Source of the DNA: an uncultured Dictyoglomota bacterium
Lineage (GTDB): Bacteria; Dictyoglomota; Dictyoglomia; Dictyoglomales; Dictyoglomaceae
Reading direction: 5' to 3'
NCBI GenBank assembly: GCA_964654465.1
Contig: CAZZIO010000032.1
Span: 58,908 to 122,907, forward strand
DNA length: 64,000 nt
This document shows positions 1-64,000 of the stretch, in pieces. Positions within the stretch are counted from its first letter, which is position 1; each line of letters starts with the position of its first letter. The notes under the pieces are model-generated. The model was given only the letters and a program-made list of their open reading frames with translations, did not search any database and had not been told where the DNA came from. A program made the position numbers and the translations under genes.

Positions 1-8
1 GCCAAAGT

Positions 9-84
9 GGGCGGATAGCTCAGTGGTTAGAGCGCCTGCCTTACAAGCAGGAGGTCGTAGGTTCAAGTCCTGCTCCGCCCACCA
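9..84 (+). tRNA. tRNA-Val (anticodon TAC)
   Basis: Cloverleaf: acceptor GGGCGGA/TCCGCCC, anticodon arm CCTGC-CTTACAA-GCAGG, T-loop GGTTCAAGTCC, encoded CCA. Confidence 0.97.
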
Positions 85-92
85 TAAAAAAA

Positions 93-101
93 TGATATAA
101 T
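93..101 (+). promoter_or_regulatory. Possible extended -10 promoter (TGaTATAAT) for tRNA-Asp/Thr
   Basis: TGATATAAT ends 9 nt before tRNA-Asp; AT-rich background makes a chance match possible. Confidence 0.4.
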
Positions 102-110
102 ATATAATGT

Positions 111-189
111 GGGGTCGTGGTGTAGCCCGGTTTAACACACCTGCCTGTCACGCAGGAGACCGCGGGTTCGAATCCCGTCGACCCCGCCA
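111..189 (+). tRNA. tRNA-Asp (anticodon GTC)
   Basis: Acceptor GGGGTCG/CGACCCC, anticodon arm CCTGC-CTGTCAC-GCAGG, GGTTCGAATCC, G73 discriminator, encoded CCA. Confidence 0.97.
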
Positions 190-217
190 TTTTTTTATAG
201 TAAATTGAACCTTGAGG

Positions 218-292
218 GCCGGTGTAGCTCAGAGGCAGAGCAGCCGATTCGTAATCGGCATGTCGCCGGTTCGAATCCGGCCTCCGGCTCCA
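218..292 (+). tRNA. tRNA-Thr (anticodon CGT)
   Basis: Acceptor GCCGGTG/CTCCGGC (one T-T mismatch), anticodon arm GCCGA-TTCGTAA-TCGGC, GGTTCGAATCC, encoded CCA. Confidence 0.95.
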
Positions 293-310
293 TAAGAAGG
301 TGTTATTTAT

Positions 311-724
311 ATGGTTGAATTTGGCAAGGTTGTAGATAAAAAGGGTAATATTTTAAAGATAGAATTAAACCCTACCTCTACGTGTAAGATATGTGGTCTT
401 TGTCATTCGGAAGGTACATATAACTTTTATCTTGATGCCTTAGATAATTGTAACGCAAAAGTTGGCGACACAGTCGTTATTGAGATAGAAAGAAAAAAAT
501 ATTATAAGGCCTTATTTTTAATATACGGATTACCTTTAATTCTTTTCATTATTGGCGTTATTTTGGGATACTTATTCAATCCCAAAATACATTTTGACCC
601 TCAACTTTTTGGACTAATCTTAGGCTTCTTATTAATGGCTCTTGGTTATATTTTGGTAAGATTTTTAGATCGTAAGTTAAGTAAAAAACAACAATATATT
701 ATGGTGGCTAAAAAAGTTGTTTAA
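311..724 (+). CDS. RseC/MucC-family membrane protein (SoxR-reducing system family)
   Basis: N-terminal CxxCxxC (CKICGLC), AKVGDTVVIEI, LIYGLPL followed by two TM helices. Confidence 0.8.
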   Translation: MVEFGKVVDKKGNILKIELNPTSTCKICGLCHSEGTYNFYLDALDNCNAKVGDTVVIEIERKKYYKALFLIYGLPLILFIIGVILGYLFNPKIHFDPQLFGLILGFLLMALGYILVRFLDRKLSKKQQYIMVAKKVV

Positions 725-965
725 AGATTTTAAGCCTCCAAAGGGATATAAATTACTCATAACTGCACCAAACTATATAATTGGTGAATTAGTATATAAC
801 TTATTAACCACTTCAGGTTTACATCCTCAAATTTTATCTTCCTCTTTTCCCTACACAGATCCTGTATATATGGGCAGAGGATTACCTGTTTACATAATAG
901 TACCAGAAAACGAGTTTGAAGAGGCTAAAAGAGTTATAGAAGAAGAAAACATAGATAATAATTGA
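717..965 (+). CDS. DUF2007-like putative signal-transducing protein
   Basis: Small protein with A-x-N...LL..SG and C-terminal YIIVPENEFEEAKRVI pattern; overlaps the upstream gene. Confidence 0.65.
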   Translation: MFKDFKPPKGYKLLITAPNYIIGELVYNLLTTSGLHPQILSSSFPYTDPVYMGRGLPVYIIVPENEFEEAKRVIEEENIDNN

Positions 966-990
966 CTTAATTTATTAACCTTTTTATAAT
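962..990 (+). promoter_or_regulatory. Sigma-A-type promoter for proA-proC-htrA-rlmH
   Basis: TTGACT (962-967), 17 nt, TATAAT (985-990). Confidence 0.7.
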
Positions 991-1022
991 CAGAAAAATT
1001 TTAAGTTCTGGGGTGAGAAAAG

Positions 1023-2270
1023 ATGGAGAATATGGAAAAGAAATTACAAGAAGCTAAAGCTGCAAGTTATAAATTAGCATTACTCAAAACCAAGGCAAAA
1101 AATGAAGCATTAAGAAAAATAGCAGAAGGTATAGAAAAAAATATTCCAATAATATTGGAGGAAAATAAAAAAGATCTAAAAAGAGGAGAAGAAAAAGGCT
1201 TAAGTAAAGCATTAATGGACAGAATACTTCTCAATGAGAAACGTCTAAAAGACATTGTTCGAAGCATTGAAGATGTAATTAAACTGCCAGATCCAGTTGG
1301 AGAAATTATTTCTATGCAAAAAAGGCCTAATGGGATACTAGTAGGACAGATGAGAGTACCTATTGGTGTTTTAGCTTTAATCTACGAAGCACGACCAAAT
1401 GTAACTGTTGATGGAGCAATTTTAGCAATAAAATCGGGAAATTCTATAGTTCTAAGAGGAAGTTCAGATGCCTTATATTCAAATATTGTTCTTGCTAATA
1501 TAATGAAGGAAGCATTATCAGAATCAGAAGTACCCCCAGAAAGTATCCAAATTATAGAGACACCAGAACACTCAGCTGTAGAAAAACTTCTTCAAATGAG
1601 AGATTATATAGATGTGGTCATACCGAGAGGAAGTGCAAATTTTATTAAATATGTAATGAATATATCTAAGGTACCTGTCATAGAAACTGGCGCAGGAAAT
1701 AATCATATATATGTAGAAGAAGATGCTGATTTTGATATGGCGAGAAAAATAATAATAAATGCAAAAGTTCAAAGACCATCTGTTTGTAATGCTATTGAAA
1801 AGCTTCTTATTCACAAAAATATTGCAGATAAATTCATACCATTAATAGTTGAAGACTTAAGAAAATATAATGTGGAGATTAGAGGTTGTGAAAAAACATG
1901 TCAAATTATAAAAGATGCAATTTTAGCTACAGAAGAAGATTGGTACACTGAATATTTAGATCTTATTATTGCAATAAAAGTAGTAAATTCTTTGGAGGAA
2001 GCTATAGAACACATAAATAAATACAATACAAAACACTCAGAAGCTATTATAACAAAAGATTATCATAAAGCAATGACTTTCCTGCAAAGAGTTGATGCAG
2101 CTGCTGTTTATGTTAATGCATCTACTAGATTCACTGATGGTGGAGAATTTGGGCTCGGTGCAGAGATAGGAATATCTACTCAAAAACTACATGCAAGAGG
2201 ACCTATGGGATTAAAGGAGCTGACCACCACTAAATATATCATCTTTGGAGAAGGTCAGATAAGAGAATAA
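1023..2270 (+). CDS. proA: Gamma-glutamyl phosphate reductase
   Basis: IYEARPNVT, RPSVCNA, NASTRFTDGGEFGLGAEIGISTQKLHARGPMGL motifs. Confidence 0.97.
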   Translation: MENMEKKLQEAKAASYKLALLKTKAKNEALRKIAEGIEKNIPIILEENKKDLKRGEEKGLSKALMDRILLNEKRLKDIVRSIEDVIKLPDPVGEIISMQKRPNGILVGQMRVPIGVLALIYEARPNVTVDGAILAIKSGNSIVLRGSSDALYSNIVLANIMKEALSESEVPPESIQIIETPEHSAVEKLLQMRDYIDVVIPRGSANFIKYVMNISKVPVIETGAGNNHIYVEEDADFDMARKIIINAKVQRPSVCNAIEKLLIHKNIADKFIPLIVEDLRKYNVEIRGCEKTCQIIKDAILATEEDWYTEYLDLIIAIKVVNSLEEAIEHINKYNTKHSEAIITKDYHKAMTFLQRVDAAAVYVNASTRFTDGGEFGLGAEIGISTQKLHARGPMGLKELTTTKYIIFGEGQIRE

Positions 2271-2288
2271 AAAGAAAGGAGAAGTAAT

Positions 2289-3107
2289 ATGAAACTTGGT
2301 ATTATTGGTGGAGGAATGATGGGAGAAGCTATTCTCTCGGGTATACTTTCCTCTTCCTTTTTAAAAAAAGAAGATATATTAGTCTCAGAACCTCTTGAAG
2401 AGAGAAAAAAATGTTTAACAGAAAAATATGAAATAAGGGTGGTTTCAGATAATGTATATACGGTGAATAATTGTGAATATATTCTTTTAGCTATAAAACC
2501 ACAAAACTTCAAAGAGGTACTTCAAGAAATTTCTCCACATATAAAATCCCATCATGTAATAATATCAATAGCAGCTGGTATTCCTATTTCCTTAATATCT
2601 AAATATATAAAAGAAGCAAGAAGTATTATTAGAGTAATGCCTAATCTTCCCTGTACTGTTAATAAAGGAACAATAGCGATTACATATTCAGAAGCAAAAG
2701 AGGAAGATATTAAGTTTACTAAAAGTCTTTTTGAAACAACTGGAAAAGTATGGATTTTGCCTGAAAAATATTTTGATACAGTAACTGCTCTTACGGGAAG
2801 TGGTCCAGCTTTTGTTGCTTTAATTTTACAAGGTTTTACATTATCAGGTGTAAAAGGTGGGATACCATATAATATATCAAAAGAGATAGTTATTCAACTT
2901 TTCGAGGGAGTATTGGAGTATATTAAGAGTAAAAATCTAACCTTTGAAGATATAATTAGAATGACCTCATCACCTGCTGGCACAACCATCATGGGACTTG
3001 AAGTTCTATATAATGAAGGAATTATTGGAATAATTATGAATGCTATAACGTCATCCAAAAATAGAGGCTCTGAAATAACTAATGAGATTAAGGAGGGACT
3101 GCTATGA
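2289..3107 (+). CDS. proC: Pyrroline-5-carboxylate reductase
   Basis: GIIGGGMMG Rossmann motif, RVMPN, ALTGSGPAF, SSPAGTT. Confidence 0.95.
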   Translation: MKLGIIGGGMMGEAILSGILSSSFLKKEDILVSEPLEERKKCLTEKYEIRVVSDNVYTVNNCEYILLAIKPQNFKEVLQEISPHIKSHHVIISIAAGIPISLISKYIKEARSIIRVMPNLPCTVNKGTIAITYSEAKEEDIKFTKSLFETTGKVWILPEKYFDTVTALTGSGPAFVALILQGFTLSGVKGGIPYNISKEIVIQLFEGVLEYIKSKNLTFEDIIRMTSSPAGTTIMGLEVLYNEGIIGIIMNAITSSKNRGSEITNEIKEGLL

Positions 3108-4273
3108 GAAGAGAAAGAGGAATATGGCAGGTTATACTTATTATTTTCATCTTGGGAGCTATAATAGGTGGCTTAATTGGAACTGTTGGAGGTTACTATT
3201 TAGTTAGTAATAAAAATAAAACATCATCCACAGAAATATCCAATAATATTCTTCCCACTCAAGAGGTTTATGTACCAAGTGCATTAGGATCTTTTGAAAA
3301 AGATGTAGTAGCTATTGTTAAAAAGACAATGCCAGCAGTAGTAAACATAAGTACTATTACTTTAGTTGAAGACTTTTTCTTTGGAGTATATCCTCAGTCA
3401 GGAGTAGGTTCAGGCTTCGTCATAGATCCTAAGGGATACATTCTTACAAACTATCATGTGGTAGAAGGAGCAAGAAAAATAGAAGTTACACTATCGGAAG
3501 GTAAAAAATATACAGGTAAGGTAATAGGATATGATAAAAGATCAGATTTAGCAGTAATCAAAATAGATGCTGAAAATCTTCCTTATCTGCCCTTAGGAGA
3601 TTCTGATAAATTAGAACCAGGTCAATTTGCCATAGCTATAGGAAACCCTTATGGTCTTAATAGGACAGTCACCTTAGGAATAGTTAGTGCTCTTAACAGA
3701 ACCATTATTGAACCTAATGGAGTAAGACTTGAAAATCTTATTCAAACAGATGCTGCTATTAACCCTGGAAATAGTGGTGGACCACTTATAAATATAAAGG
3801 GAGAAGTTATAGGTATAAATACTGCAATAAAAAGTGATGCCCAAGGAATTGGGTTTGCAATACCAATTAACAAAGCTAAACAAATTGCAAACAAATTAAT
3901 TAAAGAAGGAAAAATTACTTACCCATGGATAGGTATAAGAGGATATGCTATTACTTCTGATATGTTGGATTATATTAAGTTCCCTGTAAATAAAGGAGTA
4001 GTTATAGCAGAAGTAGTACCTGGAAGTCCTGCTGATAAAGCTGGCTTAAAAGGAGGAAACAGAGTCATTTATGTTGATGGTACTCAAATAATTGTAGGTG
4101 GAGATATCATCACTAAAATTGACGGAAAAAGTGTAGATAGTATGGAAGAACTAAGGTCAGAAATACAAAAAAGAAAAGTAGGAGATGTGGTAGAAATAAC
4201 ATACATAAGAAATGGAAAGGAATATACTGTTAAAATTAAGTTAGAAGCAATGCCAGAAGACATATCCGGATAG
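3104..4273 (+). CDS. htrA: HtrA/DegP-family membrane-anchored serine protease with PDZ domain
   Basis: N-terminal [31 protein letters not shown]-terminal PDZ. Confidence 0.93.
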
Positions 4274-4737
4274 TGAAAATTAAGATTTTATTAGTAGGAA
4301 AAATAAGAAATGAATTTATCAGGGTAGGAGTCCATGAATATAGAAAAAGGCTCCTACCCTTTTTTAATATAGACATCGAATATCTACAAAATTTCTCCAA
4401 TTTACCTAAGGAAATTGCTTTATCAAAAGAAGGAGAAATTATAAAAAAAATAATTAAAGATAAAAAATATATTATATCCTTAGATAAAGAAGGCAAAGAA
4501 TTATCCTCTGAAGAATTTGCTTATAAGCTTTTTGATTCAGACAAAATTTCTCAAAATAATGAAATAATCTTTATTATCGGAGGAATATACGGAATACCAG
4601 AAGACATTAAAAAATCCAGTAATCTTATCTTATCACTTTCCAAAATGACCTTCACTCATGAATTTGCATTATTAATCCTATTAGAACAGATATACAGAGG
4701 AATAAAAATTTTAAAAAACGAACCTTATCATTATTAA
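4273..4737 (+). CDS. rlmH: 23S rRNA (pseudouridine1915-N3)-methyltransferase
   Basis: [28 protein letters not shown]-terminal PYH; GTG start. Confidence 0.95.
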
Positions 4738-4739
4738 GA

Positions 4740-5810
4740 TTATTTCCTCTTTGTAAGAAGATACATACCTAAGATTAAAAAGATTATATTTCCTAACCAT
4801 GCTCCTAAAAAGTAAGAAATAATCCCTGCCTTGGCAAGAGATCTTCCTATAGAAAATAATATGTAATACACAAAAATAGAAATAACGCTTAAACCAAAAG
4901 AAAGAGATCTACCACCTTTTCCCATCTGAAGGCCTAATCCAAGAGCTAAAATTGCAAAAATTGGACAAGTAAAAGGGAGAGCAATTCTTATATGAAACTC
5001 TGTCTTTAGATTTCTTGTATTTAATCCAATTCCTTCAAAAAGTTTTATCTGATTTATAATCTCAAAAATACTCATTTCATCAATAGGCTTTGATGAAGGT
5101 GTTAATTGTTCTGGATTTCTAGTCAGATTAACCTTTTGTTCCTTGAATTTTCCTTGAAAAATCATTTCCCCATTATCATTAAGTGCATATATCTCTCCAT
5201 CTTGAAATCTCCAACCCACGTCTTCATTGAAATATGCCCTTTTAGCAGACATAATTAATTTTATCTTCCCATCTTCTAAAAATTGAATTAATAGTATATC
5301 CTCAAATTTTTTATTTTTAGGATCCACTTTTCTGAAAAAGTAGAAATTATGATTTTCATTGAAAAATACATCCTCACGTGCAGGAACTAATACTGTATTA
5401 TATACCTTGCTTAATAATATTTTTTCTCTTTCATAGGCCTTAGGAGAAAGGATCTCATTAAAATAAAACATAATAATCTGTACAGAAAAAGACAAAATAA
5501 GTATAGCAGGCAAAAAATATCTTATAGAAGCTCCTGAAGCTTTCATTGCCATAATTTCTCCATGTTCACTAAATTGGCCTATAACAAAGATAACTGCGAG
5601 AAATATAGCCATAGGAAAAGTATAAGTTAAGTATGGGGGAATCTTTGTCAGAAAAATCTGAAAAGCTAAATCTAAAGGTACCGAACGAGCTATAACCAAA
5701 TCCATAATACTAAAAAGGGGAGAAATAATTAGGATGGTAGAAAAAAGTAAAACTCCCACAATAAACACAGGTATAAAATTTTTGAGAAAATATTGAGAAA
5801 TTATTTTCAA
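4740..5810 (-). CDS. LptF/LptG (YjgP/YjgQ)-family LPS export permease
   Basis: 3 N-terminal TMs, GEIMAMKASG, periplasmic beta-rich domain with SAKRA..W.F.DG, 3 C-terminal TMs ending GAWLGN. Confidence 0.88.
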   Translation of the reverse strand: MKIISQYFLKNFIPVFIVGVLLFSTILIISPLFSIMDLVIARSVPLDLAFQIFLTKIPPYLTYTFPMAIFLAVIFVIGQFSEHGEIMAMKASGASIRYFLPAILILSFSVQIIMFYFNEILSPKAYEREKILLSKVYNTVLVPAREDVFFNENHNFYFFRKVDPKNKKFEDILLIQFLEDGKIKLIMSAKRAYFNEDVGWRFQDGEIYALNDNGEMIFQGKFKEQKVNLTRNPEQLTPSSKPIDEMSIFEIINQIKLFEGIGLNTRNLKTEFHIRIALPFTCPIFAILALGLGLQMGKGGRSLSFGLSVISIFVYYILFSIGRSLAKAGIISYFLGAWLGNIIFLILGMYLLTKRK

Positions 5811-5813
5811 AGC

Positions 5814-8144
5814 CTAAACGGGGCTTTCCAATATGGCAATTGTAGCCCCTTCTCCTCCCTCCGCTAGTGAGGCTAAATAAAATTCTTTTACATAGGGTAC
5901 ACTTTTTAAATATTCGTGAACAGCATTTCTTAATTTACCCGTACCTTTCCCATGAATTATTCTTACTCTTCTTAATCCAGCTAAAAAGGCCTTTTCTAAA
6001 TATTTTTTCAATTCTTCTAATGCCTCATTTACAGTCATCATTCTTATATTAAGCTCAGAAGGAACATTCTCTTTATTATCTCTTTGTATATATACATATT
6101 TATTAATAATATGTTCCTCCTTTGATATAACCTGCTCTAATTCATTCCAAGGAATGTTTATTTTTATAATTCCCACTTGTACTGTAACTATTTTTTTCTC
6201 TCTATCTATATCCAGTACTATACCTTCTTTTTTTGTATTTTTAATCCTTACTCTATCTCCTTCTTGAGGAATATATTCTATATTAACAAATTCCTCTTGA
6301 GAGATAAGCTCCTTTTTAATTAATCTTATATCTTCTTGAAGTTTCTGTGCCTCTTTCATACTAATATTCCCTTTCTGCAATTCCCTAATTATATTTTTTA
6401 CTTTATTCTCTACCTCCATTAATTCCTCCATTATCTCCTTTTTCTGTTTATCCTTTAACTCTTCCTTTTCTTTTTGTATACTCCTCTTCTCTTCTTCTAT
6501 TTTTCTTTTCTCCTCCTGTAACTCTTTCCTAATCTTTTCTACTTTTTCTATTTCTTCTTGAAGCTTTCTTCTTCCCCTTTGTAATTCTCCTATAACTTCT
6601 TCCAATTCTATTTCTTCTTCACTTAGAAAACCCATTGCTCTATCTAAAATTTTTCTTGGCAAACCAAGTTTTTTAGCAATTAAAAGTGCATTACTCTTAC
6701 CAGGTATTCCGATGTTTATTTTATATAAAGGTTTAAGAGTATTCTCATCAAATTCAAGAGAAGCATTCTCCATACCTTCATATTTGGAAGCCAAAATCTT
6801 AAGCTGAGGAAAGTGAGTTGCTATAACATTTATTGTATCTTTACTATGAAAGTACTCCAATAAAGCCACTGCTAATGCAGCGCCCTCTTGTGGATCTGTA
6901 CCTGCTCCAAGTTCATCCAGAATTACTAAAACTTTTCTATCTCCAGTTTTCTCCAAATAATCTATAAATGAAATTATGTTAGTCATATGGGAAGAAAAGG
7001 TACTAAGATTTTGCTCAATACTTTGTTCATCTCCTATATCTGGAAATACTTGATTGAATATTCCAAGAGCAGTGCCTTCTTTAGCAGGTACAGGAATTCC
7101 TGCTTGATTTAAAAGTACAAAAAGACCGATAGTTTTTAATGTTACAGTTTTTCCTCCAGTATTAGGACCTGTAATAACTAAGGTATTAAATTTTCTTCCT
7201 ACTTCTAAACTTATAGGAACAGCCTTTTCTCCAAGAAACGGATGTCTGCCTTCCCTTATAATTATTACAGGATTCTCATCTATAATGGGTATTGTAGCAT
7301 TATACCTTTGTGCCCATTTAATTTTCGCATATACAAAATCCAAATAGAAAGCAGTATTTAAGGTTTCTAAAACTTCCTCTTTATGTTCTAAGAATTGTAA
7401 AGAAAGCTTTCTTAGTATCTTCTCTATCTCTTTTTTTTCTTCAACCTCTAATAAAGCTAACTGATTATTTAACTCAACGATAGAAAGAGGTTCCACATAT
7501 ACTGTGAGTCCAGAAGTAGATTGGTCATGTACAATTCCAGAAATTTTAGTCTTAAATTCTTGTTTTACAGGAACCACATATCTTCCATGTCTTATAGTAA
7601 CAATTTGATCTTGTAAATATATACGCCAATCTTTATTTATAATATTATTTAAAGTTTCTTTGATTTTTTGTTGGATTCTCTCCTTCTTTTGTCTTATGGA
7701 CTTTAACTCAGGAGACGCTGTATCAAGTACTTCAGCATTTTGAATAGCTTTTCTTATCTGTGAATAAAGATCTGATAATACAAATATATTCCTTCCCCAT
7801 AGATTTGGTGCTAAATTTTTAGCTTTATTCTGATAATCTTTCAATTTTTTAAAAGTCTCTAATGTATTAGCAATTTCCTCAAATTCTTCAGGATATATTA
7901 TTCCACCTATCTCTGCCTTCTCAATATAACTTCTTAAATCTTTTACTCCAGAAAAGGTAGGATAACCTAAAGAATAGACTGTTTTTAAAGCCTCTTCATT
8001 TAATAAATGCCATCTACTAATAATATCTATCTCTGTAATTGGCCTCAAGCTTAAAATTAGCTCTTTTCCACCTGTAGTTTCAGTCTCTTTTTCTATCTCT
8101 TTTATAATCTTTTCCCATTCTAATACTTTTAAGGCTTTTTCCAT
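5814..8144 (-). CDS. mutS2: MutS2 endonuclease / ribosome collision sensor
   Basis: ITGPNTGGKT, DELGAGTDP, coiled coil, KOW-like region, C-terminal Smr domain IIHGKGTG. Confidence 0.96.
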   Translation of the reverse strand: MEKALKVLEWEKIIKEIEKETETTGGKELILSLRPITEIDIISRWHLLNEEALKTVYSLGYPTFSGVKDLRSYIEKAEIGGIIYPEEFEEIANTLETFKKLKDYQNKAKNLAPNLWGRNIFVLSDLYSQIRKAIQNAEVLDTASPELKSIRQKKERIQQKIKETLNNIINKDWRIYLQDQIVTIRHGRYVVPVKQEFKTKISGIVHDQSTSGLTVYVEPLSIVELNNQLALLEVEEKKEIEKILRKLSLQFLEHKEEVLETLNTAFYLDFVYAKIKWAQRYNATIPIIDENPVIIIREGRHPFLGEKAVPISLEVGRKFNTLVITGPNTGGKTVTLKTIGLFVLLNQAGIPVPAKEGTALGIFNQVFPDIGDEQSIEQNLSTFSSHMTNIISFIDYLEKTGDRKVLVILDELGAGTDPQEGAALAVALLEYFHSKDTINVIATHFPQLKILASKYEGMENASLEFDENTLKPLYKINIGIPGKSNALLIAKKLGLPRKILDRAMGFLSEEEIELEEVIGELQRGRRKLQEEIEKVEKIRKELQEEKRKIEEEKRSIQKEKEELKDKQKKEIMEELMEVENKVKNIIRELQKGNISMKEAQKLQEDIRLIKKELISQEEFVNIEYIPQEGDRVRIKNTKKEGIVLDIDREKKIVTVQVGIIKINIPWNELEQVISKEEHIINKYVYIQRDNKENVPSELNIRMMTVNEALEELKKYLEKAFLAGLRRVRIIHGKGTGKLRNAVHEYLKSVPYVKEFYLASLAEGGEGATIAILESPV

Positions 8145-10541
8145 TTATTTCTGTCTTAAATACACTCCTATTTCTGAAAGATTTAACAGTATATTTTTGA
8201 TAATATCATCTACTTCATTATCAGTAAGGGTATAATCTTCCGAAACAAAAAACATAGAGAAAGTAACACTTTTGTATCCTTCTTCTATCTTCTCCCCTTT
8301 ATATACATCAATAACATTTAAATTCTTTAATAAATTTCCAGAAACTTTTCTTATAACATTTTCTACGTTTACTACTTGCATATCTTCTGGAATAAGAAGA
8401 GCAAGATCTCGCTTAATACCAGGATATATTGGTATAGGTTTATATTTTGTCTTTTCTTTTACAAAATTAAGTTTATCTAAATTTATCTCAGAAAAATACA
8501 CTCTCTCCCTTAAACTCATTTCTTGAGTAATCCATGGATTTACTTCACCCAGATATCCTATTATTTCTCCATTTAAAGATATTTGGCTTTGTCTTAAAGG
8601 ATGTAGAAAAGAATAAGTACTATTTAGAAAATCAGGGTTAATACCCCATATCTTTTCAAAAAGAAGTTCTATTATTCCTTTTAAGTCATAAAAATCTACT
8701 TTTCTAATCTCATATGGTATATTCCATGTATTTGTATACCATCCCCCAGAAAGCAAAATTGCCAAATGTTTTTCCTCAATATAACCGCTAGTGTTTTTGT
8801 AAAATACTTTTCCAATTTCAAATAGAAATACATCTTTATTTTGTCTATTATTATTGATTTGAGCAACCTTCAGAAGAGATGGAAGAAGGGAAGTTCTTAA
8901 TACAGAGTTTTCCAAACTTAATGGATTTTGTATATTTATATAATTATTGAATGGAGAGATGTCTAATACACCTGAGTTTTTAAGATCTTCGTAGGACATA
9001 AAACTAAAATTGATGGTCTCATAAAGTCCTATATCAGATAGAAGTTCTCTTATTTTTCTTTCAACAATCTCTTCTACCAAAGGTGGATCTACAACCATTC
9101 CTTTCTGGAGTGGTAAAGATGCTATGCTATTGTATCCATGAAAACGTGCAACCTCTTCAATTAAATCTATTTCCTCCTTAATATCTTGTCTATGAGATGG
9201 AATTTCTATCTCTAATATTGGATTATGAGATATAACTTTAAATTCTATTTTTGATAATATTTCTATAATTTCATTTTCTTTTAATTCTGTACCAAGAATC
9301 TTATTTACTCTTTGAGGTCTTAAAAATATTTTTGGTAAAGGAGGCAATCCTTGATTCAGATCTATTTTATCTTTTGATATCTCACCTTCAGCAACCAATC
9401 TTACCATCTCAGCAGCATAATCTAATATCTCTGCAGTCCTATAAATATCTACACCTCTTTCAAAACGCAAGGAAGCATCAGTTCTTAAACCTAATTTTCT
9501 TGCACTTCTTCTAATATTAACAGGCATAAAATTGGCTGCTTCAAGAAGTACATTTTCAGTGTTTTCATTTATTTCTGTTTCTTTTCCTCCCATAATACCA
9601 CCAATACCTACAGCCCTTTCCGCATCGGCTATAACTAATACATTTTCATCCAATTCTTTTTCTTCCCCATTTATTAATATAATCTTTTCTCCCTGTTTTG
9701 CTCTTCTGACAATTAATTTTCCTCCTTTAATAAGATCAAAATCATAAGCATGCAAAGGCTGGCCTGTTTCTAGCATTATATAATTAGTAACATCAACTAC
9801 ATTGTTTATAGATCTAAGTCCAACTCTTTCTATTTTCCATCTTAACCATAAAGGAGAAGGACCTATTTTGACCCCCTTTATAAACTTTAAAGTAAAACGA
9901 GGGCAAAGTTCATAATCCCATACCTCACACTCTGCAAACTCTTTTATAGAATAAGTAGAATCTTTCGGTTTCTTATATTCAAAATTTAAAGGAATACCAA
10001 AATACCCAGATACTTCTCTTGCAATTCCTATATAACTTAAACAATCTCCTCTATTTGATGGTACTTCTATTTCTATCAAATAGTCTCCATCCCCAAAATA
10101 TTCACTAAATTTTGATCCAACCTTAAAATCTTGAGGTAGAATCATAATTCCTTCTTTATCATCAGAAAATTCTAATTCATATTCTGAGCAGAGCATTCCT
10201 TCAGAAATAATGCCTCCAAAATCTCTCTTTTCTAAAGTTGCACCTAATATTTGGGTATTGGGTAATGCTACAGGCACCTTATCACCAATATTGATATTTT
10301 TTGCTCCTGTCACAATACTTAAATTTTTATCCCGTACATCCACATTACACACTAAAAGATGATCATATTTAGAATGTTTATTTATATCTTTTATCTCTCC
10401 AATTAATATCTCATTCCAGTTTTTACCTATCTCTTTTTGAATAGTAGCATATAGACCAAGATTTCTTAATGCATTTACCAATTCTTTTACAGGAACATTC
10501 TCTTTTAGATAATCCATTAACCATCTATATGAGATCAGCAT
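8145..10541 (-). CDS. pheT: Phenylalanine--tRNA ligase beta subunit
   Basis: SEGMLCS, NRGDCLS, INNVVDVTNY, RFERGVD, C-terminal FDX-ACB RDLALL. Confidence 0.97.
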   Translation of the reverse strand: MLISYRWLMDYLKENVPVKELVNALRNLGLYATIQKEIGKNWNEILIGEIKDINKHSKYDHLLVCNVDVRDKNLSIVTGAKNINIGDKVPVALPNTQILGATLEKRDFGGIISEGMLCSEYELEFSDDKEGIMILPQDFKVGSKFSEYFGDGDYLIEIEVPSNRGDCLSYIGIAREVSGYFGIPLNFEYKKPKDSTYSIKEFAECEVWDYELCPRFTLKFIKGVKIGPSPLWLRWKIERVGLRSINNVVDVTNYIMLETGQPLHAYDFDLIKGGKLIVRRAKQGEKIILINGEEKELDENVLVIADAERAVGIGGIMGGKETEINENTENVLLEAANFMPVNIRRSARKLGLRTDASLRFERGVDIYRTAEILDYAAEMVRLVAEGEISKDKIDLNQGLPPLPKIFLRPQRVNKILGTELKENEIIEILSKIEFKVISHNPILEIEIPSHRQDIKEEIDLIEEVARFHGYNSIASLPLQKGMVVDPPLVEEIVERKIRELLSDIGLYETINFSFMSYEDLKNSGVLDISPFNNYINIQNPLSLENSVLRTSLLPSLLKVAQINNNRQNKDVFLFEIGKVFYKNTSGYIEEKHLAILLSGGWYTNTWNIPYEIRKVDFYDLKGIIELLFEKIWGINPDFLNSTYSFLHPLRQSQISLNGEIIGYLGEVNPWITQEMSLRERVYFSEINLDKLNFVKEKTKYKPIPIYPGIKRDLALLIPEDMQVVNVENVIRKVSGNLLKNLNVIDVYKGEKIEEGYKSVTFSMFFVSEDYTLTDNEVDDIIKNILLNLSEIGVYLRQK

Positions 10542-10553
10542 CTTATACCCCCT

Positions 10554-11573
10554 TTAAAATTGTTTTAAAAATCTTACATCATTTTCATAAAACAACCTTA
10601 TATCATCTATTCCATATATTTGCATGGCTATTCTATCTGGTCCCATACCAAAAGCAAATCCTGAGTATATTTCAGGATCAATATTTACCACTCTAAATAC
10701 TTGAGGATGTACCATTCCACACCCGAGAATTTCTAATACACCAGAATATCCACAAGCCTTACATCCTTCACCCTTACATACTCCACACTCTACATACATT
10801 TCTGCACTTGGCTCTGTGAAGGGGAAATAACTTGGTATAAAGTATACTTTTCTATCTTTACCAAACAACCTATGAGCAAAAATAGTAAGAACACCTTTTA
10901 ATTCTGCAAAAGTTATGTCTGTATCAACAGCCAAACCCTCTATTTGATGAAACATGGGACTATGAGTGGCATCTGGCATATCTCTCCTATAACATTTACC
11001 AGGGGCAACAATCCTTAATGGAGGTTTTTTCTTTTCCATAACTCTAACTTGTACAGGTGAAGTTTGGGTTCTCAATAAATGTTCTTTATCAATATAAAAA
11101 GAGTCATGGGATTCTCTTACTGGATGATCTTCTGGTATATTTAATGCAGTAAAATTATAATAATCTGTCTCTAATTCCGGTCCATAAACCACTTGAAATC
11201 CCATCTCTTTAAAAACAGATAAAATCTCTTCTATAACTTGATTTATGGGGTGAATTTTTCCTACTATTTTTTTTCTTCCAGGAAGTGTAATATCAATCTT
11301 CTCTTGATGCAACTTATTTTGCAATGTTTTGTATTTTAATTCTTTTTCCTTTTCTTCATACAATTTTTCTAAAACCTCTTTCCATTCATTAACGAGTCTA
11401 CCAAGCTTTATTCTTTCTTCCTGAGGTAGTTTACCTAATGATCTTAATAGCTGAGTAAGAAAACCTTGCTTCCCTAATACTTCTCTCTTTATTTCCTCAA
11501 GCTCATTTGAATTTTCTGCTCTAATGATTCTTTCCTTTGCCTCTTCAAACTTCTTAATATAATCTTCATTCAT
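10554..11573 (-). CDS. pheS: Phenylalanine--tRNA ligase alpha subunit
   Basis: LLRTQTSPVQ, THSPMFHQIEG, FPFTEPS, GFAFGMG. Confidence 0.98.
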   Translation of the reverse strand: MNEDYIKKFEEAKERIIRAENSNELEEIKREVLGKQGFLTQLLRSLGKLPQEERIKLGRLVNEWKEVLEKLYEEKEKELKYKTLQNKLHQEKIDITLPGRKKIVGKIHPINQVIEEILSVFKEMGFQVVYGPELETDYYNFTALNIPEDHPVRESHDSFYIDKEHLLRTQTSPVQVRVMEKKKPPLRIVAPGKCYRRDMPDATHSPMFHQIEGLAVDTDITFAELKGVLTIFAHRLFGKDRKVYFIPSYFPFTEPSAEMYVECGVCKGEGCKACGYSGVLEILGCGMVHPQVFRVVNIDPEIYSGFAFGMGPDRIAMQIYGIDDIRLFYENDVRFLKQF

Positions 11574-12372
11574 TTATAATTCCCCCTTCATATCTTTGTC
11601 TTTGAGCTTCAAAAAGAAAAATAGAAGTGGCAATTGAAACATTAAGAGAATCTACTTCTTTTTTTAGAGGAATTCTTAGTAAAATAGGATTCATATCTAA
11701 ATATTCCTCTTTTTTAACACCCCATGCCTCATTTCCTACAATCAGTAAAAAAGAACCTACAAGATTTTCTCTAAAATAAATTTTTTCTGCCTTAGGATCT
11801 GCAATTATCACTTTCCATCCTTTAAATTTTTCCTTAATCTCATCTTTATTTGCAAACCATATGGGTAATCTAAATATGGAACCTGTAGAGGCTCTAATCA
11901 CCTTATAATTATAAGGATCTACTGTATTTTTACTAAGAATCACAGCTGTAACTCCTGCTCCTTCTGAGACCCTTATAATAGTTCCAAGATTCCCAGGATC
12001 TTGCACATTATCCACAAAAAGAACCGTTATATTATTTTTATCTTTTAAAATCTCCCATTTTTCACTAAAAAATAAAGGAAACACCCCCATAATTCCTGGG
12101 GGTGTTTCTAGAAGCGATATTTTCTTCATTAATGAATCATCTACAATCCTAATTATACTAAAGGAAACTAATTTTTCTATTTCATCCCTTTTTTCTTCCC
12201 AATAACTTTTTGAGACAAAAACTTTCTCAATTAAAACTCCACTTTTTATCGCATCTAAAATCAATCTCCAGCCCTCAACTATGCATTTATTTAGCTTTCT
12301 GCGTTTCTCCTTATCATGAAGCTTTAAAATTTCTTTGACCTCTGGATTAGAGATGCTGGAGATATATTTCAT
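11566..12372 (-). CDS. TrmH/SpoU-family RNA methyltransferase
   Basis: DNVQDPGNLGTIIR, GNEAWG, SLNVSIA SPOUT motifs; usual rplT-trmH-pheS position. Confidence 0.92.
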   Translation of the reverse strand: MKYISSISNPEVKEILKLHDKEKRRKLNKCIVEGWRLILDAIKSGVLIEKVFVSKSYWEEKRDEIEKLVSFSIIRIVDDSLMKKISLLETPPGIMGVFPLFFSEKWEILKDKNNITVLFVDNVQDPGNLGTIIRVSEGAGVTAVILSKNTVDPYNYKVIRASTGSIFRLPIWFANKDEIKEKFKGWKVIIADPKAEKIYFRENLVGSFLLIVGNEAWGVKKEEYLDMNPILLRIPLKKEVDSLNVSIATSIFLFEAQRQRYEGGIINE

Positions 12373-12383
12373 CTCATATTTTA

Positions 12384-12725
12384 CTATTTTACCTGATTTA
12401 CAATCTCCTCAAAAACTTTTGGTTCATTAACACAAAGATCTGCTAAAACTTTTCTATCTAATTTAATGTTTGCTTTTTTCAAAAGTCCCATAAATTTACT
12501 ATAAGAAAGGCCAAATTTTCTTACAGCTGCATTGATTCTAATAATCCAAAGTCTTCTAAAGTCTCTCTTTTTTCTTCTTCTATCTATATAAGCATCATAA
12601 AGAGCTTTAATTACAGATTGGTTAGCTATCTTAAATATTCTGCTTCTTCTTCCTCTAAAACCCTTTGCAAGTTTTAAAACCTTTTTATGTCTTCTTCTTG
12701 TAATTGTACCACCTTTAACTCTCAT
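12384..12725 (-). CDS. rplT: 50S ribosomal protein L20
   Basis: [33 protein letters not shown]. Confidence 0.98.
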
Positions 12726-12743
12726 TTCTTCATCTCCCCTATT

Positions 12744-12944
12744 TTATAGACTATATGGTAGATTTCTTTCTACCTTCCAACGATCAACACTTTTAATTTC
12801 TCCAGGAATATCTAATCTTCTCTTCCTGGAAGAACTCTTCTTACTTAAATTATGTCTTTTTCCAGCCTTCTTATGCAAGATTTTGCCAGTAGCAGTTACC
12901 TTAAACCTCTTAGCAGCTGAAGATCTTGTTTTCAGCTTACTCAT
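12744..12944 (-). CDS. rpmI: 50S ribosomal protein L35
   Basis: [19 protein letters not shown]; infC-rpmI-rplT order. Confidence 0.97.
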
Positions 12945-13494
12945 TTTTTACCTCCTCTAATACTACTTTTTTATTTGAAGATTTTTTTGTAGGCACAAGC
13001 ATTGTAACCATAGTCATTCCAACTTGTTGTCCTTTCTTTTCTGCTGTGCCCAAATCTGCTATGTCTTGCAAAATTCTTTCTAAAAGTTTATCACCCCACT
13101 CATTATAAATCAACTGTCTACCTTTAAAAAGTATTATCAGTCTTACCTTATATCCTTTTTCTAGAAATTCCCTTATTTTCTTTAGTTTAACCTGATAATC
13201 ATGCTCTTCAATATTTGGTCTTATCTTGATCTCCTTTACTTCTGAAGCTATTTTTTGGCTCTTTTTAGCTTCTTTTTCCTTTCTTGTTAATTCATACTTA
13301 AACTTACCATAATCCATTATTCTACAGACAGGAGGATTTGCATTAGGTGCAACTTCTACAAGATCTAAATGTCTTTCTCTCGCCAATTTAATAGCTTGAT
13401 CAATAGGCATTATACCAAGTTGTTTACCATCTTCCCCTACTACTCTTACCTCCTTTGCTCTTATCTTCTCATTGATTCTATAATCTTTCTCTAT
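12937..13494 (-). CDS. infC: Translation initiation factor IF-3, with probable ATA start upstream of the ORF-track ATG
   Basis: Frame stays open upstream of 13410 and encodes the conserved [28 protein letters not shown] lies 9 nt before an in-frame ATA at 13494; [19 protein letters not shown]. Confidence 0.93.
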
Positions 13495-13514
13495 TGAAAT
13501 ACACCTCCTTAAAA

Positions 13515-14540
13515 TTATTCTTCTAAGTAATCTTTTATTTTTTTACTTCTGCTTGGATGGCGCAATCTTCTCAAGGCCTTGGCTTCTATTTGCCTTATTC
13601 TTTCCCTTGTTACATTAAAAAGTTTACCCACTTCCTCTAAAGTTCTTGGTTGATTATCTTCTAACCCAAATCTTAATTTAAGAATCTCCCTTTCCCTCTC
13701 AGAAAGCTCATTCAATAATTCCTCTATATCTTTTTTCAAAGATTTTTGAATTGCAATATCAGCAGGACTCATACCTTTGTTTTCCACGAAATCAGCCAAT
13801 CTATTATCTTCATCCTCACCTACAGGCATCTCCAAGGATAATGGCTCTTGTCCTATCATACTTATCTCTCTTATCTTTTCTACAGGAAGCCTTACCCTTT
13901 CTGCAATCTCTTCTTCAGTTGGCTTTCTTCCAAGTTCCTGTGTAAGCTGTCTTGTAACTTTATGTATCTTATTCATTGTCTCTACCATATGTACTGGTAT
14001 TCTTATAGTCCTTGCTTGATCAGCAATAGCTCTTGTAATTGCTTGTCTTATCCACCAAGTAGCATAGGTAGAAAACTTATATCCTTTCCTCCAATCAAAT
14101 TTTTCAACAGCTTTAATAAGACCAAGATTCCCTTCTTGTATAAGATCTAAAAAAGATAAACCCCTTCCAATATATCTTTTGGCTACACTTACTACTAACC
14201 TTAAGTTAGCCTCAATAAGTTTCTTCTTAGCCTCTTCATCTCCTTCTTCTACTCTTTTGGCAAGTTCTATCTCTTCCTCTGGGGTAAGTAATGGAATCTT
14301 TCCGATTTCTTTTAAATACATCTTTACAGGATCATCTAATTCTATCTCTTCTGGAAGCTCTAAATCTTCCTCAATAGTTTCAGGTATACTATCCTCTTTT
14401 ATATCCACAAATAAATCTTCTGCATCTATCAATTCATGGTCTTCCAAGTATTTTTCTACTTCCTCTATATTATCCTCAGGATAAGGAAATTCCGTCAAAA
14501 CTTCATCAGGAGTTACTTTTTTAGGCTTTTTCTTAGTCAT
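13515..14540 (-). CDS. rpoD: Primary RNA polymerase sigma factor SigA/RpoD
   Basis: [64 protein letters not shown]. Confidence 0.98.
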
Positions 14541-14566
14541 TTAAAATCATCTCCTCCTTAAAAATT

Positions 14567-16309
14567 TCACTTCTTTACTTCTAAAAGACTCCTCAAGAAA
14601 TATATTTCTTCCATAATTTCTTTTTCTTTTTCAAGATCAGTCAATGATTTTGATAACTCCTCTATCAATCTGTTTATCTCCTTTTTTATTCTAAGCTTTT
14701 GAAAATGATCCCACAAGTAGGGAATTATATCTTTTTGTTTTATAAACTCTTCACCTGATAAAATTGCCCTCTCTATAAGGATTCTTTTATCTTCTTCCCA
14801 TTGACTTAAAAATTCTTCTAAACCCTTTTCTTTATCCCAAATCCTCCACTTTTTTAAAACATCCTGATACAACACAAAGGTAAAATCATCAGGACTCATA
14901 TTCTTTATTTGTGTATGTTCAACACCCAATAAAATCAATCCTAACAAAGCTTCTTCCGTTTTTGATACTCCATAATAACGTGTTATTTGAACCTTAGCTT
15001 TATCCTCTGTTATTCTACCAGAAAAAATTCTCTTCTGTATCTCTTTTTGAAGCCCTTCTTCGGGCACTCCTATTCTCTTACTTATTAATGGTAAATATTG
15101 CTTTATTTTTTCTTGCTGGACAAGTATATTTTTACTACGAAGAATGGAAGATGTCAATATTTCAATTATTTCTTCTAATTTTTCTTTAAAGGTCATGGGT
15201 AAATTTAATACATGATCAACAAGAAAATCTAAAGAAGGTTTACTATCTTTAATAAGATTCAAGAATTCATCTTTTGAATATTTTTGTATAAACTCATCTG
15301 GATCTTTTACGTCAGATGGAAGAGATAACCAATATACATCTAAACCTTCCAACTCAAGAATAGATAATGCTCTTTTCCCTGCTTGAAAACCTGCTGGGTC
15401 TTGATCATATCCTAATATCACTTTATTAGTATAATTTTTTAAAAGCTTCGCTTGTGAAGAAGTTAACGAAGTACCTAAAGAAGCCACCACATTACCTATA
15501 CCTTCTTGATGAAGTGAGATAGCATCCATATATCCTTCAACTAAAATTGCCTCCCCATCTCTTTTTATAACTTCCTTTGCTTGAAATAGGGCATATAGAT
15601 TTTTACCTTTACTAAATATCTCACTCTCTGGAGAGTTTATATATTTAGGGTCTTCGCTAGTTATGGTCCTTGCCCCAAAACCTATTATATGACCTCTAAG
15701 ATTAAATATTGGAAAAATTATTCTTCCAGCAAAAGGATCCTTCCATTCATCTTTTACGTTATATAAAATTTTAGATTTAATGATATCCTCTTTTTGAAAA
15801 CCTTTTTTAATAAGATATCTAAGAAGAAGCAAGGAATTTCTAGGAGAAAATCCCAAAAGAAATTTTTCTTGAGTCTCTAGTGAAATACCCCTTTTTTTTA
15901 AATATAACCTTCCTTCTGCTCCATATTTACTTGTTAGATAAAGATGATAAAACACACCAGCAGACTTATAAATTTCTAATAAAACATTACCTTCTGCTGT
16001 AATAGTCTCTGATTTTTTTGGCAATTCTAAACCTACCTCATGTGCTAATTCTTCTAATGCTTCTCTGAAGGTTATATTTCTGTAATTTATAAGAAAGGAG
16101 AAAACATCTCCCGCAGCCCCGCACCCAAAACAATGGTAAAGTCCTTTATCAGGACTCACATAAAAAGATGGCGTTTTTTCCTGGTGAAAAGGACAAAGGC
16201 CCACATAATTTTTCCCACTTTTTTTAAGACTCACATATCTTGAAATAACATCTACTATATTAATCCTTTGTTTAACTTCCTCTACAAAATCTTCCATCAA
16301 AAAACCCAT
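14567..16309 (-). CDS. dnaG: DNA primase
   Basis: CPFHQEKTPSF zinc finger, KYINSPE, TOPRIM VEGYMD, KDPDE. Confidence 0.97.
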   Translation of the reverse strand: MGFLMEDFVEEVKQRINIVDVISRYVSLKKSGKNYVGLCPFHQEKTPSFYVSPDKGLYHCFGCGAAGDVFSFLINYRNITFREALEELAHEVGLELPKKSETITAEGNVLLEIYKSAGVFYHLYLTSKYGAEGRLYLKKRGISLETQEKFLLGFSPRNSLLLLRYLIKKGFQKEDIIKSKILYNVKDEWKDPFAGRIIFPIFNLRGHIIGFGARTITSEDPKYINSPESEIFSKGKNLYALFQAKEVIKRDGEAILVEGYMDAISLHQEGIGNVVASLGTSLTSSQAKLLKNYTNKVILGYDQDPAGFQAGKRALSILELEGLDVYWLSLPSDVKDPDEFIQKYSKDEFLNLIKDSKPSLDFLVDHVLNLPMTFKEKLEEIIEILTSSILRSKNILVQQEKIKQYLPLISKRIGVPEEGLQKEIQKRIFSGRITEDKAKVQITRYYGVSKTEEALLGLILLGVEHTQIKNMSPDDFTFVLYQDVLKKWRIWDKEKGLEEFLSQWEEDKRILIERAILSGEEFIKQKDIIPYLWDHFQKLRIKKEINRLIEELSKSLTDLEKEKEIMEEIYFLRSLLEVKK

Positions 16310-17344
16310 TTAGAAGAACCTCCATGGCTTTGGGATAAAGATACTTTCATATAACTCTATTGCATATCTATCTGTCATTCCTGCCAAAAAGTCTTTAATT
16401 TTTATTACTAAATCATCTTCTGGAAGATTTTGAGGAAGTTTTTTAGGATTTTTCATAAAGTAATCAAAAAGTCCATATAATAAGAGTTTAACCCTTTCAT
16501 TTTCTGATTTAACATGCGGATTTATATACAAAGTCTCATATAAAAAATTTCTAAGCTCCTCTATAGCATCAAGAATATCATATTCAAATTCAAGATGATC
16601 TTTATTTAGGCTATTAAAGACTAAATTCTTTACCATGGTATCTATTCTTTCTTTGTGTGTTTTCCCAAGAATCCTTATAATCTTCTCAGGTATATACTTC
16701 TCATCTATCACTCCTGCTCTTAAGGCATCATCAAGGTCATGATTTAAATAAGCTATAACATCTGAAAATCTTACAACTTCCCCTTCTAAAGTCTCGCAAA
16801 CCTTGTTACTAAAACAAATTCTAAGATCTTTTTGCCCTTTGCTATGCTGTAATATACCCATCCTTACCTCATATGTTAAATTTAACCCCTTGCCACCTTT
16901 CTCTATTTTATCAACAACTCTTAAACTTTGTTCAGCATGAGAAAAACCAGAATAACCATAAGACTTTAAAATCTCGTCAAGAACATCCTCTCCCATATGT
17001 CCAAAAGGAGTATGGCCCAAATCATGCCCTAAAGCTATAGCCTCGGTGAGATCTTCATTTAAAGAAAGAGCCCTTGAAATAGTTCGAGCTATTTGTGATA
17101 CTTCAAGGGTATGAGTTAAACGAGTTCTATAATGGTCTCCCTCTGGAGCAAGAAACACTTGAGTTTTATGTTTTAACCTTCGAAAAGCCTTAGAATGGAT
17201 AATCCTATCTCTATCTCTCTGAAAACATGTCCTTAAAGGACATTCTTCTTCAAAGACAATTCTACCCTTGCTTTTACTACTCAAAGTAGCATAAGGTGAA
17301 AATAAAATTTTTTCTTGTTCTTCTAATCTCTCCCTGATTAACAT
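16310..17344 (-). CDS. dgt: Deoxyguanosinetriphosphate triphosphohydrolase-like HD protein
   Basis: FQRDRDRIIHSKAFRRLKHKTQVF, RTRLTH, HDLGHTPFGH, GMTDRYA. Confidence 0.94.
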   Translation of the reverse strand: MLIRERLEEQEKILFSPYATLSSKSKGRIVFEEECPLRTCFQRDRDRIIHSKAFRRLKHKTQVFLAPEGDHYRTRLTHTLEVSQIARTISRALSLNEDLTEAIALGHDLGHTPFGHMGEDVLDEILKSYGYSGFSHAEQSLRVVDKIEKGGKGLNLTYEVRMGILQHSKGQKDLRICFSNKVCETLEGEVVRFSDVIAYLNHDLDDALRAGVIDEKYIPEKIIRILGKTHKERIDTMVKNLVFNSLNKDHLEFEYDILDAIEELRNFLYETLYINPHVKSENERVKLLLYGLFDYFMKNPKKLPQNLPEDDLVIKIKDFLAGMTDRYAIELYESIFIPKPWRFF

Positions 17345-17348
17345 TCTC

Positions 17349-17382
17349 TTAGGGGGGAGAAGTTTTTACTCCTCCCCCCTAA
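17349..17382 (-). promoter_or_regulatory. Strong 15-bp stem-loop between the SD-like sequence and the dgt start codon
   Basis: Minus strand TTAGGGGGGAGGAGT-AAAA-ACTTCTCCCCCCTAA; no U-tract follows (GAGAATG). Confidence 0.75.
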
Positions 17383-17395
17383 ATTTATCACCTCT

Positions 17396-20065
17396 TTAAG
17401 CTGTCCTATCTACAAATTCCATTTGCTTTTGATATTTCAATGTAGCTTGTGCAGCAGCAAGTCTTGCAACAGGTACTCTGAAAGGTGAACAACTTACATA
17501 ATTCAAACCTATTTGATAGCAGAACTCTATAGACTTAGGATCTCCACCATGTTCACCACAGATTCCAACTTTTAAGTCAGGTCTTGTAGATCTTCCTTTT
17601 TGAATTGCTATTTTCATTAGTTCTCCTACACCTTGTGTATCTAAGTGTTCAAATGGATCATCCTCAATGTATCCCTTTTCTCTATATCTTCCTAAGAACT
17701 TACCTTCAGCATCGTCACGGCTGAAAGCAAAGGTCATCTGAGTAAGGTCATTAGTACCAAAGGAGAAGAACTCAGCAATTTGAGCAAGTTTGTCAGCAAT
17801 CAATGCAGCTCTTGGAACCTCAATCATAGTCCCAACCTTATATTCAATATTAACTCCACTCTTTTCTAAAACTTCTTTTGCTACTCTATGTATTAAATCT
17901 CCAAGAACTTTCATTTCAGACTCTAATGCTACAAGAGGGATCATAATTTCTGGTTTTACAGGAAGTCCTTCTTTAGCTACTGCAACAGCCGCCTCCATAA
18001 TTGCTCTTACCTGCATTTCAAATATTTCTGGATAAATCATTCCCAATCTACAACCTCTAAATCCCATCATAGGGTTAAACTCATGCAATCTCTTTACTAC
18101 AGAAAGTAATTTTTCTTTTTCTTCTAATTCTTTTCCTGTAATTCCCTTTGCTTTCATAATTTCAACTTCTACAGTTAAATCCAGTAATGGTGGTAAGAAT
18201 TCATGTAATGGTGGGTCAATTAATCGGATTGTTACAGGTTTTCCTTGCATAGCCTTGAATAATCCTATAAAATCCTCTCTTTGTACTGGTAATAATTTTT
18301 CTAAAGCCTTTCTTCTTTCTTCTTCAGTTTCTGCAAGAATCATCTCTTGTACTAATGGAAGCCTATTTCCTAAGAACATATGCTCTGTTCTTGCAAGACC
18401 TATCCCTTCAGCACCATATTCAAATGCTTTTTGGGCATCTTCAGGAGTATCTGCATTAGCTCTTACACCAATCTTCCTAATTTCATCAGCCCAAGAAAGA
18501 AGCTCTATTAATTCGTTGCTTAAAGTAGGTGGAATCATTGGAACCTCTCCTAAAATTACTTCACCAGTAGAACCATCTATTGTAATAACATCATCTTTCT
18601 TTACTACCACATCACCCACACGAAATTCTTCTTTCTCAAGATCTATCTTTATTGCCTCACATCCTACTACAGCGGGCTTACCCATTCCTCTTGCAACTAC
18701 AGCTGCGTGGCTTGTCATTCCACCTCTACTTGTTAATACACCTTGAGCTGCTGCAAGACCACCAATATCATCTGGTGTGGTCTCAGGTCTTACAAGGATG
18801 ACTTTTTCTCCTTCTTTTCCTCTCTTTTCTGCCTCACGAGAAGAGAATACCACTTTTCCAGAAGCTGCACCCGGAGATGCAGGAAGACCCTTTGCAATTA
18901 CTTTCTTTTCAGCCTTTGGATCTATTTGGGCATGAAGCAACTGATTTATCTGTTCTGGAGAAACCCTTAATATAGCTTCCTCTTTTGTAATTAATCCTTC
19001 CTTGACCATATCTACAGCTATTTTAACTGCTGCTGCAGCTGTTCTTTTTGCATTTCTTGTCTGAAGCATGTAAAGTTTTCCTTTCTCAATTGTAAATTCT
19101 ATGTCTTGAACATCTCTATAATACTTTTCAAGTAGATCTCTAACTTCAAGAAGTTGCTTATAAACTTCAGGCATTTCTTCTGCTAATTTTGAGATTGGTT
19201 GAGGAGTTCTTATTCCTGCTACCACGTCTTCACCCTGTGCATTAGTTAAATATTCACCATAGAATTCCTTTTCTCCTGTAGATGGGTTTCTCGTAAAGGC
19301 TACTCCTGTACCACTATCATCACCCATGTTTCCAAAAACCATAGTTACAATATTTACTGCTGTACCATAGTCCTCTGGAATATTATGGAGTTTCCTATAA
19401 ATTATGGCTCTTTCATTATTCCAAGAATCAAAAACTGCTTTTATAGCCATTTCAAGTTGTTGATATGGATCTTGAGGGAAATCTTTACCATTCTCTTTCC
19501 TAACAAGCTCTTTATAGGCTTCTACTACTTTCTTAAGAGTTTCGGCTGTAAGTTCACTATCTAATTTAGCTCCTTGCTCTTTCTTATAGTGATCTAAAAT
19601 TTCCTCAAATTTCTCATGAGGAATACCAAGAACTACATTTCCAAACATCTGTATAAATCTTCTATAAGAATCATAAGCAAATCTTTCATTATTACTCTTT
19701 TTTGCTAAACCTTTAACAGTCTCATCATTAAGTCCAAGGTTTAAAATTGTATCCATCATTCCTGGCATTGATACAGGTGCTCCAGATCTTACAGAAACAA
19801 GTAGTGGATTCTCAGGATCAGCAAATTTCTTACCTGTCTTTTCCTCCAATTTTTTCATTGCTGCTAAAACTTCTTCCATTAAACCTTCTGGAAGTTTCTT
19901 ATCGTTTTCGTAATATTCTTTACATACTTCAGTGGTGATAATGAATCCTGGAGGAACTGGGAGACCTGCTTTGGTCATATCTGCTAATCCTGCACCTTTT
20001 CCACCAAAAAGAAGACGATTTTTACCATCTGCCTCCTCAAATAGATATACTCTTTTCTTTGACAT
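17396..20065 (-). CDS. ppdK: Pyruvate, phosphate dikinase
   Basis: PLLVSVRSGAPVSMPGMMDT, GGMTSHAAVVARG phospho-His motif, FSFGTNDLTQ, GICGEHGGDP. Confidence 0.98.
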   Translation of the reverse strand: MSKKRVYLFEEADGKNRLLFGGKGAGLADMTKAGLPVPPGFIITTEVCKEYYENDKKLPEGLMEEVLAAMKKLEEKTGKKFADPENPLLVSVRSGAPVSMPGMMDTILNLGLNDETVKGLAKKSNNERFAYDSYRRFIQMFGNVVLGIPHEKFEEILDHYKKEQGAKLDSELTAETLKKVVEAYKELVRKENGKDFPQDPYQQLEMAIKAVFDSWNNERAIIYRKLHNIPEDYGTAVNIVTMVFGNMGDDSGTGVAFTRNPSTGEKEFYGEYLTNAQGEDVVAGIRTPQPISKLAEEMPEVYKQLLEVRDLLEKYYRDVQDIEFTIEKGKLYMLQTRNAKRTAAAAVKIAVDMVKEGLITKEEAILRVSPEQINQLLHAQIDPKAEKKVIAKGLPASPGAASGKVVFSSREAEKRGKEGEKVILVRPETTPDDIGGLAAAQGVLTSRGGMTSHAAVVARGMGKPAVVGCEAIKIDLEKEEFRVGDVVVKKDDVITIDGSTGEVILGEVPMIPPTLSNELIELLSWADEIRKIGVRANADTPEDAQKAFEYGAEGIGLARTEHMFLGNRLPLVQEMILAETEEERRKALEKLLPVQREDFIGLFKAMQGKPVTIRLIDPPLHEFLPPLLDLTVEVEIMKAKGITGKELEEKEKLLSVVKRLHEFNPMMGFRGCRLGMIYPEIFEMQVRAIMEAAVAVAKEGLPVKPEIMIPLVALESEMKVLGDLIHRVAKEVLEKSGVNIEYKVGTMIEVPRAALIADKLAQIAEFFSFGTNDLTQMTFAFSRDDAEGKFLGRYREKGYIEDDPFEHLDTQGVGELMKIAIQKGRSTRPDLKVGICGEHGGDPKSIEFCYQIGLNYVSCSPFRVPVARLAAAQATLKYQKQMEFVDRTA

Positions 20066-20157
20066 ATGTCATCCTCCTTACTTTTATATTTTTTTAAAGT
20101 TATCTTATGAGATTATATCATAAACGTATCAAGACTAATTTTAATGAAAGTTTAAAG

Positions 20158-22221
20158 TTATGAAAGTTTACTCCAATCACAAAATTCCCATAAAAAGGTT
20201 TTAATATTCCAAATTAAAGAAAGCCTATTATTCTTTTCATCTTCATTTGGAGACATCACTAAAACGTTGTCAAAGAATGCTTCTATGTCATTAGCAAAAG
20301 TAATTAATAGTTCATGCTTAAAAAGATTCAGATAATCACCTTTTTCTAAATCTTTTTCTAAATCATTTTTTATTTTAACAAAATCCTCATATAACTTTTT
20401 CTCATAATTTGAGACAAAAAGTTCTGGCCTGATTTCTTTCAAGGTTAACTCCTTTGGTAAGATCCTATAAAGTCTATTGAAAGCTTTAACCACACTATTA
20501 AAATTTGGATCCTTTTTTGTTTCAATAATAAAAGCAATTCTTCTTTTTGTTTTCCATAATGGATCAAAATCCACACTCAAAACACTTTCCACTACCTCAA
20601 GAGGATACATATCTAATAAAATATTCCTTAATCTTTGACCTATAAAAATAAAACCTTGATAAAGTCTATCTCTACTCTCACCAAAACCATATACCTTCCA
20701 AGCATACTCAAGAAGCTCCTTTATACTAAGCCTAATATCACTTTCTAAAAATATCTTAAGAAGACCTCCTGTAATTCTCCTTAGTCCAATAGGATCCTCA
20801 GATCCAGTAGGGAAAAGACCTAAAAAGAAATATCCAGCAAGGCTATCTATTCTATCCGCAATTCCTAAGAGAGATGCTAAATAGTGAGATGGTATCTTTT
20901 CATCTAAGGTTCTTGGATAGATATATTCACCAATTATTGTAGGAATAGGTTCTTTTTCTCCTGAAATTTTAGCATAGATGCTTCCCATAATAGCATGTAG
21001 TTCAGGATACTCACTAACCATTAAAGTCCCCAAATCTGCTTTATATAAATCAACGCACCGTACCAATATTTTTGTTTCATCTTCGGAAAGAGACAAAATC
21101 CTTGAAATTTCATAAACTATTTTCTTTACTCTTTCTACTTTATCTTTAATAGTACCAAGCTTTTCTTGGAAAATAATACCTTCTAATTTTGACGTATAAC
21201 TTTCCAAAGGATTCTTAATATCTTCATTAAAGTAATATTCTGCATCAGCAAGTCTTGCTTTCAAAACCCTTTCATTACCCTCTATTACAATATCCGCATA
21301 TTCCTTTGTCCCATTTCTTATTACTATAAACCTGTTAACTAAATTACCATCTTCATTTCTCAATGGAAAATATCTTTGTTTCTTTTCCAATGTCACCTTC
21401 AAAACTATATCTGGTAATTTTAAATATCTTTCATCAAAGTGTCCTAATAAAGCAGTAGGATATTCTACTAAAAAATTAACCTCATCTAATAGTTCTGCAT
21501 CATAATCTAATATGAGAGAATTAGCCTCAGCTATTTCTTTTATTTGTTTTAAAATATTATCCTTTCTTTCTATATGATCAACAATTACAAAATTTTCTCT
21601 TAAGATATCTAAGTATTTTGTTGCATCACTAACTTCTATGAAGGATCTTAAATAAAATCTTGGAGGTCTTGTGTATTTTGATGAATTTACCCCTGCCACA
21701 CTTATAGGTACCAATTCATCTCCATAAAGAGATAGAATCCAGCGTATGGGTCTTCCAAAAGTAAAATTAACATTTCCCCATTTCATCATCTTAGGAAATC
21801 TTATACTCTTAAGCATATCTACTACAAAAGACTGGATAATTTCTATTGTAGGTTTTCCTTCTCTTACCCTTTTTAAAAAAACATATCTTCCTTTTGAAGT
21901 ATCTTTTATAATTAAATCTTTTAAATCTGCCTTATTTTGTTCAGCAAACTTTTTAGCAACATCTGTCCATTCACCATCTTTATATGCTATATGGGCTGCA
22001 GGTCCTCTTATCTCTTCTTCTTGAGATTCTTGAAAATCCTTTAATTTTTCCACATATATAACTAACCTTCTTGGTGTTGCCCAAACTTTTAAATCACTGT
22101 ATCTTAAATAATTTTTTTCAAAATAATCAACAGAAAAATCTTTTATTTGTTTAATTGCTGGTTCTAAAAAACTTGCTGGCATCTCTTCTGTGCCTATTTC
22201 AACTAAGAGATCTCTTTCCAA
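20158..22221 (-). CDS. glyS: Glycine--tRNA ligase beta subunit
   Basis: LLVEIGTEEMPA, TPRRL, FGRPIRW, GNERVLKARLADA; TTG start. Confidence 0.96.
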   Translation of the reverse strand: MERDLLVEIGTEEMPASFLEPAIKQIKDFSVDYFEKNYLRYSDLKVWATPRRLVIYVEKLKDFQESQEEEIRGPAAHIAYKDGEWTDVAKKFAEQNKADLKDLIIKDTSKGRYVFLKRVREGKPTIEIIQSFVVDMLKSIRFPKMMKWGNVNFTFGRPIRWILSLYGDELVPISVAGVNSSKYTRPPRFYLRSFIEVSDATKYLDILRENFVIVDHIERKDNILKQIKEIAEANSLILDYDAELLDEVNFLVEYPTALLGHFDERYLKLPDIVLKVTLEKKQRYFPLRNEDGNLVNRFIVIRNGTKEYADIVIEGNERVLKARLADAEYYFNEDIKNPLESYTSKLEGIIFQEKLGTIKDKVERVKKIVYEISRILSLSEDETKILVRCVDLYKADLGTLMVSEYPELHAIMGSIYAKISGEKEPIPTIIGEYIYPRTLDEKIPSHYLASLLGIADRIDSLAGYFFLGLFPTGSEDPIGLRRITGGLLKIFLESDIRLSIKELLEYAWKVYGFGESRDRLYQGFIFIGQRLRNILLDMYPLEVVESVLSVDFDPLWKTKRRIAFIIETKKDPNFNSVVKAFNRLYRILPKELTLKEIRPELFVSNYEKKLYEDFVKIKNDLEKDLEKGDYLNLFKHELLITFANDIEAFFDNVLVMSPNEDEKNNRLSLIWNIKTFLWEFCDWSKLS

Positions 22222-22225
22222 GATT

Positions 22226-23113
22226 TTATGCCCCCTTTCTCCACGCCTTATTTAGAAGAGGATATCCTAAAGCTTCTCTACTTTTTAAATAGTTTTCAGC
22301 AGCTTTTGATGCTAATTTTCTAATCCGTGATATATATTGTGTTCTTTGTACCACACTTATAGCACCTCTTGCATCTAATAAATTAAATGTATGAGAACAT
22401 TTCAAAACGTAATCATAAGCAGGAAAAGTTAATCCACTTTCTAACAATCTTTCTGCCTCTTTCTCATATTCATTAAATAATAATCTTAATCTCTCAACAT
22501 CAGCTAATTCAAAATTATATTTACAATGCTCTATTTCCCCCTGCAGGTGTACATCTCCATAAGTTACATTGTCTTGCCATTTTATATCTTTGAAATCATC
22601 AACTCCCTGTATATACATAGCAATTCTTTCAAGACCATAGGTTATTTCAGCAGATATAGGAAACAAATCAAATCCCCCACACTGCTGAAAATATGTAAAT
22701 TGAGTAATCTCCATTCCATCTAACCAAACTTCCCAACCTATCCCCCATGCTCCTAAGGTAGGAGATTCCCAATTATCTTCAACAAACCTTATGTCATGCT
22801 TTTCTATATCAATACCTAAATATCTTAAACTTTCAATATAGATTTCTTGAACATCATCTGGAGAAGGCTTAAGGATTACTTGATACTGATAATAATGTTG
22901 AAGACGATTTGGATTTTCTCCATACCTACCATCAGTAGGTCTTCTCGAGGGCTCTACATATGCAACATACCAAGGTTCTGGACCTAATACTCTAAAAAAA
23001 GTAGCAGGATTCATAGTACCAGCACCAACTTCTATATCATACGGTTGTTGAATTATACACCCTTGTTTATGCCAAAACTCATCAAGTTTATAAATAATCT
23101 CTTGAAAAAGCAT
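22226..23113 (-). CDS. glyQ: Glycine--tRNA ligase alpha subunit
   Basis: [46 protein letters not shown]. Confidence 0.98.
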
Positions 23114-23118
23114 TTTTT

Positions 23119-23832
23119 CTATACCTCCTGTTCTATCCTTTTTGTCAAAATAGGCATTAATTTTTTTATTTCTTCAAAGCGTGTAATAATATTAGATCCA
23201 ATTATATAATTAAAATCATAAGTTAAAATCTCATTATATTTGTTTATAATCTCTAAATCTATTTCTATATCCAAATTATTACAACCTACACAATAAACTT
23301 TATAATCTTCGATATTCAATAACAATTTTTCATCGCTATTAAATTTTCTTCCACACTTTTCACAGTTAGTTGGGAGGAAAGGTAAAAGTCCAAGTTTTTG
23401 CCAAAGTTTAATTAAGAAGATATCCCCTGAAGTAGTAGCATTATTCTTTTTTATTTCCTTTAAAAAATTATATAATAGATCAAAAACTTCCTTATCTTTT
23501 ACCCCCTCAGGAAGAAATTTCTCAGCCCTTTTTATATAAGTAGTAGCATATATAAAGGTATCTACATCCTTTTTTATATTAGCAAATCTTTCTATTACCT
23601 CCCAATTTATAAGAAGATCTAATTCCTTCCTTTTCACAAAATATCCTTTTCCAAGAGTAATAACCTCAACCTTTCCTCTTAGGCGATTTTTTATTTTTAA
23701 AGCACCTGGAGCCTTCACCCAATACTTTCCTTTCTCTTTTCCGTAAAAAAGTAAAACCAAATCTCCATCTCCTATTTTCCTTCTATCTATAATTAACCCT
23801 TCTTCATAATAATATCTACTCTCTAAGTTCAT
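23119..23832 (-). CDS. recO: DNA repair protein RecO
   Basis: N-terminal OB-fold pattern (EGLIID..GDGD), CxxC...CxxC zinc motif, era-recO-glyQ synteny. Confidence 0.85.
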
Positions 23833-24475
23833 TTATTATAGCTATCCCATTAGATGTACCTATTCTATCAGCACCTGATTCTATCATTTGTAGAGCTTGT
23901 TCTAAAGTTCTTATACCTCCTGCTGCCTTAACCTTTAACTCTTTTCCTGCAATTTTCTTAAGAAGCAACACATCTTCTAATGTAGCTCCTGAGGGGCCAA
24001 AACCTGTAGATGTTTTTACAAAATGAGCTTTTTCTTCTTTTATTATATTTGTAACATAAATTTTCTCTTCATTTGTTAGATAACATGTCTCAATAATAAC
24101 TTTTACTACTTTTCCTTGTGAAGCCTCTAAAACTTTTCTTATATCTTCCCTAAGTACTTTTTCATTTCTATCTTTTATAGCAGAAATATTAATTACCATA
24201 TCAAACTCTTCTGCACCTTTTCTTAAAAGATCATCAACCTGAAAAGCTTTTGATGAAGAAGAGTTTAGACCATGAGGAAAGTCTATGACTGTACAAACTT
24301 TTATATCAGAGTCTTTTAAAATACTATATGCTAAGGGGACAAAATAAGGTTGAATACATACAGAAGCAAAACTATATTTTAATGCCTCTTTACAAAAATC
24401 AGTCACATCCTTTGAAGAGGCATTAGGTCTTAGTAAGGTATGATCTATCATTTTTGCTAAAGTCTTTTTATCCAT
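23816..24475 (-). CDS. deoC: Deoxyribose-phosphate aldolase (start moved to MDKKT)
   Basis: IDHTLL, KVIIET, FVKTSTGF, VKAAGGIR, GADRIGTS; GGGAG SD before ATG at 24475. Confidence 0.95.
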   Translation of the reverse strand: MDKKTLAKMIDHTLLRPNASSKDVTDFCKEALKYSFASVCIQPYFVPLAYSILKDSDIKVCTVIDFPHGLNSSSSKAFQVDDLLRKGAEEFDMVINISAIKDRNEKVLREDIRKVLEASQGKVVKVIIETCYLTNEEKIYVTNIIKEEKAHFVKTSTGFGPSGATLEDVLLLKKIAGKELKVKAAGGIRTLEQALQMIESGADRIGTSNGIAIINELRE

Positions 24476-24492
24476 ATAATTTCTCCCTAATA

Positions 24493-25386
24493 TTAAATAT
24501 ATCCAAGCTCTCTCAAAATTTCGGGTTTCTTCCTCCATTTTTCTCTAACTTTCACCCAAAGATCCAAATACACTTGTTTTTTAAAATATTCTTCCAACTC
24601 CATTCTTGCAAGAGTACCTATTTTCTTCAACATCTGACCATTTCTTCCAATTAAGATAGCCTTCTGAGTAGGTCTTTCAACTATAATAGTTGAACGAATA
24701 TAAATAAGTTGTCCATTTTTTCGTTCATCAATTTCATCTACATATACTGCAACCGAATGAGGTACTTCTTGATGAGTAAGATGAATGATCTTTTCTCTTA
24801 TTATTTCTGAAATCCAGAATTTATCTGTTTGATCAGTTAACATATCTGGAGGATATAAAAATTCACCTTCTGGAGATAATTCCTTTAGTTTTTCTAAAAG
24901 TAAATCTTTATTAGTACCATATAGAGCTGATATTTCAATTATATTATTTGGATCTACTCCTAAGGAGATAATCTTATTTTTTCTTTCTTCCAAAATTTTC
25001 GTTGATACAGCATCAATCTTATTGAGTAATACTAAACAGGGTTTTTTTTGCCCTTTTACAAAATGAAGAAGGGTTTTATTATCTTCATCAAGTTCTAAGG
25101 TTGCATCAATTACATATAATACAATATCAGAGTCTTCAATAGTCTGTTTAATAGTTTTTTGCATATACTCCCCAAGTAAATGTTTTGGAGGAAACCATCC
25201 AGGAGTATCTAAAAAAATAAATTGTGCGTCTTCTAAAGTCAAAACTCCTAATATCCTTTGCCTTGTTGTTTGAGGTTTGTCAGCTACTATAGAAACTTTT
25301 TCTCCTACTAAAAGATTCAATAGGGTGGATTTACCAGCATTGGGCTTACCTATAATACTTACATAAGCAAGTTTAGTATTGCCCAT
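24493..25386 (-). CDS. era: GTPase Era
   Basis: GKPNAGKSTL, QTTR, DTPG, NKID, C-terminal KH domain. Confidence 0.97.
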   Translation of the reverse strand: MGNTKLAYVSIIGKPNAGKSTLLNLLVGEKVSIVADKPQTTRQRILGVLTLEDAQFIFLDTPGWFPPKHLLGEYMQKTIKQTIEDSDIVLYVIDATLELDEDNKTLLHFVKGQKKPCLVLLNKIDAVSTKILEERKNKIISLGVDPNNIIEISALYGTNKDLLLEKLKELSPEGEFLYPPDMLTDQTDKFWISEIIREKIIHLTHQEVPHSVAVYVDEIDERKNGQLIYIRSTIIVERPTQKAILIGRNGQMLKKIGTLARMELEEYFKKQVYLDLWVKVREKWRKKPEILRELGYI

Positions 25387-25777
25387 TATTTTTCCTCCAA
25401 TTTAAAACTGTGAGGTAATAACTCTTCTACTTTATATCTATAAAATCTTTCTTCTTTAGAATTATACAATAATACTTCCATCTTAGGAGAAAATTCCATC
25501 ATAACCTGTCTACAAGCCCCACAAGGTGGTACTCCATCTCCATCTTTACCAACAATCACAATTTTCAAAAATTCTTCCTCACCCTCACTAACTGCTTTAA
25601 AAATAGCAACCCGTTCAGCACAAATAGTTAGACCATAAGAAGCATTTTCTATGTTTACTCCAGTATATATCTTTCCACTCTTAGTTAACAAAACAGCTCC
25701 TACAGGAAAGTTAGAATAAGGAGAATAGGAAAATTTCAAAACATCTCTTGCAATTTCAAGAAGGTCTTTATCTTCCA

Positions 25778-25778
<1 letters not shown>
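25386..25778 (-). CDS. cdd: Cytidine deaminase
   Basis: YSPYSNFPVGA, NIENASYGLTICAER, PCGACRQ. Confidence 0.97.
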
Positions 25779-28650
<2,872 letters not shown>

Positions 28651-28668
28651 CTTTTCCTCACACCCCTT

Positions 28669-29037
28669 TTATTGAAGTCTAAAGATTTTTATATATTTTA
28701 TAAATATTAAAATACCTGAAATAAAAGCCAAAAGCGACAATATAAAAACAGCTGATGCTGACAAGTCCTTAACTATTTTTATCTGAGGAGAATAACTATT
28801 ATTTATAAAGTCCATAGCCTTTTCTATAGCTGTATTCATATACTCAGCACTTATAACAACTCCAATCCATAATAACACAACAAGTATATCATTTAAGCTA
28901 AAATGAAAACAAAGCATAAAGAGAATTAATATACCTGTAATTAATATCTGAATTTTAATGTTTCTTTCGTATTTAATACCAAATACAAGACCATCTATTG
29001 CTTTAGTGAAACTTTCCCTAAGACTTCTATTTTTCAT
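28669..29037 (-). CDS. dgkA: Diacylglycerol/undecaprenol kinase family protein
   Basis: ERNIKI, AEYMNTAIEKAMD, KDLSASAV; ATGA overlap with the ybeY stop. Confidence 0.9.
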   Translation of the reverse strand: MKNRSLRESFTKAIDGLVFGIKYERNIKIQILITGILILFMLCFHFSLNDILVVLLWIGVVISAEYMNTAIEKAMDFINNSYSPQIKIVKDLSASAVFILSLLAFISGILIFIKYIKIFRLQ

Positions 29038-29465
29038 TTTTTCCATAGACTTATTAATTTTAAGGTTTCTCTTTCCATTTCTTCAAAATCTTTTTCTTCT
29101 TCATGATCATAACCAAGAATATGTAAAGTGCCATGAAGACTTAAAAAAGCTATTTCATCTAATAAATCTTTATTATTTTCTATTGCCTGTTTTGTAGCAG
29201 TATCATAAGAGATATATATTTCACCAATAAGTCTACCCTTGGGATCTTTTCCTAAGGAAAATGACAAAACATCTGTAGGTATGTCTTTCCCTCTATATTT
29301 ACTATTTAGCTCTTTAATCTTATCATCATCAACTATAACAATAGATAAATCATATTTATTAGGTAAAAATCCCTTTTTCTTAAAAACCTCTTTAATAAAG
29401 TCTTTTACTTTATCAAGTTCCTTCTTATTAATTTTATTCTTCAAATCAAATACATTTACACTCAT
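29034..29465 (-). CDS. ybeY: rRNA maturation endoribonuclease YbeY
   Basis: LNSKYRGKD.PTDVLSF, HGTLHILGYDH. Confidence 0.96.
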   Translation of the reverse strand: MSVNVFDLKNKINKKELDKVKDFIKEVFKKKGFLPNKYDLSIVIVDDDKIKELNSKYRGKDIPTDVLSFSLGKDPKGRLIGEIYISYDTATKQAIENNKDLLDEIAFLSLHGTLHILGYDHEEEKDFEEMERETLKLISLWKK

Positions 29466-30358
29466 TTAATTTTTTTCTCCCATTTTTCATAAGCTTTAAT
29501 TATCTCTTTCACGATATCATGTCTAACCACATCTTCTTCCGTGAGTTCCACAAAAGCAATACCTTTTATTCCTTGCAAAATATTCCAAGCATGTATAAGA
29601 CCAGACATTTTATTAGTATCAAGATCTGTTTGAGTAACATCACCTGCAACAACCATTTTACTCCCAAAACCAAATCTTGTTAAAAACATTTTCATCTGCA
29701 TTGGAGTTGTATTTTGTGCCTCATCTAGAAGAACAAAAGAATCTTTGAAGGTCCGCCCTCTCATATATGCTAATGGAACTATCTCTATCATATTTCTCTC
29801 TATATATTTTAAAAGCCTTTCTAGTCCTAAAAGTTCTTCTAAAAAATCATATAACGGCCTAACATATGGATCTACTTTTTGTTGTATATCCCCAGGGAGA
29901 AAACCAAGCTTCTCACCTGCTTCAACTACTGGTCTTGTCAATACTATCTTCTTTACTATATTATTCCTCAAAAAAGAAATACCCATAGCTATAGCCAAAA
30001 AGCTCTTACCTGTTCCTGCGGGCCCTTTTGCAATAACAATTTCATTTTTTTCTATAGCTTCCACATATTTTTTCTGCCCCGGGGTTAATACTTTTACTAT
30101 TTTTTTGTCAAAAATTAGAAGTTTACTTCCATCAGTAGGCCCTTTCATAGAAAAACTATTTATCTGGTCCAATAAATACTGCTCAACCCTTTTTATAACT
30201 TCAGGAGATCCATTCATTGTAATCCTATCCTCTAATATTTTTATTTCTATGTTTTCTTCTATAACCTCTATTTCTTTTAACTTTTTAGCAATATTTTCCT
30301 TATATGCTTGTAATTCTTTTGGTATTATTATCTCTGTTTTAATTATAGTCCTTTCCAT
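29462..30358 (-). CDS. phoH: PhoH-family ATPase
   Basis: GPAGTGKS, RPVVEAGEKLGFLPGD, PLAYMRGRT, DEAQN. Confidence 0.95.
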   Translation of the reverse strand: MERTIIKTEIIIPKELQAYKENIAKKLKEIEVIEENIEIKILEDRITMNGSPEVIKRVEQYLLDQINSFSMKGPTDGSKLLIFDKKIVKVLTPGQKKYVEAIEKNEIVIAKGPAGTGKSFLAIAMGISFLRNNIVKKIVLTRPVVEAGEKLGFLPGDIQQKVDPYVRPLYDFLEELLGLERLLKYIERNMIEIVPLAYMRGRTFKDSFVLLDEAQNTTPMQMKMFLTRFGFGSKMVVAGDVTQTDLDTNKMSGLIHAWNILQGIKGIAFVELTEEDVVRHDIVKEIIKAYEKWEKKIK

Positions 30359-30365
30359 ATATCAC

Positions 30366-30536
30366 TTACTTTTTCTTCTTTGATTGAGCTTTTTTTCTAT
30401 TCCTTTTTTCACTAGGTTTTTCATAATATTCATGTCTACGTATATCTGACAATACTCCATCTTCTTGTAACTTTTTCTTAAATCTTTTTAAAGCACTATC
30501 CAAGCTTTCATCTTTTCCTACTCTTACTTCTGTCAC
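30366..30536 (-). CDS. rpsU: 30S ribosomal protein S21 (56 aa, absent from the ORF track)
   Basis: AAGGAGG SD, GTG start; translates [56 protein letters not shown]. Confidence 0.96.
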
Positions 30537-30552
30537 ATTCTTCCCTCCTTTC

Positions 30553-31806
30553 TTATCTTATTTTTAACTCATCTTTCAATAATTTTGCATAAACTTTACT
30601 CTTTTCCTCATCTATATCTTCTAATATTACTTTTACATAATTACCTTCTTCCAAATAGTATGGACCTTCAAACTCCACCTTTATATAATTATCAGTAGTA
30701 CCCCTGTATATATTACTCTCTTTCTCTTCTATCATAACCTCGATTTCTTTACCTATAAAAGATGATACATATTCTTCCCATAATAAATTACTCAGATCTA
30801 ACAATTTCCTTTTTCTCTCTTCTATTATCTTAGGAGGAAGAGGGGTAAGCTTTCCAGCAAGAGTAAAAGGGCGAGGAGAAAAAGGAAAAACATGTATTTT
30901 CATAAACCTAATTTTTTTAGCAAATTCTAAGGTTTGTTTAAAATGTTCATCGGTTTCCTCAGGATATCCAACTATTATATCTGTAGTAATTGCAATATCA
31001 GGCACTTTTTCCCTTAACTTATTGACAAGATCAGAAAAATATTTGGTATCATATTTCCTATTCATCTTTCTAAGGATCTCATCAGATCCACTTTGAAGAG
31101 GTATATGCCAATGCCTACAAAGCTTAGGATGAGAAGCAATAGAAATCAATTTATCAGATATATCCATTGGTTCCAAAGAACTTAGTCTTACTTTGTAAAG
31201 TCCTTCTATTTCAAATATATCAGTAAGAAGCTTTACTAAAGCATTTTTATCTCCTAAATCATGCCCATATGCACCTAATCTTATTCCTGTTAATACTATC
31301 TCTTTATGGCCACGAGCTACCAATTCTTCAACTTCCCTGATTACATAATCCAAACTTTTACTTCTTTCTCTACCACGAAGATAAGGAACTATACAATAAC
31401 TACAAAATTGATTGCAACCATCTTGTATTTTAAGAATAGCTCTTGCTCTATCCTCAGATACCAAGAATACAGAATCTTCATTACCCCCGAAAAATTCCCA
31501 CTTTTTTTTATTATCCAACAAAAAATCTACCTTCAATTCTTCTGGTAAAAGTTTAATCCTTTCTGAGTAACAACCAGCAAGTACAATTCTAGTATTTTTA
31601 TAATGGTTTCTTATGTAATTAATGAGTCTTCTTGCTTTTCTCTCTGCTACATGAGTTACAGCACAACTATTAATAAAGAAAAGATCAGGTTCGTCATTTA
31701 AAGATACTACATCCCATCCCTCTTTTATAGCTAAATATTTAAGCTTCTCTGTTTCATACTGATTTACTTTACATCCGAAAGTATAAAAAGCAACTTTTCT
31801 ACTCAA
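30553..31806 (-). CDS. mtaB: tRNA t6A37 methylthiotransferase MtaB
   Basis: [17 protein letters not shown], radical [20 protein letters not shown]; rsmE-mtaB-rpsU synteny. Confidence 0.93.
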
Positions 31807-31810
31807 GGTA

Positions 31811-32551
31811 TTATAGTAAACCTAAGCCTCCTTTCTCATAGAGAAGGAGAGCAGAAGAAACAATAGCAGCAGTGTCCACTTTTAATATTCTTGGTCCCAT
31901 ATTAAAAAATTTTCCCCCAAAATTTCTCATCATCTCTATCTCTTCTTCACTAAAGCTTCCTTCTGGACCTATAAAAAGAAAAACTTTATCTTTAACTCCA
32001 TTTTCAAACACTTTTTTTAAGTCCTCTTTAGCCCCTTCCCATGCTACCAATATATCTGCCTTTTCTTCTTTAGCCAACCTAAGACATTCTTCCAAATTCA
32101 ATACGTTAAAAAGATTTGGTACAAAATTCCTTCCACACTGTTTAACTGTTTCTCTTATTATTTTATTCCACCTAACATACTTTTTCTCAAATTCCTCTTT
32201 TGTTAAGTTTACAATACTTCTTTGGGTTTGTAAAGGAATAAAAGCAAAAACTCCTAACTCGGTACATTTTTCCAAAATTAGCTCCCACTTATCTTTCTTT
32301 GGTAAACTTTGACAAAGATAAATATTTACCTTGCTTTCTTTGTCTCCAATCTCAGAAACAATTTTGCAAGTTATTTCTTTGTCATTTACTTTTTCAACTA
32401 ATGTTAGATACAATTTAGAATCATAATTTACCTGTAGTTGATCTCCCTTTTCTATTCTCAACACCTTAGAAATATGGTAAACATCATTTTTATCATCAAT
32501 TATCAAATAGTCTGGAGGTTTCAGTTTTGAGGCAAAGAAAGTTGGAGACAT
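31811..32551 (-). CDS. rsmE: 16S rRNA m3U1498 methyltransferase
   Basis: HISKVLR, LEKCTELG, FIGPEGSFS, GPRILKVDTA. Confidence 0.94.
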   Translation of the reverse strand: MSPTFFASKLKPPDYLIIDDKNDVYHISKVLRIEKGDQLQVNYDSKLYLTLVEKVNDKEITCKIVSEIGDKESKVNIYLCQSLPKKDKWELILEKCTELGVFAFIPLQTQRSIVNLTKEEFEKKYVRWNKIIRETVKQCGRNFVPNLFNVLNLEECLRLAKEEKADILVAWEGAKEDLKKVFENGVKDKVFLFIGPEGSFSEEEIEMMRNFGGKFFNMGPRILKVDTAAIVSSALLLYEKGGLGLL

Positions 32552-32559
32552 AAATAATA

Positions 32560-33597
32560 TTAATCTCCTAAAAGTTGGGTTAACCTTTCTGATAAAGTTT
32601 TACCTATAAGTTCTACAAAGGCTAAAGATCTTTCATATTTCATTCTCTTTGGACCTATCATACCAATAGACCCTATAGTATTTTCTCCTAAAGAATATAC
32701 AGTTGTAATAATACTACAATCGATTAGTTCAGGAATACTAATCTCTCCTCCAATAAGTATTGTTAAACCCTTTCTAAGATAGGAAGTAAAAAGCAAAGAG
32801 GAGATAGTTTTTTCCTCCTCTAAGACATCTAATAAGGTTTTTACTTTATTTATATTCTGAAACTCTAAATACTGTAATATCTTTGAAACACCAGCTACAA
32901 TTACGCCCTCTTCCCTTTCTGTATATAATAAGTCTTGTAAAATATCTAAAACTCCAGTTTTTATTTCTATCGGCATTTTAAAATCTAGTTTTTCCTTAGA
33001 TAATGTCCAATAAATCTCCTGAAGCTCCTTATTTTCAAACCTTGTATTAAGTTTCACCCTCAAATCATTAAATTCCTCTTCAGACATAGAGTTAGACAAT
33101 CTTACTATCTTTTCCTTAACAACACCTGTAGAAGTAGTAACAATTATAACAACAGCATCTTCTTTCAAGTCTATAAACTCAATCTTTTTCAAAGTAGTTT
33201 TATCAAGTTGGGGGAATAGAACCACACCAATAAATGCAGTTCTCTCAGAAATTAACTCAGCAACTCTTCTAAGAAGCCCTTCCCAATTAATTGAAGAAAA
33301 AATTATACTATTAGCTACCTCTATGTCCTCATTATATAATTCGTAATTATCTAAAAGAAAATCCACATAGAAACGATAACCTCTATCAGATGGAATCCTA
33401 CCAGCCGAAGTATGAGGTTGTATTAGATAACCTTCTTCCTCTAAATCTGCCATCTCATTTCTAATAGTAGCAGGACTCCATCCCAGTAAATATTTTTTAG
33501 CTAATATTCTTGAACTTACCGGCTGAGCAGACTCTATATAATCCTTTACTGTAATTTTTAGTATGATCTTTTTTCTATCGTCTAACAACCTTAGCAC
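32560..33597 (-). CDS. hrcA: Heat-inducible transcription repressor HrcA
   Basis: SPATIRNEMADLEEEGYL.QPHTSAGRIPSD.GYRFYVD, IGPKRM.Y. Confidence 0.96.
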   Translation of the reverse strand: MLRLLDDRKKIILKITVKDYIESAQPVSSRILAKKYLLGWSPATIRNEMADLEEEGYLIQPHTSAGRIPSDRGYRFYVDFLLDNYELYNEDIEVANSIIFSSINWEGLLRRVAELISERTAFIGVVLFPQLDKTTLKKIEFIDLKEDAVVIIVTTSTGVVKEKIVRLSNSMSEEEFNDLRVKLNTRFENKELQEIYWTLSKEKLDFKMPIEIKTGVLDILQDLLYTEREEGVIVAGVSKILQYLEFQNINKVKTLLDVLEEEKTISSLLFTSYLRKGLTILIGGEISIPELIDCSIITTVYSLGENTIGSIGMIGPKRMKYERSLAFVELIGKTLSERLTQLLGD

Positions 33598-33617
33598 TCT
33601 CCCTTTAAGACTGCTAA
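33591..33617. promoter_or_regulatory. CIRCE element (HrcA operator)
   Basis: TTAGCACTC-N9-GACTGCTAA, one mismatch to the consensus TTAGCACTC-N9-GAGTGCTAA; spans the hrcA RBS and GTG. Confidence 0.95.
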
Positions 33618-33630
33618 TTTTTCCTTTAAC

Positions 33631-33660
33631 ATAATAGCACTAATTTTAATTTTATGTCAA
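33631..33660 (-). promoter_or_regulatory. Sigma-A-type promoter of the hrcA operon
   Basis: Minus strand TTGACA, 18 nt, TATTAT with TGn extension. Confidence 0.75.
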
Positions 33661-33694
33661 GTTTTAAAAAAGGATTAAAAGGTTTAATTTGTTA

Positions 33695-34537
33695 TTATTT
33701 TTCATTACCTTTATGCACTCCTTTATATGGTTGATAGGGAACTGGTATATACTGAACAGAAGGTCTTGTTCCTGGATTTTGAGGATAAAGGTTCATAAGG
33801 GCATATATCTCTTTCGGTAATCCTACCTTAACAGGTAAACCTAATTTTATGGCCTCCTCAACAGTTATAGGATAATCATGAGTCCATGTACCTGTAGCAA
33901 GGATCTCTGCAAGTTCTTTAGCTTTTTCTTCTGACATTTTGTCTTTTAACAGTTCATAAACCGATTCTTTTACTTGTTTAATAGCCTTTTCTGCCACATC
34001 TCCTAATATAAGAGTTTTATCCTCAACCTTATCTGCACCTTTTCTATTTATTGCATTTAATATGGAAGCTGCAGGATATTCACCAAGTTGTGGATCTACT
34101 GGACCAAGAACCGCATTTTCATCCATAATGATCTCGTCTGCTGACAAAGCTATAAATGTACCACCAGACATAGCATAATGGGGAACAAAAACTGTTACTT
34201 TCCCCTTATGATTTTTCAAAGCATGAGCTATTTGTTCTGCTGCAAGTACAAGTCCACCAGGAGTATGTAAAATAAGATCAATAGGCATATCTTCCGGTGT
34301 CAATCTTATTGCTCTTAAAACTTCTTCTGAATCCTCAATATTTATATACCTTGCTATGGGAATACCAAAAAGATTCATTGTTTCTTGTCTGTGAATCAGG
34401 GTTATAACTCTTGATCCTCTTTTTCTCTCTATAAGCTGTATTAACCTAAATCTTTCAGCCTCAATAACCCTTTGTCTTACTATGGGAGACAAACTACTTA
34501 ATATAAAGACTATCCAAAATATATCCCAAAAACCCAT
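33695..34537 (-). CDS. SDH_sah (ClpP/crotonase-class) membrane-anchored serine protease
   Basis: N-terminal TM, DLILHTPGG, YAMSGGT (Ser), GPVDPQ (Asp), WTHDYPI (His). Confidence 0.88.
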   Translation of the reverse strand: MGFWDIFWIVFILSSLSPIVRQRVIEAERFRLIQLIERKRGSRVITLIHRQETMNLFGIPIARYINIEDSEEVLRAIRLTPEDMPIDLILHTPGGLVLAAEQIAHALKNHKGKVTVFVPHYAMSGGTFIALSADEIIMDENAVLGPVDPQLGEYPAASILNAINRKGADKVEDKTLILGDVAEKAIKQVKESVYELLKDKMSEEKAKELAEILATGTWTHDYPITVEEAIKLGLPVKVGLPKEIYALMNLYPQNPGTRPSVQYIPVPYQPYKGVHKGNEK

Positions 34538-34552
34538 AAAATCACCTCCTAT

Positions 34553-35230
34553 TTAAAAATAATAGTAATACCAATATCTTTTTCTAAAATATTTAGAAAT
34601 CATAAACCCAAAAACAAAGCCACCTATATGAGCCCACCATGCTATTCCACCGCTTAAGTCTAAAAATATCAATGAGAAAAAACCAGAAAATAATTGCAAA
34701 ATAAACCATAAACCCAAATAAATAAAGGCAGGAACATAAATAAAATCAATAAAAAAACCCCAAAAAGCTATAGTTAAAATTCTTGCCCCTGGATAGAATC
34801 TGATATAAGCTCCTAAAACTCCCGCTATAGCACCACTTGCTCCAATAGCAGGTATATATGGATTTACACTAAATAGGACTTGGACTAAACCAGCAACAAT
34901 TCCAGAAAAAAGATAAAAAAGTAAATATCTAAAATGTCCCATAGCATCTTCCACATTATCCCCAAATATATAAAGATATATCATGTTACCAATAATATGA
35001 GACCATCCCCCATGAAGAAACATGGATGTAAAAAGAGATAAAATCGCAGAGGATAACAAATTTGGATTATAGAAACGATAAGGCAAAATACCAAACTTAA
35101 AGAAGATATTTTCCCTAATATATGATGGTAATGTAATTTCCCATAAAAAAACGGCTATATTAATAAATATAAGTAAGGTATTAACAAAAGGATATTTTTT
35201 TGAAGGAATATCATCTCTTAGAGGGATCAT
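34553..35230 (-). CDS. Rhomboid-family intramembrane serine protease
   Basis: FLHGG..H..GNM, GASGAIAG, WWAHIGGF. Confidence 0.94.
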   Translation of the reverse strand: MIPLRDDIPSKKYPFVNTLLIFINIAVFLWEITLPSYIRENIFFKFGILPYRFYNPNLLSSAILSLFTSMFLHGGWSHIIGNMIYLYIFGDNVEDAMGHFRYLLFYLFSGIVAGLVQVLFSVNPYIPAIGASGAIAGVLGAYIRFYPGARILTIAFWGFFIDFIYVPAFIYLGLWFILQLFSGFFSLIFLDLSGGIAWWAHIGGFVFGFMISKYFRKRYWYYYYF

Positions 35231-35256
35231 TCTATTAACCTTCTTAATAATATATT

Positions 35257-35634
35257 TTATAGTATAGCTATTGCTTCTATCTCAATTTTTGCACCACGAG
35301 GTAATGCTGATACTTGTATAGTGGATCTTGCTGGAGGTTTTTCTGGAAAATAGTCTTTATAAACTTCATTCATTAGAGAAAACTCAGATAAGTCTATCAT
35401 GAATACTGTAGTTTTCACCACATTTGCTAAACTTGCTCCTACAGCCTCTAAAATACCTTTTATATTCTCTAATACCCTTTTAGTTTGCTCCTTTATATCT
35501 CCATCCACCATATTTCCAGAAGAAGGATCAATAGGAATTTGTCCTGATATAAAGATTAAGTTTCCTACCTTTACAGCTTGAGAGTAGGGACCAATAGCAG
35601 AAGGAGCTTTTGAAGTTGATATAATCTCCTTCAT
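35257..35634 (-). CDS. ridA: RidA-family enamine/imine deaminase
   Basis: [31 protein letters not shown]. Confidence 0.93.
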
Positions 35635-35637
35635 AAA

Positions 35638-36240
35638 TTAACCTCCTTTAATTAAAATTGGAAAAAACTCTTTTAATTTTTTAAATGCTATAGTTCTATG
35701 ACTTATCTCATTCTTTTCCTGTTCTTTCAATTCTCCAAAAGTTTTCCCGAGGGGAGGATAATAAAAAATTGGATCATAACCAAATCCAGAATCTCCCCTT
35801 ATTTCAAAAGCTATATAACCTTCCACAACTCCTCCTGTCACTATTTTTATATCATTTTTATGATCATAGTATACTACTTTACAAATAAACCTTGCTGTCC
35901 TTTTTTCCCAAGGCACATCTCTTAATTTTTCAAGTATAATATTCATTCTTTCCTTATAACTTAAATCCTCTTCAAACCTTGAGGAGTAAACTCCCAATAT
36001 ACCCTTTAACATATTTATCTCTAATCCAGAATCTTCACCTATAGCTGGTAGATTTAATTTTTCAGAAATAAATTTTGCTTTTAGAAAAGCATTTTCTTCG
36101 TAAGTTTTTCCTATTTCTTCCGGTAAAGATATCTCTATAAATTCATCCAAGGTTTTTAAATAATCTTTATATTCTTTTAAAATCTCATAAATTTCTTTTA
36201 TTTTTCCTTTATTTTTGGTAGCTAATACTATATACCTCAT
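35638..36240 (-). CDS. rdgB: RdgB/HAM1 non-canonical purine NTP pyrophosphatase
   Basis: [24 protein letters not shown]; rph-rdgB synteny. Confidence 0.95.
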
Positions 36241-36959
36241 AATAAACCTAATGTCTTTTTTTGGATTTCTATTAGTTTTAGAATACCCTGTTTAGCCAAA
36301 CTTAACATCTGTTCTAATTGTTCATGAGTAAAAGGTACCTTTTCAGCAGTCCCCTGGATCTCAACAAATCTTCCACTCTCTGTCATTACAACGTTGAGAT
36401 CAACCTCTGCCCTCATATCCTCGTTTGATGAAAGATCCAACAAAATCTCACCATCTACAATTCCAACACTTATAGCAGCAACAAACTCCTTTATAGGTAT
36501 CTCCTTTATAAGTCCTTCCCTTCTTAATTTTTCTAATGCATCGTATAAAGCAACAAAAGCTCCAGTAATTGCAGCTGTCCTTGTTCCCCCATCAGCCTGA
36601 ATAACATCAGCATCAATCCAGAGAGTTCTTTCACCTAACTTAGAAAAATCTATAACAGCTCTCAAAGAACGTCCTATCAGTCTTTGTATCTCTTGAGATC
36701 TTCCGTTTATTGCCCCTTTTACTATATCTCTTACTTTTCTTTCTGGTGTAGATCCAGGAAGCATTCCGTATTCTGCAGTAAGCCATCCTTGGTTAGTTCC
36801 TTTCAAAAATGGTGGTACTTTATCCTCCATGGATACAGTACATATTACTCTAGTTTCGCCCATCTCAATAAGAACTGAACCAAGAGGATATTTTAAATAT
36901 CTCCTTGTAATTTTAACTGGCCTAAGATCTGTGTTTGATCTTTTATCAATCCTGATCAT
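36237..36959 (-). CDS. rph: Ribonuclease PH
   Basis: [45 protein letters not shown] at 36959 fits the SD better than GTG at 36965. Confidence 0.97.
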
Positions 36960-36961
36960 TG

Positions 36962-37882
36962 TCACCTTCCTCTTTCTTTAAGTTTATTAACCATTTTATC
37001 ATACTCCTCTTTATTCACAAAACCTACAAGCAAGTATTCTTGTCCTTCTGAAAAAATAAGTTCTGGATATAAATAAAATTCCTTTATCTCTTTAGTATTC
37101 TTAACATGAAGTCTTGGCCCTGTACAATGTATTACTTTGTCTCCTATTTTAATATGTTGTTTATCCCAATAAGAAACTTCTAAACTCATATCAATATATT
37201 CTTTAACTTTTTCTTCTATTCCTTTGATATCTATATTAGGTTTTTCTTTTAACTTAATAACAAATCCATGTTTGATATCACTATGCCCTTCAATATATCG
37301 ATATAAGCCATATTCTTCTAACACCATACCTGTTAAGTCCTCAGCAGTATGAGCTTGTAATCTATATGTCAAAGAAGGAAATACTATATTTACTATTTCC
37401 TGAGGTAAAGGACCAAATACATTAGGTCTCGTTACTATAACTTCCTCTCCAATCCCTATCAAAAGATCTGCGTTTCTTTTTAAATAAGGATAAATAAGTT
37501 CAAAATGCTCACAAACAACTTTTTTTTCATTTTCCAAGGCTTTTAGAATAGATTCTGCCAATATATATATGGGATAGAAAGCTAATTCAAACCTAACATC
37601 CACATGATAAATAAAATCATAAAACATACTTCTTTGAAAATCTTCTATTATAGGCGCTGGACGTCTATATATACCTTCATCATCATTAGTTAAACTTAAC
37701 CCTGGAAACAATCCTCTTATAAGTAAGGATTTTCCTGAACCAGAATCTCCAATTACTCCAATAAGTTTATCATCAGAAAGTAAAAAATTCTGAGAAATTA
37801 CAGATCCAAGAAGCATAAGTCTTGCTTCTCCACGAGGGGCATAATAAATAGCTTCCTTTAGAAGCACTTTTGTATGAATCAT
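36962..37882 (-). CDS. P-loop NTPase fused to a divergent AlaX/tRNA_SAD-like metal-binding editing domain; function unknown
   Basis: Walker A GDSGSGKS (aa 45-52); C-terminal R..AHTAEDL and [14 protein letters not shown] resemble AlaRS/ThrRS editing motifs HxxxH and CxxxH..NT.EI. Confidence 0.75.
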
Positions 37883-37888
37883 TTTTTA

Positions 37889-38416
37889 TTATTTCCAAAA
37901 AGAATTACCCTCAGAATCTATGGCAACCATAGCAGGAAAATCTTCTACCTCAAGATAATAGATAGCTTCTGGTCCTAATTCATGAAAAGCAAAAACTTCC
38001 ATTTTCTTTATCTTATCTCCCAAATAGGCTCCTGCACCCCCTACTGTTACAAGATAAACTCCCTTATACTTTTTAAAATACATTTCTGTTTCTTTATCTC
38101 TTTTCCCTTTTCCTATAAAACCGACTATTCCTTGAGAAAGTAGCCATGGCACAAAAGGATCCATTCTTTTACTTGTTGTAGGGCCAGCTGATCCTGAAGC
38201 TTTTCCAGGAGGTGCGGGTGATGGCCCCATATGATAAATAAGACTATTTTTTAGTTCTAAAGGTATATCTTTCCTTTCTTTTATTAGATCAACAAGAAGT
38301 TTACATGCTTGGTCTCGAGCAGAATATATAGGACCATCTAATAATAACCATTCACCTACTTTTAAAGATTTAAGTTCATTTATCTCATTTGGAAGATTAA
38401 TCTTTTTAAATTTCAT
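37889..38416 (-). CDS. Class I fumarase/Fe-S hydro-lyase beta subunit (probable mesaconase)
   Basis: ARDQA, AGPTTSKRMD, IGKG, GGAGA, LGPEAIY.LEVEDFP. Confidence 0.92.
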   Translation of the reverse strand: MKFKKINLPNEINELKSLKVGEWLLLDGPIYSARDQACKLLVDLIKERKDIPLELKNSLIYHMGPSPAPPGKASGSAGPTTSKRMDPFVPWLLSQGIVGFIGKGKRDKETEMYFKKYKGVYLVTVGGAGAYLGDKIKKMEVFAFHELGPEAIYYLEVEDFPAMVAIDSEGNSFWK

Positions 38417-39255
38417 ATTTCAAACCACCCATGTCTTATAGCAGAACATTGCATATTTATGGCCAAAGTAAAACCAGCAATGTGAACAGGAAATACCTCA
38501 ATATGTACTCCTAATGCAGTAGTCTTACCCCCTAAACCTCCTGGACCTATATTTAACTCATTAATCTCCTTTAACAATTTTTCCTCCATTTTGGCCCAAT
38601 ACGGATCATTATTCTTTTCTTTCAGAGGTCTTAAAGTAGCTTTTTTGGACAATAAAGCAGCCTTTTCTAAAGTTCCTCCTATACCTATTCCAACAAGTAA
38701 TGGAGGACATGCATTTGGACCATGGTTTTTTACATGATTGACTATCTCACTAATAAGCTCATCCTCAGTTATTGTTGGTATAAGGCTTTTAACAATGCTG
38801 GCATTTTCACTCCCAAAACCTTTTATCAATATATAAAACCTTAATTTATCCCCAGTTTTTATTTCGTAATGCACTATTGCAGGTGTATTATCTTGTGTAT
38901 TTATCCTTTTAAGAGGGTCTTTAACTACAGAAGGCCTAAGATAATTTTTTTTATAAACCTCTGATACAGCCCTATTTATGAGATCGTTAAGATTTCCTTT
39001 TATACATACCTTATCTCCTATTTCTACAAAGGCAATCACCATCCCACAATCCTGACATATAGGAATTCTTTTTTCTTTTGCTATCTTTGCATTCTTAATA
39101 AGTATATCAAGAACAATTCTTGCATTCTCATTATTTTCAATATTATATGCCTCTAAAAGTGCATCTTCCACATCCTTAGGTAATTCAAAGTTAGCTTTTG
39201 TTATGACATGGACTAATTTATTATAAATTATGTCTCCCTCTATAACTCTAAACAT
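38413..39255 (-). CDS. Class I fumarase/Fe-S hydro-lyase alpha subunit (probable mesaconase)
   Basis: PICQDCG, KGFGSEN, ACPP, GPGGLGG.TT, C-terminal QCSA.RH. Confidence 0.92.
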   Translation of the reverse strand: MFRVIEGDIIYNKLVHVITKANFELPKDVEDALLEAYNIENNENARIVLDILIKNAKIAKEKRIPICQDCGMVIAFVEIGDKVCIKGNLNDLINRAVSEVYKKNYLRPSVVKDPLKRINTQDNTPAIVHYEIKTGDKLRFYILIKGFGSENASIVKSLIPTITEDELISEIVNHVKNHGPNACPPLLVGIGIGGTLEKAALLSKKATLRPLKEKNNDPYWAKMEEKLLKEINELNIGPGGLGGKTTALGVHIEVFPVHIAGFTLAINMQCSAIRHGWFEI

Positions 39256-39562
39256 CTATTTTCACCTCAAGTAAAGGAGCATGTTGCTGAGCCCCATAAA
39301 CATCTGAATCTCCGGGACTTCCTGATGGAACTTTTCTTTTAATATTTGCTTTAACTGCACATACAGGATCAAAGTAAATAACCGAAATTACATCTGATCC
39401 TTTGAGCCCATACAAGTTTGCCCAAAAATTTTTTGAAAAATAGTCCATATTTTTAAGTTTTTCATATACTTCCTTTTCCTTAAAGATTATATCGATAGTT
39501 AAAATAAAAGGACCACTATTTTTTGTTCTTATAACTTTTGCTAATTCCACCATACTCCTCAT
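39248..39562 (-). CDS. DUF4387-like small protein
   Basis: LAKVIRTKNSGPF.LT.DI and GDSDVYGAQQHAPLL; immediately follows the AtuA-like gene. Confidence 0.8.
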   Translation of the reverse strand: MRSMVELAKVIRTKNSGPFILTIDIIFKEKEVYEKLKNMDYFSKNFWANLYGLKGSDVISVIYFDPVCAVKANIKRKVPSGSPGDSDVYGAQQHAPLLEVKIDV

Positions 39563-39567
39563 AATAA

Positions 39568-40908
39568 CTATACCTCTACCACTTTAATAGGAAATTCATA
39601 TTCGTCAAGTTTTATAAGATGATATAATTTAAACTCAAAAACTTCCCCCCATATAACCTCAGAAGGAGAGAAAGGAAAGGCAAGATTACCTGCTGTTGCT
39701 ATTCTTCCTTTATAACCATAATGAAGCAACGTAGATCTTATATATCCTAATATCATCTTTGTTATATTAATATCCTTACTTATGACCTCTATAACAAGAC
39801 CTAATTCATGAGATACACCATTAAATCTTTCCCATTCACCCATTACTCCATTCTTTCCATATACATGAAAATAAATTTGGTAATCATCCGTCATATCTCT
39901 AAAGTTTTCTCTTACTAATTCTCTCTGAATCTCCAATATTTCATCTATTTGTGAAATCATGATAGGATCCCTAATACCTGCTATACATACACCTCTTATT
40001 CCAACAAACTTTGTCCCTTCTACTTTTAACCACTTTTCTTTTCCTTCTATAAATCTTGAACCCTTTACAATAACTGTTTTCTCATCCTTTTGAGTAAAAG
40101 TGGTAGTTGTCAAATCAATAATTCCATCTGGTCCATGTAAGAAATAAGGATCACTTTTTTCATATAATGTATGAGCAGCAACAGATGTAACTGTACACTT
40201 TCTATTCTCATTTATGGGAAATACTTCAAAATGATCATCAAAGAGAACACCTATAAGTCCATCTCTTCCACTTCCTGGTTCTGCTGCAATAGCCCCACAT
40301 TCTAATATTTTACCTAAATGAAGAGATAATCCCTTAGAATAACCATAATGTATAGGTAAAGCAGAAAAAGGTGCAGGGTCATAACTTCGTCCACAAATTA
40401 TTATATTCACACTTTTTTTATAACCTTCTATAAAAGGATCAATACCAACTTGTGCTACAATATTCGTAATACTTTCCAAATCCTCTACCCCAACTTCTGA
40501 GGAACCATCCAAGGTTTTAATATTTCCGTTAGTTATGGATTCCTTTATTTTATCCTTAGGAATATCCGTATATATTATAGCTATTTTCATGTGCCAATTA
40601 TTTTCTTCCAGTATCTCCTTTACTATTTCAAAGGTCCAATCTACAGATGATTTACTGCCACATCCCCCAGCACTTCCTATAAATAATGGAATATCCAATT
40701 TATGAACCATATTAATTAGGTATTTTAAATCTCTTTTTGTAGCACCACGATCTACAAATGAGATACCCCTTCCAAGATAATATGGGCCAGGATCAGTAGA
40801 CCCAGCATCAACAGCAACTAAATCTGGCTTTATTTCTAAAGCATTATAATAACTTTGTTCTGGAAAACCATATCCAAGAATTGCTGTGGGTGAATAGATT
40901 TTAAACAC
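39568..40908 (-). CDS. AtuA-like (DUF1446) protein
   Basis: SPTAILGYGFP, DAGSTDPGPYYLG, GRSYDPA, KILECG, AAHTLYEK, AGNLAFPFSP. Confidence 0.8.
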   Translation of the reverse strand: MFKIYSPTAILGYGFPEQSYYNALEIKPDLVAVDAGSTDPGPYYLGRGISFVDRGATKRDLKYLINMVHKLDIPLFIGSAGGCGSKSSVDWTFEIVKEILEENNWHMKIAIIYTDIPKDKIKESITNGNIKTLDGSSEVGVEDLESITNIVAQVGIDPFIEGYKKSVNIIICGRSYDPAPFSALPIHYGYSKGLSLHLGKILECGAIAAEPGSGRDGLIGVLFDDHFEVFPINENRKCTVTSVAAHTLYEKSDPYFLHGPDGIIDLTTTTFTQKDEKTVIVKGSRFIEGKEKWLKVEGTKFVGIRGVCIAGIRDPIMISQIDEILEIQRELVRENFRDMTDDYQIYFHVYGKNGVMGEWERFNGVSHELGLVIEVISKDINITKMILGYIRSTLLHYGYKGRIATAGNLAFPFSPSEVIWGEVFEFKLYHLIKLDEYEFPIKVVEV

Positions 40909-42151
40909 TTTTTACTAAGCCCTTCCTTCTTAGAATTTGAAGTGTTCTATTCATTTCATTATTTACTATCATTAAACCCTCATCTACTCCCATGCCAGGT
41001 TTTGCTAATATCTGATCTGCTTGAACTGCAAGACCTATATGCACAGAAACTTGAGCAGACCTATCTGTCTCATTACAACTTCCTCCTATATAAGTACCAA
41101 TGTTATGTCCTTTACAATATAAAGCTGCCTCAATAGAATTATGAATACTACCTAAAACAGGAGTTTTTATTTGTATCATATCAACCGCCTCTGCTTTTAT
41201 GAAATCTCTAATATCTTCAAGACTATTACACCATTCATCAGCAACTATTTCTACTCCCAAACCTCTTCCTTTTAGCTCTTTTCTCAATTTGCTTAAAAAC
41301 TCAATTTGTTTCTCCCTATTTTCTAAATCAACAGGACCTTCTATTCTGAGTTTATGTGGAAATGAAATTTTTTCAAGCCTCGCTAAATATTCTACTATTT
41401 CATCAATATTATAATTAAATGCTATACCTATAGTTCCATATACATCTATGTGAAAAATTGGTAAATATCCTTCCTCTCCTAATATTCTTACCCTTTCTTT
41501 GAGCCAGCCTAAATATTCTATTAGTTTTTCTCCTCTCCACCCTAATTTTGTCTCTACATTATTTATTAAACCATGTGGAAGAACATCTACTCTCTTCAGT
41601 ATCATTTTGTCCACACTAATATAACGATCGTCTCCTGATTGAGCAAAAATTGGAATTCTCTTTATATCAAAATTTAAATTATACTCCTCTCTTATTATCT
41701 CAGTCATAGTCTTCCTATAATGTTTTGAAAACACATCAAGAATTGCTTGAGAAATTCCGTACCTTACTGCGGTATGTAACTTATGATCATTTATTTTGAA
41801 ATTGTCAATCTTAACACATAAATCCTTAAAACTTTTCCATTCATCCTTTAACAGAAAAGGAAAAACATGTTGTTCCAAAATTTGTAACCATTCACTAGTT
41901 TTAAAGAGAGGATCTCTTCCTCCTGCACCAGAATATTGAATAGCAGTACAATCCCCATAAGCTATCTGATCATCCTCCAAAATGAAGATAATAGATATAC
42001 TTTCTCCTTTCTGCCTTATAGCCTCATAACCTTCAGTTAATGGTACTCCTCTATAGGCGAAACCATCTTCACGAGCCCCTGCCTTAATAGCTCTTTGGTC
42101 ATCAAAATAGAAACCAGAAAGTCCTATCGAATATAGTACATCTTTAATCAT
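40901..42151 (-). CDS. mal: Methylaspartate ammonia-lyase
   Basis: DDQRAIK, QYSGAGGRDPLF, LPHGLIN, HIDVYG, ADEWCN, QIKTP, GGSCNET. Confidence 0.96.
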   Translation of the reverse strand: MIKDVLYSIGLSGFYFDDQRAIKAGAREDGFAYRGVPLTEGYEAIRQKGESISIIFILEDDQIAYGDCTAIQYSGAGGRDPLFKTSEWLQILEQHVFPFLLKDEWKSFKDLCVKIDNFKINDHKLHTAVRYGISQAILDVFSKHYRKTMTEIIREEYNLNFDIKRIPIFAQSGDDRYISVDKMILKRVDVLPHGLINNVETKLGWRGEKLIEYLGWLKERVRILGEEGYLPIFHIDVYGTIGIAFNYNIDEIVEYLARLEKISFPHKLRIEGPVDLENREKQIEFLSKLRKELKGRGLGVEIVADEWCNSLEDIRDFIKAEAVDMIQIKTPVLGSIHNSIEAALYCKGHNIGTYIGGSCNETDRSAQVSVHIGLAVQADQILAKPGMGVDEGLMIVNNEMNRTLQILRRKGLVKSV

Positions 42152-42155
42152 TTAT

Positions 42156-43607
42156 TTACCTCGGTCTTCCTATTAATCTTCCCTTACTGATTGCATAGAT
42201 ATCATCAAGTACCATTTGAAAACTTACATCTCTTTTCTCAAAACGAGCTCTCTCTTCCAATCTTTCCTTATGAAAAGTTTTTACCTCTTCGTCAAAAGGT
42301 AGATTTCCAAAATCAAAAAATCTAACAGCACCTTCATTATCCCGTACTGGCATTACTCTTCCATAAGTATATTTACTTGGTGCAAAAGGTACATCCAAAA
42401 TTCCTGAAGAGAAAGCCTTAACAGCTCCCACAGCTATATCCCCTTTCCCTATTTCATAAACCCTATTGAGGATAGATCTTACTTCTCTTTCAATAATATA
42501 TTCCTCTTGGCTTAACTTCTCTTCATCTATAAAATTTTGGTTTTCTAACATATTTAAAACCTGACGAGTATTCTTAAGGGCTGAAGCATTTGCTTCTTTT
42601 GTGGGAATACCAATAGCTTCCTGGGGTGTTTTTACAATTATCTTTGTTACCTTCGATATAGCCCCAGCTATAGTCCCGAAACTTATAACTGCGTAAGCTT
42701 TAGCTTCATCTTCTGGAAAACCTCCCATCCAGTGATGTAGAACAGTAGTTATATGAACATCATAATAACCAAAACTCGCAAGATATTCCCTTGTTAGTTT
42801 CTCTAAAATTTTTATTGAAGCTACATCTTGAATAATATTACCACATTGTCCATATCCTACACTAAAACTTTTCACTCCTTGTTCTGCTGCAAGAATGGCT
42901 TCTATTATTCCAATACTTATTGAGATAGACGGTGGAACTAAAGTACCAGTGAGAGGGCCAAAAGATTCTCTATTTATTAATATTCCTTCTTGTGCATATA
43001 TTCCTACTAGATAATCTATATATTGCCAATATAAAATTGAATTTTCCAATGGAACATCCTTAGCATAAGGAATATTGTAAGTAATTCCTCCCCCTTCAAA
43101 AGATGTAAAACCTGCAGCCAAAGTAATCTCAGCAAGAAGTCTTGCATCTGGAGTACCATGTCTTACTTCAACAGGCACTTTTACACTTTCTATGATTTCT
43201 CTACAAGCTTTTACTCCATAATTAACAGCTGGAAAACCATTAAGAAGATATCTTCCTTCTTTTAAACTTTCTTCTATTCCCAATTGTGCTTCTTTATATC
43301 TATTCTGTCGAGTATAACTATCAATAGTTGTAGGTAAGATATCTGCTCCTCCCTCATCTTGTAAATATTGAAGAAGAACAATATGATCTTTTAAAATTGG
43401 AATACCTGCTCTTGGTTGTAATAAGGTTTTATTATTCTGAGATGCTTCTCTCAATACATAATCGGTCTGCTTTTCTTTAGGTAAAGATGTTAAATATAAA
43501 AAGGCTTCTTTTAAATCAACTTCTCTACCTGTAGGCCATGAATTCAAGACATCTTCTCTCATATTAAGAAAATATTTATGATCCCATTTCTTATTTTTTA
43601 TAAACAT
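42156..43607 (-). CDS. glmE: Glutamate (methylaspartate) mutase epsilon subunit
   Basis: [58 protein letters not shown]. Confidence 0.96.
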
Positions 43608-43619
43608 AATCTCATCCCT

Positions 43620-44987
43620 CTATACTTTGTTTATATATTTTTCTACAAGACTCATAGATTTATCCTTATAGATCTCCGAGATTACTCCTATAGCAAACAT
43701 TATATATTCCTTATCTACATAAAAGGTAGGATTTTTAGGCTTCAATATAAAAGGTTCATCATTAGAATATATTACACCCTTTAAACTTTCCACTCTATAA
43801 GGATTATATATTAAAGGCCCACCTGTACATACCACTTTATCCAATTCCCTTAAATCTTTCCCATATTGGAAAAGCAATGTTCCCATAGGGGTATACACCA
43901 TTTCTATATGCCCTACATGTCTCTCTGTAGCAATCTTTACAGCAAAATAAGCAAGAATAGCGTCTAAATGTAAATCTTCATCATTTTTTGGAATATAACT
44001 CGTATTTATGTTTAAAAATTTTACTTTTTCCTCTATAACTTTAACCTTATCATGTGAAAAACTTTTTATAATATCTTTTTTTGCAGACTCAAATAAAGAT
44101 AGTGCAGATACTCTAACCCCCAAATCTCCTTCCACAGATCTTTTTACATATGGCTCTTTTAATCCCTTTAAGATTACATTATTCTGGGTAGGTTCTCCCT
44201 TTGCTACAGAACAAACATCGGTAGTTGCTCCTCCCACATCAATTAATAAACATTCACCATATATCTCTGAGAAACTTTCCAAACCCTTTAATACAGCAAG
44301 TGGTGTAGGCATTACTATACCGTCTATTATTTCTTGCACTTTATCTAATCCCTTTGCATGTATAATGTTTCTTAAAAAGACCTCTCTGATAATATTTTGG
44401 ACCTTTTCTATATTTATAACTCCATATTCAGGCATTACATTCTCTGTTATGTATATTTCTTTACTATTAGATAAAAAAATATTTTTTATTTCATCTTGTA
44501 AATCTTTATTTCCAGCATAGATAAAAGGAATATTTAAGGGAAGCCTTGATAATTTTTTAGCATTTATTATTGGATAGTATCTATTTCCCCCATCTGTTCC
44601 CCCAGCCAAAATTATAATATCTGGCTTTAAATAAAGAATCTCGTCCAAATCCGAACTTGTAAGTTCATAGGAATAGATCTTAATTACCTTTCCCCCTGCT
44701 CCTAAACTTGCTTTCTTAGCTGCCTCAGTAGTTAAATCTGGAACTAAACCTATAGCAATTATTTTTAAACCTCCAGCAGCACTGCTTGTAGCTTTTTTAA
44801 TATTAAAATCCCTTATATTTAGTCCAGTTTGTCTTTCTATTTCAGAAATTACATTTTGAAGACCTATCGTTACATCTTCATTTACAGTAGATGGATATTT
44901 TGCTCTCCCTATAATTTCACTTTTATCTAAATCAAAAGCTACACCTTTAGTAAATGTACTTCCTATATCAAATATGATTGCCTTCAT
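43620..44987 (-). CDS. glmL: Glutamate mutase reactivating factor GlmL (MutL of the glm cluster)
   Basis: DIGSTFTK, SSAAGGL, LAGGTDGG, MPTP, DVGGATTDV, VEGDLG actin-like ATPase motifs. Confidence 0.93.
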   Translation of the reverse strand: MKAIIFDIGSTFTKGVAFDLDKSEIIGRAKYPSTVNEDVTIGLQNVISEIERQTGLNIRDFNIKKATSSAAGGLKIIAIGLVPDLTTEAAKKASLGAGGKVIKIYSYELTSSDLDEILYLKPDIIILAGGTDGGNRYYPIINAKKLSRLPLNIPFIYAGNKDLQDEIKNIFLSNSKEIYITENVMPEYGVINIEKVQNIIREVFLRNIIHAKGLDKVQEIIDGIVMPTPLAVLKGLESFSEIYGECLLIDVGGATTDVCSVAKGEPTQNNVILKGLKEPYVKRSVEGDLGVRVSALSLFESAKKDIIKSFSHDKVKVIEEKVKFLNINTSYIPKNDEDLHLDAILAYFAVKIATERHVGHIEMVYTPMGTLLFQYGKDLRELDKVVCTGGPLIYNPYRVESLKGVIYSNDEPFILKPKNPTFYVDKEYIMFAIGVISEIYKDKSMSLVEKYINKV

Positions 44988-44989
44988 AA

Positions 44990-45406
44990 TTATTTATCTA
45001 ATCCTAAATCTTTTTTTAAATCTCTAATAACTTCATCTGGCATTGTTTTTGGTGGATATACTCTATTAAATCCTAATTCTTTAAATTTCTTTTCCACTTC
45101 TTCCCAATTTTTTTGGCCTATTCCCAAATTTCCACCTATATACAACAATACATTATCAAGACCTGCCTCTTGTAGTTTTTCCCTGAATCCTCTACAATCA
45201 AGCTCAGCATGTCCATATAAAGATGAAACTAAAATAGCTCTTGCATCAGATTCAATCGCTGCTTTTATGAAATCTTCTTGAGAAGAAAGAACTCCAATAT
45301 TAACCACATCAAAACCTGCAGATCTTAAAGCATAATCCAAAATTCTTAAACCAACCGCATGTACATCCGCCCCTATTACTCCGAGAACCACCGTCCTCTC
45401 ACCCAC
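44990..45406 (-). CDS. glmS: Glutamate mutase sigma (B12-binding) subunit
   Basis: GADVHAVG (DxHxxG), SSLYGH, YIGGNL; GTG at 45406 fits SD GGGGTG (ORF track starts at 45415). Confidence 0.95.
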
Positions 45407-45411
45407 TAAAA

Positions 45412-46509
45412 TCACCCCTTAATAAGATTAAATATTAATAGAGATGTATTATAAAGATTATCTAATTTAATTTTCTCCTCCTTAGAATGAGCATTCTCCA
45501 TACCTATCCCCACATTTATAGCCTTTATACCATAAGAATTTAGAATATTAGCATCACTTCCTCCCATAGTATAAGTAAATACTGGATTCTTTCCCATTTT
45601 ATTTAATATGCTCTCTATATACTTTACTAATGTTTCATTAGGATCAATAGAAAAACCTTTGTAAAGACTTTCTTTCTTTAAATCAAAACTTCCCCCTCTA
45701 TCCTTTAATGCCGAAAGTTCTTTTTCCATATTTTGCCATTGTGTACTAAGTTTACTCTTATCTATACTTCTAAACTCACCCTCCAGATAAACTTCCTCTG
45801 GAACTATATTTGTAGCTCTTCCACCTTTTATAATACCAACATTAGAGGTTACATCTTTTTCTATTCTTCCCCATTTAAGTTTCAATAAAAACTCAGAAGC
45901 AAGAAGAATAGCATTTATTCCTTTCTCAGGAGAGGTACCTGCATGGGAGGCTTTACCAAATATCTTTAAATAAAACCTATCATGATATGGGGCACTAAGT
46001 ATTAACGTACCAACATCACCTTCTCCATCTAAGACATATCCCTCTTTTGCGTGTAAAAGTGAAAGATCCACGTTTTTAGCCCCTAAAAGTCCGATCTCTT
46101 CACTAACAGTAAAAAGAAATTCTACTTTTCTATTTTTAATATTATTTTCTTTTATTGCAGTTATAGCCTCTATTATAGCTGCTATTGCAGCTTTATCATC
46201 AGCCCCCAAAATAGTGTTTTTGTCACTAACTATGTAATCACCTTCAATCTTTGGATTTATATTTTCACCGGGATCTACTGTATCCATATGAGCGGATATT
46301 AAAAAAGGTTCTCCTTCACCATCCATAATTGCTATTAAATTCCCTGAACTCCCACCTATTTTTTCACCTGCAAAGTCCTCATAAACTTCCAAACCTAATG
46401 CTTTTAACCTACTCTTTAAAAATTGAGAAAACTCTTTTTCCTTAAGAGAAGGGGAAGGTATTTTGATTATTTGAAAAAAAGTATTAATGAGTCTTTCTTT
46501 ACTTAGCAA
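45412..46509 (-). CDS. M20-family peptidase T-like metallopeptidase
   Basis: [30 protein letters not shown]-terminal HSKEE. Confidence 0.9.
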
Positions 46510-47299
46510 TCATTTCACTCCTTTCAATTTCAACCTGCTCTACTTTCCATCCTACGTTAAGCAATTTATTTAATATTCTTTCAAATCCCACAGAATCACC
46601 TGTGGTATATACTTTTACAATAGGATTGGCCAAATCCTCTTTTGACAAAATTCTTAATATCTCTTGGGATGGATCTATAATTGGAATTTGGGGATATAGT
46701 CTTTCTATAACAGGTTTGATAAAAGGTAAATGAGTACATCCTAAAACTAATCCATCAATATCTTTATCAATTAAAGGATCTATACATTTTTTAAGCTCGT
46801 TTATTATTATTTCACCATCTATTATCCCATTTTCAATAGTTTCCAAAAGAGGGCCTTCACTACAAGATTTTACATATACTTCTATATCTTGGGATACAAA
46901 CTTATTTATTAAAGTAGGATAAATTTTACTTTCTTTTGTTCTACGGGTTGCAAGAACGCCCATTTTTTTCCAATTTGTATTTTTTATTCCGTCAATAGCA
47001 CTTAATATAATACTATATATCTTTATATTATAATCTTTAAACTTATCGAGTAAATAATCATAAGCAACAGCTGATGCAGTATTACATGCAATTATAATTT
47101 CTCCAATATCCAATCTTGTAAAAAACTCCACGATTTCTGATACTCTTTCCTGAATAAATTCTACCTTCTTAATACCATAGGGGAAATATTTTGTATCTCC
47201 TAAAAAATAAACTTCATCGTAAATTTTTCTTTCAACAACTTCTTTAAGAACAGAGAGACCACCGACACCAGAATCTAAGATACCAATCTTCTTACTCAT
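46499..47299 (-). CDS. murI: Glutamate racemase
   Basis: DSGVGGLSV, PYG, ACNTAS and LGCTH catalytic cysteines. Confidence 0.95.
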   Translation of the reverse strand: MSKKIGILDSGVGGLSVLKEVVERKIYDEVYFLGDTKYFPYGIKKVEFIQERVSEIVEFFTRLDIGEIIIACNTASAVAYDYLLDKFKDYNIKIYSIILSAIDGIKNTNWKKMGVLATRRTKESKIYPTLINKFVSQDIEVYVKSCSEGPLLETIENGIIDGEIIINELKKCIDPLIDKDIDGLVLGCTHLPFIKPVIERLYPQIPIIDPSQEILRILSKEDLANPIVKVYTTGDSVGFERILNKLLNVGWKVEQVEIERSEMIAK

Positions 47300-48974
47300 T
47301 TTTTACTTCTCCCTTTCTATATAATTCTATAGCTTCAATAATCTTTTCTATAAGTCTATCCTGATATTCATCTCTTAACAATAATTTTCTATCCTCATCG
47401 TTGGTTAGAAAACCCATTTCTATAATTACAGATGGTATAGGAACTCTGGAAAGTACATAGAACCTTCCTTTTATACTTCTTCTAACAAGAAACCCACTAC
47501 TGTTGAAAATATTGAAAAGCATATTAACTAATCTCTCTGATAAATCAGTAGCATAACAAATCTCAATACCTCTAACATCATTGGAAAAAGCTGCATTTGA
47601 ATGAATACTAATAAACAAAGCAGATGTGATAAGATTATTATTCAAGTTTATAGAAGAATTAACAATTTTTACACGATCATCCAAGGAAATATTAGAATCA
47701 TCACTACGTGTTAGAATAACATTGTAACCTTTCTGTCTGAGGGTTTCGGCAAGTTTAAGTGAGACTTTCAAATTAATATCTTTTTCTTTAATATCTCCAT
47801 ATATAGCACCAGGATCAGTACCTCCATGTCCTGGATCAATAAAAATAGTAAAATCATTATTTTCTAATTTATTTTCCTCTGAACTTAGCGCTTCCTTTCT
47901 AAAAGATATTTTTAGTGCATTTTCCCCTATTTCTTCCGCAGTTTGAATTGAATCTGTATATGTCTCAAAAACTAATCTCATAATCTTTTTACCTTCATCT
48001 CTTAAACCAAATCTTAAAATCTTAACAGGATATACATTTATGGTTAACTCTTGAGAAGTCAAAGAAAAAGTCGAACCTATGAAATCATAATAAATTCTTG
48101 GAGGATCATATAAAATCTTTTTTTCCTGAAAGGTATAAGTTCCAAGAAAAGTAAGAAAAAAATCTACACTATCCTTTTCCTCTTTCCATTTTAAATCTGT
48201 TAATACCGATTGAACATTAGTATTTTGTTTTTGGGTTTTCTCTTCTGTTATATCATTTCCCAAAAATCTGACATAAATATTACCATCATTTAGTTTAATA
48301 TCATAATTAGGGATTTTATCTTTAAATTCTATTACAACTCTAACAATATAAGGAGCTACATTAAATTGGGAAAAACGAATATTTTTAATATTAGCATCTT
48401 TAGGTATAATTTCTCCTTTGTTGTTTATATAAACTGTATTTAAAAGGTCAATCACAAGGCGAGAAGGATTTTGCAATACTAAAGTTTTTACTTCAACAGG
48501 GGATTCTGCTTTAAAAGCTATAGATAGTAAATTTTTAGAATATTTTATTTCTAAAACTTCATGAACAATAAAAATAGTATTCTCTTTTAGATAGATTCTA
48601 TACCCCAATAATCTAAAAAAAGATGACAAAGGAAAATATATAACATCTTCTCTTATAATAGGATATAAAAGGGTAGTTTCTTTCTTATTTATTATGCACT
48701 TTTTATCTCCAATGTTTGCGGAAAAAACCTCTTTTTTTTCTCGATAAAGAACTACCTTATTATTTTCTTGGGAAAAATCATATTTAAAGGTTGATGCAAA
48801 CAAGGGTAAAGGCATATATATTTCTGAATCTTTTATTTTCAAAACAGTAAGAATTTTAGTTTTCTCGCCCAAAAAATTTATTTCAAGAGAAGAGGGTTCT
48901 TCTCCCAAAATTATTGCTGAAAGATGAATACTAAAAAACAAAAAAAATAAAATATATATGCTTACTTTCTTCAA
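47292..48974 (-). CDS. N-acetylmuramoyl-L-alanine amidase with AMIN domains
   Basis: Signal peptide, two AMIN-like repeats (NPSRLVIDL, DPPRIYYDF), Amidase_3 IDPGHGG..EKDINL..SIHSNA..IEMGFLTN. Confidence 0.92.
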   Translation of the reverse strand: MKKVSIYILFFLFFSIHLSAIILGEEPSSLEINFLGEKTKILTVLKIKDSEIYMPLPLFASTFKYDFSQENNKVVLYREKKEVFSANIGDKKCIINKKETTLLYPIIREDVIYFPLSSFFRLLGYRIYLKENTIFIVHEVLEIKYSKNLLSIAFKAESPVEVKTLVLQNPSRLVIDLLNTVYINNKGEIIPKDANIKNIRFSQFNVAPYIVRVVIEFKDKIPNYDIKLNDGNIYVRFLGNDITEEKTQKQNTNVQSVLTDLKWKEEKDSVDFFLTFLGTYTFQEKKILYDPPRIYYDFIGSTFSLTSQELTINVYPVKILRFGLRDEGKKIMRLVFETYTDSIQTAEEIGENALKISFRKEALSSEENKLENNDFTIFIDPGHGGTDPGAIYGDIKEKDINLKVSLKLAETLRQKGYNVILTRSDDSNISLDDRVKIVNSSINLNNNLITSALFISIHSNAAFSNDVRGIEICYATDLSERLVNMLFNIFNSSGFLVRRSIKGRFYVLSRVPIPSVIIEMGFLTNDEDRKLLLRDEYQDRLIEKIIEAIELYRKGEVKNE

Positions 48975-49016
48975 CTTTGTTAACTCCTCAATTCATTATG
49001 GTTACTTTAATAATTT

Positions 49017-49368
49017 TGGTGGAGGCGGCGGGAGTCGAACCCGCGTCCAGAGAGCAAGAACCAAAAGCCTCTACAAGCTTAGCGGGAGTTTTAAGATTTT
49101 CGGCCCTTACAGACTCCCTCCCGCAGGATTCTGTAAGCGCCTATCCCCTATTATCTTACCCTCCCTTACGGGAATCAGGAGGGGCAGCTGGCTAACTATG
49201 ACACTCTTCTAACCCTGCCAGCCCGGGTTAGAAGAGCGTAGCTGCTAAATTAAGCAGCTAATGCTAAATTTGTGTTGGCACTTCTTTTTTGCCGTTGTTT
49301 TACGAGGCAACGGCACCTCGGCTTGCAGCTTTTGATCCTTGTACTCCCTGTCGAAACCAATCGCCCCC
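49017..49368 (-). ncRNA. ssrA: tmRNA, tag peptide ANTNLALAA
   Basis: 5' GGGGGCGATTGGTTTCGAC, 3' GGGTTCGACTCCCGCCGCCTCCACCA; tag frame GCC AAC ACA AAT TTA GCA TTA GCT GCT TAA at 49279-49250; adjacent to smpB. Confidence 0.97.
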
Positions 49369-49369
49369 A

Positions 49370-49831
49370 CTAATACTTCATCTTATATAATCTTTCTAGT
49401 TCTCTTCTTTCAGCTTTTTCTGCCAAATCTTTTCTTTTATCGTACAACTTTTTACCTTTTGCTAATCCTAACTCTACTTTTGCCCAACCACGTTCATTAA
49501 AGTATATAGATAAAGGAATTAATGTCAAGCCCTTTTCTTTAACTTTACCTACAAGATAAGCAATCTCATCCTTATTCAGCAATAACTTTCTTGGTCGCTT
49601 AGGATCATGGTTATATATATTACCATGCTCGTAAGGGCTTATGTGAAGATTATAAATCCAAACCTCACCGTTTTTAACATCAGCATAACTATCTTGCATA
49701 CTTACTTTACCACTTCTTAGAGACTTTACTTCAGTACCTGTCAAGGAAATACCAGCCTCAAAAGTCTCTAAGATAAAATAATCATGCTTCGCTTTTCTAT
49801 TTACTGCTACAATCTTTTTTTCCTTTGCCAT
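49370..49831 (-). CDS. smpB: SsrA-binding protein
   Basis: [37 protein letters not shown]. Confidence 0.98.
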
Positions 49832-49842
49832 TTTCTATATAA

Positions 49843-49872
49843 ATTATATCAAATTTTACTCCGAATATCCAA
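49843..49872 (-). promoter_or_regulatory. Probable promoter of smpB-ssrA
   Basis: Minus strand TTGGAT, 18 nt, TATAAT with TGn extension; -10 ends 11 nt before the ATG. Confidence 0.55.
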
Positions 49873-50845
49873 AGGGGTGATTTTTCATCCAATTCCATGC
49901 AGATAAAATCATGGTTTCTAAATCTGGAAAATCAGGTTGCCATTGTAATTCTTTTTTAATCTTATCAGAGCTTGCTATAAGCACTGCCGGATCCCCAGGT
50001 CTTCTTGGTGCCTCTTTTATTGGAATTTTTTCACCTACAACTTTTTCAGCAGTTTTTATAACTTCCCTGACAGAATATCCTTTTGAATTACCAAGATTAA
50101 AAACCTCAGAATTCCTTTCATTTAATAAAGCTTCTAAAGCCAAAATGTGTGCCTTCGAAAGATCGGATACATGTATATAATCCCTAATGCATGTACCATC
50201 AGGGGTCGGATAATCTGTACCATATATTTCTACATATTCTCTTTGCTTTAAGGCTGTTTTTAAGACTATAGGTATTAAATGTGTTTCAGGTCTATGATCC
50301 TCTCCTAATTCTCCCTCCATATCTGCACCAGCAGCATTAAAATATCGAAGAGAAATATACTTAATCCCAAAAAGCTTATCATACCAATTTAATATTTCTT
50401 CAAACATCAATTTCGAAGATCCATAAACATTAGTAGGATTTTTAGGGTGTTCTTCTGGAATTGGAATAATTTTAGGTTCGCCATATACAGCTGCAGTCGA
50501 AGAAAAAATAAAATATTTAACTCCAAAATCTTTCATCGATTCTAAAATGTTCAATCCACCTAATATATTATTTTCGTAATATTTAGCAGGATTTTGCATA
50601 GACTCTCCTACAGTACTCAAAGCTGCAAAATGCATAACTGCATCAATTTTATACTTATTAAAAACTTCTTTTACCTTTTCTTTATTTTTTAAATCTATAT
50701 TCTCAAAATATTTAGACAATATGGCTTTTTTATGCCCTTTCTCTAAATTATCCAAAACCAAAACTTCATATCCCTTTTTAAGAAGATCTTTAACTACATG
50801 ACTTCCTATATATCCTGCGCCACCAGTTACTAGTATATATCCCAT
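49856..50845 (-). CDS. galE: UDP-glucose 4-epimerase
   Basis: GGAGYIGSH, FSSTAAVYG, YGSSK, LRYFNAAGA, DGTCIRDYIHV. Confidence 0.96.
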   Translation of the reverse strand: MGYILVTGGAGYIGSHVVKDLLKKGYEVLVLDNLEKGHKKAILSKYFENIDLKNKEKVKEVFNKYKIDAVMHFAALSTVGESMQNPAKYYENNILGGLNILESMKDFGVKYFIFSSTAAVYGEPKIIPIPEEHPKNPTNVYGSSKLMFEEILNWYDKLFGIKYISLRYFNAAGADMEGELGEDHRPETHLIPIVLKTALKQREYVEIYGTDYPTPDGTCIRDYIHVSDLSKAHILALEALLNERNSEVFNLGNSKGYSVREVIKTAEKVVGEKIPIKEAPRRPGDPAVLIASSDKIKKELQWQPDFPDLETMILSAWNWMKNHPFGYSE

Positions 50846-50860
50846 TATGATAGTCCTCCT

Positions 50861-51964
50861 TCAATTTATGAAAAATTCTCTGATTGATTCAATAATATAA
50901 TCTACTTCCTCATTGGTAAGCTCTGGCCACATCGGTAATGCAATAACTTCTTTACTTGCTTTTTCAGCCTCAGGAAAATCTCCCTCTCTATAACCTAAAT
51001 CCTTATAACATTCTTGTAGATGAAGAGGTAAAGGATAATATATAGCAGTACCAATACCTTTATTAGCGAGATACTCCTGTAATTCATCTCTATTTTTAGT
51101 TCTTATCACGTATTGATGGAATACATGTTTCACATATGGCTTTACTTCAGGTACTTTAATATCTAAATCTTTTAGACCCTCCGAATAGATCTTCGCAATT
51201 TCTATTCTTCTCTCAATCCAATGATCTAAATACTTCAATTTTATCCTAAGAATAGCAGCCTGTATTTCATCTAATCTACTATTATGACCTATTAATTCAT
51301 GATAATATTTTTTCCTACTTCCATGTACTCTAAGTAGCTTTATCTTTTCATACAATTTTTCATCATTAGTTGTAATTAAACCACCATCACCATAAGCACC
51401 TAAATTTTTCGTAGGGAAAAAACTAAAACATCCAGTATTCCCAATACTTCCAGCTCGCTTACCTTTATACTCCGCTCCTATAGCTTGACAAGCATCCTCT
51501 ATAACATAAAGATTATATTTCTCAGCAAGATATTCAATATCATCCATCTCTGCCATCTGTCCAAAAAGATGTACAGGAATAATAGCTTTTGTCTTTGGGG
51601 TTATTGCATCTTCTATCTTATTAGGATCTATATTAAAAGTTTTAGAATCTATATCTACAAAAACTGGTTTTGCTTTTAATAGAGAAATTATCTCTGAAGT
51701 AGCAAAAAAAGTAAAAGGAGTTGTTATAACTTCATCTCCTTCTCCAATACCCAAGGCTTCTAAAGACAATAAAAGGGCATCAGTACCTGAAGCAACTCCT
51801 ACTGCGTATTTTGTACCACAATAATCTGCAAGTCCTTTCTCAAGAAGTTCCACATTCTCACCTAATATAAATTGCCCCTTTGCCATTACTTCTTCTAAAA
51901 CAGGCAATAACTCAGAAGATAGTTTTTTATATTGTCTCTTCAAATCAAAAGCTGGAATATTCAT
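50861..51964 (-). CDS. DegT/DnrJ/EryC1/StrS nucleotide-sugar aminotransferase
   Basis: SGTDAL, EDACQA, SFFPTKNLGAYGDGG (PLP Lys), NSRLDEIQAA. Confidence 0.94.
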   Translation of the reverse strand: MNIPAFDLKRQYKKLSSELLPVLEEVMAKGQFILGENVELLEKGLADYCGTKYAVGVASGTDALLLSLEALGIGEGDEVITTPFTFFATSEIISLLKAKPVFVDIDSKTFNIDPNKIEDAITPKTKAIIPVHLFGQMAEMDDIEYLAEKYNLYVIEDACQAIGAEYKGKRAGSIGNTGCFSFFPTKNLGAYGDGGLITTNDEKLYEKIKLLRVHGSRKKYYHELIGHNSRLDEIQAAILRIKLKYLDHWIERRIEIAKIYSEGLKDLDIKVPEVKPYVKHVFHQYVIRTKNRDELQEYLANKGIGTAIYYPLPLHLQECYKDLGYREGDFPEAEKASKEVIALPMWPELTNEEVDYIIESIREFFIN

Positions 51965-53355
51965 TATTTACCTCCCAATTTACTCCATTCTCTTTTAAAT
52001 CCTTCCCAAAAATTGAGGAAAAAAGCAAGAAAGATACCTAAAAATACGCTACTTATTCCTGCTATAAGCACATTAAGAACGGTAGAAGGTTTTGATTTTT
52101 TTATGGGTGGCTTTGCAGGATCAAGAACTGATATGTTAACCATCTCCTTAGTCTCGTCTATTTTTGCTTGTTCATATTGGGACAAAAGCATGGTATAAAT
52201 GGTTTCTTGTACCTTTACATCCCTTAATAATTTTGTTAATCGCAAACCTAATTCTGGTAGATTAGAAAGTTTTCTTTGATATTCTTCTAAAATTCTACTC
52301 AGCGCTTTTTCTTTTGCTTCATTACTTAAAATATTAATCTGAAGGCTAAACAGATCATAAAGGGAAGTATCATTTATGGCTTTATATATTCTCTCTAATT
52401 CATCTCTCAAAAGTTTCTTTGTTTGCTCTATTGCATATTTCATTGAAACTACCTTGGGGTGATTTTCCCCATAATCAATAGTAAGCATAGCTAATTCTGA
52501 TTCTTGAGAAATAAGTTTATTTCTTAGATCAGAAAGAATAGTTGATGTGGCTGTAAGAGAAGTAATAGCAAGTAAATCTTTTTTTTGTAATTTTTGCTGT
52601 TTTATAAGCTCATTTTTAAGATTTTCAAGACTTTCCTTTGCTACATTTAAAGATACCAAAGTTATCTGTCTTTCACCTTCCAGCTTTGCCAAATTATCAA
52701 TAACAGTCTTTGCCTCCTCATTCACATCAAAAATAAGATTTTTTTCTTGAAATTCTCTTAAGCGATTTTCAGCCATCTCAAGCTCTTTCTTAACCCTCTC
52801 TATTTGCTTCTCTAAAAATTCTCTTGTTCTCTTCGCTGAATATATATTAAGAGATGCATTTATCTTCTCTAAGGCTTCTATATAAGTATTTGCTATGTCC
52901 GATGCGAGTTTTGGATCCTTGGCTTCTGCAGTTATGGTTATAGTATTTTCTTTATCATTAGTTGTGATTTTAACGCTTTTCATCAATTTTTCTAAAGCAT
53001 CTTCTTTAGTTTTCTCTTTAAAATAATTTTCTAAATTTAATTTATCAAAAACATATTCTGCGGCTGTTCTACTTTTTAAAATGGCCACCAAATTAGCTGA
53101 AGGTGTTGTAGGAAAACCAATACCAAGAGAAAATGGAAGACTTTGAGCCAAAGCTGCTAAGGAAGAACTACTAGTATTTTGAGTAGGAAGGAGTATAACA
53201 GCTTTAGATTCATAAATTTTAGGAGAAAGTAAACTATAAAGAAGAGCTATAATAGTTGATATTAAAAATAAAGATATTACGAGCTTTTTTCTTTGCCAAA
53301 CAACAAAAAAAAGCTCTACTAAGCTTATTTCGTCATCATATCTTGTTTCATTCAT
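51964..53355 (-). CDS. Wzz/GumC-like polysaccharide co-polymerase (no fused kinase domain)
   Basis: DEISLVEL..W, N-terminal TM, long coiled coil with YGENHP, C-terminal DPA.PP...SKP plus TM. Confidence 0.88.
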   Translation of the reverse strand: MNETRYDDEISLVELFFVVWQRKKLVISLFLISTIIALLYSLLSPKIYESKAVILLPTQNTSSSSLAALAQSLPFSLGIGFPTTPSANLVAILKSRTAAEYVFDKLNLENYFKEKTKEDALEKLMKSVKITTNDKENTITITAEAKDPKLASDIANTYIEALEKINASLNIYSAKRTREFLEKQIERVKKELEMAENRLREFQEKNLIFDVNEEAKTVIDNLAKLEGERQITLVSLNVAKESLENLKNELIKQQKLQKKDLLAITSLTATSTILSDLRNKLISQESELAMLTIDYGENHPKVVSMKYAIEQTKKLLRDELERIYKAINDTSLYDLFSLQINILSNEAKEKALSRILEEYQRKLSNLPELGLRLTKLLRDVKVQETIYTMLLSQYEQAKIDETKEMVNISVLDPAKPPIKKSKPSTVLNVLIAGISSVFLGIFLAFFLNFWEGFKREWSKLGGK

Positions 53356-53373
53356 TACCCTTCCCCCTTATTC

Positions 53374-54147
53374 TCAAACATAGAATAAAGTTCCCTCTTC
53401 ATAATTCCAAACTTTTGAGAAATCATCTCCTCCCCATATTTGTACCTTTTCTACTCCATTTTTAACAGCAAATAAAGAAGATTCAATCTTAGGAATCATT
53501 CCTCCAGTTACCTTTCCATTTTTTATCAGTTCTAAAGCCTTATCTACATTAAGAGATTTTATAACTATTTCTTTACCATCTTCTTTGATCATAACTCCTG
53601 GAACATCAGTACAGAAAATAAGCCTATTAACTCTAAGAAAAACTCCTAAGGATAATGCTGCAGTGTCAGCATTTATATTGTAAGAATTTCCCTCGTTATC
53701 CACCCCTATAGATGATATTACAATCACATATCTCTTTTCTAACAAAGCATTAATAGGTTCCAATTCCACATTAATAACCTCTCCTACAAAACCAAGATCA
53801 ATATCATCAATATATAATTTTTTACAATAAAAAATAGACTTACCATTGATCCCAACAGCCTTTATATTTTCTTTTTTCATTTGGGATAAAACCTTTCCTT
53901 GTATATCTCCAGATAGGACCATCTCTACAATTTTTAGTGTTTCCTCATCTGTAACTCTTCTTCCTTTTATAAATTTGGGCTCCAATCCAAATTTCTCCAT
54001 CCAAAAATTAATTTCTTTTCCTCCACCGTGAACCAAAACAAAATTTTCTCCCTTTTCATGCAAATTTTTTATCTCTTTTAAAAAAAGGTGTAGCTTATTT
54101 AAAAGATTTCCACCTATTTTTATTAAGTTAATATTTTTCTTATCCAC
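53374..54147 (-). CDS. argB: Acetylglutamate kinase
   Basis: IKIGG, VHGGG, GRRVTD, YNINADTAA, TDVPGV, GGMIPK. Confidence 0.92.
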   Translation of the reverse strand: MDKKNINLIKIGGNLLNKLHLFLKEIKNLHEKGENFVLVHGGGKEINFWMEKFGLEPKFIKGRRVTDEETLKIVEMVLSGDIQGKVLSQMKKENIKAVGINGKSIFYCKKLYIDDIDLGFVGEVINVELEPINALLEKRYVIVISSIGVDNEGNSYNINADTAALSLGVFLRVNRLIFCTDVPGVMIKEDGKEIVIKSLNVDKALELIKNGKVTGGMIPKIESSLFAVKNGVEKVQIWGGDDFSKVWNYEEGTLFYV

Positions 54148-54727
54148 GGGTTAACTTTAACAAAACCTCCTGAGATATAGCTTTCAATGTTTCCATTACT
54201 CCCTTTCCTTCTATTGCAACCGCCTCAAAATATTTATATTTACCTTCAGGATTTAGCTTCTCATTTAACTCTTCAACGCTTACTATATCAGGCAAATCTC
54301 TTTTGTTATATTGGAAAATAAATGGTAAATTATTAAACTCATAACCAACAGCTGCCAACTCCCTTTTTAATGCTTCAAAAATTCTAACATTCTCTTCCAA
54401 TCTGCTTCTCTGAGAATCCACTACAAAAACTAACCCGTCCACTCCCCTTAAAATTAGTTTTCTACTTGCCTCATATAAAGCTTGACCTGGGGTTGTATAC
54501 AATTGGAATCTCAATTTAAAACCTTGAACTGTTCCTAAATCTAAAGGAAGAAAGTCAAAAAATAGAGTTCTTTCTGTTTCTGTAGCTAAAGAAACTAATT
54601 CTCCTCTCCTATCAGGAGAAACCATTTTGTATATTTGTTGTAAATTTACAGTCTTACCACTTAAACCGGGACCACAATAAACAATCTTACAAGTAATCTC
54701 TTTTGCAGCATAATTTAAAACAGCCAT
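54140..54727 (-). CDS. mglA: MglA-family small Ras-like GTPase
   Basis: KIVYCGPGLSGKT, TERTLFFDF (intrinsic Arg finger), LYTTPGQ, FVVDSQ, QYNKRDLP. Confidence 0.93.
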   Translation of the reverse strand: MAVLNYAAKEITCKIVYCGPGLSGKTVNLQQIYKMVSPDRRGELVSLATETERTLFFDFLPLDLGTVQGFKLRFQLYTTPGQALYEASRKLILRGVDGLVFVVDSQRSRLEENVRIFEALKRELAAVGYEFNNLPFIFQYNKRDLPDIVSVEELNEKLNPEGKYKYFEAVAIEGKGVMETLKAISQEVLLKLTRG

Positions 54728-54752
54728 AAACTTTCACCTTTTCTAAAAATTT

Positions 54753-55235
54753 TTACTTTTTAAAGAAATCTTCTATATCATTAAAATTGAATTCAGCTTT
54801 TGGAATATCTTTCTGTTTTTCCTTAATTTTCTTGATTATTTTAGCTAAATTTTCGCAAGCTTTTTGTGCAAAAAGTCTTACCATTCCTAATGTAGTAGAA
54901 TCATCAAAAATAACTAAGAGCAATACTTGTTTTTCAATATGGGATATATGCAGATGGTTTCTTTTACCTTGATGGAATATTAAAGAAAACTCTTCTTCTC
55001 CAAGAAGTTTTGCCAGTTCTTGAGTCGCAGAGAAAGCTCCTGCAGCCAAGGCAGATATAGTTACAAAATCAAACTGAGAAGCAGTTCCTCTACCACCAAT
55101 AACAGTACCACTTTTATCTATCAATAGAGCAGCCTTAGCTTTTGATTCCGATAAAAATTGTCCCAAATAACGCTCAATCTCCTCCTGGTCCTCCAATGAT
55201 ATAACTAAAGATAATATCTGTTCTCTTTCATCCAT
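54753..55235 (-). CDS. mglB: MglB-like roadblock/LC7 GTPase-activating protein
   Basis: ALLIDKSG, ALAAGAFSAT..LAKLLGEEEF..FHQG, TLGMVRL; directly upstream of mglA. Confidence 0.9.
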   Translation of the reverse strand: MDEREQILSLVISLEDQEEIERYLGQFLSESKAKAALLIDKSGTVIGGRGTASQFDFVTISALAAGAFSATQELAKLLGEEEFSLIFHQGKRNHLHISHIEKQVLLLVIFDDSTTLGMVRLFAQKACENLAKIIKKIKEKQKDIPKAEFNFNDIEDFFKK

Positions 55236-55279
55236 TTAGAACCCTCCTTAGATATTACTTAATTAAAACTTTTACAAAA

Positions 55280-55308
55280 ATTATAATCCTTTAAAAGCCT
55301 ATAGTCAA
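55280..55308 (-). promoter_or_regulatory. Sigma-A-type promoter for mglB-mglA and downstream genes
   Basis: Minus strand TTGACT (55308-55303), 17 nt, TATAAT (55285-55280). Confidence 0.7.
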
Positions 55309-55310
55309 AC

Positions 55311-56672
55311 TTAGAATTCTTCTCTTAGGCTTAGCGATTTAAAGGAAGTAGAATTTTTGAGAAACAGCAATTTCACAGTTCCTGTGGGTCCATTTCTTTG
55401 TTTAGCTATTATGATTTCCACCTCTTCTGGCATATCTGATTCTACTTCTGACTCTTGAGCCTTATAATATCCTTCTCTATATATAAAAATTACTACATCA
55501 GCATCTTGCTCTAAGCCTCCAGACCCTCTTAAATCTGAAAGTTGTGGTCTTCTTTCTGCTCTTGTTTCCACAGCCCTTGATAACTGAGATATAGCTATTA
55601 CTGGAACCTCTAATTCACGGGCTAAGGATTTTAATCCTCTTGAGATTTCTGATATTTGTTGATGCTCGCTCTTATCTCTATCGAGCAACCTTATAAGCTG
55701 TAAATAATCCACAATTATAAGAGAAAGTCCTCTTTCTGCTTTTAATCTTCTTGCTCTTGCTCTCATCTCTATAACATTCAAATCAGGAGTATCATCAACA
55801 AAAATAGGTGCTTCAGCAAGTTTACCAAAAGCTCTTGCTAATTTTGGCCACTCATGTTCTTTAATCTGACCAGTTCGCAACCTGTGAATATCTATTTGGG
55901 CTTCTGACCCTAAAAGTCTTAAAGCCAATTGAAAACTTGACATTTCTAAACTAAAAATAGCAACGGGTAAATGCTCTTCTAAGGCTACATGTTGGGCAAT
56001 ATTTAAACAAAAGGATGTTTTTCCCATACCAGGCCTTGCAGCCACAATAATAAGATCAGAAGGTTGTAAACCCCCAGTTTTTCTATCCAAATCCCAAAAT
56101 CCAGTAGGAATACCCGTATACGGTTTTCCAGTTTGGTGTAATCTCTCTATTTCTTTAAAACTTTTTGCAAGTATATCTCTAAGAGGTACTAAAGTTCTAA
56201 ATCTATGGTGTTGAGCTATATCAAATATTAACTGTTCAGCTTTATCTACCAGAAGTTCTGGTGCTTCATTTTCTCTATAGCCTAAGGATACTATTTCCGT
56301 ACCCGCATATATAAGCTTTCTAAGTAAAGCCTTCTCAGCAACAATATTAGCGTAATATTCTACATTTGCTGCTGTGGGCACTACATCCAACAAAGAAGCA
56401 ACATATACACTTCCCCCAACTCTTTCTAACAAATTTCTGCTTCTCAACTCCTCTGTTACAGATACTAAATCTACTGGAAGGCCCTTTTCAAAAAGCTCCA
56501 CAATCACTCGAAAAATAATACTATGATGTTCATAATAAAAACTATCCGATTGAAGAATTTCAATAACTTTCGCAATAGCATCTCTGGAAAGGAGCATAGC
56601 TCCTAAAACAGCCTGCTCTGCTTCTTCATTATGAGGTGGAACTTTTCCTAATATATCTTCCCTATTTCTCAT
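55311..56672 (-). CDS. dnaB: Replicative DNA helicase (no intein)
   Basis: PPHNEEAEQAVLG, AARPGMGKT, VDYLQL, SQLSR, KQRNGPTG. Confidence 0.97.
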   Translation of the reverse strand: MRNREDILGKVPPHNEEAEQAVLGAMLLSRDAIAKVIEILQSDSFYYEHHSIIFRVIVELFEKGLPVDLVSVTEELRSRNLLERVGGSVYVASLLDVVPTAANVEYYANIVAEKALLRKLIYAGTEIVSLGYRENEAPELLVDKAEQLIFDIAQHHRFRTLVPLRDILAKSFKEIERLHQTGKPYTGIPTGFWDLDRKTGGLQPSDLIIVAARPGMGKTSFCLNIAQHVALEEHLPVAIFSLEMSSFQLALRLLGSEAQIDIHRLRTGQIKEHEWPKLARAFGKLAEAPIFVDDTPDLNVIEMRARARRLKAERGLSLIIVDYLQLIRLLDRDKSEHQQISEISRGLKSLARELEVPVIAISQLSRAVETRAERRPQLSDLRGSGGLEQDADVVIFIYREGYYKAQESEVESDMPEEVEIIIAKQRNGPTGTVKLLFLKNSTSFKSLSLREEF

Positions 56673-57131
56673 CTATTTCTCAGCTTCCACGATAATTTTT
56701 GCTTTAGCAACAACTTGAGGATGAAGTTTTATAGTCACTTCATATTCTCCTAAAGATTTTATCGGTTCATCTAACTCCACTTGTTTCTTATCTATACCAA
56801 GTTTTAATTTTTCGTTTATAATATCTGCCACATCTTTACTAGTTATCGAGCCAAAAAGTTTACCTGTTTCTCCTACCTTAGCTTTTACAACATATGTATT
56901 CTTCTCTAATAATTCTTTTTCCTTTCTAAACTTTTCTATCAGTTTTTCTTCCTTTTTCTTTTTAGAAATTTCCTGTAATTTTAAATTTTCTAATAATCCC
57001 TCATTGACTTCTCGAGCTAATCCTTTTGGAAGCAAATAATTTCTTGCATAACCGTCACTTACATTAATAACATCTCCCTTTTTACCAAGATTATCTACAT
57101 CTTTTAAAAGCATTACTTTAATCTTTTTCAT
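56673..57131 (-). CDS. rplI: 50S ribosomal protein L9
   Basis: LGKKGDV..V.DGYARNYLLP, GKLFGSIT, LHPQV. Confidence 0.97.
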   Translation of the reverse strand: MKKIKVMLLKDVDNLGKKGDVINVSDGYARNYLLPKGLAREVNEGLLENLKLQEISKKKKEEKLIEKFRKEKELLEKNTYVVKAKVGETGKLFGSITSKDVADIINEKLKLGIDKKQVELDEPIKSLGEYEVTIKLHPQVVAKAKIIVEAEK

Positions 57132-57135
57132 ATTT

Positions 57136-58083
57136 CTACTCCCTTTTCATTAAGATTTTATCTCTTAAAGGGTAAAAAATGTCTATAAGCCCTCCAATAA
57201 ATATTATACTCCCGAAAATAGGATTTAAAATTATGAAAATCAATAATAACCATCTAAGCCATTTAACCATAATATAATTTTTTAGAAATATCCAAAGAAT
57301 AATATATCCATTCACAAGTACCAAGGCTTGAATCAATAAAGAAATATTTATACCTAAATATTGAATCCACGGTAAAGTTTTTAAAAAACTATAAGTTATT
57401 CCAGTGATAATATAAATAAGAAAAAGAATAAATAATAACTTTTTAGAAACCCTTAAAGATTCTATATTTGGTAACTTGGGAATATCTACCTGAAATCTTC
57501 TTAAAACCCTCTCAGCTATGAGATAATTTATAATTACTTGGGTAAAGGCAGATATAATTAGAAGGGTTGGGATAAAAAGATTTATATTTTTTACAAAACT
57601 TCCTTGTAAATTGATAATTTCTTGAGATTCCTTATCTTTAAAATATTTAGATAAAAGTTCTGATGATTTCTGCCAACTTTCCTTATAAACATCTAACCCC
57701 AGAGCTTTCTCAAAGGGGATCTTAAAAAATATCATAGAAATCATGATATTTAATACTTGAAAAAATAGAATTATAACAAAACCGATAAACAACAACTTAT
57801 ATATATTCCATTTTGCTTTTATGCCGTATCCAATAAAAATGCCCAAAAAACCAGAAGGCAAAAATAAAGCAAAAGTACTAAATGGATTCATCATTAAACT
57901 TGCAAGTATAAAAGAGATAAGAAGAGAAAGAAAGCTTATCTTAATATTATGCCGATAAGATAGAAAGATAAATGGCAAAGAACAAAAGAAAATTAGAGGA
58001 AAGAACCAATAAGAAAGCCAAAATAAAATAATACTTATAGCTGTTATTAAACTTCCTTCAGCAACACTGCGAGTATTGAACAT
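57136..58083 (-). CDS. YybS/DUF2232-family membrane protein
   Basis: Multi-TM protein, N-terminal TRSVAEGSL, C-terminal GLIDIFYPLR; rpsR-yybS-rplI synteny. Confidence 0.8.
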   Translation of the reverse strand: MFNTRSVAEGSLITAISIILFWLSYWFFPLIFFCSLPFIFLSYRHNIKISFLSLLISFILASLMMNPFSTFALFLPSGFLGIFIGYGIKAKWNIYKLLFIGFVIILFFQVLNIMISMIFFKIPFEKALGLDVYKESWQKSSELLSKYFKDKESQEIINLQGSFVKNINLFIPTLLIISAFTQVIINYLIAERVLRRFQVDIPKLPNIESLRVSKKLLFILFLIYIITGITYSFLKTLPWIQYLGINISLLIQALVLVNGYIILWIFLKNYIMVKWLRWLLLIFIILNPIFGSIIFIGGLIDIFYPLRDKILMKRE

Positions 58084-58088
58084 ACCTC

Positions 58089-58120
58089 AAAAAGAGGAGG
58101 GAGAGTTTATACTCTCCCTC
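58089..58120 (-). terminator. Probable intrinsic terminator/attenuator after rpsR
   Basis: Minus strand GAGGGAGAGT-ATAA-ACTCTCCCTC followed by CTCTTTTT. Confidence 0.7.
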
Positions 58121-58132
58121 TTAATAATCATT

Positions 58133-58390
58133 TTACTTAACCACATAAGGTAAAAGTGCCATATATCTTGCTCTTTTTATCGCAGTACTTAATTGTCTTT
58201 GATGTCTTGCACAATTGCCACTTACTCTTCTTGGAATAATTTTGCCCTTTTCCGTCATAAATCTGCGTAATCTTTCCACATTCTTATAATCTATATAATC
58301 TATTTTTTCACTACAAAAAACACAAAACTTTTTTCTTCCTGAAGAATATGCAAATCTTTGAGTTTTAGCAGAAACCTTATCATTACTCAT
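58133..58390 (-). CDS. rpsR: 30S ribosomal protein S18 (zinc-binding type)
   Basis: [32 protein letters not shown]. Confidence 0.97.
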
Positions 58391-58824
58391 TCTTCTTCCT
58401 CCTCGCTTTCCTCCAGTAATTCATTTAAAATCTCTTCTTCACTTTCAATTTCAATACTTGTAACATCTTCAATAGGTTCCTCTACAGAGTTTGGTTCATT
58501 ATTTTCCTCTTTCTTTCCCAAAAAATGAACATTTATAGCCTCTACTTCTACTACTTTTCTTTTCTGACCATCAGGAGTTTGATAAATCCTTGTCCTTAAT
58601 CTTCCTTCAACCGCCACAAGTCTTCCCTTTTTTAAATAATCACCACATATTTCTGCAAGCCTTCTCCATGCCACTATGTCTATGAAATCTGCTGTTCTTT
58701 CACCCTTACTATTTTTAGGTCTATTAACAGCTATTCTAAAAGTAGTAACGGGCACCCCACTTGGAGTGTATCTCATCTCTGGATCTTTTACTAAATGTCC
58801 AATCAATAATACTTTATTAAGCAT
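58387..58824 (-). CDS. ssb: Single-stranded DNA-binding protein
   Basis: [40 protein letters not shown]; rpsF-ssb-rpsR order. Confidence 0.96.
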
Positions 58825-58830
58825 AATTCA

Positions 58831-59124
58831 TTATTCTTCCTTCTCTAATAGAGTAATCATATACCTTAAAATCTTCTCCCTCAACTTCAACCTTCTTTCA
58901 AATTCAGATAACTGATTTTGTGGGAATAAAAAAGTCATAATCACGTAATATCCATCATTAAACTTCTTAACAGGATAAGCCAATGTTTTCTTACCCCAGT
59001 TATCAACCGTTTGAACCTCTCCATCTAAATTTTCTATATCCTTTTTAAGATCCTCCGTAAGTTGATTCAATTCTTCTTCTGAAAGCTCAGGACTGATTAA
59101 ATACATTACCTCATACTTACGCAT
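58831..59124 (-). CDS. rpsF: 30S ribosomal protein S6 (start moved to MRKYE)
   Basis: [33 protein letters not shown] before ATG at 59124. Confidence 0.96.
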
Positions 59125-59130
59125 CTCTAA

Positions 59131-59175
59131 CCTCCTTTGGACTTTTTGGCCCCATGTTTTAATCATGGAGCAGGA
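59131..59175 (-). promoter_or_regulatory. Probable S6:S18 ribosomal protein leader RNA
   Basis: Minus strand TCCT-GCTCCATG-ATTAAAA-CATGGGGC-CAAAAAGTCC-AAAGGAGG; 5' TCCT can pair with the SD, matching the architecture of rpsF leaders. Confidence 0.65.
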
Positions 59176-59187
59176 TTTAGCTCAAAA

Positions 59188-59216
59188 ATTATACTATTAT
59201 TTTAACAAAAAGCCAA
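59188..59216 (-). promoter_or_regulatory. Promoter of the rpsF-ssb-rpsR operon
   Basis: Minus strand TTGGCT, 17 nt, TATAAT. Confidence 0.6.
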
Positions 59217-59226
59217 GATATTTCAA

Positions 59227-59255
59227 TTGAAAATTTTTCATCATAACTGTATAAT
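59227..59255 (+). promoter_or_regulatory. Promoter of the ilvE-lysA-hom-thrC-thrB operon
   Basis: TTGAAA (59227-59232), 17 nt, TATAAT (59250-59255); divergent from the rpsF promoter. Confidence 0.65.
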
Positions 59256-59283
59256 TTTACTTTAAAAAAAGGAGGAGTTGAAA

Positions 59284-60171
59284 ATGGGGTTAGTGTATAT
59301 AAATGGAGAATTTATCCAAACAGAAAATGCAAAAATCTCAGTCTTCGATCGAGGCTTACTATATGGGGATGGTGTTTTTGAAGGTATAAGAGCCTATAAT
59401 GGTAGTGTATTCAAGTTAAAAGAGCATTTAGAAAGATTATATGCATCAGCAAAAGCCATTTGGTTAAATATACCTCTTTCTTTTGAAGAAATGGAAGAAG
59501 CTGTAATAGAAACTGTAAGAGTTAATAACTTAAAAGATTCATACATAAGACTTATTGTAACTCGTGGTGAGTATGGATTAGGGATTGATCCTTGGGAATG
59601 TAAAAAGGGTACCGTAATTATAATTGCAGATAAAATAAAGGTTTTTCCTGAAGAATTTTATGAAACTGGTCTTACTGCAGTAACAGTAGCCACTCGTAGA
59701 TCACCAACCGATGTTTTAGATCCCAGAATTAAATCTCTAAATTATATGAGCAATATTTTAGCAAGAATCGAGGCACGTATTGCCGGAGCTGCGGAAGGTA
59801 TCATGCTTAATCATCAAGGATATGTAACAGAGGCCACTGTCGATAATATCTTTTTTGTTAAAAAAGGAATTTTATTTACACCTTCTGTAACCCTGGGAGC
59901 TTTACCTGGGATTACAAGAGCAACAGTCATAGATTTGGCTAAGAAAGAACTTGGTCTAGAAGTGGTAGAAGGTTTCTTTACAAGATATGATCTATATAAT
60001 GCTGACGAAGTTTTTCTTACTGGTACTGCTGTAGAGATAATTTCTGTTATTAAAATAGATGAAAGAATCATTGGAAATGGAAAACCTGGAGAAATAACTC
60101 AAAAAATAAGAAAAATATTCCATGAATATGCCCAATCTGGCATAGCGGGGAGTCAAGTATATGCAAAATAA
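59284..60171 (+). CDS. ilvE: Branched-chain amino acid aminotransferase (class IV)
   Basis: DRGLLYGDGVFEGIR, YIRLIVTRG, KSLNY, LPGITR, DEVFLTGT; ATG at 59284 fits the SD spacing better than TTG at 59278. Confidence 0.93.
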   Translation: MGLVYINGEFIQTENAKISVFDRGLLYGDGVFEGIRAYNGSVFKLKEHLERLYASAKAIWLNIPLSFEEMEEAVIETVRVNNLKDSYIRLIVTRGEYGLGIDPWECKKGTVIIIADKIKVFPEEFYETGLTAVTVATRRSPTDVLDPRIKSLNYMSNILARIEARIAGAAEGIMLNHQGYVTEATVDNIFFVKKGILFTPSVTLGALPGITRATVIDLAKKELGLEVVEGFFTRYDLYNADEVFLTGTAVEIISVIKIDERIIGNGKPGEITQKIRKIFHEYAQSGIAGSQVYAK

Positions 60172-61438
60172 AATATATCCTGAAACTTTTCATTTCCAAG
60201 ATGAATGGAAAATAGATGGTATCAGTATTAAAAATTTAGCAGAAAAATATGGTACTCCATTATATGTAATTGATAAAAAAACATTAATAACTCAAGCCCA
60301 GAAATATATTAACTCATGGAAAAAGTACTATAAAAACAAATTTAAAGTACTTTTTGCTATTAAGGCTCTACCAATATTAGAAGTAATACGGATTTTCTAT
60401 AAAGAAGGCTTAGGATTCCTTGTATCAACAGGTGGAGAACTCTTTATAGCAAGATCAGCAGGTGTAGATTCTCATAAAATTTATTTTCATGGTAATGCAA
60501 AAAGCATCCATGAATTAGAATATGCTATAAAGGAAAATATAGGAGCCATAATAATTGACAACTTTGATGAATACGAAAAAATAAAATTTCTAACAGATAA
60601 ACATTCAACTTCTATAAAGGTACTTATTAGGTTAATACCAAATATTGAAGTAAGTACACATAAATCTATTAGAACAGGTCAAATAGACACTAAATTTGGT
60701 CTTCCTATTAACCAAGTTTATGAATTGATAGAAAGAATTAGGAAAGAAAAATACATAGATTTTAAAGGATTACATGCTCATATTGGTTCTCAAATTTTTG
60801 ATATAAGTGCCTATGTAAAATTAGCTGAAGTATTAAGCGAAATATATAATAATTTAAAATCAGCTAATACTAACATAGAAGAAATGAGTATAGGTGGGGG
60901 ATTAGGTATTGCATATACAAAAGACGATAACCCTCCAGAAATAGAAGATTTAGCTTACCAAGTATCCCAAAAATTTGAAGAAACTATTGGACATCATTTC
61001 ACACTAATATGCGAACCAGGTAGATCTTTGGTAGGAAGAGCAGGAATTACAATTTACAAAATAGAAAGTAGAAAGGAGATTCCAGGTATAAGAAAATACG
61101 TATCAGTAGATGGTGGAATGTCAGATAATATTAGACCTTCTTTATATGGAGCTAAATATTCAGCCTTATTAATAACATCTAATGAAAGTACAAATACCAT
61201 ATATACAATAGCAGGAAAACATTGCGAATCTGGAGACATTCTTATAAGGGATTTTGAAGATAAATGGCCAAATTACGGAGATTATTTAATAACATTTTCT
61301 ACAGGAGCCTATAACTTTTCAATGTTTACTTGGTATAATGCTACGGTTAGACCCGGTGTAGTACTGATAGAGAATGGAAAAGATAGATTAATAGTTAAAA
61401 GAGATACTTATGAAGATCTTTTGAGGGGTCAAATATGA
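60161..61438 (+). CDS. lysA: Diaminopimelate decarboxylase
   Basis: YGTPLYV, AIKA (PLP Lys), KFG, HIGSQ, EPGRS, DGGMSDNIRP.LY, CESGD. Confidence 0.9.
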   Translation: MQNKIYPETFHFQDEWKIDGISIKNLAEKYGTPLYVIDKKTLITQAQKYINSWKKYYKNKFKVLFAIKALPILEVIRIFYKEGLGFLVSTGGELFIARSAGVDSHKIYFHGNAKSIHELEYAIKENIGAIIIDNFDEYEKIKFLTDKHSTSIKVLIRLIPNIEVSTHKSIRTGQIDTKFGLPINQVYELIERIRKEKYIDFKGLHAHIGSQIFDISAYVKLAEVLSEIYNNLKSANTNIEEMSIGGGLGIAYTKDDNPPEIEDLAYQVSQKFEETIGHHFTLICEPGRSLVGRAGITIYKIESRKEIPGIRKYVSVDGGMSDNIRPSLYGAKYSALLITSNESTNTIYTIAGKHCESGDILIRDFEDKWPNYGDYLITFSTGAYNFSMFTWYNATVRPGVVLIENGKDRLIVKRDTYEDLLRGQI

Positions 61439-62709
61439 AAATTGGACTTTTAGGTGGGGGACAAGTAGGACAAGCACTCTTTAAAGTACTATATTCAGAA
61501 AAAGAAACCATTCTAAATATTCTTAGAGAACCTTTAGAAATTAAAAAAGTTCTTGTAAAGGATTTAAATAAAAAAAGAGAAATTCCAAAAGATTTATTAA
61601 CAACAAACCCTGAAGAAATCATATTAGATCAAGAAATCCAAATCATAGTTGAATTAATGGGAGGAATAGAACCTGCTTATTCCTATATAAAGAAAGCACT
61701 AGAAGAAAAGAAAGTTGTGGTTACAGCCAATAAGGAGGTTATTGCTTTATATGGAGAAGAACTATATAAGATAGCAAGGAAAAAAGGCGTAGATATATTA
61801 TTTGAGGCAAGTGTAGGCGGAGGTATACCCATAATAAAAACGATAAAAGAAGCCATGGTTGTCGATAAAGTAAAAGAAATCTGGGCTATATTAAATGGTA
61901 CTACCAATTATATACTCACCAAAATGGAAGAAGAAATAAAAGATTTTGATGAAAGCTTAAAGAAAGCTCAAGAATTAGGATATGCAGAACCAGATCCAAC
62001 AAAGGACATCTCAGGTTTAGATACAGCCTATAAATTGTCCATCCTATCCTCTTTTGCTTATCACACAACCATTACACCTCAATGCATATACAGGGAAGGA
62101 ATAGAAAACATAACATTAAGAGATTTGTTATACGCAAAAGACTTAGGTTATAAAATAAAATTGCTTGCCATAAGCAAAGAAAATAACGGAGAAATTGAAA
62201 CAAGAGTACACCCAACTATGATTCCAATAAATTCTCCCCTTGCATCAATAAGAGGGGTATATAATGCAATCCTTTTAAAAACAGAAAAAAGAGGAGATAT
62301 TTTATTATATGGTGAAGGTGCTGGTCCCTATCCTACTTCTATGGCATTACTATCCGATATATTAGAATCTGCTTATACTTTACTATATTCGTTACCCCGA
62401 TATTATTCTTTTGCTTATCTTTATCCTTCCAAAATAAAAAATTGGGAAAATTTCTTTACCAGATACTATATAAGAATTTGGGTAAAAGATCAGCCAGGGG
62501 TTCTTGCACAAATTGCTAAGATATTGGGAGAAAATAGTATAAGCATATCCTCTGTTATTCAGAAAGAAACGTCAGAAAAAGAAGAAAAAGCAGAAATAGT
62601 TATTCTTACACATAAAACAAATGAAAATAGTATGCAAAAAGCTATAAGTGAGATTAAAAAACTCCCCATCTTAGAAAATTGGGGAAGTCTAATAAGAATT
62701 GAGGGATAA
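61435..62709 (+). CDS. hom: Homoserine dehydrogenase with C-terminal ACT domain
   Basis: [39 protein letters not shown]. Confidence 0.96.
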
Positions 62710-62711
62710 AA

Positions 62712-63752
62712 ATGAAAGGAGTACTTTTTAAATACAAAGAATTTCTACCCTTAACAGATAAGACACCTATTATATCTTTACATGAAGGAGACACACCTCT
62801 CATTTATGCTTACAATCTCTCAAAAATTTATAACATTGATATTTGGCTTAAATATGAAGGTATGAATCCAACAGGTTCTTTTAAAGATAGAGGAATGGTA
62901 GTCGCTATAGCAAAAGCACTTGAAGAAGGAAGCAAAGCAGTAATATGTGCCTCTACAGGAAATACCGCTGCTTCAGCTGCTGCTTATTCTGCATTAGCAA
63001 ATTTAAAATCTTTTGTTATTCTCCCAGAAAAAGCTATTGCTTTAGGAAAATTAGCGCAAGCACTAATGTATGGCGCAAAGGTTATAAGTATAAAAGGGAA
63101 TTTTGATGACGCCTTAAATTTAGTAAAAATAGCAGGACAAAAATTCCCCATAACCATTGTCAACTCAATAAATCCATATAGATTAGAAGGACAAAAAACT
63201 GCTGCCTTTGAAATATGTGATACCTTAAAAAGAGCACCTGAAAATTTAGCTATTCCTGTAGGAAATGCAGGAAATATATCCGCATACTGGATGGGCTTTA
63301 AAGAATATTTTAAAATAGGAAAAAGTAATACTTTACCCAAAATGTTAGGTTTTCAAGCAGAAGGTGCTGCTCCTTTAGTAAAAGGACATCCTATTGAAAA
63401 TCCACAAACTATAGCAACAGCAATAAAAATAGGAAATCCCGCAAGTTGGGATAAAGCAATAAATGCAGTAAAAGAATCTTCAGGCTTAATAGATACTGTT
63501 AGCGATGAGGAGATCTTAGAAGCTCAAAAAGAGTTAGCAAGCAAAGAAGGGGTTTTTGTAGAGCCGGCTTCTGCAGCATCGTGGGCTGGTGTAAAGAAAC
63601 TTATAAGAAATGGAAAATTTAAAGGTAATGAAGTAGTTTGTGTACTTACAGGACATGGCTTAAAAGATCCAGATATTGCCATTAAACAATCGAAAATAGA
63701 ATATGTTATAGAACCTGATATAAAAGAATTAGAAAGGATTTTAGAAAAGTGA
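62712..63752 (+). CDS. thrC: Threonine synthase
   Basis: [37 protein letters not shown]. Confidence 0.97.
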
Positions 63753-64000
63753 TCTATCATATAAAGGTTCCTGCCACATCTGCTAATATTGGACCAGGCT
63801 TTGACTCTATCGGTATAGCTTGGAATTTATATCTTCACATTTATATAAAAAAAGATGAATCACACAAAGATGATATAAGGATTATAAATAAAAATAAAAT
63901 AAATAATGATCTTTTTATTAAAGCATTCAATGAAACAATAAATTATATAAATAAGAAACCATCAAATTATATTATAGAACTATGGTCAGAAATTCCCATA
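63749..64000 (+). CDS. thrB: Homoserine kinase, partial (runs off the window end)
   Basis: GTGA overlap with the thrC stop; translates [24 protein letters not shown], the ThrB N-terminal signature. Confidence 0.92.

Follow-up and report, generated by a model that had tools for sequence, protein, structure and literature searches.

What does a protein that joins a P-loop ATPase domain to a tRNA-editing fold contribute to a glutamate mutase gene cluster? This question is raised by the gene of a 306-aa protein in the window, that is, in the whole stretch of 64,000 nucleotides from an uncultured Dictyoglomota bacterium that was analysed here. Glutamate mutase is a classic example of an adenosylcobalamin radical enzyme, and the clostridial form is active in vitro with the E and S subunits and adenosylcobalamin alone. 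To our knowledge, the assembly, protection and reactivation of glutamate mutase in the cell are poorly known, and the role of GlmL in them is only presumed. The original prediction offered two roles for the 306-aa protein, one in the quality control of tRNA against 3-methylaspartate, and the other in the loading or repair of cobalamin together with GlmL and GlmES.

The gene and its operon

The gene of the 306-aa protein occupies positions 36962-37882 of the minus strand, where an open reading frame with an ATG start is supported by an AF2 model of its product; the plus strand of the same interval is full of stops. All the motifs listed in the original prediction were located in the translation at the residue numbers given there. 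About 980 database clusters are homologous to the protein (E <= 0.001), and its relatives are named at NCBI as 'alanine-tRNA synthetase second additional domain-containing protein'. Literature searches found no description of the gene: no paper paired 'second additional domain' with 'glutamate mutase', and neither AlaX nor TsaE occurred among the matches listed for combinations of AlaX, TsaE, glutamate mutase and methylaspartate. In bioRxiv 10.1101/2025.11.12.688011, the words GlmL, MutL, chaperone, reactivase and accessory were looked for and not found.

The gene lies downstream of a row of pathway genes, all on the minus strand. These encode GlmS, the B12-binding small subunit (44990-45415, Pfam B12-binding), the GlmL/MutL accessory protein (43620-44987, Pfam MutL, 540 bits), GlmE, the methylaspartate mutase E chain and the proposed partner (42156-43607, Pfam Met_asp_mut_E, 735 bits), and methylaspartate ammonia-lyase (40901-42151, Pfam MAAL_N and MAAL_C). 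The next two genes, annotated as AtuA family (39568-40908) and DUF4387 (39248-39562), matched chains A and B of PDB 9ERQ/9EVF in phmmer searches (E 6e-137 and 1.9e-26, respectively), and by this sequence match the pair is the citramalate lyase CmlAB, the structure of which has already been solved. They are followed by genes for the alpha (38413-39255) and beta (37889-38416) subunits of a split class I fumarate hydratase-type enzyme (Pfam Fumerase and Fumerase_C), which were assigned as mesaconase after Kronen and Berg 2015 (PMC4682846). That paper describes a Dictyoglomus cluster together with DUF1446, and the gene of the 306-aa protein is absent from that description.

The coordinates agree with the predicted 6-nt gap between the mesaconase beta gene and the gene of the 306-aa protein. 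The latter is not the last gene of the operon, as had been proposed, because rph, encoding RNase PH (36237-36965, minus strand; Pfam and junction sequence), and then rdgB, encoding a Ham1-type protein (35638-36240, minus strand; Pfam), follow directly downstream. The TGA stop of the 306-aa gene (36962-36964) overlaps a GTG codon and lies 2 nt before an ATG codon of the RNase PH gene, and the ribosome-binding site of the RNase PH gene is located inside the 3' end of the 306-aa gene. A terminator scan across the 306-aa gene, rph and rdgB found no convincing terminator.

An ATPase domain joined to an editing fold

Assignment from sequence by Pfam and NCBIfam gave just sub-threshold P-loop and tRNA_SAD matches, while phmmer and profile searches against PDB sequences returned only P-loop noise. 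In the AF2 model (pLDDT 90.2, pTM 0.84) both of the expected folds, a P-loop domain and a tRNA_SAD/AlaX domain, were found by VIA-align and Foldseek, which bears out the two-domain build proposed originally. The ESM Atlas returned the protein's own family and one further lead, DUF3388, with a score of 0.77. Among proteins of 537-2000 aa no fused (Rosetta-stone) forms were found, which is weak evidence, and the 577-aa protein P0251, considered as such a fusion, looks like a chimeric gene call.

The N-terminal domain (aa 6-159; 37406-37867, minus strand) was assigned by VIA-align and hhalign as a TsaE/YjeE-type P-loop ATPase. In VIA-align it matched YdiB (5np9), TsaE (6s84, 6n9a, 6nak) and HI0065 (1htw, 1fl9) with Z of 9.6-10.5 and an rmsd of 3.1-4.4 A over 121-132 residues, while other P-loop proteins came next with Z <= 8.6. 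The hhalign comparison with this genome's own TsaE gave a probability of 92.9% over 44 columns, which covered the N-terminal helix and the P-loop segment. When the two were compared by eye, the P-loop of TsaE had a counterpart in the 306-aa protein, its H-x-D-x-Y-R segment resembled Y-H-V-D-V-R-F, and its I-E-W segment resembled C-E-H-F. The Walker A motif G45-D-S-G-S-G-K-S52 (37727-37750, minus strand; translation and alignment) is intact in the form GxxGxGK[ST], with G45, G48, G50, K51 and S52 invariant in a 24-sequence alignment, and the Walker-B-like K121-V-V-C-E125 is present in the translation as claimed. Judged from the model, the closest P-loop relative of the 306-aa protein is TsaE. 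The Pfam TsaE family (PF02367) scored 12.3-13.0 bits, below its cut-off of 26.6, and the true TsaE of this genome is a separate 154-aa protein (127 bits, at G000:C60), so the 306-aa protein is not the TsaE of the t6A pathway. It also differs from TsaE in its extra domain, and in its genomic partner, which is the TIM-barrel subunit of a mutase rather than TsaB or TsaD.

The C-terminal domain (aa 168-306; 36965-37381, minus strand; VIA-align and hhalign) has an AlaX-S-like editing fold. The VIA-align matches to AlaX-M (9iuw, 2e1b), AlaX-S (1v4p, 1wnu, 1v7o), AlaRS (2zzg, 2zze) and ThrRS (1qf6, 1nyq, 1tje) all fell within Z 12.1-14.4, with an rmsd of 2.2-3.6 A over 118-137 residues; the Foldseek probability for this fold was 1.00, and hhalign aligned the domain to the genome's own AlaX-type protein with an E of 2.2e-5 over 94 columns. 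The predicted motifs R174 .. A177-H178-T-A-E-D182-L and C253-T-G-P-R257-L-H259-V-K-N-T-K-E-I are present as numbered; the motif residues of the protein are invariant in the 24-sequence alignment and at least 90% kept in a 40-sequence alignment. The fold over the C-terminal half, the H-T-A and C..H-V-x-x-T-G-E-I motifs and a size close to that of AlaX-S are thus shared with the editing domains of AlaX, AlaRS and ThrRS.

The same motifs also set the protein apart from AlaX. In the alignments and by hhalign, H178-T-A-E-D182 (37337-37351, minus strand) is the counterpart of HxxxH in which Asp takes the place of the second His, while C253-T-G-P-R257-L-H259 (37106-37126, minus strand) is the counterpart of CxxxH, with a spacing of five residues instead of three owing to a two-residue insertion that contains an invariant Arg. 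Asp182 is Glu in two relatives, both of which adjoin genes of diverged GlmE-like proteins. Both differences held against the genome's own proteins, all of which have standard HxxxH: the motifs are HTATHLL ... CGGTHV in AlaRS, HTSSHIL ... CKGPHL in ThrRS, and HTAQHLL ... CGGLHV in the 403-aa AlaX-type protein, in which hhalign placed a two-residue gap at C253-H259 (Cys-x5-His). The net charge and pI of the C-terminal domain were dropped as a sign of tRNA binding, as the core of the genome's own AlaX-type protein is equally acidic.

The editing fold could be explained by trans-editing. The AlaX-type domain would then deacylate tRNAs that wrongly carry 3-methylaspartate or some other acidic analogue; the additional carboxylate would be recognised by the inserted Arg257, and the handling of the tRNA would be assisted by the ATPase domain. 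This explanation is favoured by the genuine fold with its H, C, H and T-G-E-I elements kept, by the invariant Arg of the insertion, and by the derivation of both domains from families of the tRNA machinery. On the other hand, the family-defining HxxxH and CxxxH are both altered, tRNA_SAD (PF07973) reached only 14.8 bits (E 0.028; 17.7 bits in a whole-genome scan) against a cut-off of 24 bits, and AlaRS, ThrRS and the 403-aa AlaX-type protein are already encoded in the genome. The same pocket could alternatively bind a free amino acid, with the ATPase or kinase modifying or signalling this ligand in metabolite repair or operon regulation, and with no binding to GlmE. The solved AlaX structure 1wnu holds free L-serine in its pocket, and the conserved polar pocket of the 306-aa protein includes an Arg, which are consistent with such an enzyme or sensor, while no DNA-binding or signalling domain was found in Pfam or NCBIfam.

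Linkage to GlmE-family genes

The occurrence of the gene was surveyed in 301 Bacillota genomes sampled evenly across the phylum. The gene is present in 68 of them and a GlmE-family gene in 77, and 65 have both (Fisher p about 1e-49, a value which is overstated, as related genomes are not independent). The three carriers without GlmE (G034, G046, G171) have only fragments or stop-broken copies. Of the 68 carriers, 59 have the two genes on one contig, 57 at a distance of no more than 20 kb and 50 of no more than 10 kb; hence, the homologues are not mostly located away from B12 mutase clusters, a possibility which the original prediction had raised against itself. The predicted linkage to the glutamate mutase cluster is also seen at the individual loci. 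These were counted by tblastn matches, and antisense ORFs masked real genes in the gene calls (e.g., L033, L040, L044, L081). At least 573 genome loci were matched; of the 80 best, 52 contain a glutamate-mutase-pathway gene, and the gene order varies, as the 306-aa gene follows cmlB at 24 loci, fumB at 5, mal at 3 and glmE at 1, and stands directly before glmS at 12 and glmL at 2.

At 40 of these best 80 of at least 573 loci rph is directly downstream, which, together with the tight coupling of the two genes in the window, would fit trans-editing, because rph is a gene of tRNA 3'-end processing. This adjacency is explained, however, by a conserved backbone into which the cluster is inserted, consisting of a Germane-family gene, glutamate racemase, ..., rph, rdgB, phosphoesterase, trigger factor, clpP and clpX. 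As far as we know, rph is near-universal, so its co-occurrence with the 306-aa gene is uninformative.

The gene tracks GlmE more closely than it tracks the rest of the pathway, as 65 of the 68 carriers have a GlmE-family gene, while methylaspartase and the MutL family are each present in 54. This bears on the second proposed role, in which an NTP-driven chaperone, comparable to MeaB of methylmalonyl-CoA mutase or DdrAB of diol dehydratase, would deliver or remove adenosylcobalamin together with GlmL and GlmS, with the His/Cys pocket ligating cobalt. The tight linkage to a B12 enzyme argues for it, as do the CobA/CobO-type adenosyltransferase genes located directly downstream of the 306-aa gene at four loci (L066, L067, L068, L072) and a conserved His/Cys/Asp pocket which, judged from its residues, could ligate a metal. 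However, no MutL-family gene was matched in 14 of the 68 carriers, and 64 of the 118 genomes with a MutL-family gene have no 306-aa gene, which argues that the protein is not a general companion of the reactivases of B12 aminomutases. Moreover, an adenosyltransferase of the CobA/CobO type (199 bits) is encoded in this genome, so that none is missing; a role as the missing adenosyltransferase was rejected for this reason, and no PduO-type enzyme was found in this genome. Relatives of known B12 chaperones, including G3E-type MeaB/ArgK, were absent from the fold matches listed, an absence which by the rule of the fold search does not speak against a relation, and gave no Pfam or NCBIfam match.

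The gene is not found wherever GlmE is. It is missing from 12 of the 77 GlmE-positive sampled genomes, and full clusters without it are present in two single-contig genomes, with the gene orders glmSLE-mal-cmlAB-fumAB (G263) and glmSLE-mal-citDEF (G224). No relative was found within 9 kb on either side of an E. coli glutamate mutase cluster, and a 314-aa hypothetical gene upstream of E. coli glmS was rejected as a relative. Its absence in many GlmE-positive organisms suggests that the 306-aa protein is dispensable for the pathway there.

The neighbouring GlmE-family gene is itself strongly diverged in nine sampled genomes, where its product is only 32-41% identical to the GlmE of the window. 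It adjoins the 306-aa gene directly in six of these nine genomes, and lies 1.2-3.8 kb away in three. In all five of the nine diverged GlmE-like proteins that were inspected, the residues at R66, R100, E171 and Y181 are lost, while another invariant block is kept. Eleven sampled carriers have a GlmE-family gene without methylaspartase, and in all five of their inspected GlmE-family neighbours the glutamate-binding residues are lost. In four genomes with such a diverged (pseudo-GlmE) gene, neither methylaspartase nor a GlmS orthologue was found, and in three of them no GlmL was found; a GlmS orthologue was likewise found in none of five carriers whose GlmE-family gene stands alone. The copies of the 306-aa protein beside pseudo-GlmE keep Walker A, D67-D68, Y-H-x-D and E125-H126 in the ATPase domain, as well as H178, E181, D/E182, H205, C253, R257 and H259 in the editing-fold domain. 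In two genomes (G131 and G168), the ATPase half alone (164-165 aa) is encoded near a GlmE-like gene. Thus, the partnership with GlmE-family genes survives the loss of the substrate-binding residues of the mutase.

These observations weigh differently on the alternatives. Proofreading against 3-methylaspartate, as in the original prediction, is not supported by a gene that tracks GlmE better than methylaspartase, stays intact in the 11 genomes without methylaspartase and beside GlmE-like genes without glutamate-binding residues, and exists in ATPase-only forms; we regard trans-editing as decidedly improbable. The enzyme or sensor appears scarcely more probable: GntR-family regulator genes accompany many clusters, and one stands directly before the pseudo-GlmE gene at L081 and L082, but the pocket residues, including R257, are unchanged beside GlmE-like proteins in which the glutamate-binding residues are lost, and the linkage is to GlmE specifically rather than to the metabolite-producing set. 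Cobalamin loading came closer than tRNA editing in placing the protein with the mutase, while its reliance on GlmL and GlmS did not hold. No B12-binding subunit could be recognised alongside the diverged partners, which argues against a specific role in the loading of cobalamin; in its strict form we consider this role unlikely.

A possible helper of GlmE

To our reading, the partner indicated by these observations is GlmE itself. The predicted complex of GlmE and the 306-aa protein scored 0.36 (runs 0.36, 0.11 and 0.54), while the best of three controls scored 0.00; the runs share at least 71% of contacts, with a pLDDT of the partner of at least 82. Of 80 solved complexes, 58 reached the pass mark used, against 2 of 110 mismatched pairs. 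Only 7 of the 80 solved complexes passed with scores <= 0.60, as did both passing mismatches. In the band to which 0.36 belongs, a pass is more likely to be false than true, except where there were good prior grounds for the pair. The prediction weakly supports binding between the two proteins.

Comparison with known accessory proteins gives a mixed picture. The 306-aa protein shares several features with the accessory proteins of B12-dependent mutases (GlmL/MutL, MeaB/MMAA and DdrAB/PduGH): its gene accompanies that of a B12 mutase, it contains a nucleotide-binding domain, catalysis as such does not require it, and only some of the lineages have it. It differs in that its gene does not depend on GlmL and is missing from most MutL-family genomes. 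No sequence or fold relation of the 306-aa protein to B12 accessory proteins was seen among the matches listed, and it persists beside GlmE-like proteins in genomes where a B12-binding subunit was looked for and not found. Unlike AlaX, it is linked to GlmE and not to translation genes, its editing-fold domain is fused to an ATPase, and this domain is absent altogether in the two genomes with ATPase-only forms.

We therefore tentatively propose, at a little less than an even chance, that the 306-aa protein is an accessory factor of GlmE, the TIM-barrel subunit, and not a pathway enzyme or a tRNA editor. The loss of glutamate-binding residues in its neighbours, the lack of methylaspartase and the ATPase-only forms count against proofreading and favour an ATP-driven helper that serves GlmE, although the ATPase activity of the protein and its link to cobalamin are both inferred. 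Points against the proposal are the 12 GlmE-positive sampled genomes that lack the gene and the activity of the clostridial mutase in vitro with E, S and adenosylcobalamin alone. The action of TsaE on TsaD, a partner-activated ATPase switch, serves as the model; a further point against it is that the known partner of TsaE has the ASKHA fold instead of a TIM barrel. By analogy with TsaE, the TsaE-type domain would dock on GlmE, and ATP binding and hydrolysis would be a switch that resets or assembles GlmE, possibly by parting E from S at their interface, removing a damaged cofactor or keeping hold of apo-GlmE. The polar His/Asp/Cys/His/Arg pocket of the AlaX-type domain would bind a metal and a ligand, or an element of the GlmE surface, instead of hydrolysing aminoacyl-tRNA. 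A more specific version, which we find doubtful, is a new class of enzyme-maintenance factors, made of two domains taken over from the tRNA machinery, in which the TsaE-type switch docks on the GlmE TIM barrel while the retooled AlaX pocket takes hold of a moiety resembling adenosine or an amino acid at the mouth of the active site, so that ATP resets or re-arms the mutase; the diverged GlmE-like protein and its ATPase would then form a second, B12-independent two-protein module in the glutamate racemase ... rph, rdgB operon of some Firmicutes.

The pairs with pseudo-GlmE offer a natural separation-of-function set for experiments, and the 306-aa protein may matter for methylaspartate-based pathways in heterologous hosts. 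As its gene accompanies GlmE in about five of six GlmE-carrying sampled Bacillota and in Dictyoglomaceae, the protein is a concrete and clonable candidate for the missing in vivo helper of glutamate mutase. If this is true, it would be a clear example of how a fold of tRNA editing and an ATPase of the t6A type were recruited to a job outside translation.

Structure and altered site of the studied protein

The studied gene (window 36962-37882, minus strand) was translated as a single open frame of 306 codons, and the plus strand across this interval is closed by many stops. Every residue named in the original prediction was found in the translated protein where it had been placed. The AlphaFold2 model, computed from 40 sequences, had a mean pLDDT of 90.2 and a pTM of 0.84, and its folds were assigned concordantly by Foldseek and two VIA-align runs. 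Residues 168-306 matched the editing domains of AlaRS and ThrRS as well as AlaX-M and AlaX-S (Z 12.1-14.4, rmsd 2.2-3.6 Å over 118-137 residues), and residues 6-159 matched TsaE/YjeE/YdiB (Z 9.6-10.5, rmsd 3.1-4.4 Å over 121-132 residues), as compared with Z values of at most 8.6 for other P-loop proteins. The profile comparison with the genome's own TsaE gave 92.9% probability over the helix and P-loop segment, and that with its own 403-aa AlaX-type protein gave an E value of 2.2e-5 over 94 columns. The predicted P-loop and tRNA_SAD folds were thus borne out by the model and the structural comparisons, but not by the Pfam TsaE and tRNA_SAD models, which both scored below cut-off. Because the same genome encodes its own TsaE, AlaRS, ThrRS, and AlaX-type protein, the studied protein is a diverged paralogue of both families and the housekeeping copy of neither.

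The editing motifs are H-T-A/S-x-H and C-x-G-x-H-V/L in the genome's AlaRS, ThrRS, and AlaX-type protein and H178-T-A-E-D182 and C253-T-G-P-R257-L-H259-V in the studied protein, and hhalign against the AlaX-type protein placed a gap of two residues exactly at the C253-H259 motif. In an alignment of 24 sequences H178, E181, D182, H200, D202, C253, R257, and H259 do not vary and H205 is conserved in at least 90%; in one of 40 sequences, conservation is at least 90% at every one of these positions. The His-to-Asp replacement and the Cys-His spacing longer by two residues were therefore described correctly in every detail. As judged from the alignments, the altered site is a fixed family feature and not decay, and its conserved His/Asp/Cys/His/Arg pocket is a putative ligand-binding pocket.

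About 980 clusters at 90% identity matched the protein at E ≤ 0.001, coming from Dictyoglomaceae and many Clostridia, Peptococcaceae-type, and Erysipelotrichales genomes; the NCBI naming of these homologues derives from a weak domain match. Only 239 clusters at 50% identity, mostly fragments, were obtained from 1.84 billion cluster representatives. By sequence the family is compact and strongly conserved, its Dictyoglomus and Firmicutes members sharing about 50% identity. A search for fusions found no longer fused forms, and a literature search found no description of the gene. Within Dictyoglomaceae it was present in nine of ten other genomes, the sole miss being a 72% complete genome. One genome carries two tandem full-length copies (G133:C23:22194-24079), with glmE on another contig.

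Operon and gene neighbourhood

The minus-strand gene order is M20 peptidase, glmS, glmL, glmE, mal, cmlA, cmlB, fumarase alpha, fumarase beta, the studied gene, rph, rdgB, ridA, rhomboid, S49 peptidase, and hrcA. Between the fumarase beta stop codon and the start of the studied gene there are 6 nt. The TGA of the studied gene overlaps a GTG and precedes by 2 nt an ATG of the RNase PH gene (rph), which has its ribosome-binding site within the 3′ end of the studied gene. The pair with the database names AtuA family and DUF4387 (window 39248-40908, minus strand) matched the solved two-subunit citramalate lyase CmlAB (PDB 9ERQ/9EVF) with E values of 6e-137 and 1.9e-26, which by sequence identifies these genes as cmlA and cmlB. 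The methylaspartate pathway from glutamate to pyruvate and acetate is therefore complete without the studied gene, and the cluster has no need of a CitDEF-type lyase. The M20-type peptidase gene (365 aa, window 45412-46509, minus strand) overlaps the glmS start by 4 nt, is found in the same place in four Dictyoglomaceae loci (L001-L004), and may supply glutamate to the pathway.

Relatives were found in at least 573 genomes, scanned at one genome per species, and in the best 80 loci the pathway genes were scored by tblastn with the window's proteins. Among these best 80, at least one of glmS, glmL, glmE, mal, cmlA, and cmlB was found at 52 loci, rph at 42, both rph and a pathway gene at 17, and neither at three, two of which are short. 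The place of the studied gene in the cluster varies: in the same 80 loci it directly follows cmlB in 24, fumarase beta in five, mal in three, and glmE in one, and it directly precedes glmS in 12 and glmL in two. The 25 of the best 80 loci with rph and without a pathway gene belong nearly all to Desulfosporosinus and relatives; all five such genomes tested have glmE, and in four of them it is on the same contig, 14-32 kb upstream.

The backbone at stand-alone GlmE-family loci runs from a Germane-family gene, DUF2179, and glutamate racemase or a MarR/GntR regulator through GlmE or a GlmE-like gene, the studied gene, rph, rdgB, metallophosphoesterase, and trigger factor to clpP and clpX. The corresponding order in Bacillus subtilis we take to be gerM, racE, ysmB, rph, ysnA, ysnB. 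The glutamate cluster is thus located in an old housekeeping region, which accounts for how often the studied gene abuts rph. In 35 of the best 80 loci, belonging to several orders, the studied gene remains with the glm genes, away from rph.

Several other genes recur at these loci. In Desulfosporosinus-type genomes with the glm cluster 14-32 kb away, the studied gene is directly preceded by genes for an O-methyltransferase (Methyltransf_3) and an HGSNAT-type membrane acyltransferase (L012-L014, L016, L023, L024, L029, L031, L035, L043, L045, L048, L049, L058). Four Oscillospiraceae/Lachnospiraceae-type loci have a gene for a CobA/CobO/BtuR-type corrinoid adenosyltransferase directly after the studied gene (L066, 3525-4055; L067, L068, L072). 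A GntR-family regulator, whose C-terminal domain of about 250 aa has no Pfam match, precedes glmS in many clusters (L010, 2024-3037; also L015, L027, L038, L044, L067, L071, L072, L078, L079, L092). Several glutamate mutase clusters have an insertion of a 2-hydroxyglutaryl-CoA dehydratase D-component (HGD-D) type gene and a BcrAD/BadFG-type activator ATPase gene, with mal or glmE on one side and cmlA or the studied gene on the other (L006, L011, L021, L046, L063, L075).

Co-occurrence with GlmE and pseudo-GlmE pairs

In 301 genomes drawn evenly from Bacillota, the studied gene was found in 68, a GlmE-family gene in 77, and both in 65, for which the Fisher value is descriptive only, since related genomes do not count as independent observations. 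In the three carriers lacking GlmE the gene is reduced to 48 residues (G034), to two pieces with a stop (G046), or to a copy split by stops (G171), and no intact studied gene without a GlmE-family gene was seen in this sample. GlmE was on the same contig in 59 of the 68 carriers (50 of them within 10 kb and 57 within 20 kb) and on another contig of a fragmented assembly in six. Methylaspartase and a MutL-family gene were each found in 54 of the 68 carriers, as compared with 65 for GlmE; the studied gene thus tracks GlmE better than it tracks the other pathway genes, which is new here. As 64 sampled genomes have a MutL-family gene and lack the studied gene, it is not a general companion of reactivase-like proteins serving other B12 aminomutases. 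Eleven have it together with a GlmE-family gene and without methylaspartase.

The studied gene is missing from 12 of the 77 GlmE-positive genomes. Two of these, each on a single contig, have full clusters: glmS-L-E, mal, cmlAB, fumAB (G263) and GntR, glmS-L-E, mal, citDEF (G224). A stand-alone GlmE (48-50% identity) without methylaspartase occurs in five others, and in the one inspected (G166) an HGD-D-type gene and a BcrAD-type ATPase gene follow glmE in the expected place of the studied gene (L093, 8284-10060). No relative lies in the 9 kb flanking either side of an E. coli cluster (glmS, glmL, glmE, mal, cmlAB, transporter, fumarase, cobO). The studied protein is therefore lineage-restricted, a putative helper and not a core subunit. 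Upstream of this E. coli cluster are two genes annotated as hypothetical (314 and 140 aa; L098, 4712-6158), the larger of which is unrelated to the studied gene.

Nine sampled genomes have a GlmE-family gene with only 32-41% identity to the window's GlmE; it directly adjoins the studied gene in six (G024, G072, G113, G201, G278, G304) and lies 1.2-3.8 kb away in three (G090, G131, G168). Five of the nine regions were inspected (L081, 9314-10618; L082, 6765-8072; L083, 12201-13610; L084, 5418-6866; L085, 10000-11457; 32-41% identity), where these stand-alone genes have glutamate racemase or regulator genes on one side and rph on the other. A GntR-family regulator directly precedes two of them (L081, 10611-11621; L082, 5755-6765). 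Three of the five proteins were tested and matched Pfam Met_asp_mut_E. All five have lost the residues at R66, R100, E171, and Y181, which are invariant in a 32-sequence GlmE alignment and which we take to be the arginine claw and catalytic residues of clostridial glutamate mutase, while an invariant block is kept (E160, G172-G173, Q260-D261, W293, G295-G296, R422, M465, D469, Y471, K475). Searches of four of these genomes found no methylaspartase and no GlmS orthologue, with generic B12-domain matches only (E 5e-10 or weaker), and GlmL in one (33-34% identity). By sequence, the GlmE-like genes are a pseudo-mutase family, always found with the studied gene. In the neighbouring copies of the studied protein the key residues of both domains are all retained, with Glu in place of D182 and Tyr in place of H200 in two. 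In G131 and G168 the ATPase domain alone remains (164-165 aa), and no second match was found elsewhere in these genomes. The pseudo-GlmE pairs, the ATPase-only forms, and the explanation of rph adjacency are new here.

GlmE as the proposed partner

The complex of GlmE (32-row alignment) with the studied protein (40 rows) was predicted with a score of 0.36 (runs 0.36, 0.11, and 0.54), against 0.00 for the best of three controls, which counts as weak support and is likewise new. Of 80 solved complexes, 58 reached the pass mark, as did two of 110 mismatched pairs; passes at or below 0.60 comprised only seven of the 80 solved complexes and both passing mismatches. The runs share at least 71% of contacts, with partner pLDDT of at least 82. 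Together with a strong genomic prior, this modelled result nudges the odds of GlmE binding up, and establishes neither binding nor an interface.

Two roles had been proposed for the protein. Editing of tRNA mischarged with 3-methylaspartate is weakened, because the protein persists where the neighbouring gene cannot make methylaspartate and ATPase-only forms exist. A strict role in loading cobalamin has also lost ground, because searches of four genomes with pseudo-GlmE pairs found no GlmS orthologue and, in three, no GlmL, and because the window genome already encodes a CobO-type adenosyltransferase. The best fit to the data would be an ATP-dependent accessory protein with the GlmE scaffold as its direct partner. 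TsaE is an ATPase which is activated by its partner and resets the partner's active site, and, as a working analogy, the studied protein may be a TsaE-like switch acting on its partner.

Follow-up and report, generated by a model that had tools for sequence, protein, structure and literature searches.

Citramalate is cleaved in the methylaspartate pathway of Clostridium tetanomorphum and C. tetani by CitDEF, accompanied by CitC, CitX and CitG. This complex depends on three maturation enzymes and on an acyl carrier protein whose prosthetic group is phosphoribosyl-dephospho-CoA; none of these is found in the genome studied here. CmlAB, whose chains are unrelated to the CitDEF proteins, serves the same step with an AtuA-family subunit of ~450 aa and a DUF4387 subunit of ~105 aa. 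Both CmlAB chains are present in the same PDB entries (9ERQ/9EVF, released October 2025), which are titled "AMPPNP-citramalate complex" and "ADP-pyruvate complex". We found no primary paper on CmlAB, and its reference function rests on the PDB names and titles together with its use in one preprint of January 2026 (bioRxiv 10.64898/2026.01.16.699985). In that work, Raoultella planticola cmlAB, a gift from the Berg laboratory, was used as a CoA-independent citramalate lyase, acetate was named as the product, and cmlAB alone with the host fumarase supported growth on mesaconate. The citramalate lyase function of CmlAB is already known and is not a discovery of the present study. In Kronen & Berg 2015 (PMC4682846), a DUF1446 gene had been placed downstream of mal in both Dictyoglomus thermophilum and Enterobacteriaceae, and what becomes of citramalate in E. 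coli O157 was described as then unknown. A more distant relative, AtuA from the acyclic terpene utilisation cluster of Pseudomonas, combines PF07287 with a fused DUF4387 and belongs to the same Pfam family as the CmlA described below. AtuA-type proteins of this kind are single chains of ~600 aa (615 aa in Thauera) with a presumed CoA-ester substrate.

Here we analyze an AtuA-like/DUF4387 gene pair within a methylaspartate operon of an uncultured member of the Dictyoglomaceae, located in a 64,000-nt stretch of DNA (the window). Both chains are homologous to CmlAB, the fold is the same, the gene order matches that of E. coli O157:H7, and the genome offers no other known route. On these grounds of sequence and modeled structure, the pair is very probably the Dictyoglomaceae CmlAB, a two-subunit, nucleotide-binding citramalate lyase that would operate without CoA or an acyl carrier protein.

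Gene content of the methylaspartate operon

The open reading frames and Pfam assignments bear out the gene order proposed in the initial annotation, with eight tightly packed minus-strand genes followed by a ninth that lies outside 37889..45406:

44990-45415, minus strand: glmS, glutamate mutase small B12-binding subunit (Pfam B12-binding, 8.5e-15)
43620-44987, minus strand: glmL/mutL, glutamate mutase reactivating chaperone (Pfam MutL, 7.6e-162)
42156-43607, minus strand: glmE, glutamate mutase large subunit (Pfam Met_asp_mut_E, 2.9e-221)
40901-42151, minus strand: mal, methylaspartate ammonia-lyase (Pfam MAAL_C, 3.6e-114, and MAAL_N)
39568-40908, minus strand: cmlA, AtuA-like protein of the AtuA/DUF1446 family, probable citramalate lyase large subunit (PF07287, 74 bits)
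39248-39562, minus strand: cmlB, DUF4387 protein, probable citramalate lyase small subunit (PF14330, 3.2e-37)
38413-39255, minus strand: mesA, class I fumarase-type hydratase alpha, putative mesaconase (Pfam Fumerase, 7.2e-102)
37889-38416, minus strand: mesB, class I fumarase-type hydratase beta (Pfam Fumerase_C, 4.2e-53)
36962..37882, minus strand: P-loop protein of 306 aa whose C-terminus faintly resembles tRNA_SAD, starting 6 nt past mesB

For glmS, a second GTG at 45406, the end given in the initial annotation, is the likelier start, because AAGGGG sits 8 nt upstream of it. The identity of mal is further supported by TIGR01502 (578 bits, cut-off 286), and mesA, which scores 336 bits against NF004885, is the sole copy in the genome by tblastn. 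Intergenic gaps measure 2 nt (glmS-glmL), 12 nt (glmL-glmE), 4 nt (glmE-mal) and 5 nt (between the AtuA-like and DUF4387 genes), so that the largest is indeed the 12 nt previously given as the upper limit. The AtuA-like gene overlaps mal, and the DUF4387 gene overlaps the fumarase alpha gene, by the 8 nt each that had been reported; the fumarase alpha and beta genes overlap by 4 nt. Overall, the operon is a complete example of a known methylaspartate pathway variant in which every step is filled. GlmS and GlmE, kept active by GlmL, would convert glutamate to 3-methylaspartate, from which Mal would form mesaconate; the class I fumarase-type MesAB would then hydrate mesaconate to (S)-citramalate, and CmlAB would cleave citramalate to pyruvate and a C2 unit (acetate), taking the place held by the CitDEF complex in clostridial clusters.

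The 306-aa P-loop protein matched no Pfam family at threshold, and its gene is present in 18 of 80 mal loci. In a Clostridia sample, mal shares a contig with this gene in all eight genomes that have it, and the gene was absent from the genomes of that sample without mal. It is linked to the methylaspartate pathway.

Similarity of the gene pair to CmlAB

The AtuA-like protein aligns over nearly its full length (residues 2-436 of 446) with residues 5-438 of the 456-residue chain 9erq_A, "Citramalate lyase, subunit A (cmlA)", at an E-value of 5.4e-137 and 460 bits, with 219 identities in 435 columns as counted by eye in the printed alignment. Its partner matches 9erq_B, "Citramalate lyase, subunit B (cmlB)", at 1.9e-26 over residues 2-103 of 104, and retains the conserved C-terminal stretch GD.DVYGAQQHAPL. 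A template-free AlphaFold2 model of CmlA (pLDDT 96.1) returned 9evf_A as the only PDB match at E <= 0.001 in Foldseek (E 8e-66, TM 0.95/0.93, rmsd 1.8, 49% identity). VIA-align 2 likewise aligned 445 residues of the model with 9erq_A (Z 53); the second-ranked row reached Z 9.3. The window pair thus shares with the solved enzyme its subunit sizes, full-length homology, fold, and adjacent gene placement after mal, although it comes from another phylum and CmlA identity is ~49-50%.

Relative to its Pfam family, CmlA scores 74 bits against PF07287 (cut-off 22.8) and appears to represent a divergent AtuA/DUF1446 branch, because the best stretch spans only residues 93-208; the ~600-aa AtuA-type proteins are distant from it. 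Among the 20 relatives listed that exceed 600 aa, all 15 that were scanned are fusions with AtuA ahead of DUF4387. In one family member (P0150), the fusion partner is a family III CoA-transferase. The AtuA/DUF4387 superfamily comprises 2080 clusters at 50% identity, with members in several orphan operons. The initial annotation anticipated that the gene pair would give the AtuA/DUF1446 family a concrete function. A citramalate lyase identity would bear this out in substance; its novelty does not stand, since that function was already known and the family already had a proposed one.

The closest match in gene order is the cluster of E. coli O157:H7 Sakai, which likewise reads glmE-mal-cmlA-cmlB and whose ECs_0760 scores 970 bits against 9erq_A. 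Window CmlA is 48% identical to ECs_0760 and window CmlB 47% identical to ECs_0759. Besides E. coli O157, 14 loci carrying both cml genes show the mal-cmlA-cmlB order. In the window, the split alpha/beta hydratase directly follows cmlB, whereas in E. coli a transporter and then the single-chain FumD occupy this position. Unlike the window's operon, the E. coli cluster also includes a cobalamin adenosyltransferase, a transporter and a LysR regulator.

Other citramalate-cleaving routes and a possible mechanism

The initial annotation noted the absence of cit, CoA-transferase and HMG-lyase-like genes from the window, which holds, and proposed a search of the whole genome for citrate or citramalate lyase subunits, which returned none above threshold. 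Seeds for CitD, CitE, CitF, CitC, CitX and CitG gave no tblastn match in the genome, and the Pfam families CitF, citrate-lyase ACP, CoA_transf_3 and CoA_trans had 0 matches each. The only HpcH/CitE signal, at 22 bits, fell below the cut-off of 25 and came from a 587-aa frame outside the window's contig. The L021 seeds for a CitE-like and a thiokinase-like protein were also without a tblastn match in the genome. Three HMGL-like genes were detected, confined to contigs C35 and C40, while the window lies on C32. They are LeuA, CimA and a homocitrate-synthase-like gene, each in a biosynthetic setting; the genome has no catabolic HMG-lyase-type gene. The lack of CitF and ACP matches, the sub-threshold HpcH score and the empty tblastn searches speak against a citrate-lyase-type CitDEF enzyme here. 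The absence of family I and III CoA-transferases and the unmatched seeds speak likewise against the citramalyl-CoA route, in which a CoA-transferase or thiokinase acts with a CitE-like lyase. Together with the homology to 9ERQ/9EVF, the lack of a Cit-type or CoA-dependent alternative supports the earlier proposal that the AtuA-like/DUF4387 pair cleaves citramalate.

Each of the 11 genomes examined from the phylum encodes CmlA, with 62-92% identity to window CmlA in the 10 others, and CitF is present in 0 of 11, including two single-contig genomes (G083, G084). CmlAB is the only citramalate-cleaving route found in any of them. These data also bear on whether a canonical CitDEF might lie in sequence missing from the assembly, as its 72 contigs would allow. 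We consider this scarcely credible given 99.97% completeness, the absence of all six Cit proteins by tblastn, and the lack of CitF across the phylum, single-contig genomes included.

Of 80 mal loci, 44 carry CitDEF (following mal and mesAB), 16 carry CmlA(B), two carry a CitE-like and thiokinase-like pair, and 18 have none of these within reach. No locus carries both CmlA and CitDEF (0/80), so the test for mutual exclusion of DUF1446/DUF4387 and citDEF proposed earlier comes out largely as expected. Across genomes, exclusivity is not strict: CitF is absent from 14 of 16 genomes with mal-linked CmlA, the exceptions being G033 and G060, and where a CmlA homolog of at least 42% identity is encoded, CitF is also found in 7 of 22 genomes. 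Sorting mal clusters into the three types offers an easy way to annotate the final step of glutamate fermentation.

Binding of AMPPNP and ADP by the solved relative, along with the CoA-transferase fusion of P0150, could be taken to mean that the pair's role is limited to ATP-dependent activation of citramalate, through a kinase or ligase activity, leaving C-C bond cleavage to a separate, unrecognised lyase. This we regard as very unlikely: the two-chain enzyme was deposited under the name of a lyase, one entry contains the cleavage product pyruvate, cmlAB alone with host fumarase gave growth on mesaconate (bioRxiv 10.64898/2026.01.16.699985), and the genome has neither an above-threshold CitE/HpcH-type lyase nor a CoA-transferase.

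If the pair is itself the lyase, the nucleotide could participate directly. ATP might phosphorylate the acetate-side carboxylate of citramalate, and the resulting acyl phosphate would do the job of the thioester in citrate and citramalyl-CoA lyases. Cleavage would then yield pyruvate and acetyl phosphate, from which acetate kinase could form acetate and recover ATP. The genome does encode an acetate kinase, which supports the acetyl-phosphate route; the preprint, however, gives acetate as the product, a literature search for such an intermediate returned no paper, and the step is our own suggestion. Alternatively, the nucleotide may stay unconsumed, as a bound cofactor or effector. We offer only tentatively, and with more doubt than belief, the broader proposal that CmlAB proceeds via citramalyl phosphate and releases acetyl phosphate, at no net cost of ATP after recovery by acetate kinase, that AtuA/DUF4387 proteins are broadly acyl-phosphate-dependent C-C lyases, and that the neighbouring 306-aa gene encodes an undescribed helper of the B12-dependent glutamate mutase pathway.

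Phylogenetic placement and annotation of relatives

The tree did not resolve the order of three branches: the Dictyoglomaceae sequences, the main group of mal-linked CmlA with E. coli among its members, and paralogs encoded in operons with GntR, ABC transporter and ADP-ribosylglycohydrolase genes. A first quick tree had placed the window protein beside the paralogs with 86% SH-aLRT, and a joint clade was not rejected by the AU test (p 0.349). Window CmlA is 44-48% identical to the paralogs versus 48-53% to mal-linked CmlA. At 20 columns separating the latter two groups, it has the mal-linked residue in 13, the paralog residue in three and neither in four.

This placement raises the question of whether the Dictyoglomaceae pair is a paralog acting on another substrate, like the CmlA'/CmlB' of the transporter operons, with citramalate excreted or handled by another enzyme. 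The tree does not set the window clade inside the mal-linked one, paralogs from non-glutamate contexts reach 44-48% identity, and seven of the 20 discriminating columns depart from the mal-linked type. We nevertheless judge this reading improbable, as 13 columns are of the mal-linked type and the genomic context argues against it. The pair has 8-nt overlaps with mal on one side and the hydratase on the other, the mal-cmlA-cmlB order recurs in E. coli O157 and other loci, and all 11 phylum genomes keep CmlA while none has CitF. Moreover, the methylaspartate pathway would lack an end without CmlAB.

Public annotation of CmlAB lags behind its known function. The Sakai record labels the cmlA/cmlB pair "3-methylaspartate ammonia-lyase" and "acyl-CoA synthetase", and named database entries for relatives of the window protein carry either AtuA/DUF4387 names or "3-methylaspartate ammonia-lyase". 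The cmlAB pair is present in 1126 of 5426 complete E. coli genomes, for which sampled RefSeq rows read "AtuA family protein" and "DUF4387 domain-containing protein".

Should the Dictyoglomaceae organism be thermophilic, its CmlAB might provide a heat-stable version of an enzyme used in synthetic pathways (bioRxiv 10.64898/2026.01.16.699985). Several sequencing runs labelled as hot-spring metagenome contain the stretch, and most of them may be the source of this DNA.

The AtuA-like/DUF4387 pair and its proposed chemistry

The initial annotation described an eight-gene run with no gap above 12 nt, and both open reading frames and Pfam/NCBIfam families agree with it on every assignment. We name the AtuA-like large subunit CmlA and the DUF4387 small subunit CmlB after chains A and B of PDB entries 9ERQ and 9EVF; mesA and mesB denote the subunits of a class I fumarase-type hydratase, the putative mesaconase.

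Genes of the operon (open reading frames with Pfam/NCBIfam assignments)
44990-45415, minus strand, glmS
43620-44987, minus strand, glmL
42156-43607, minus strand, glmE
40901-42151, minus strand, mal
39568-40908, minus strand, cmlA, AtuA-like gene, 446 aa
39248-39562, minus strand, cmlB, DUF4387 gene, 104 aa
38413-39255, minus strand, mesA, fumarase alpha
37889-38416, minus strand, mesB, fumarase beta

The widest gap is indeed 12 nt, with overlaps of 8 nt between cmlA and mal and 8 nt between cmlB and the hydratase. For glmS, a second GTG at 45406 has a better ribosome-binding context than the start at 45415. A sequence scan detected 62 promoter-like sites (76.9 expected) and 11 terminator-like sites (7.0 expected), and none of either kind between the eight genes. 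By tblastn, the operon hydratase is the sole class I fumarase-type gene of the genome.

The suggestion that the AtuA-like/DUF4387 pair cleaves citramalate was supported by a PDB sequence search, in which the full length of CmlA aligned with chain A of 9ERQ/9EVF (E 5.4e-137) and CmlB matched chain B (E 1.9e-26). One solved entry is titled "Citramalate lyase - AMPPNP - citramalate complex" (released 2025-10-22) and the other "Citramalate lyase - ADP - pyruvate complex" (released 2025-10-08). For the window's CmlA, AlphaFold2 without templates gave a model (pLDDT 96.1) that superimposed on 9EVF_A with a TM of 0.95, rmsd of 1.8 and 49% identity, the sole Foldseek match at E <= 0.001. Comparison of the model with 48,161 representative chains using VIA-align 2 gave a Z of 53 to 9ERQ_A and 9.3 for the next row, and rows beyond the solved CmlA covered residues 301-423 only. 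Foldseek also listed class I aldolase barrels, at TM values of 0.13-0.27 and rmsd above 10, and the structure searches returned no usable match besides 9ERQ/9EVF for the N-terminal two thirds of CmlA. Its AtuA Pfam match (74 bits, above the gathering score) spans residues 93-208 only. Among the residues that the wider family conserves are D34, G36, D39, G41, G84, R174, D177, H197, K200, E203, C204 and E297 in CmlA, and a C-terminal GD.DVYGAQQHAPL stretch in CmlB. Twenty relatives longer than 600 aa were listed, and because AtuA is followed by DUF4387 in a single chain in 15/15 of those scanned, the two domains appear to belong together. Overall, matches of both proteins to the solved lyase chains support assignment of the pair as a putative CmlAB citramalate lyase. 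Identification and structure of the enzyme itself come from other groups; what the window contributes is a member in a different phylum, together with a small survey of lyase type per cluster.

Kronen and Berg (2015, PMC4682846) place a DUF1446 gene downstream of mal in Enterobacteriaceae and Dictyoglomus thermophilum, and describe its frequent mis-annotation as methylaspartate ammonia-lyase. According to the same study, E. coli citrate lyase is devoid of citramalate lyase activity and "the fate of (S)-citramalate ... is still unclear" (PMC4682846). In a preprint that uses cmlAB from Raoultella planticola, a cmlAB plasmid enables growth of E. coli on mesaconate, which disappears after plasmid curing, and acetate is the named product of a reaction handled as reversible (bioRxiv 10.64898/2026.01.16.699985). 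A primary description of CmlAB was not found in the literature searched, where most subscription journals fall outside coverage.

Gene order in E. coli O157:H7 Sakai is glmE-mal-ECs_0760-ECs_0759-transporter-fumD, and ECs_0760 (456 aa) aligns with 9ERQ_A at 970 bits. CmlA and CmlB of the window are 48% and 47% identical to the Sakai pair, respectively. A cmlA-cmlB pair occurs in 1126/5426 complete E. coli genomes, and the eight RefSeq rows sampled are labelled 'AtuA family protein' and 'DUF4387 domain-containing protein'. The Sakai record (locus L096, NC_002695 846933-848617) labels cmlA '3-methylaspartate ammonia-lyase' and cmlB 'acyl-CoA synthetase'.

The deposited data show that the two-chain enzyme binds an ATP analogue with citramalate and ADP with pyruvate. 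Cleavage of a free carboxylate would require activation of the acetate-side carboxyl of citramalate, and we propose phosphoryl transfer from ATP to citramalate because the AMPPNP-substrate and ADP-product complexes fit such a step. The phosphorylated citramalate would then be cleaved to pyruvate and acetyl phosphate, which acetate kinase, present in the window's genome, could convert to acetate with recovery of ATP. Glutamate fermentation has a low ATP yield, such that a lyase spending ATP without recovery would be hard to afford; the CmlAB nucleotide is therefore probably either recovered via acetate kinase or not consumed. Acetate kinase without phosphotransacetylase was considered as a sign of acetyl phosphate production by CmlAB and rejected, as PTA_PTB is absent but a PduL-type phosphotransacylase is present. 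No paper on citramalyl phosphate, ATP-dependent citramalate cleavage or a citramalate kinase was found within literature coverage that lacks most subscription journals.

Lyase content of the genome and of mal clusters

The absence of citrate/citramalate lyase subunits, initially noted for the window, held across its genome (1.91 Mb, 72 contigs, 99.97% complete), in which the Pfam families for CitF and the citrate-lyase carrier protein had no match. HpcH/CitE gave a single 22-bit match, in a 587-aa frame. By tblastn, clostridial CitD, E, F, C, X and G seeds, together with seeds for a CitE-like lyase and a thiokinase-like pair, found nothing outside the window's own genes, and CoA-transferase families I and III were not found in the genome. 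Three HMGL-like genes were rejected as alternative lyases, each lying beside biosynthetic partners: LeuA (2-isopropylmalate synthase), CimA (citramalate synthase, adjoining LeuB) and a homocitrate-synthase-like gene adjoining an aconitase-type dehydratase. The closest named relatives are Dictyoglomus and Dictyoglomaceae (79% identity for Mal, 71-72% for CmlA). All 11 surveyed genomes of the phylum encode CmlA, 62-92% identical to the window's in the 10 others, and CitF occurs in 0/11.

For the distribution test proposed in the initial annotation, one genome per species was scanned with a Mal alignment; 589 loci were confirmed, and the survey covers the 80 with the highest similarity. Lyase content was mapped with the window's proteins and seeds from surveyed mal loci.

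Lyase types near mal (best 80 of 589 loci; a biased sample, mostly Bacillota, in which related genomes are not independent)
CmlA or CmlAB, 16/80 loci
CitD/E/F, 44/80 loci
CitE-like lyase plus succinyl-CoA-synthetase-like pair, 2/80 loci
None of the three within the DNA available around mal, 18/80 loci
CmlA and CitDEF together, 0/80 loci

The expectation that the AtuA-like/DUF4387 pair and CitDEF are mutually exclusive thus stands within clusters (0/80 with both) but is not strict within genomes, where CitF occurs in 7/22 genomes with a CmlA homolog (at least 42% identity; 79 genomes scored, with G007 left out). CitF was detected in 60/80 genomes, comprising 2/16 with mal-linked CmlA versus 58/64 of the others. 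In four of the seven genomes with both (G022, G024, G048 and G064), the CmlA homolog belongs to a separate, paralogous operon, and in G075 it sits in an operon of the AraC-M20-hydratase kind. Two genomes, G033 and G060, possess mal-linked CmlAB with CitF elsewhere, and G060 additionally bears a paralog of the GntR-ABC transporter type (L090). Overall, CmlAB and CitDEF exclude each other within clusters, and largely, though not strictly, within genomes.

In the two loci of the third type, L021 (13551-16609) and L062, a CitE/HpcH-type lyase and a succinyl-CoA-synthetase-like pair lie downstream of mal. The pair comprises ATP-grasp_2/Citrate_bind and CoA_binding/ligase proteins, as read from L021 only, where the genes follow a 306-aa gene, RNase PH and Ham1. 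CitF and CmlA are absent from both genomes, and this gene content suggests a third pathway ending, a citramalate thiokinase with a citramalyl-CoA lyase.

Directly after mal in 10/80 loci (L014, L016, L019, L032, L033, L035, L037, L038, L039 and L066; best 80 of 589) are a 2-hydroxyglutaryl-CoA dehydratase D-component-like gene and a BcrAD/BadFG-type activator ATPase, with either lyase type. This pair is absent from the window's operon, and the genome has one weak activator-like match elsewhere. In another surveyed locus, L068 (order cmlA-cmlB-glmS-glmL-glmE-mal), a 258-aa open frame at 6345-7121 (+) has a B12-binding (GlmS) domain placed after its DUF4387 (CmlB) domain; this may be a true fusion or reflect a lost stop codon.

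CmlA phylogeny and paralogs

In a first, quickly built tree the window fell next to the paralogs (86% SH-aLRT), a topology dominated by long branches of distant rows. For the final tree of 36 rows, five distant representatives were dropped and eight named relatives added; four of its rows are Dictyoglomaceae relatives that serve to divide the long branch of the window. Both trees exclude L005, whose CmlA is partial and lies at a contig end. Here the Dictyoglomaceae, the main mal-linked clade (including E. coli O157) and the transporter-operon paralogs meet at one three-way fork. Constraining Dictyoglomaceae with the mal-linked clade cost 2.0 log-likelihood units (AU p 0.349), a grouping neither rejected nor demonstrated. 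At 20 columns separating 16 mal-linked sequences from 6 paralogs, the window has 13 mal-linked, 3 paralog and 4 other residues. Given the three-way fork, the putative CmlAB assignment therefore draws mainly on gene context, the lack of an alternative lyase and phylum-wide conservation.

The paralog operon is conserved at L085-L090 (G022, G024, G048, G064, G040 and G060) in the order GntR/FCD regulator, CmlA', CmlB', two ABC permeases, solute-binding protein and two ADP-ribosylglycohydrolases, with Pfam domains taken from L085 and three genes of L087, and ORF size and order only at the four other loci. The CmlA-like protein of this operon shares 44-48% identity with CmlA of the window, and there is no linkage to glutamate genes. 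An operon in G075 (L092) combines an AraC regulator, an AtuA/DUF4387 pair, an M20 peptidase, a fumarase-type alpha gene, an acetyl xylan esterase-like gene and a fumarase-type beta gene. Three further contexts (L093, L094 and L095) pair AtuA/DUF4387 with TctABC transporter genes and LamB/YcsF, with Opp-type ABC genes, a C26 peptidase and a racemase, or with a sigma-54 activator, an MFS transporter and an M20 peptidase. One of the 15 long relatives scanned, the library representative P0150 (1096 aa), carries a family III CoA-transferase domain in addition to AtuA and DUF4387 in one chain, which hints that some superfamily members act on or next to CoA esters.

Genes flanking the operon

Immediately downstream of mesB lies a further gene.

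36962-37882, minus strand, 306-aa P-loop protein with a Walker A motif, starting 6 nt after mesB and overlapping RNase PH by 4 nt

Pfam assigns this protein to no family above threshold, the sub-threshold signals being a P-loop (ABC_tran, TsaE) and a faint tRNA_SAD-like C-terminus. Two other loci show the same arrangement, with the 306-aa gene followed by RNase PH and Ham1. Within an even sample of Clostridia, the 306-aa gene was detected in 8/150 scored genomes (G007 left out) and mal in 12/151; in 8/8 genomes with the gene, mal lies on its contig at a distance of up to about 11 kb, and the gene occurs in 0 genomes of this sample without mal. A reading as a housekeeping gene that simply accompanies RNase PH was rejected on this linkage in the sampled Clostridia. 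The gene is present in 18/80 mal loci (best 80 of 589), namely 8/16 with CmlA, 6/44 with CitDEF, 2/2 with the CoA-type pair and 2/18 with none. The 306-aa protein is linked to the methylaspartate pathway regardless of the lyase type in the locus. A role as a missing cobalamin adenosyltransferase was also rejected, since a CobA-type gene is already present and leaves no gap; a PduO-type enzyme was not found in the window's genome.

Upstream of glmS (45412-48974, minus strand), genes for an N-acetylmuramoyl-L-alanine amidase with AMIN and Cu_amine_oxidN1 domains, a glutamate racemase and a PepT-like M20 peptidase are arranged head to tail. Neighbouring genes of the three share 8 nt and 11 nt, and a few bases separate the end of the peptidase gene from the likely glmS start. 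D-glutamate and peptide-bound glutamate from cell-wall turnover may feed the methylaspartate pathway through these enzymes. The racemase gene is the genome's only copy by tblastn, and a MurI gene precedes glmS in 10/80 loci (best 80 of 589 mal loci).
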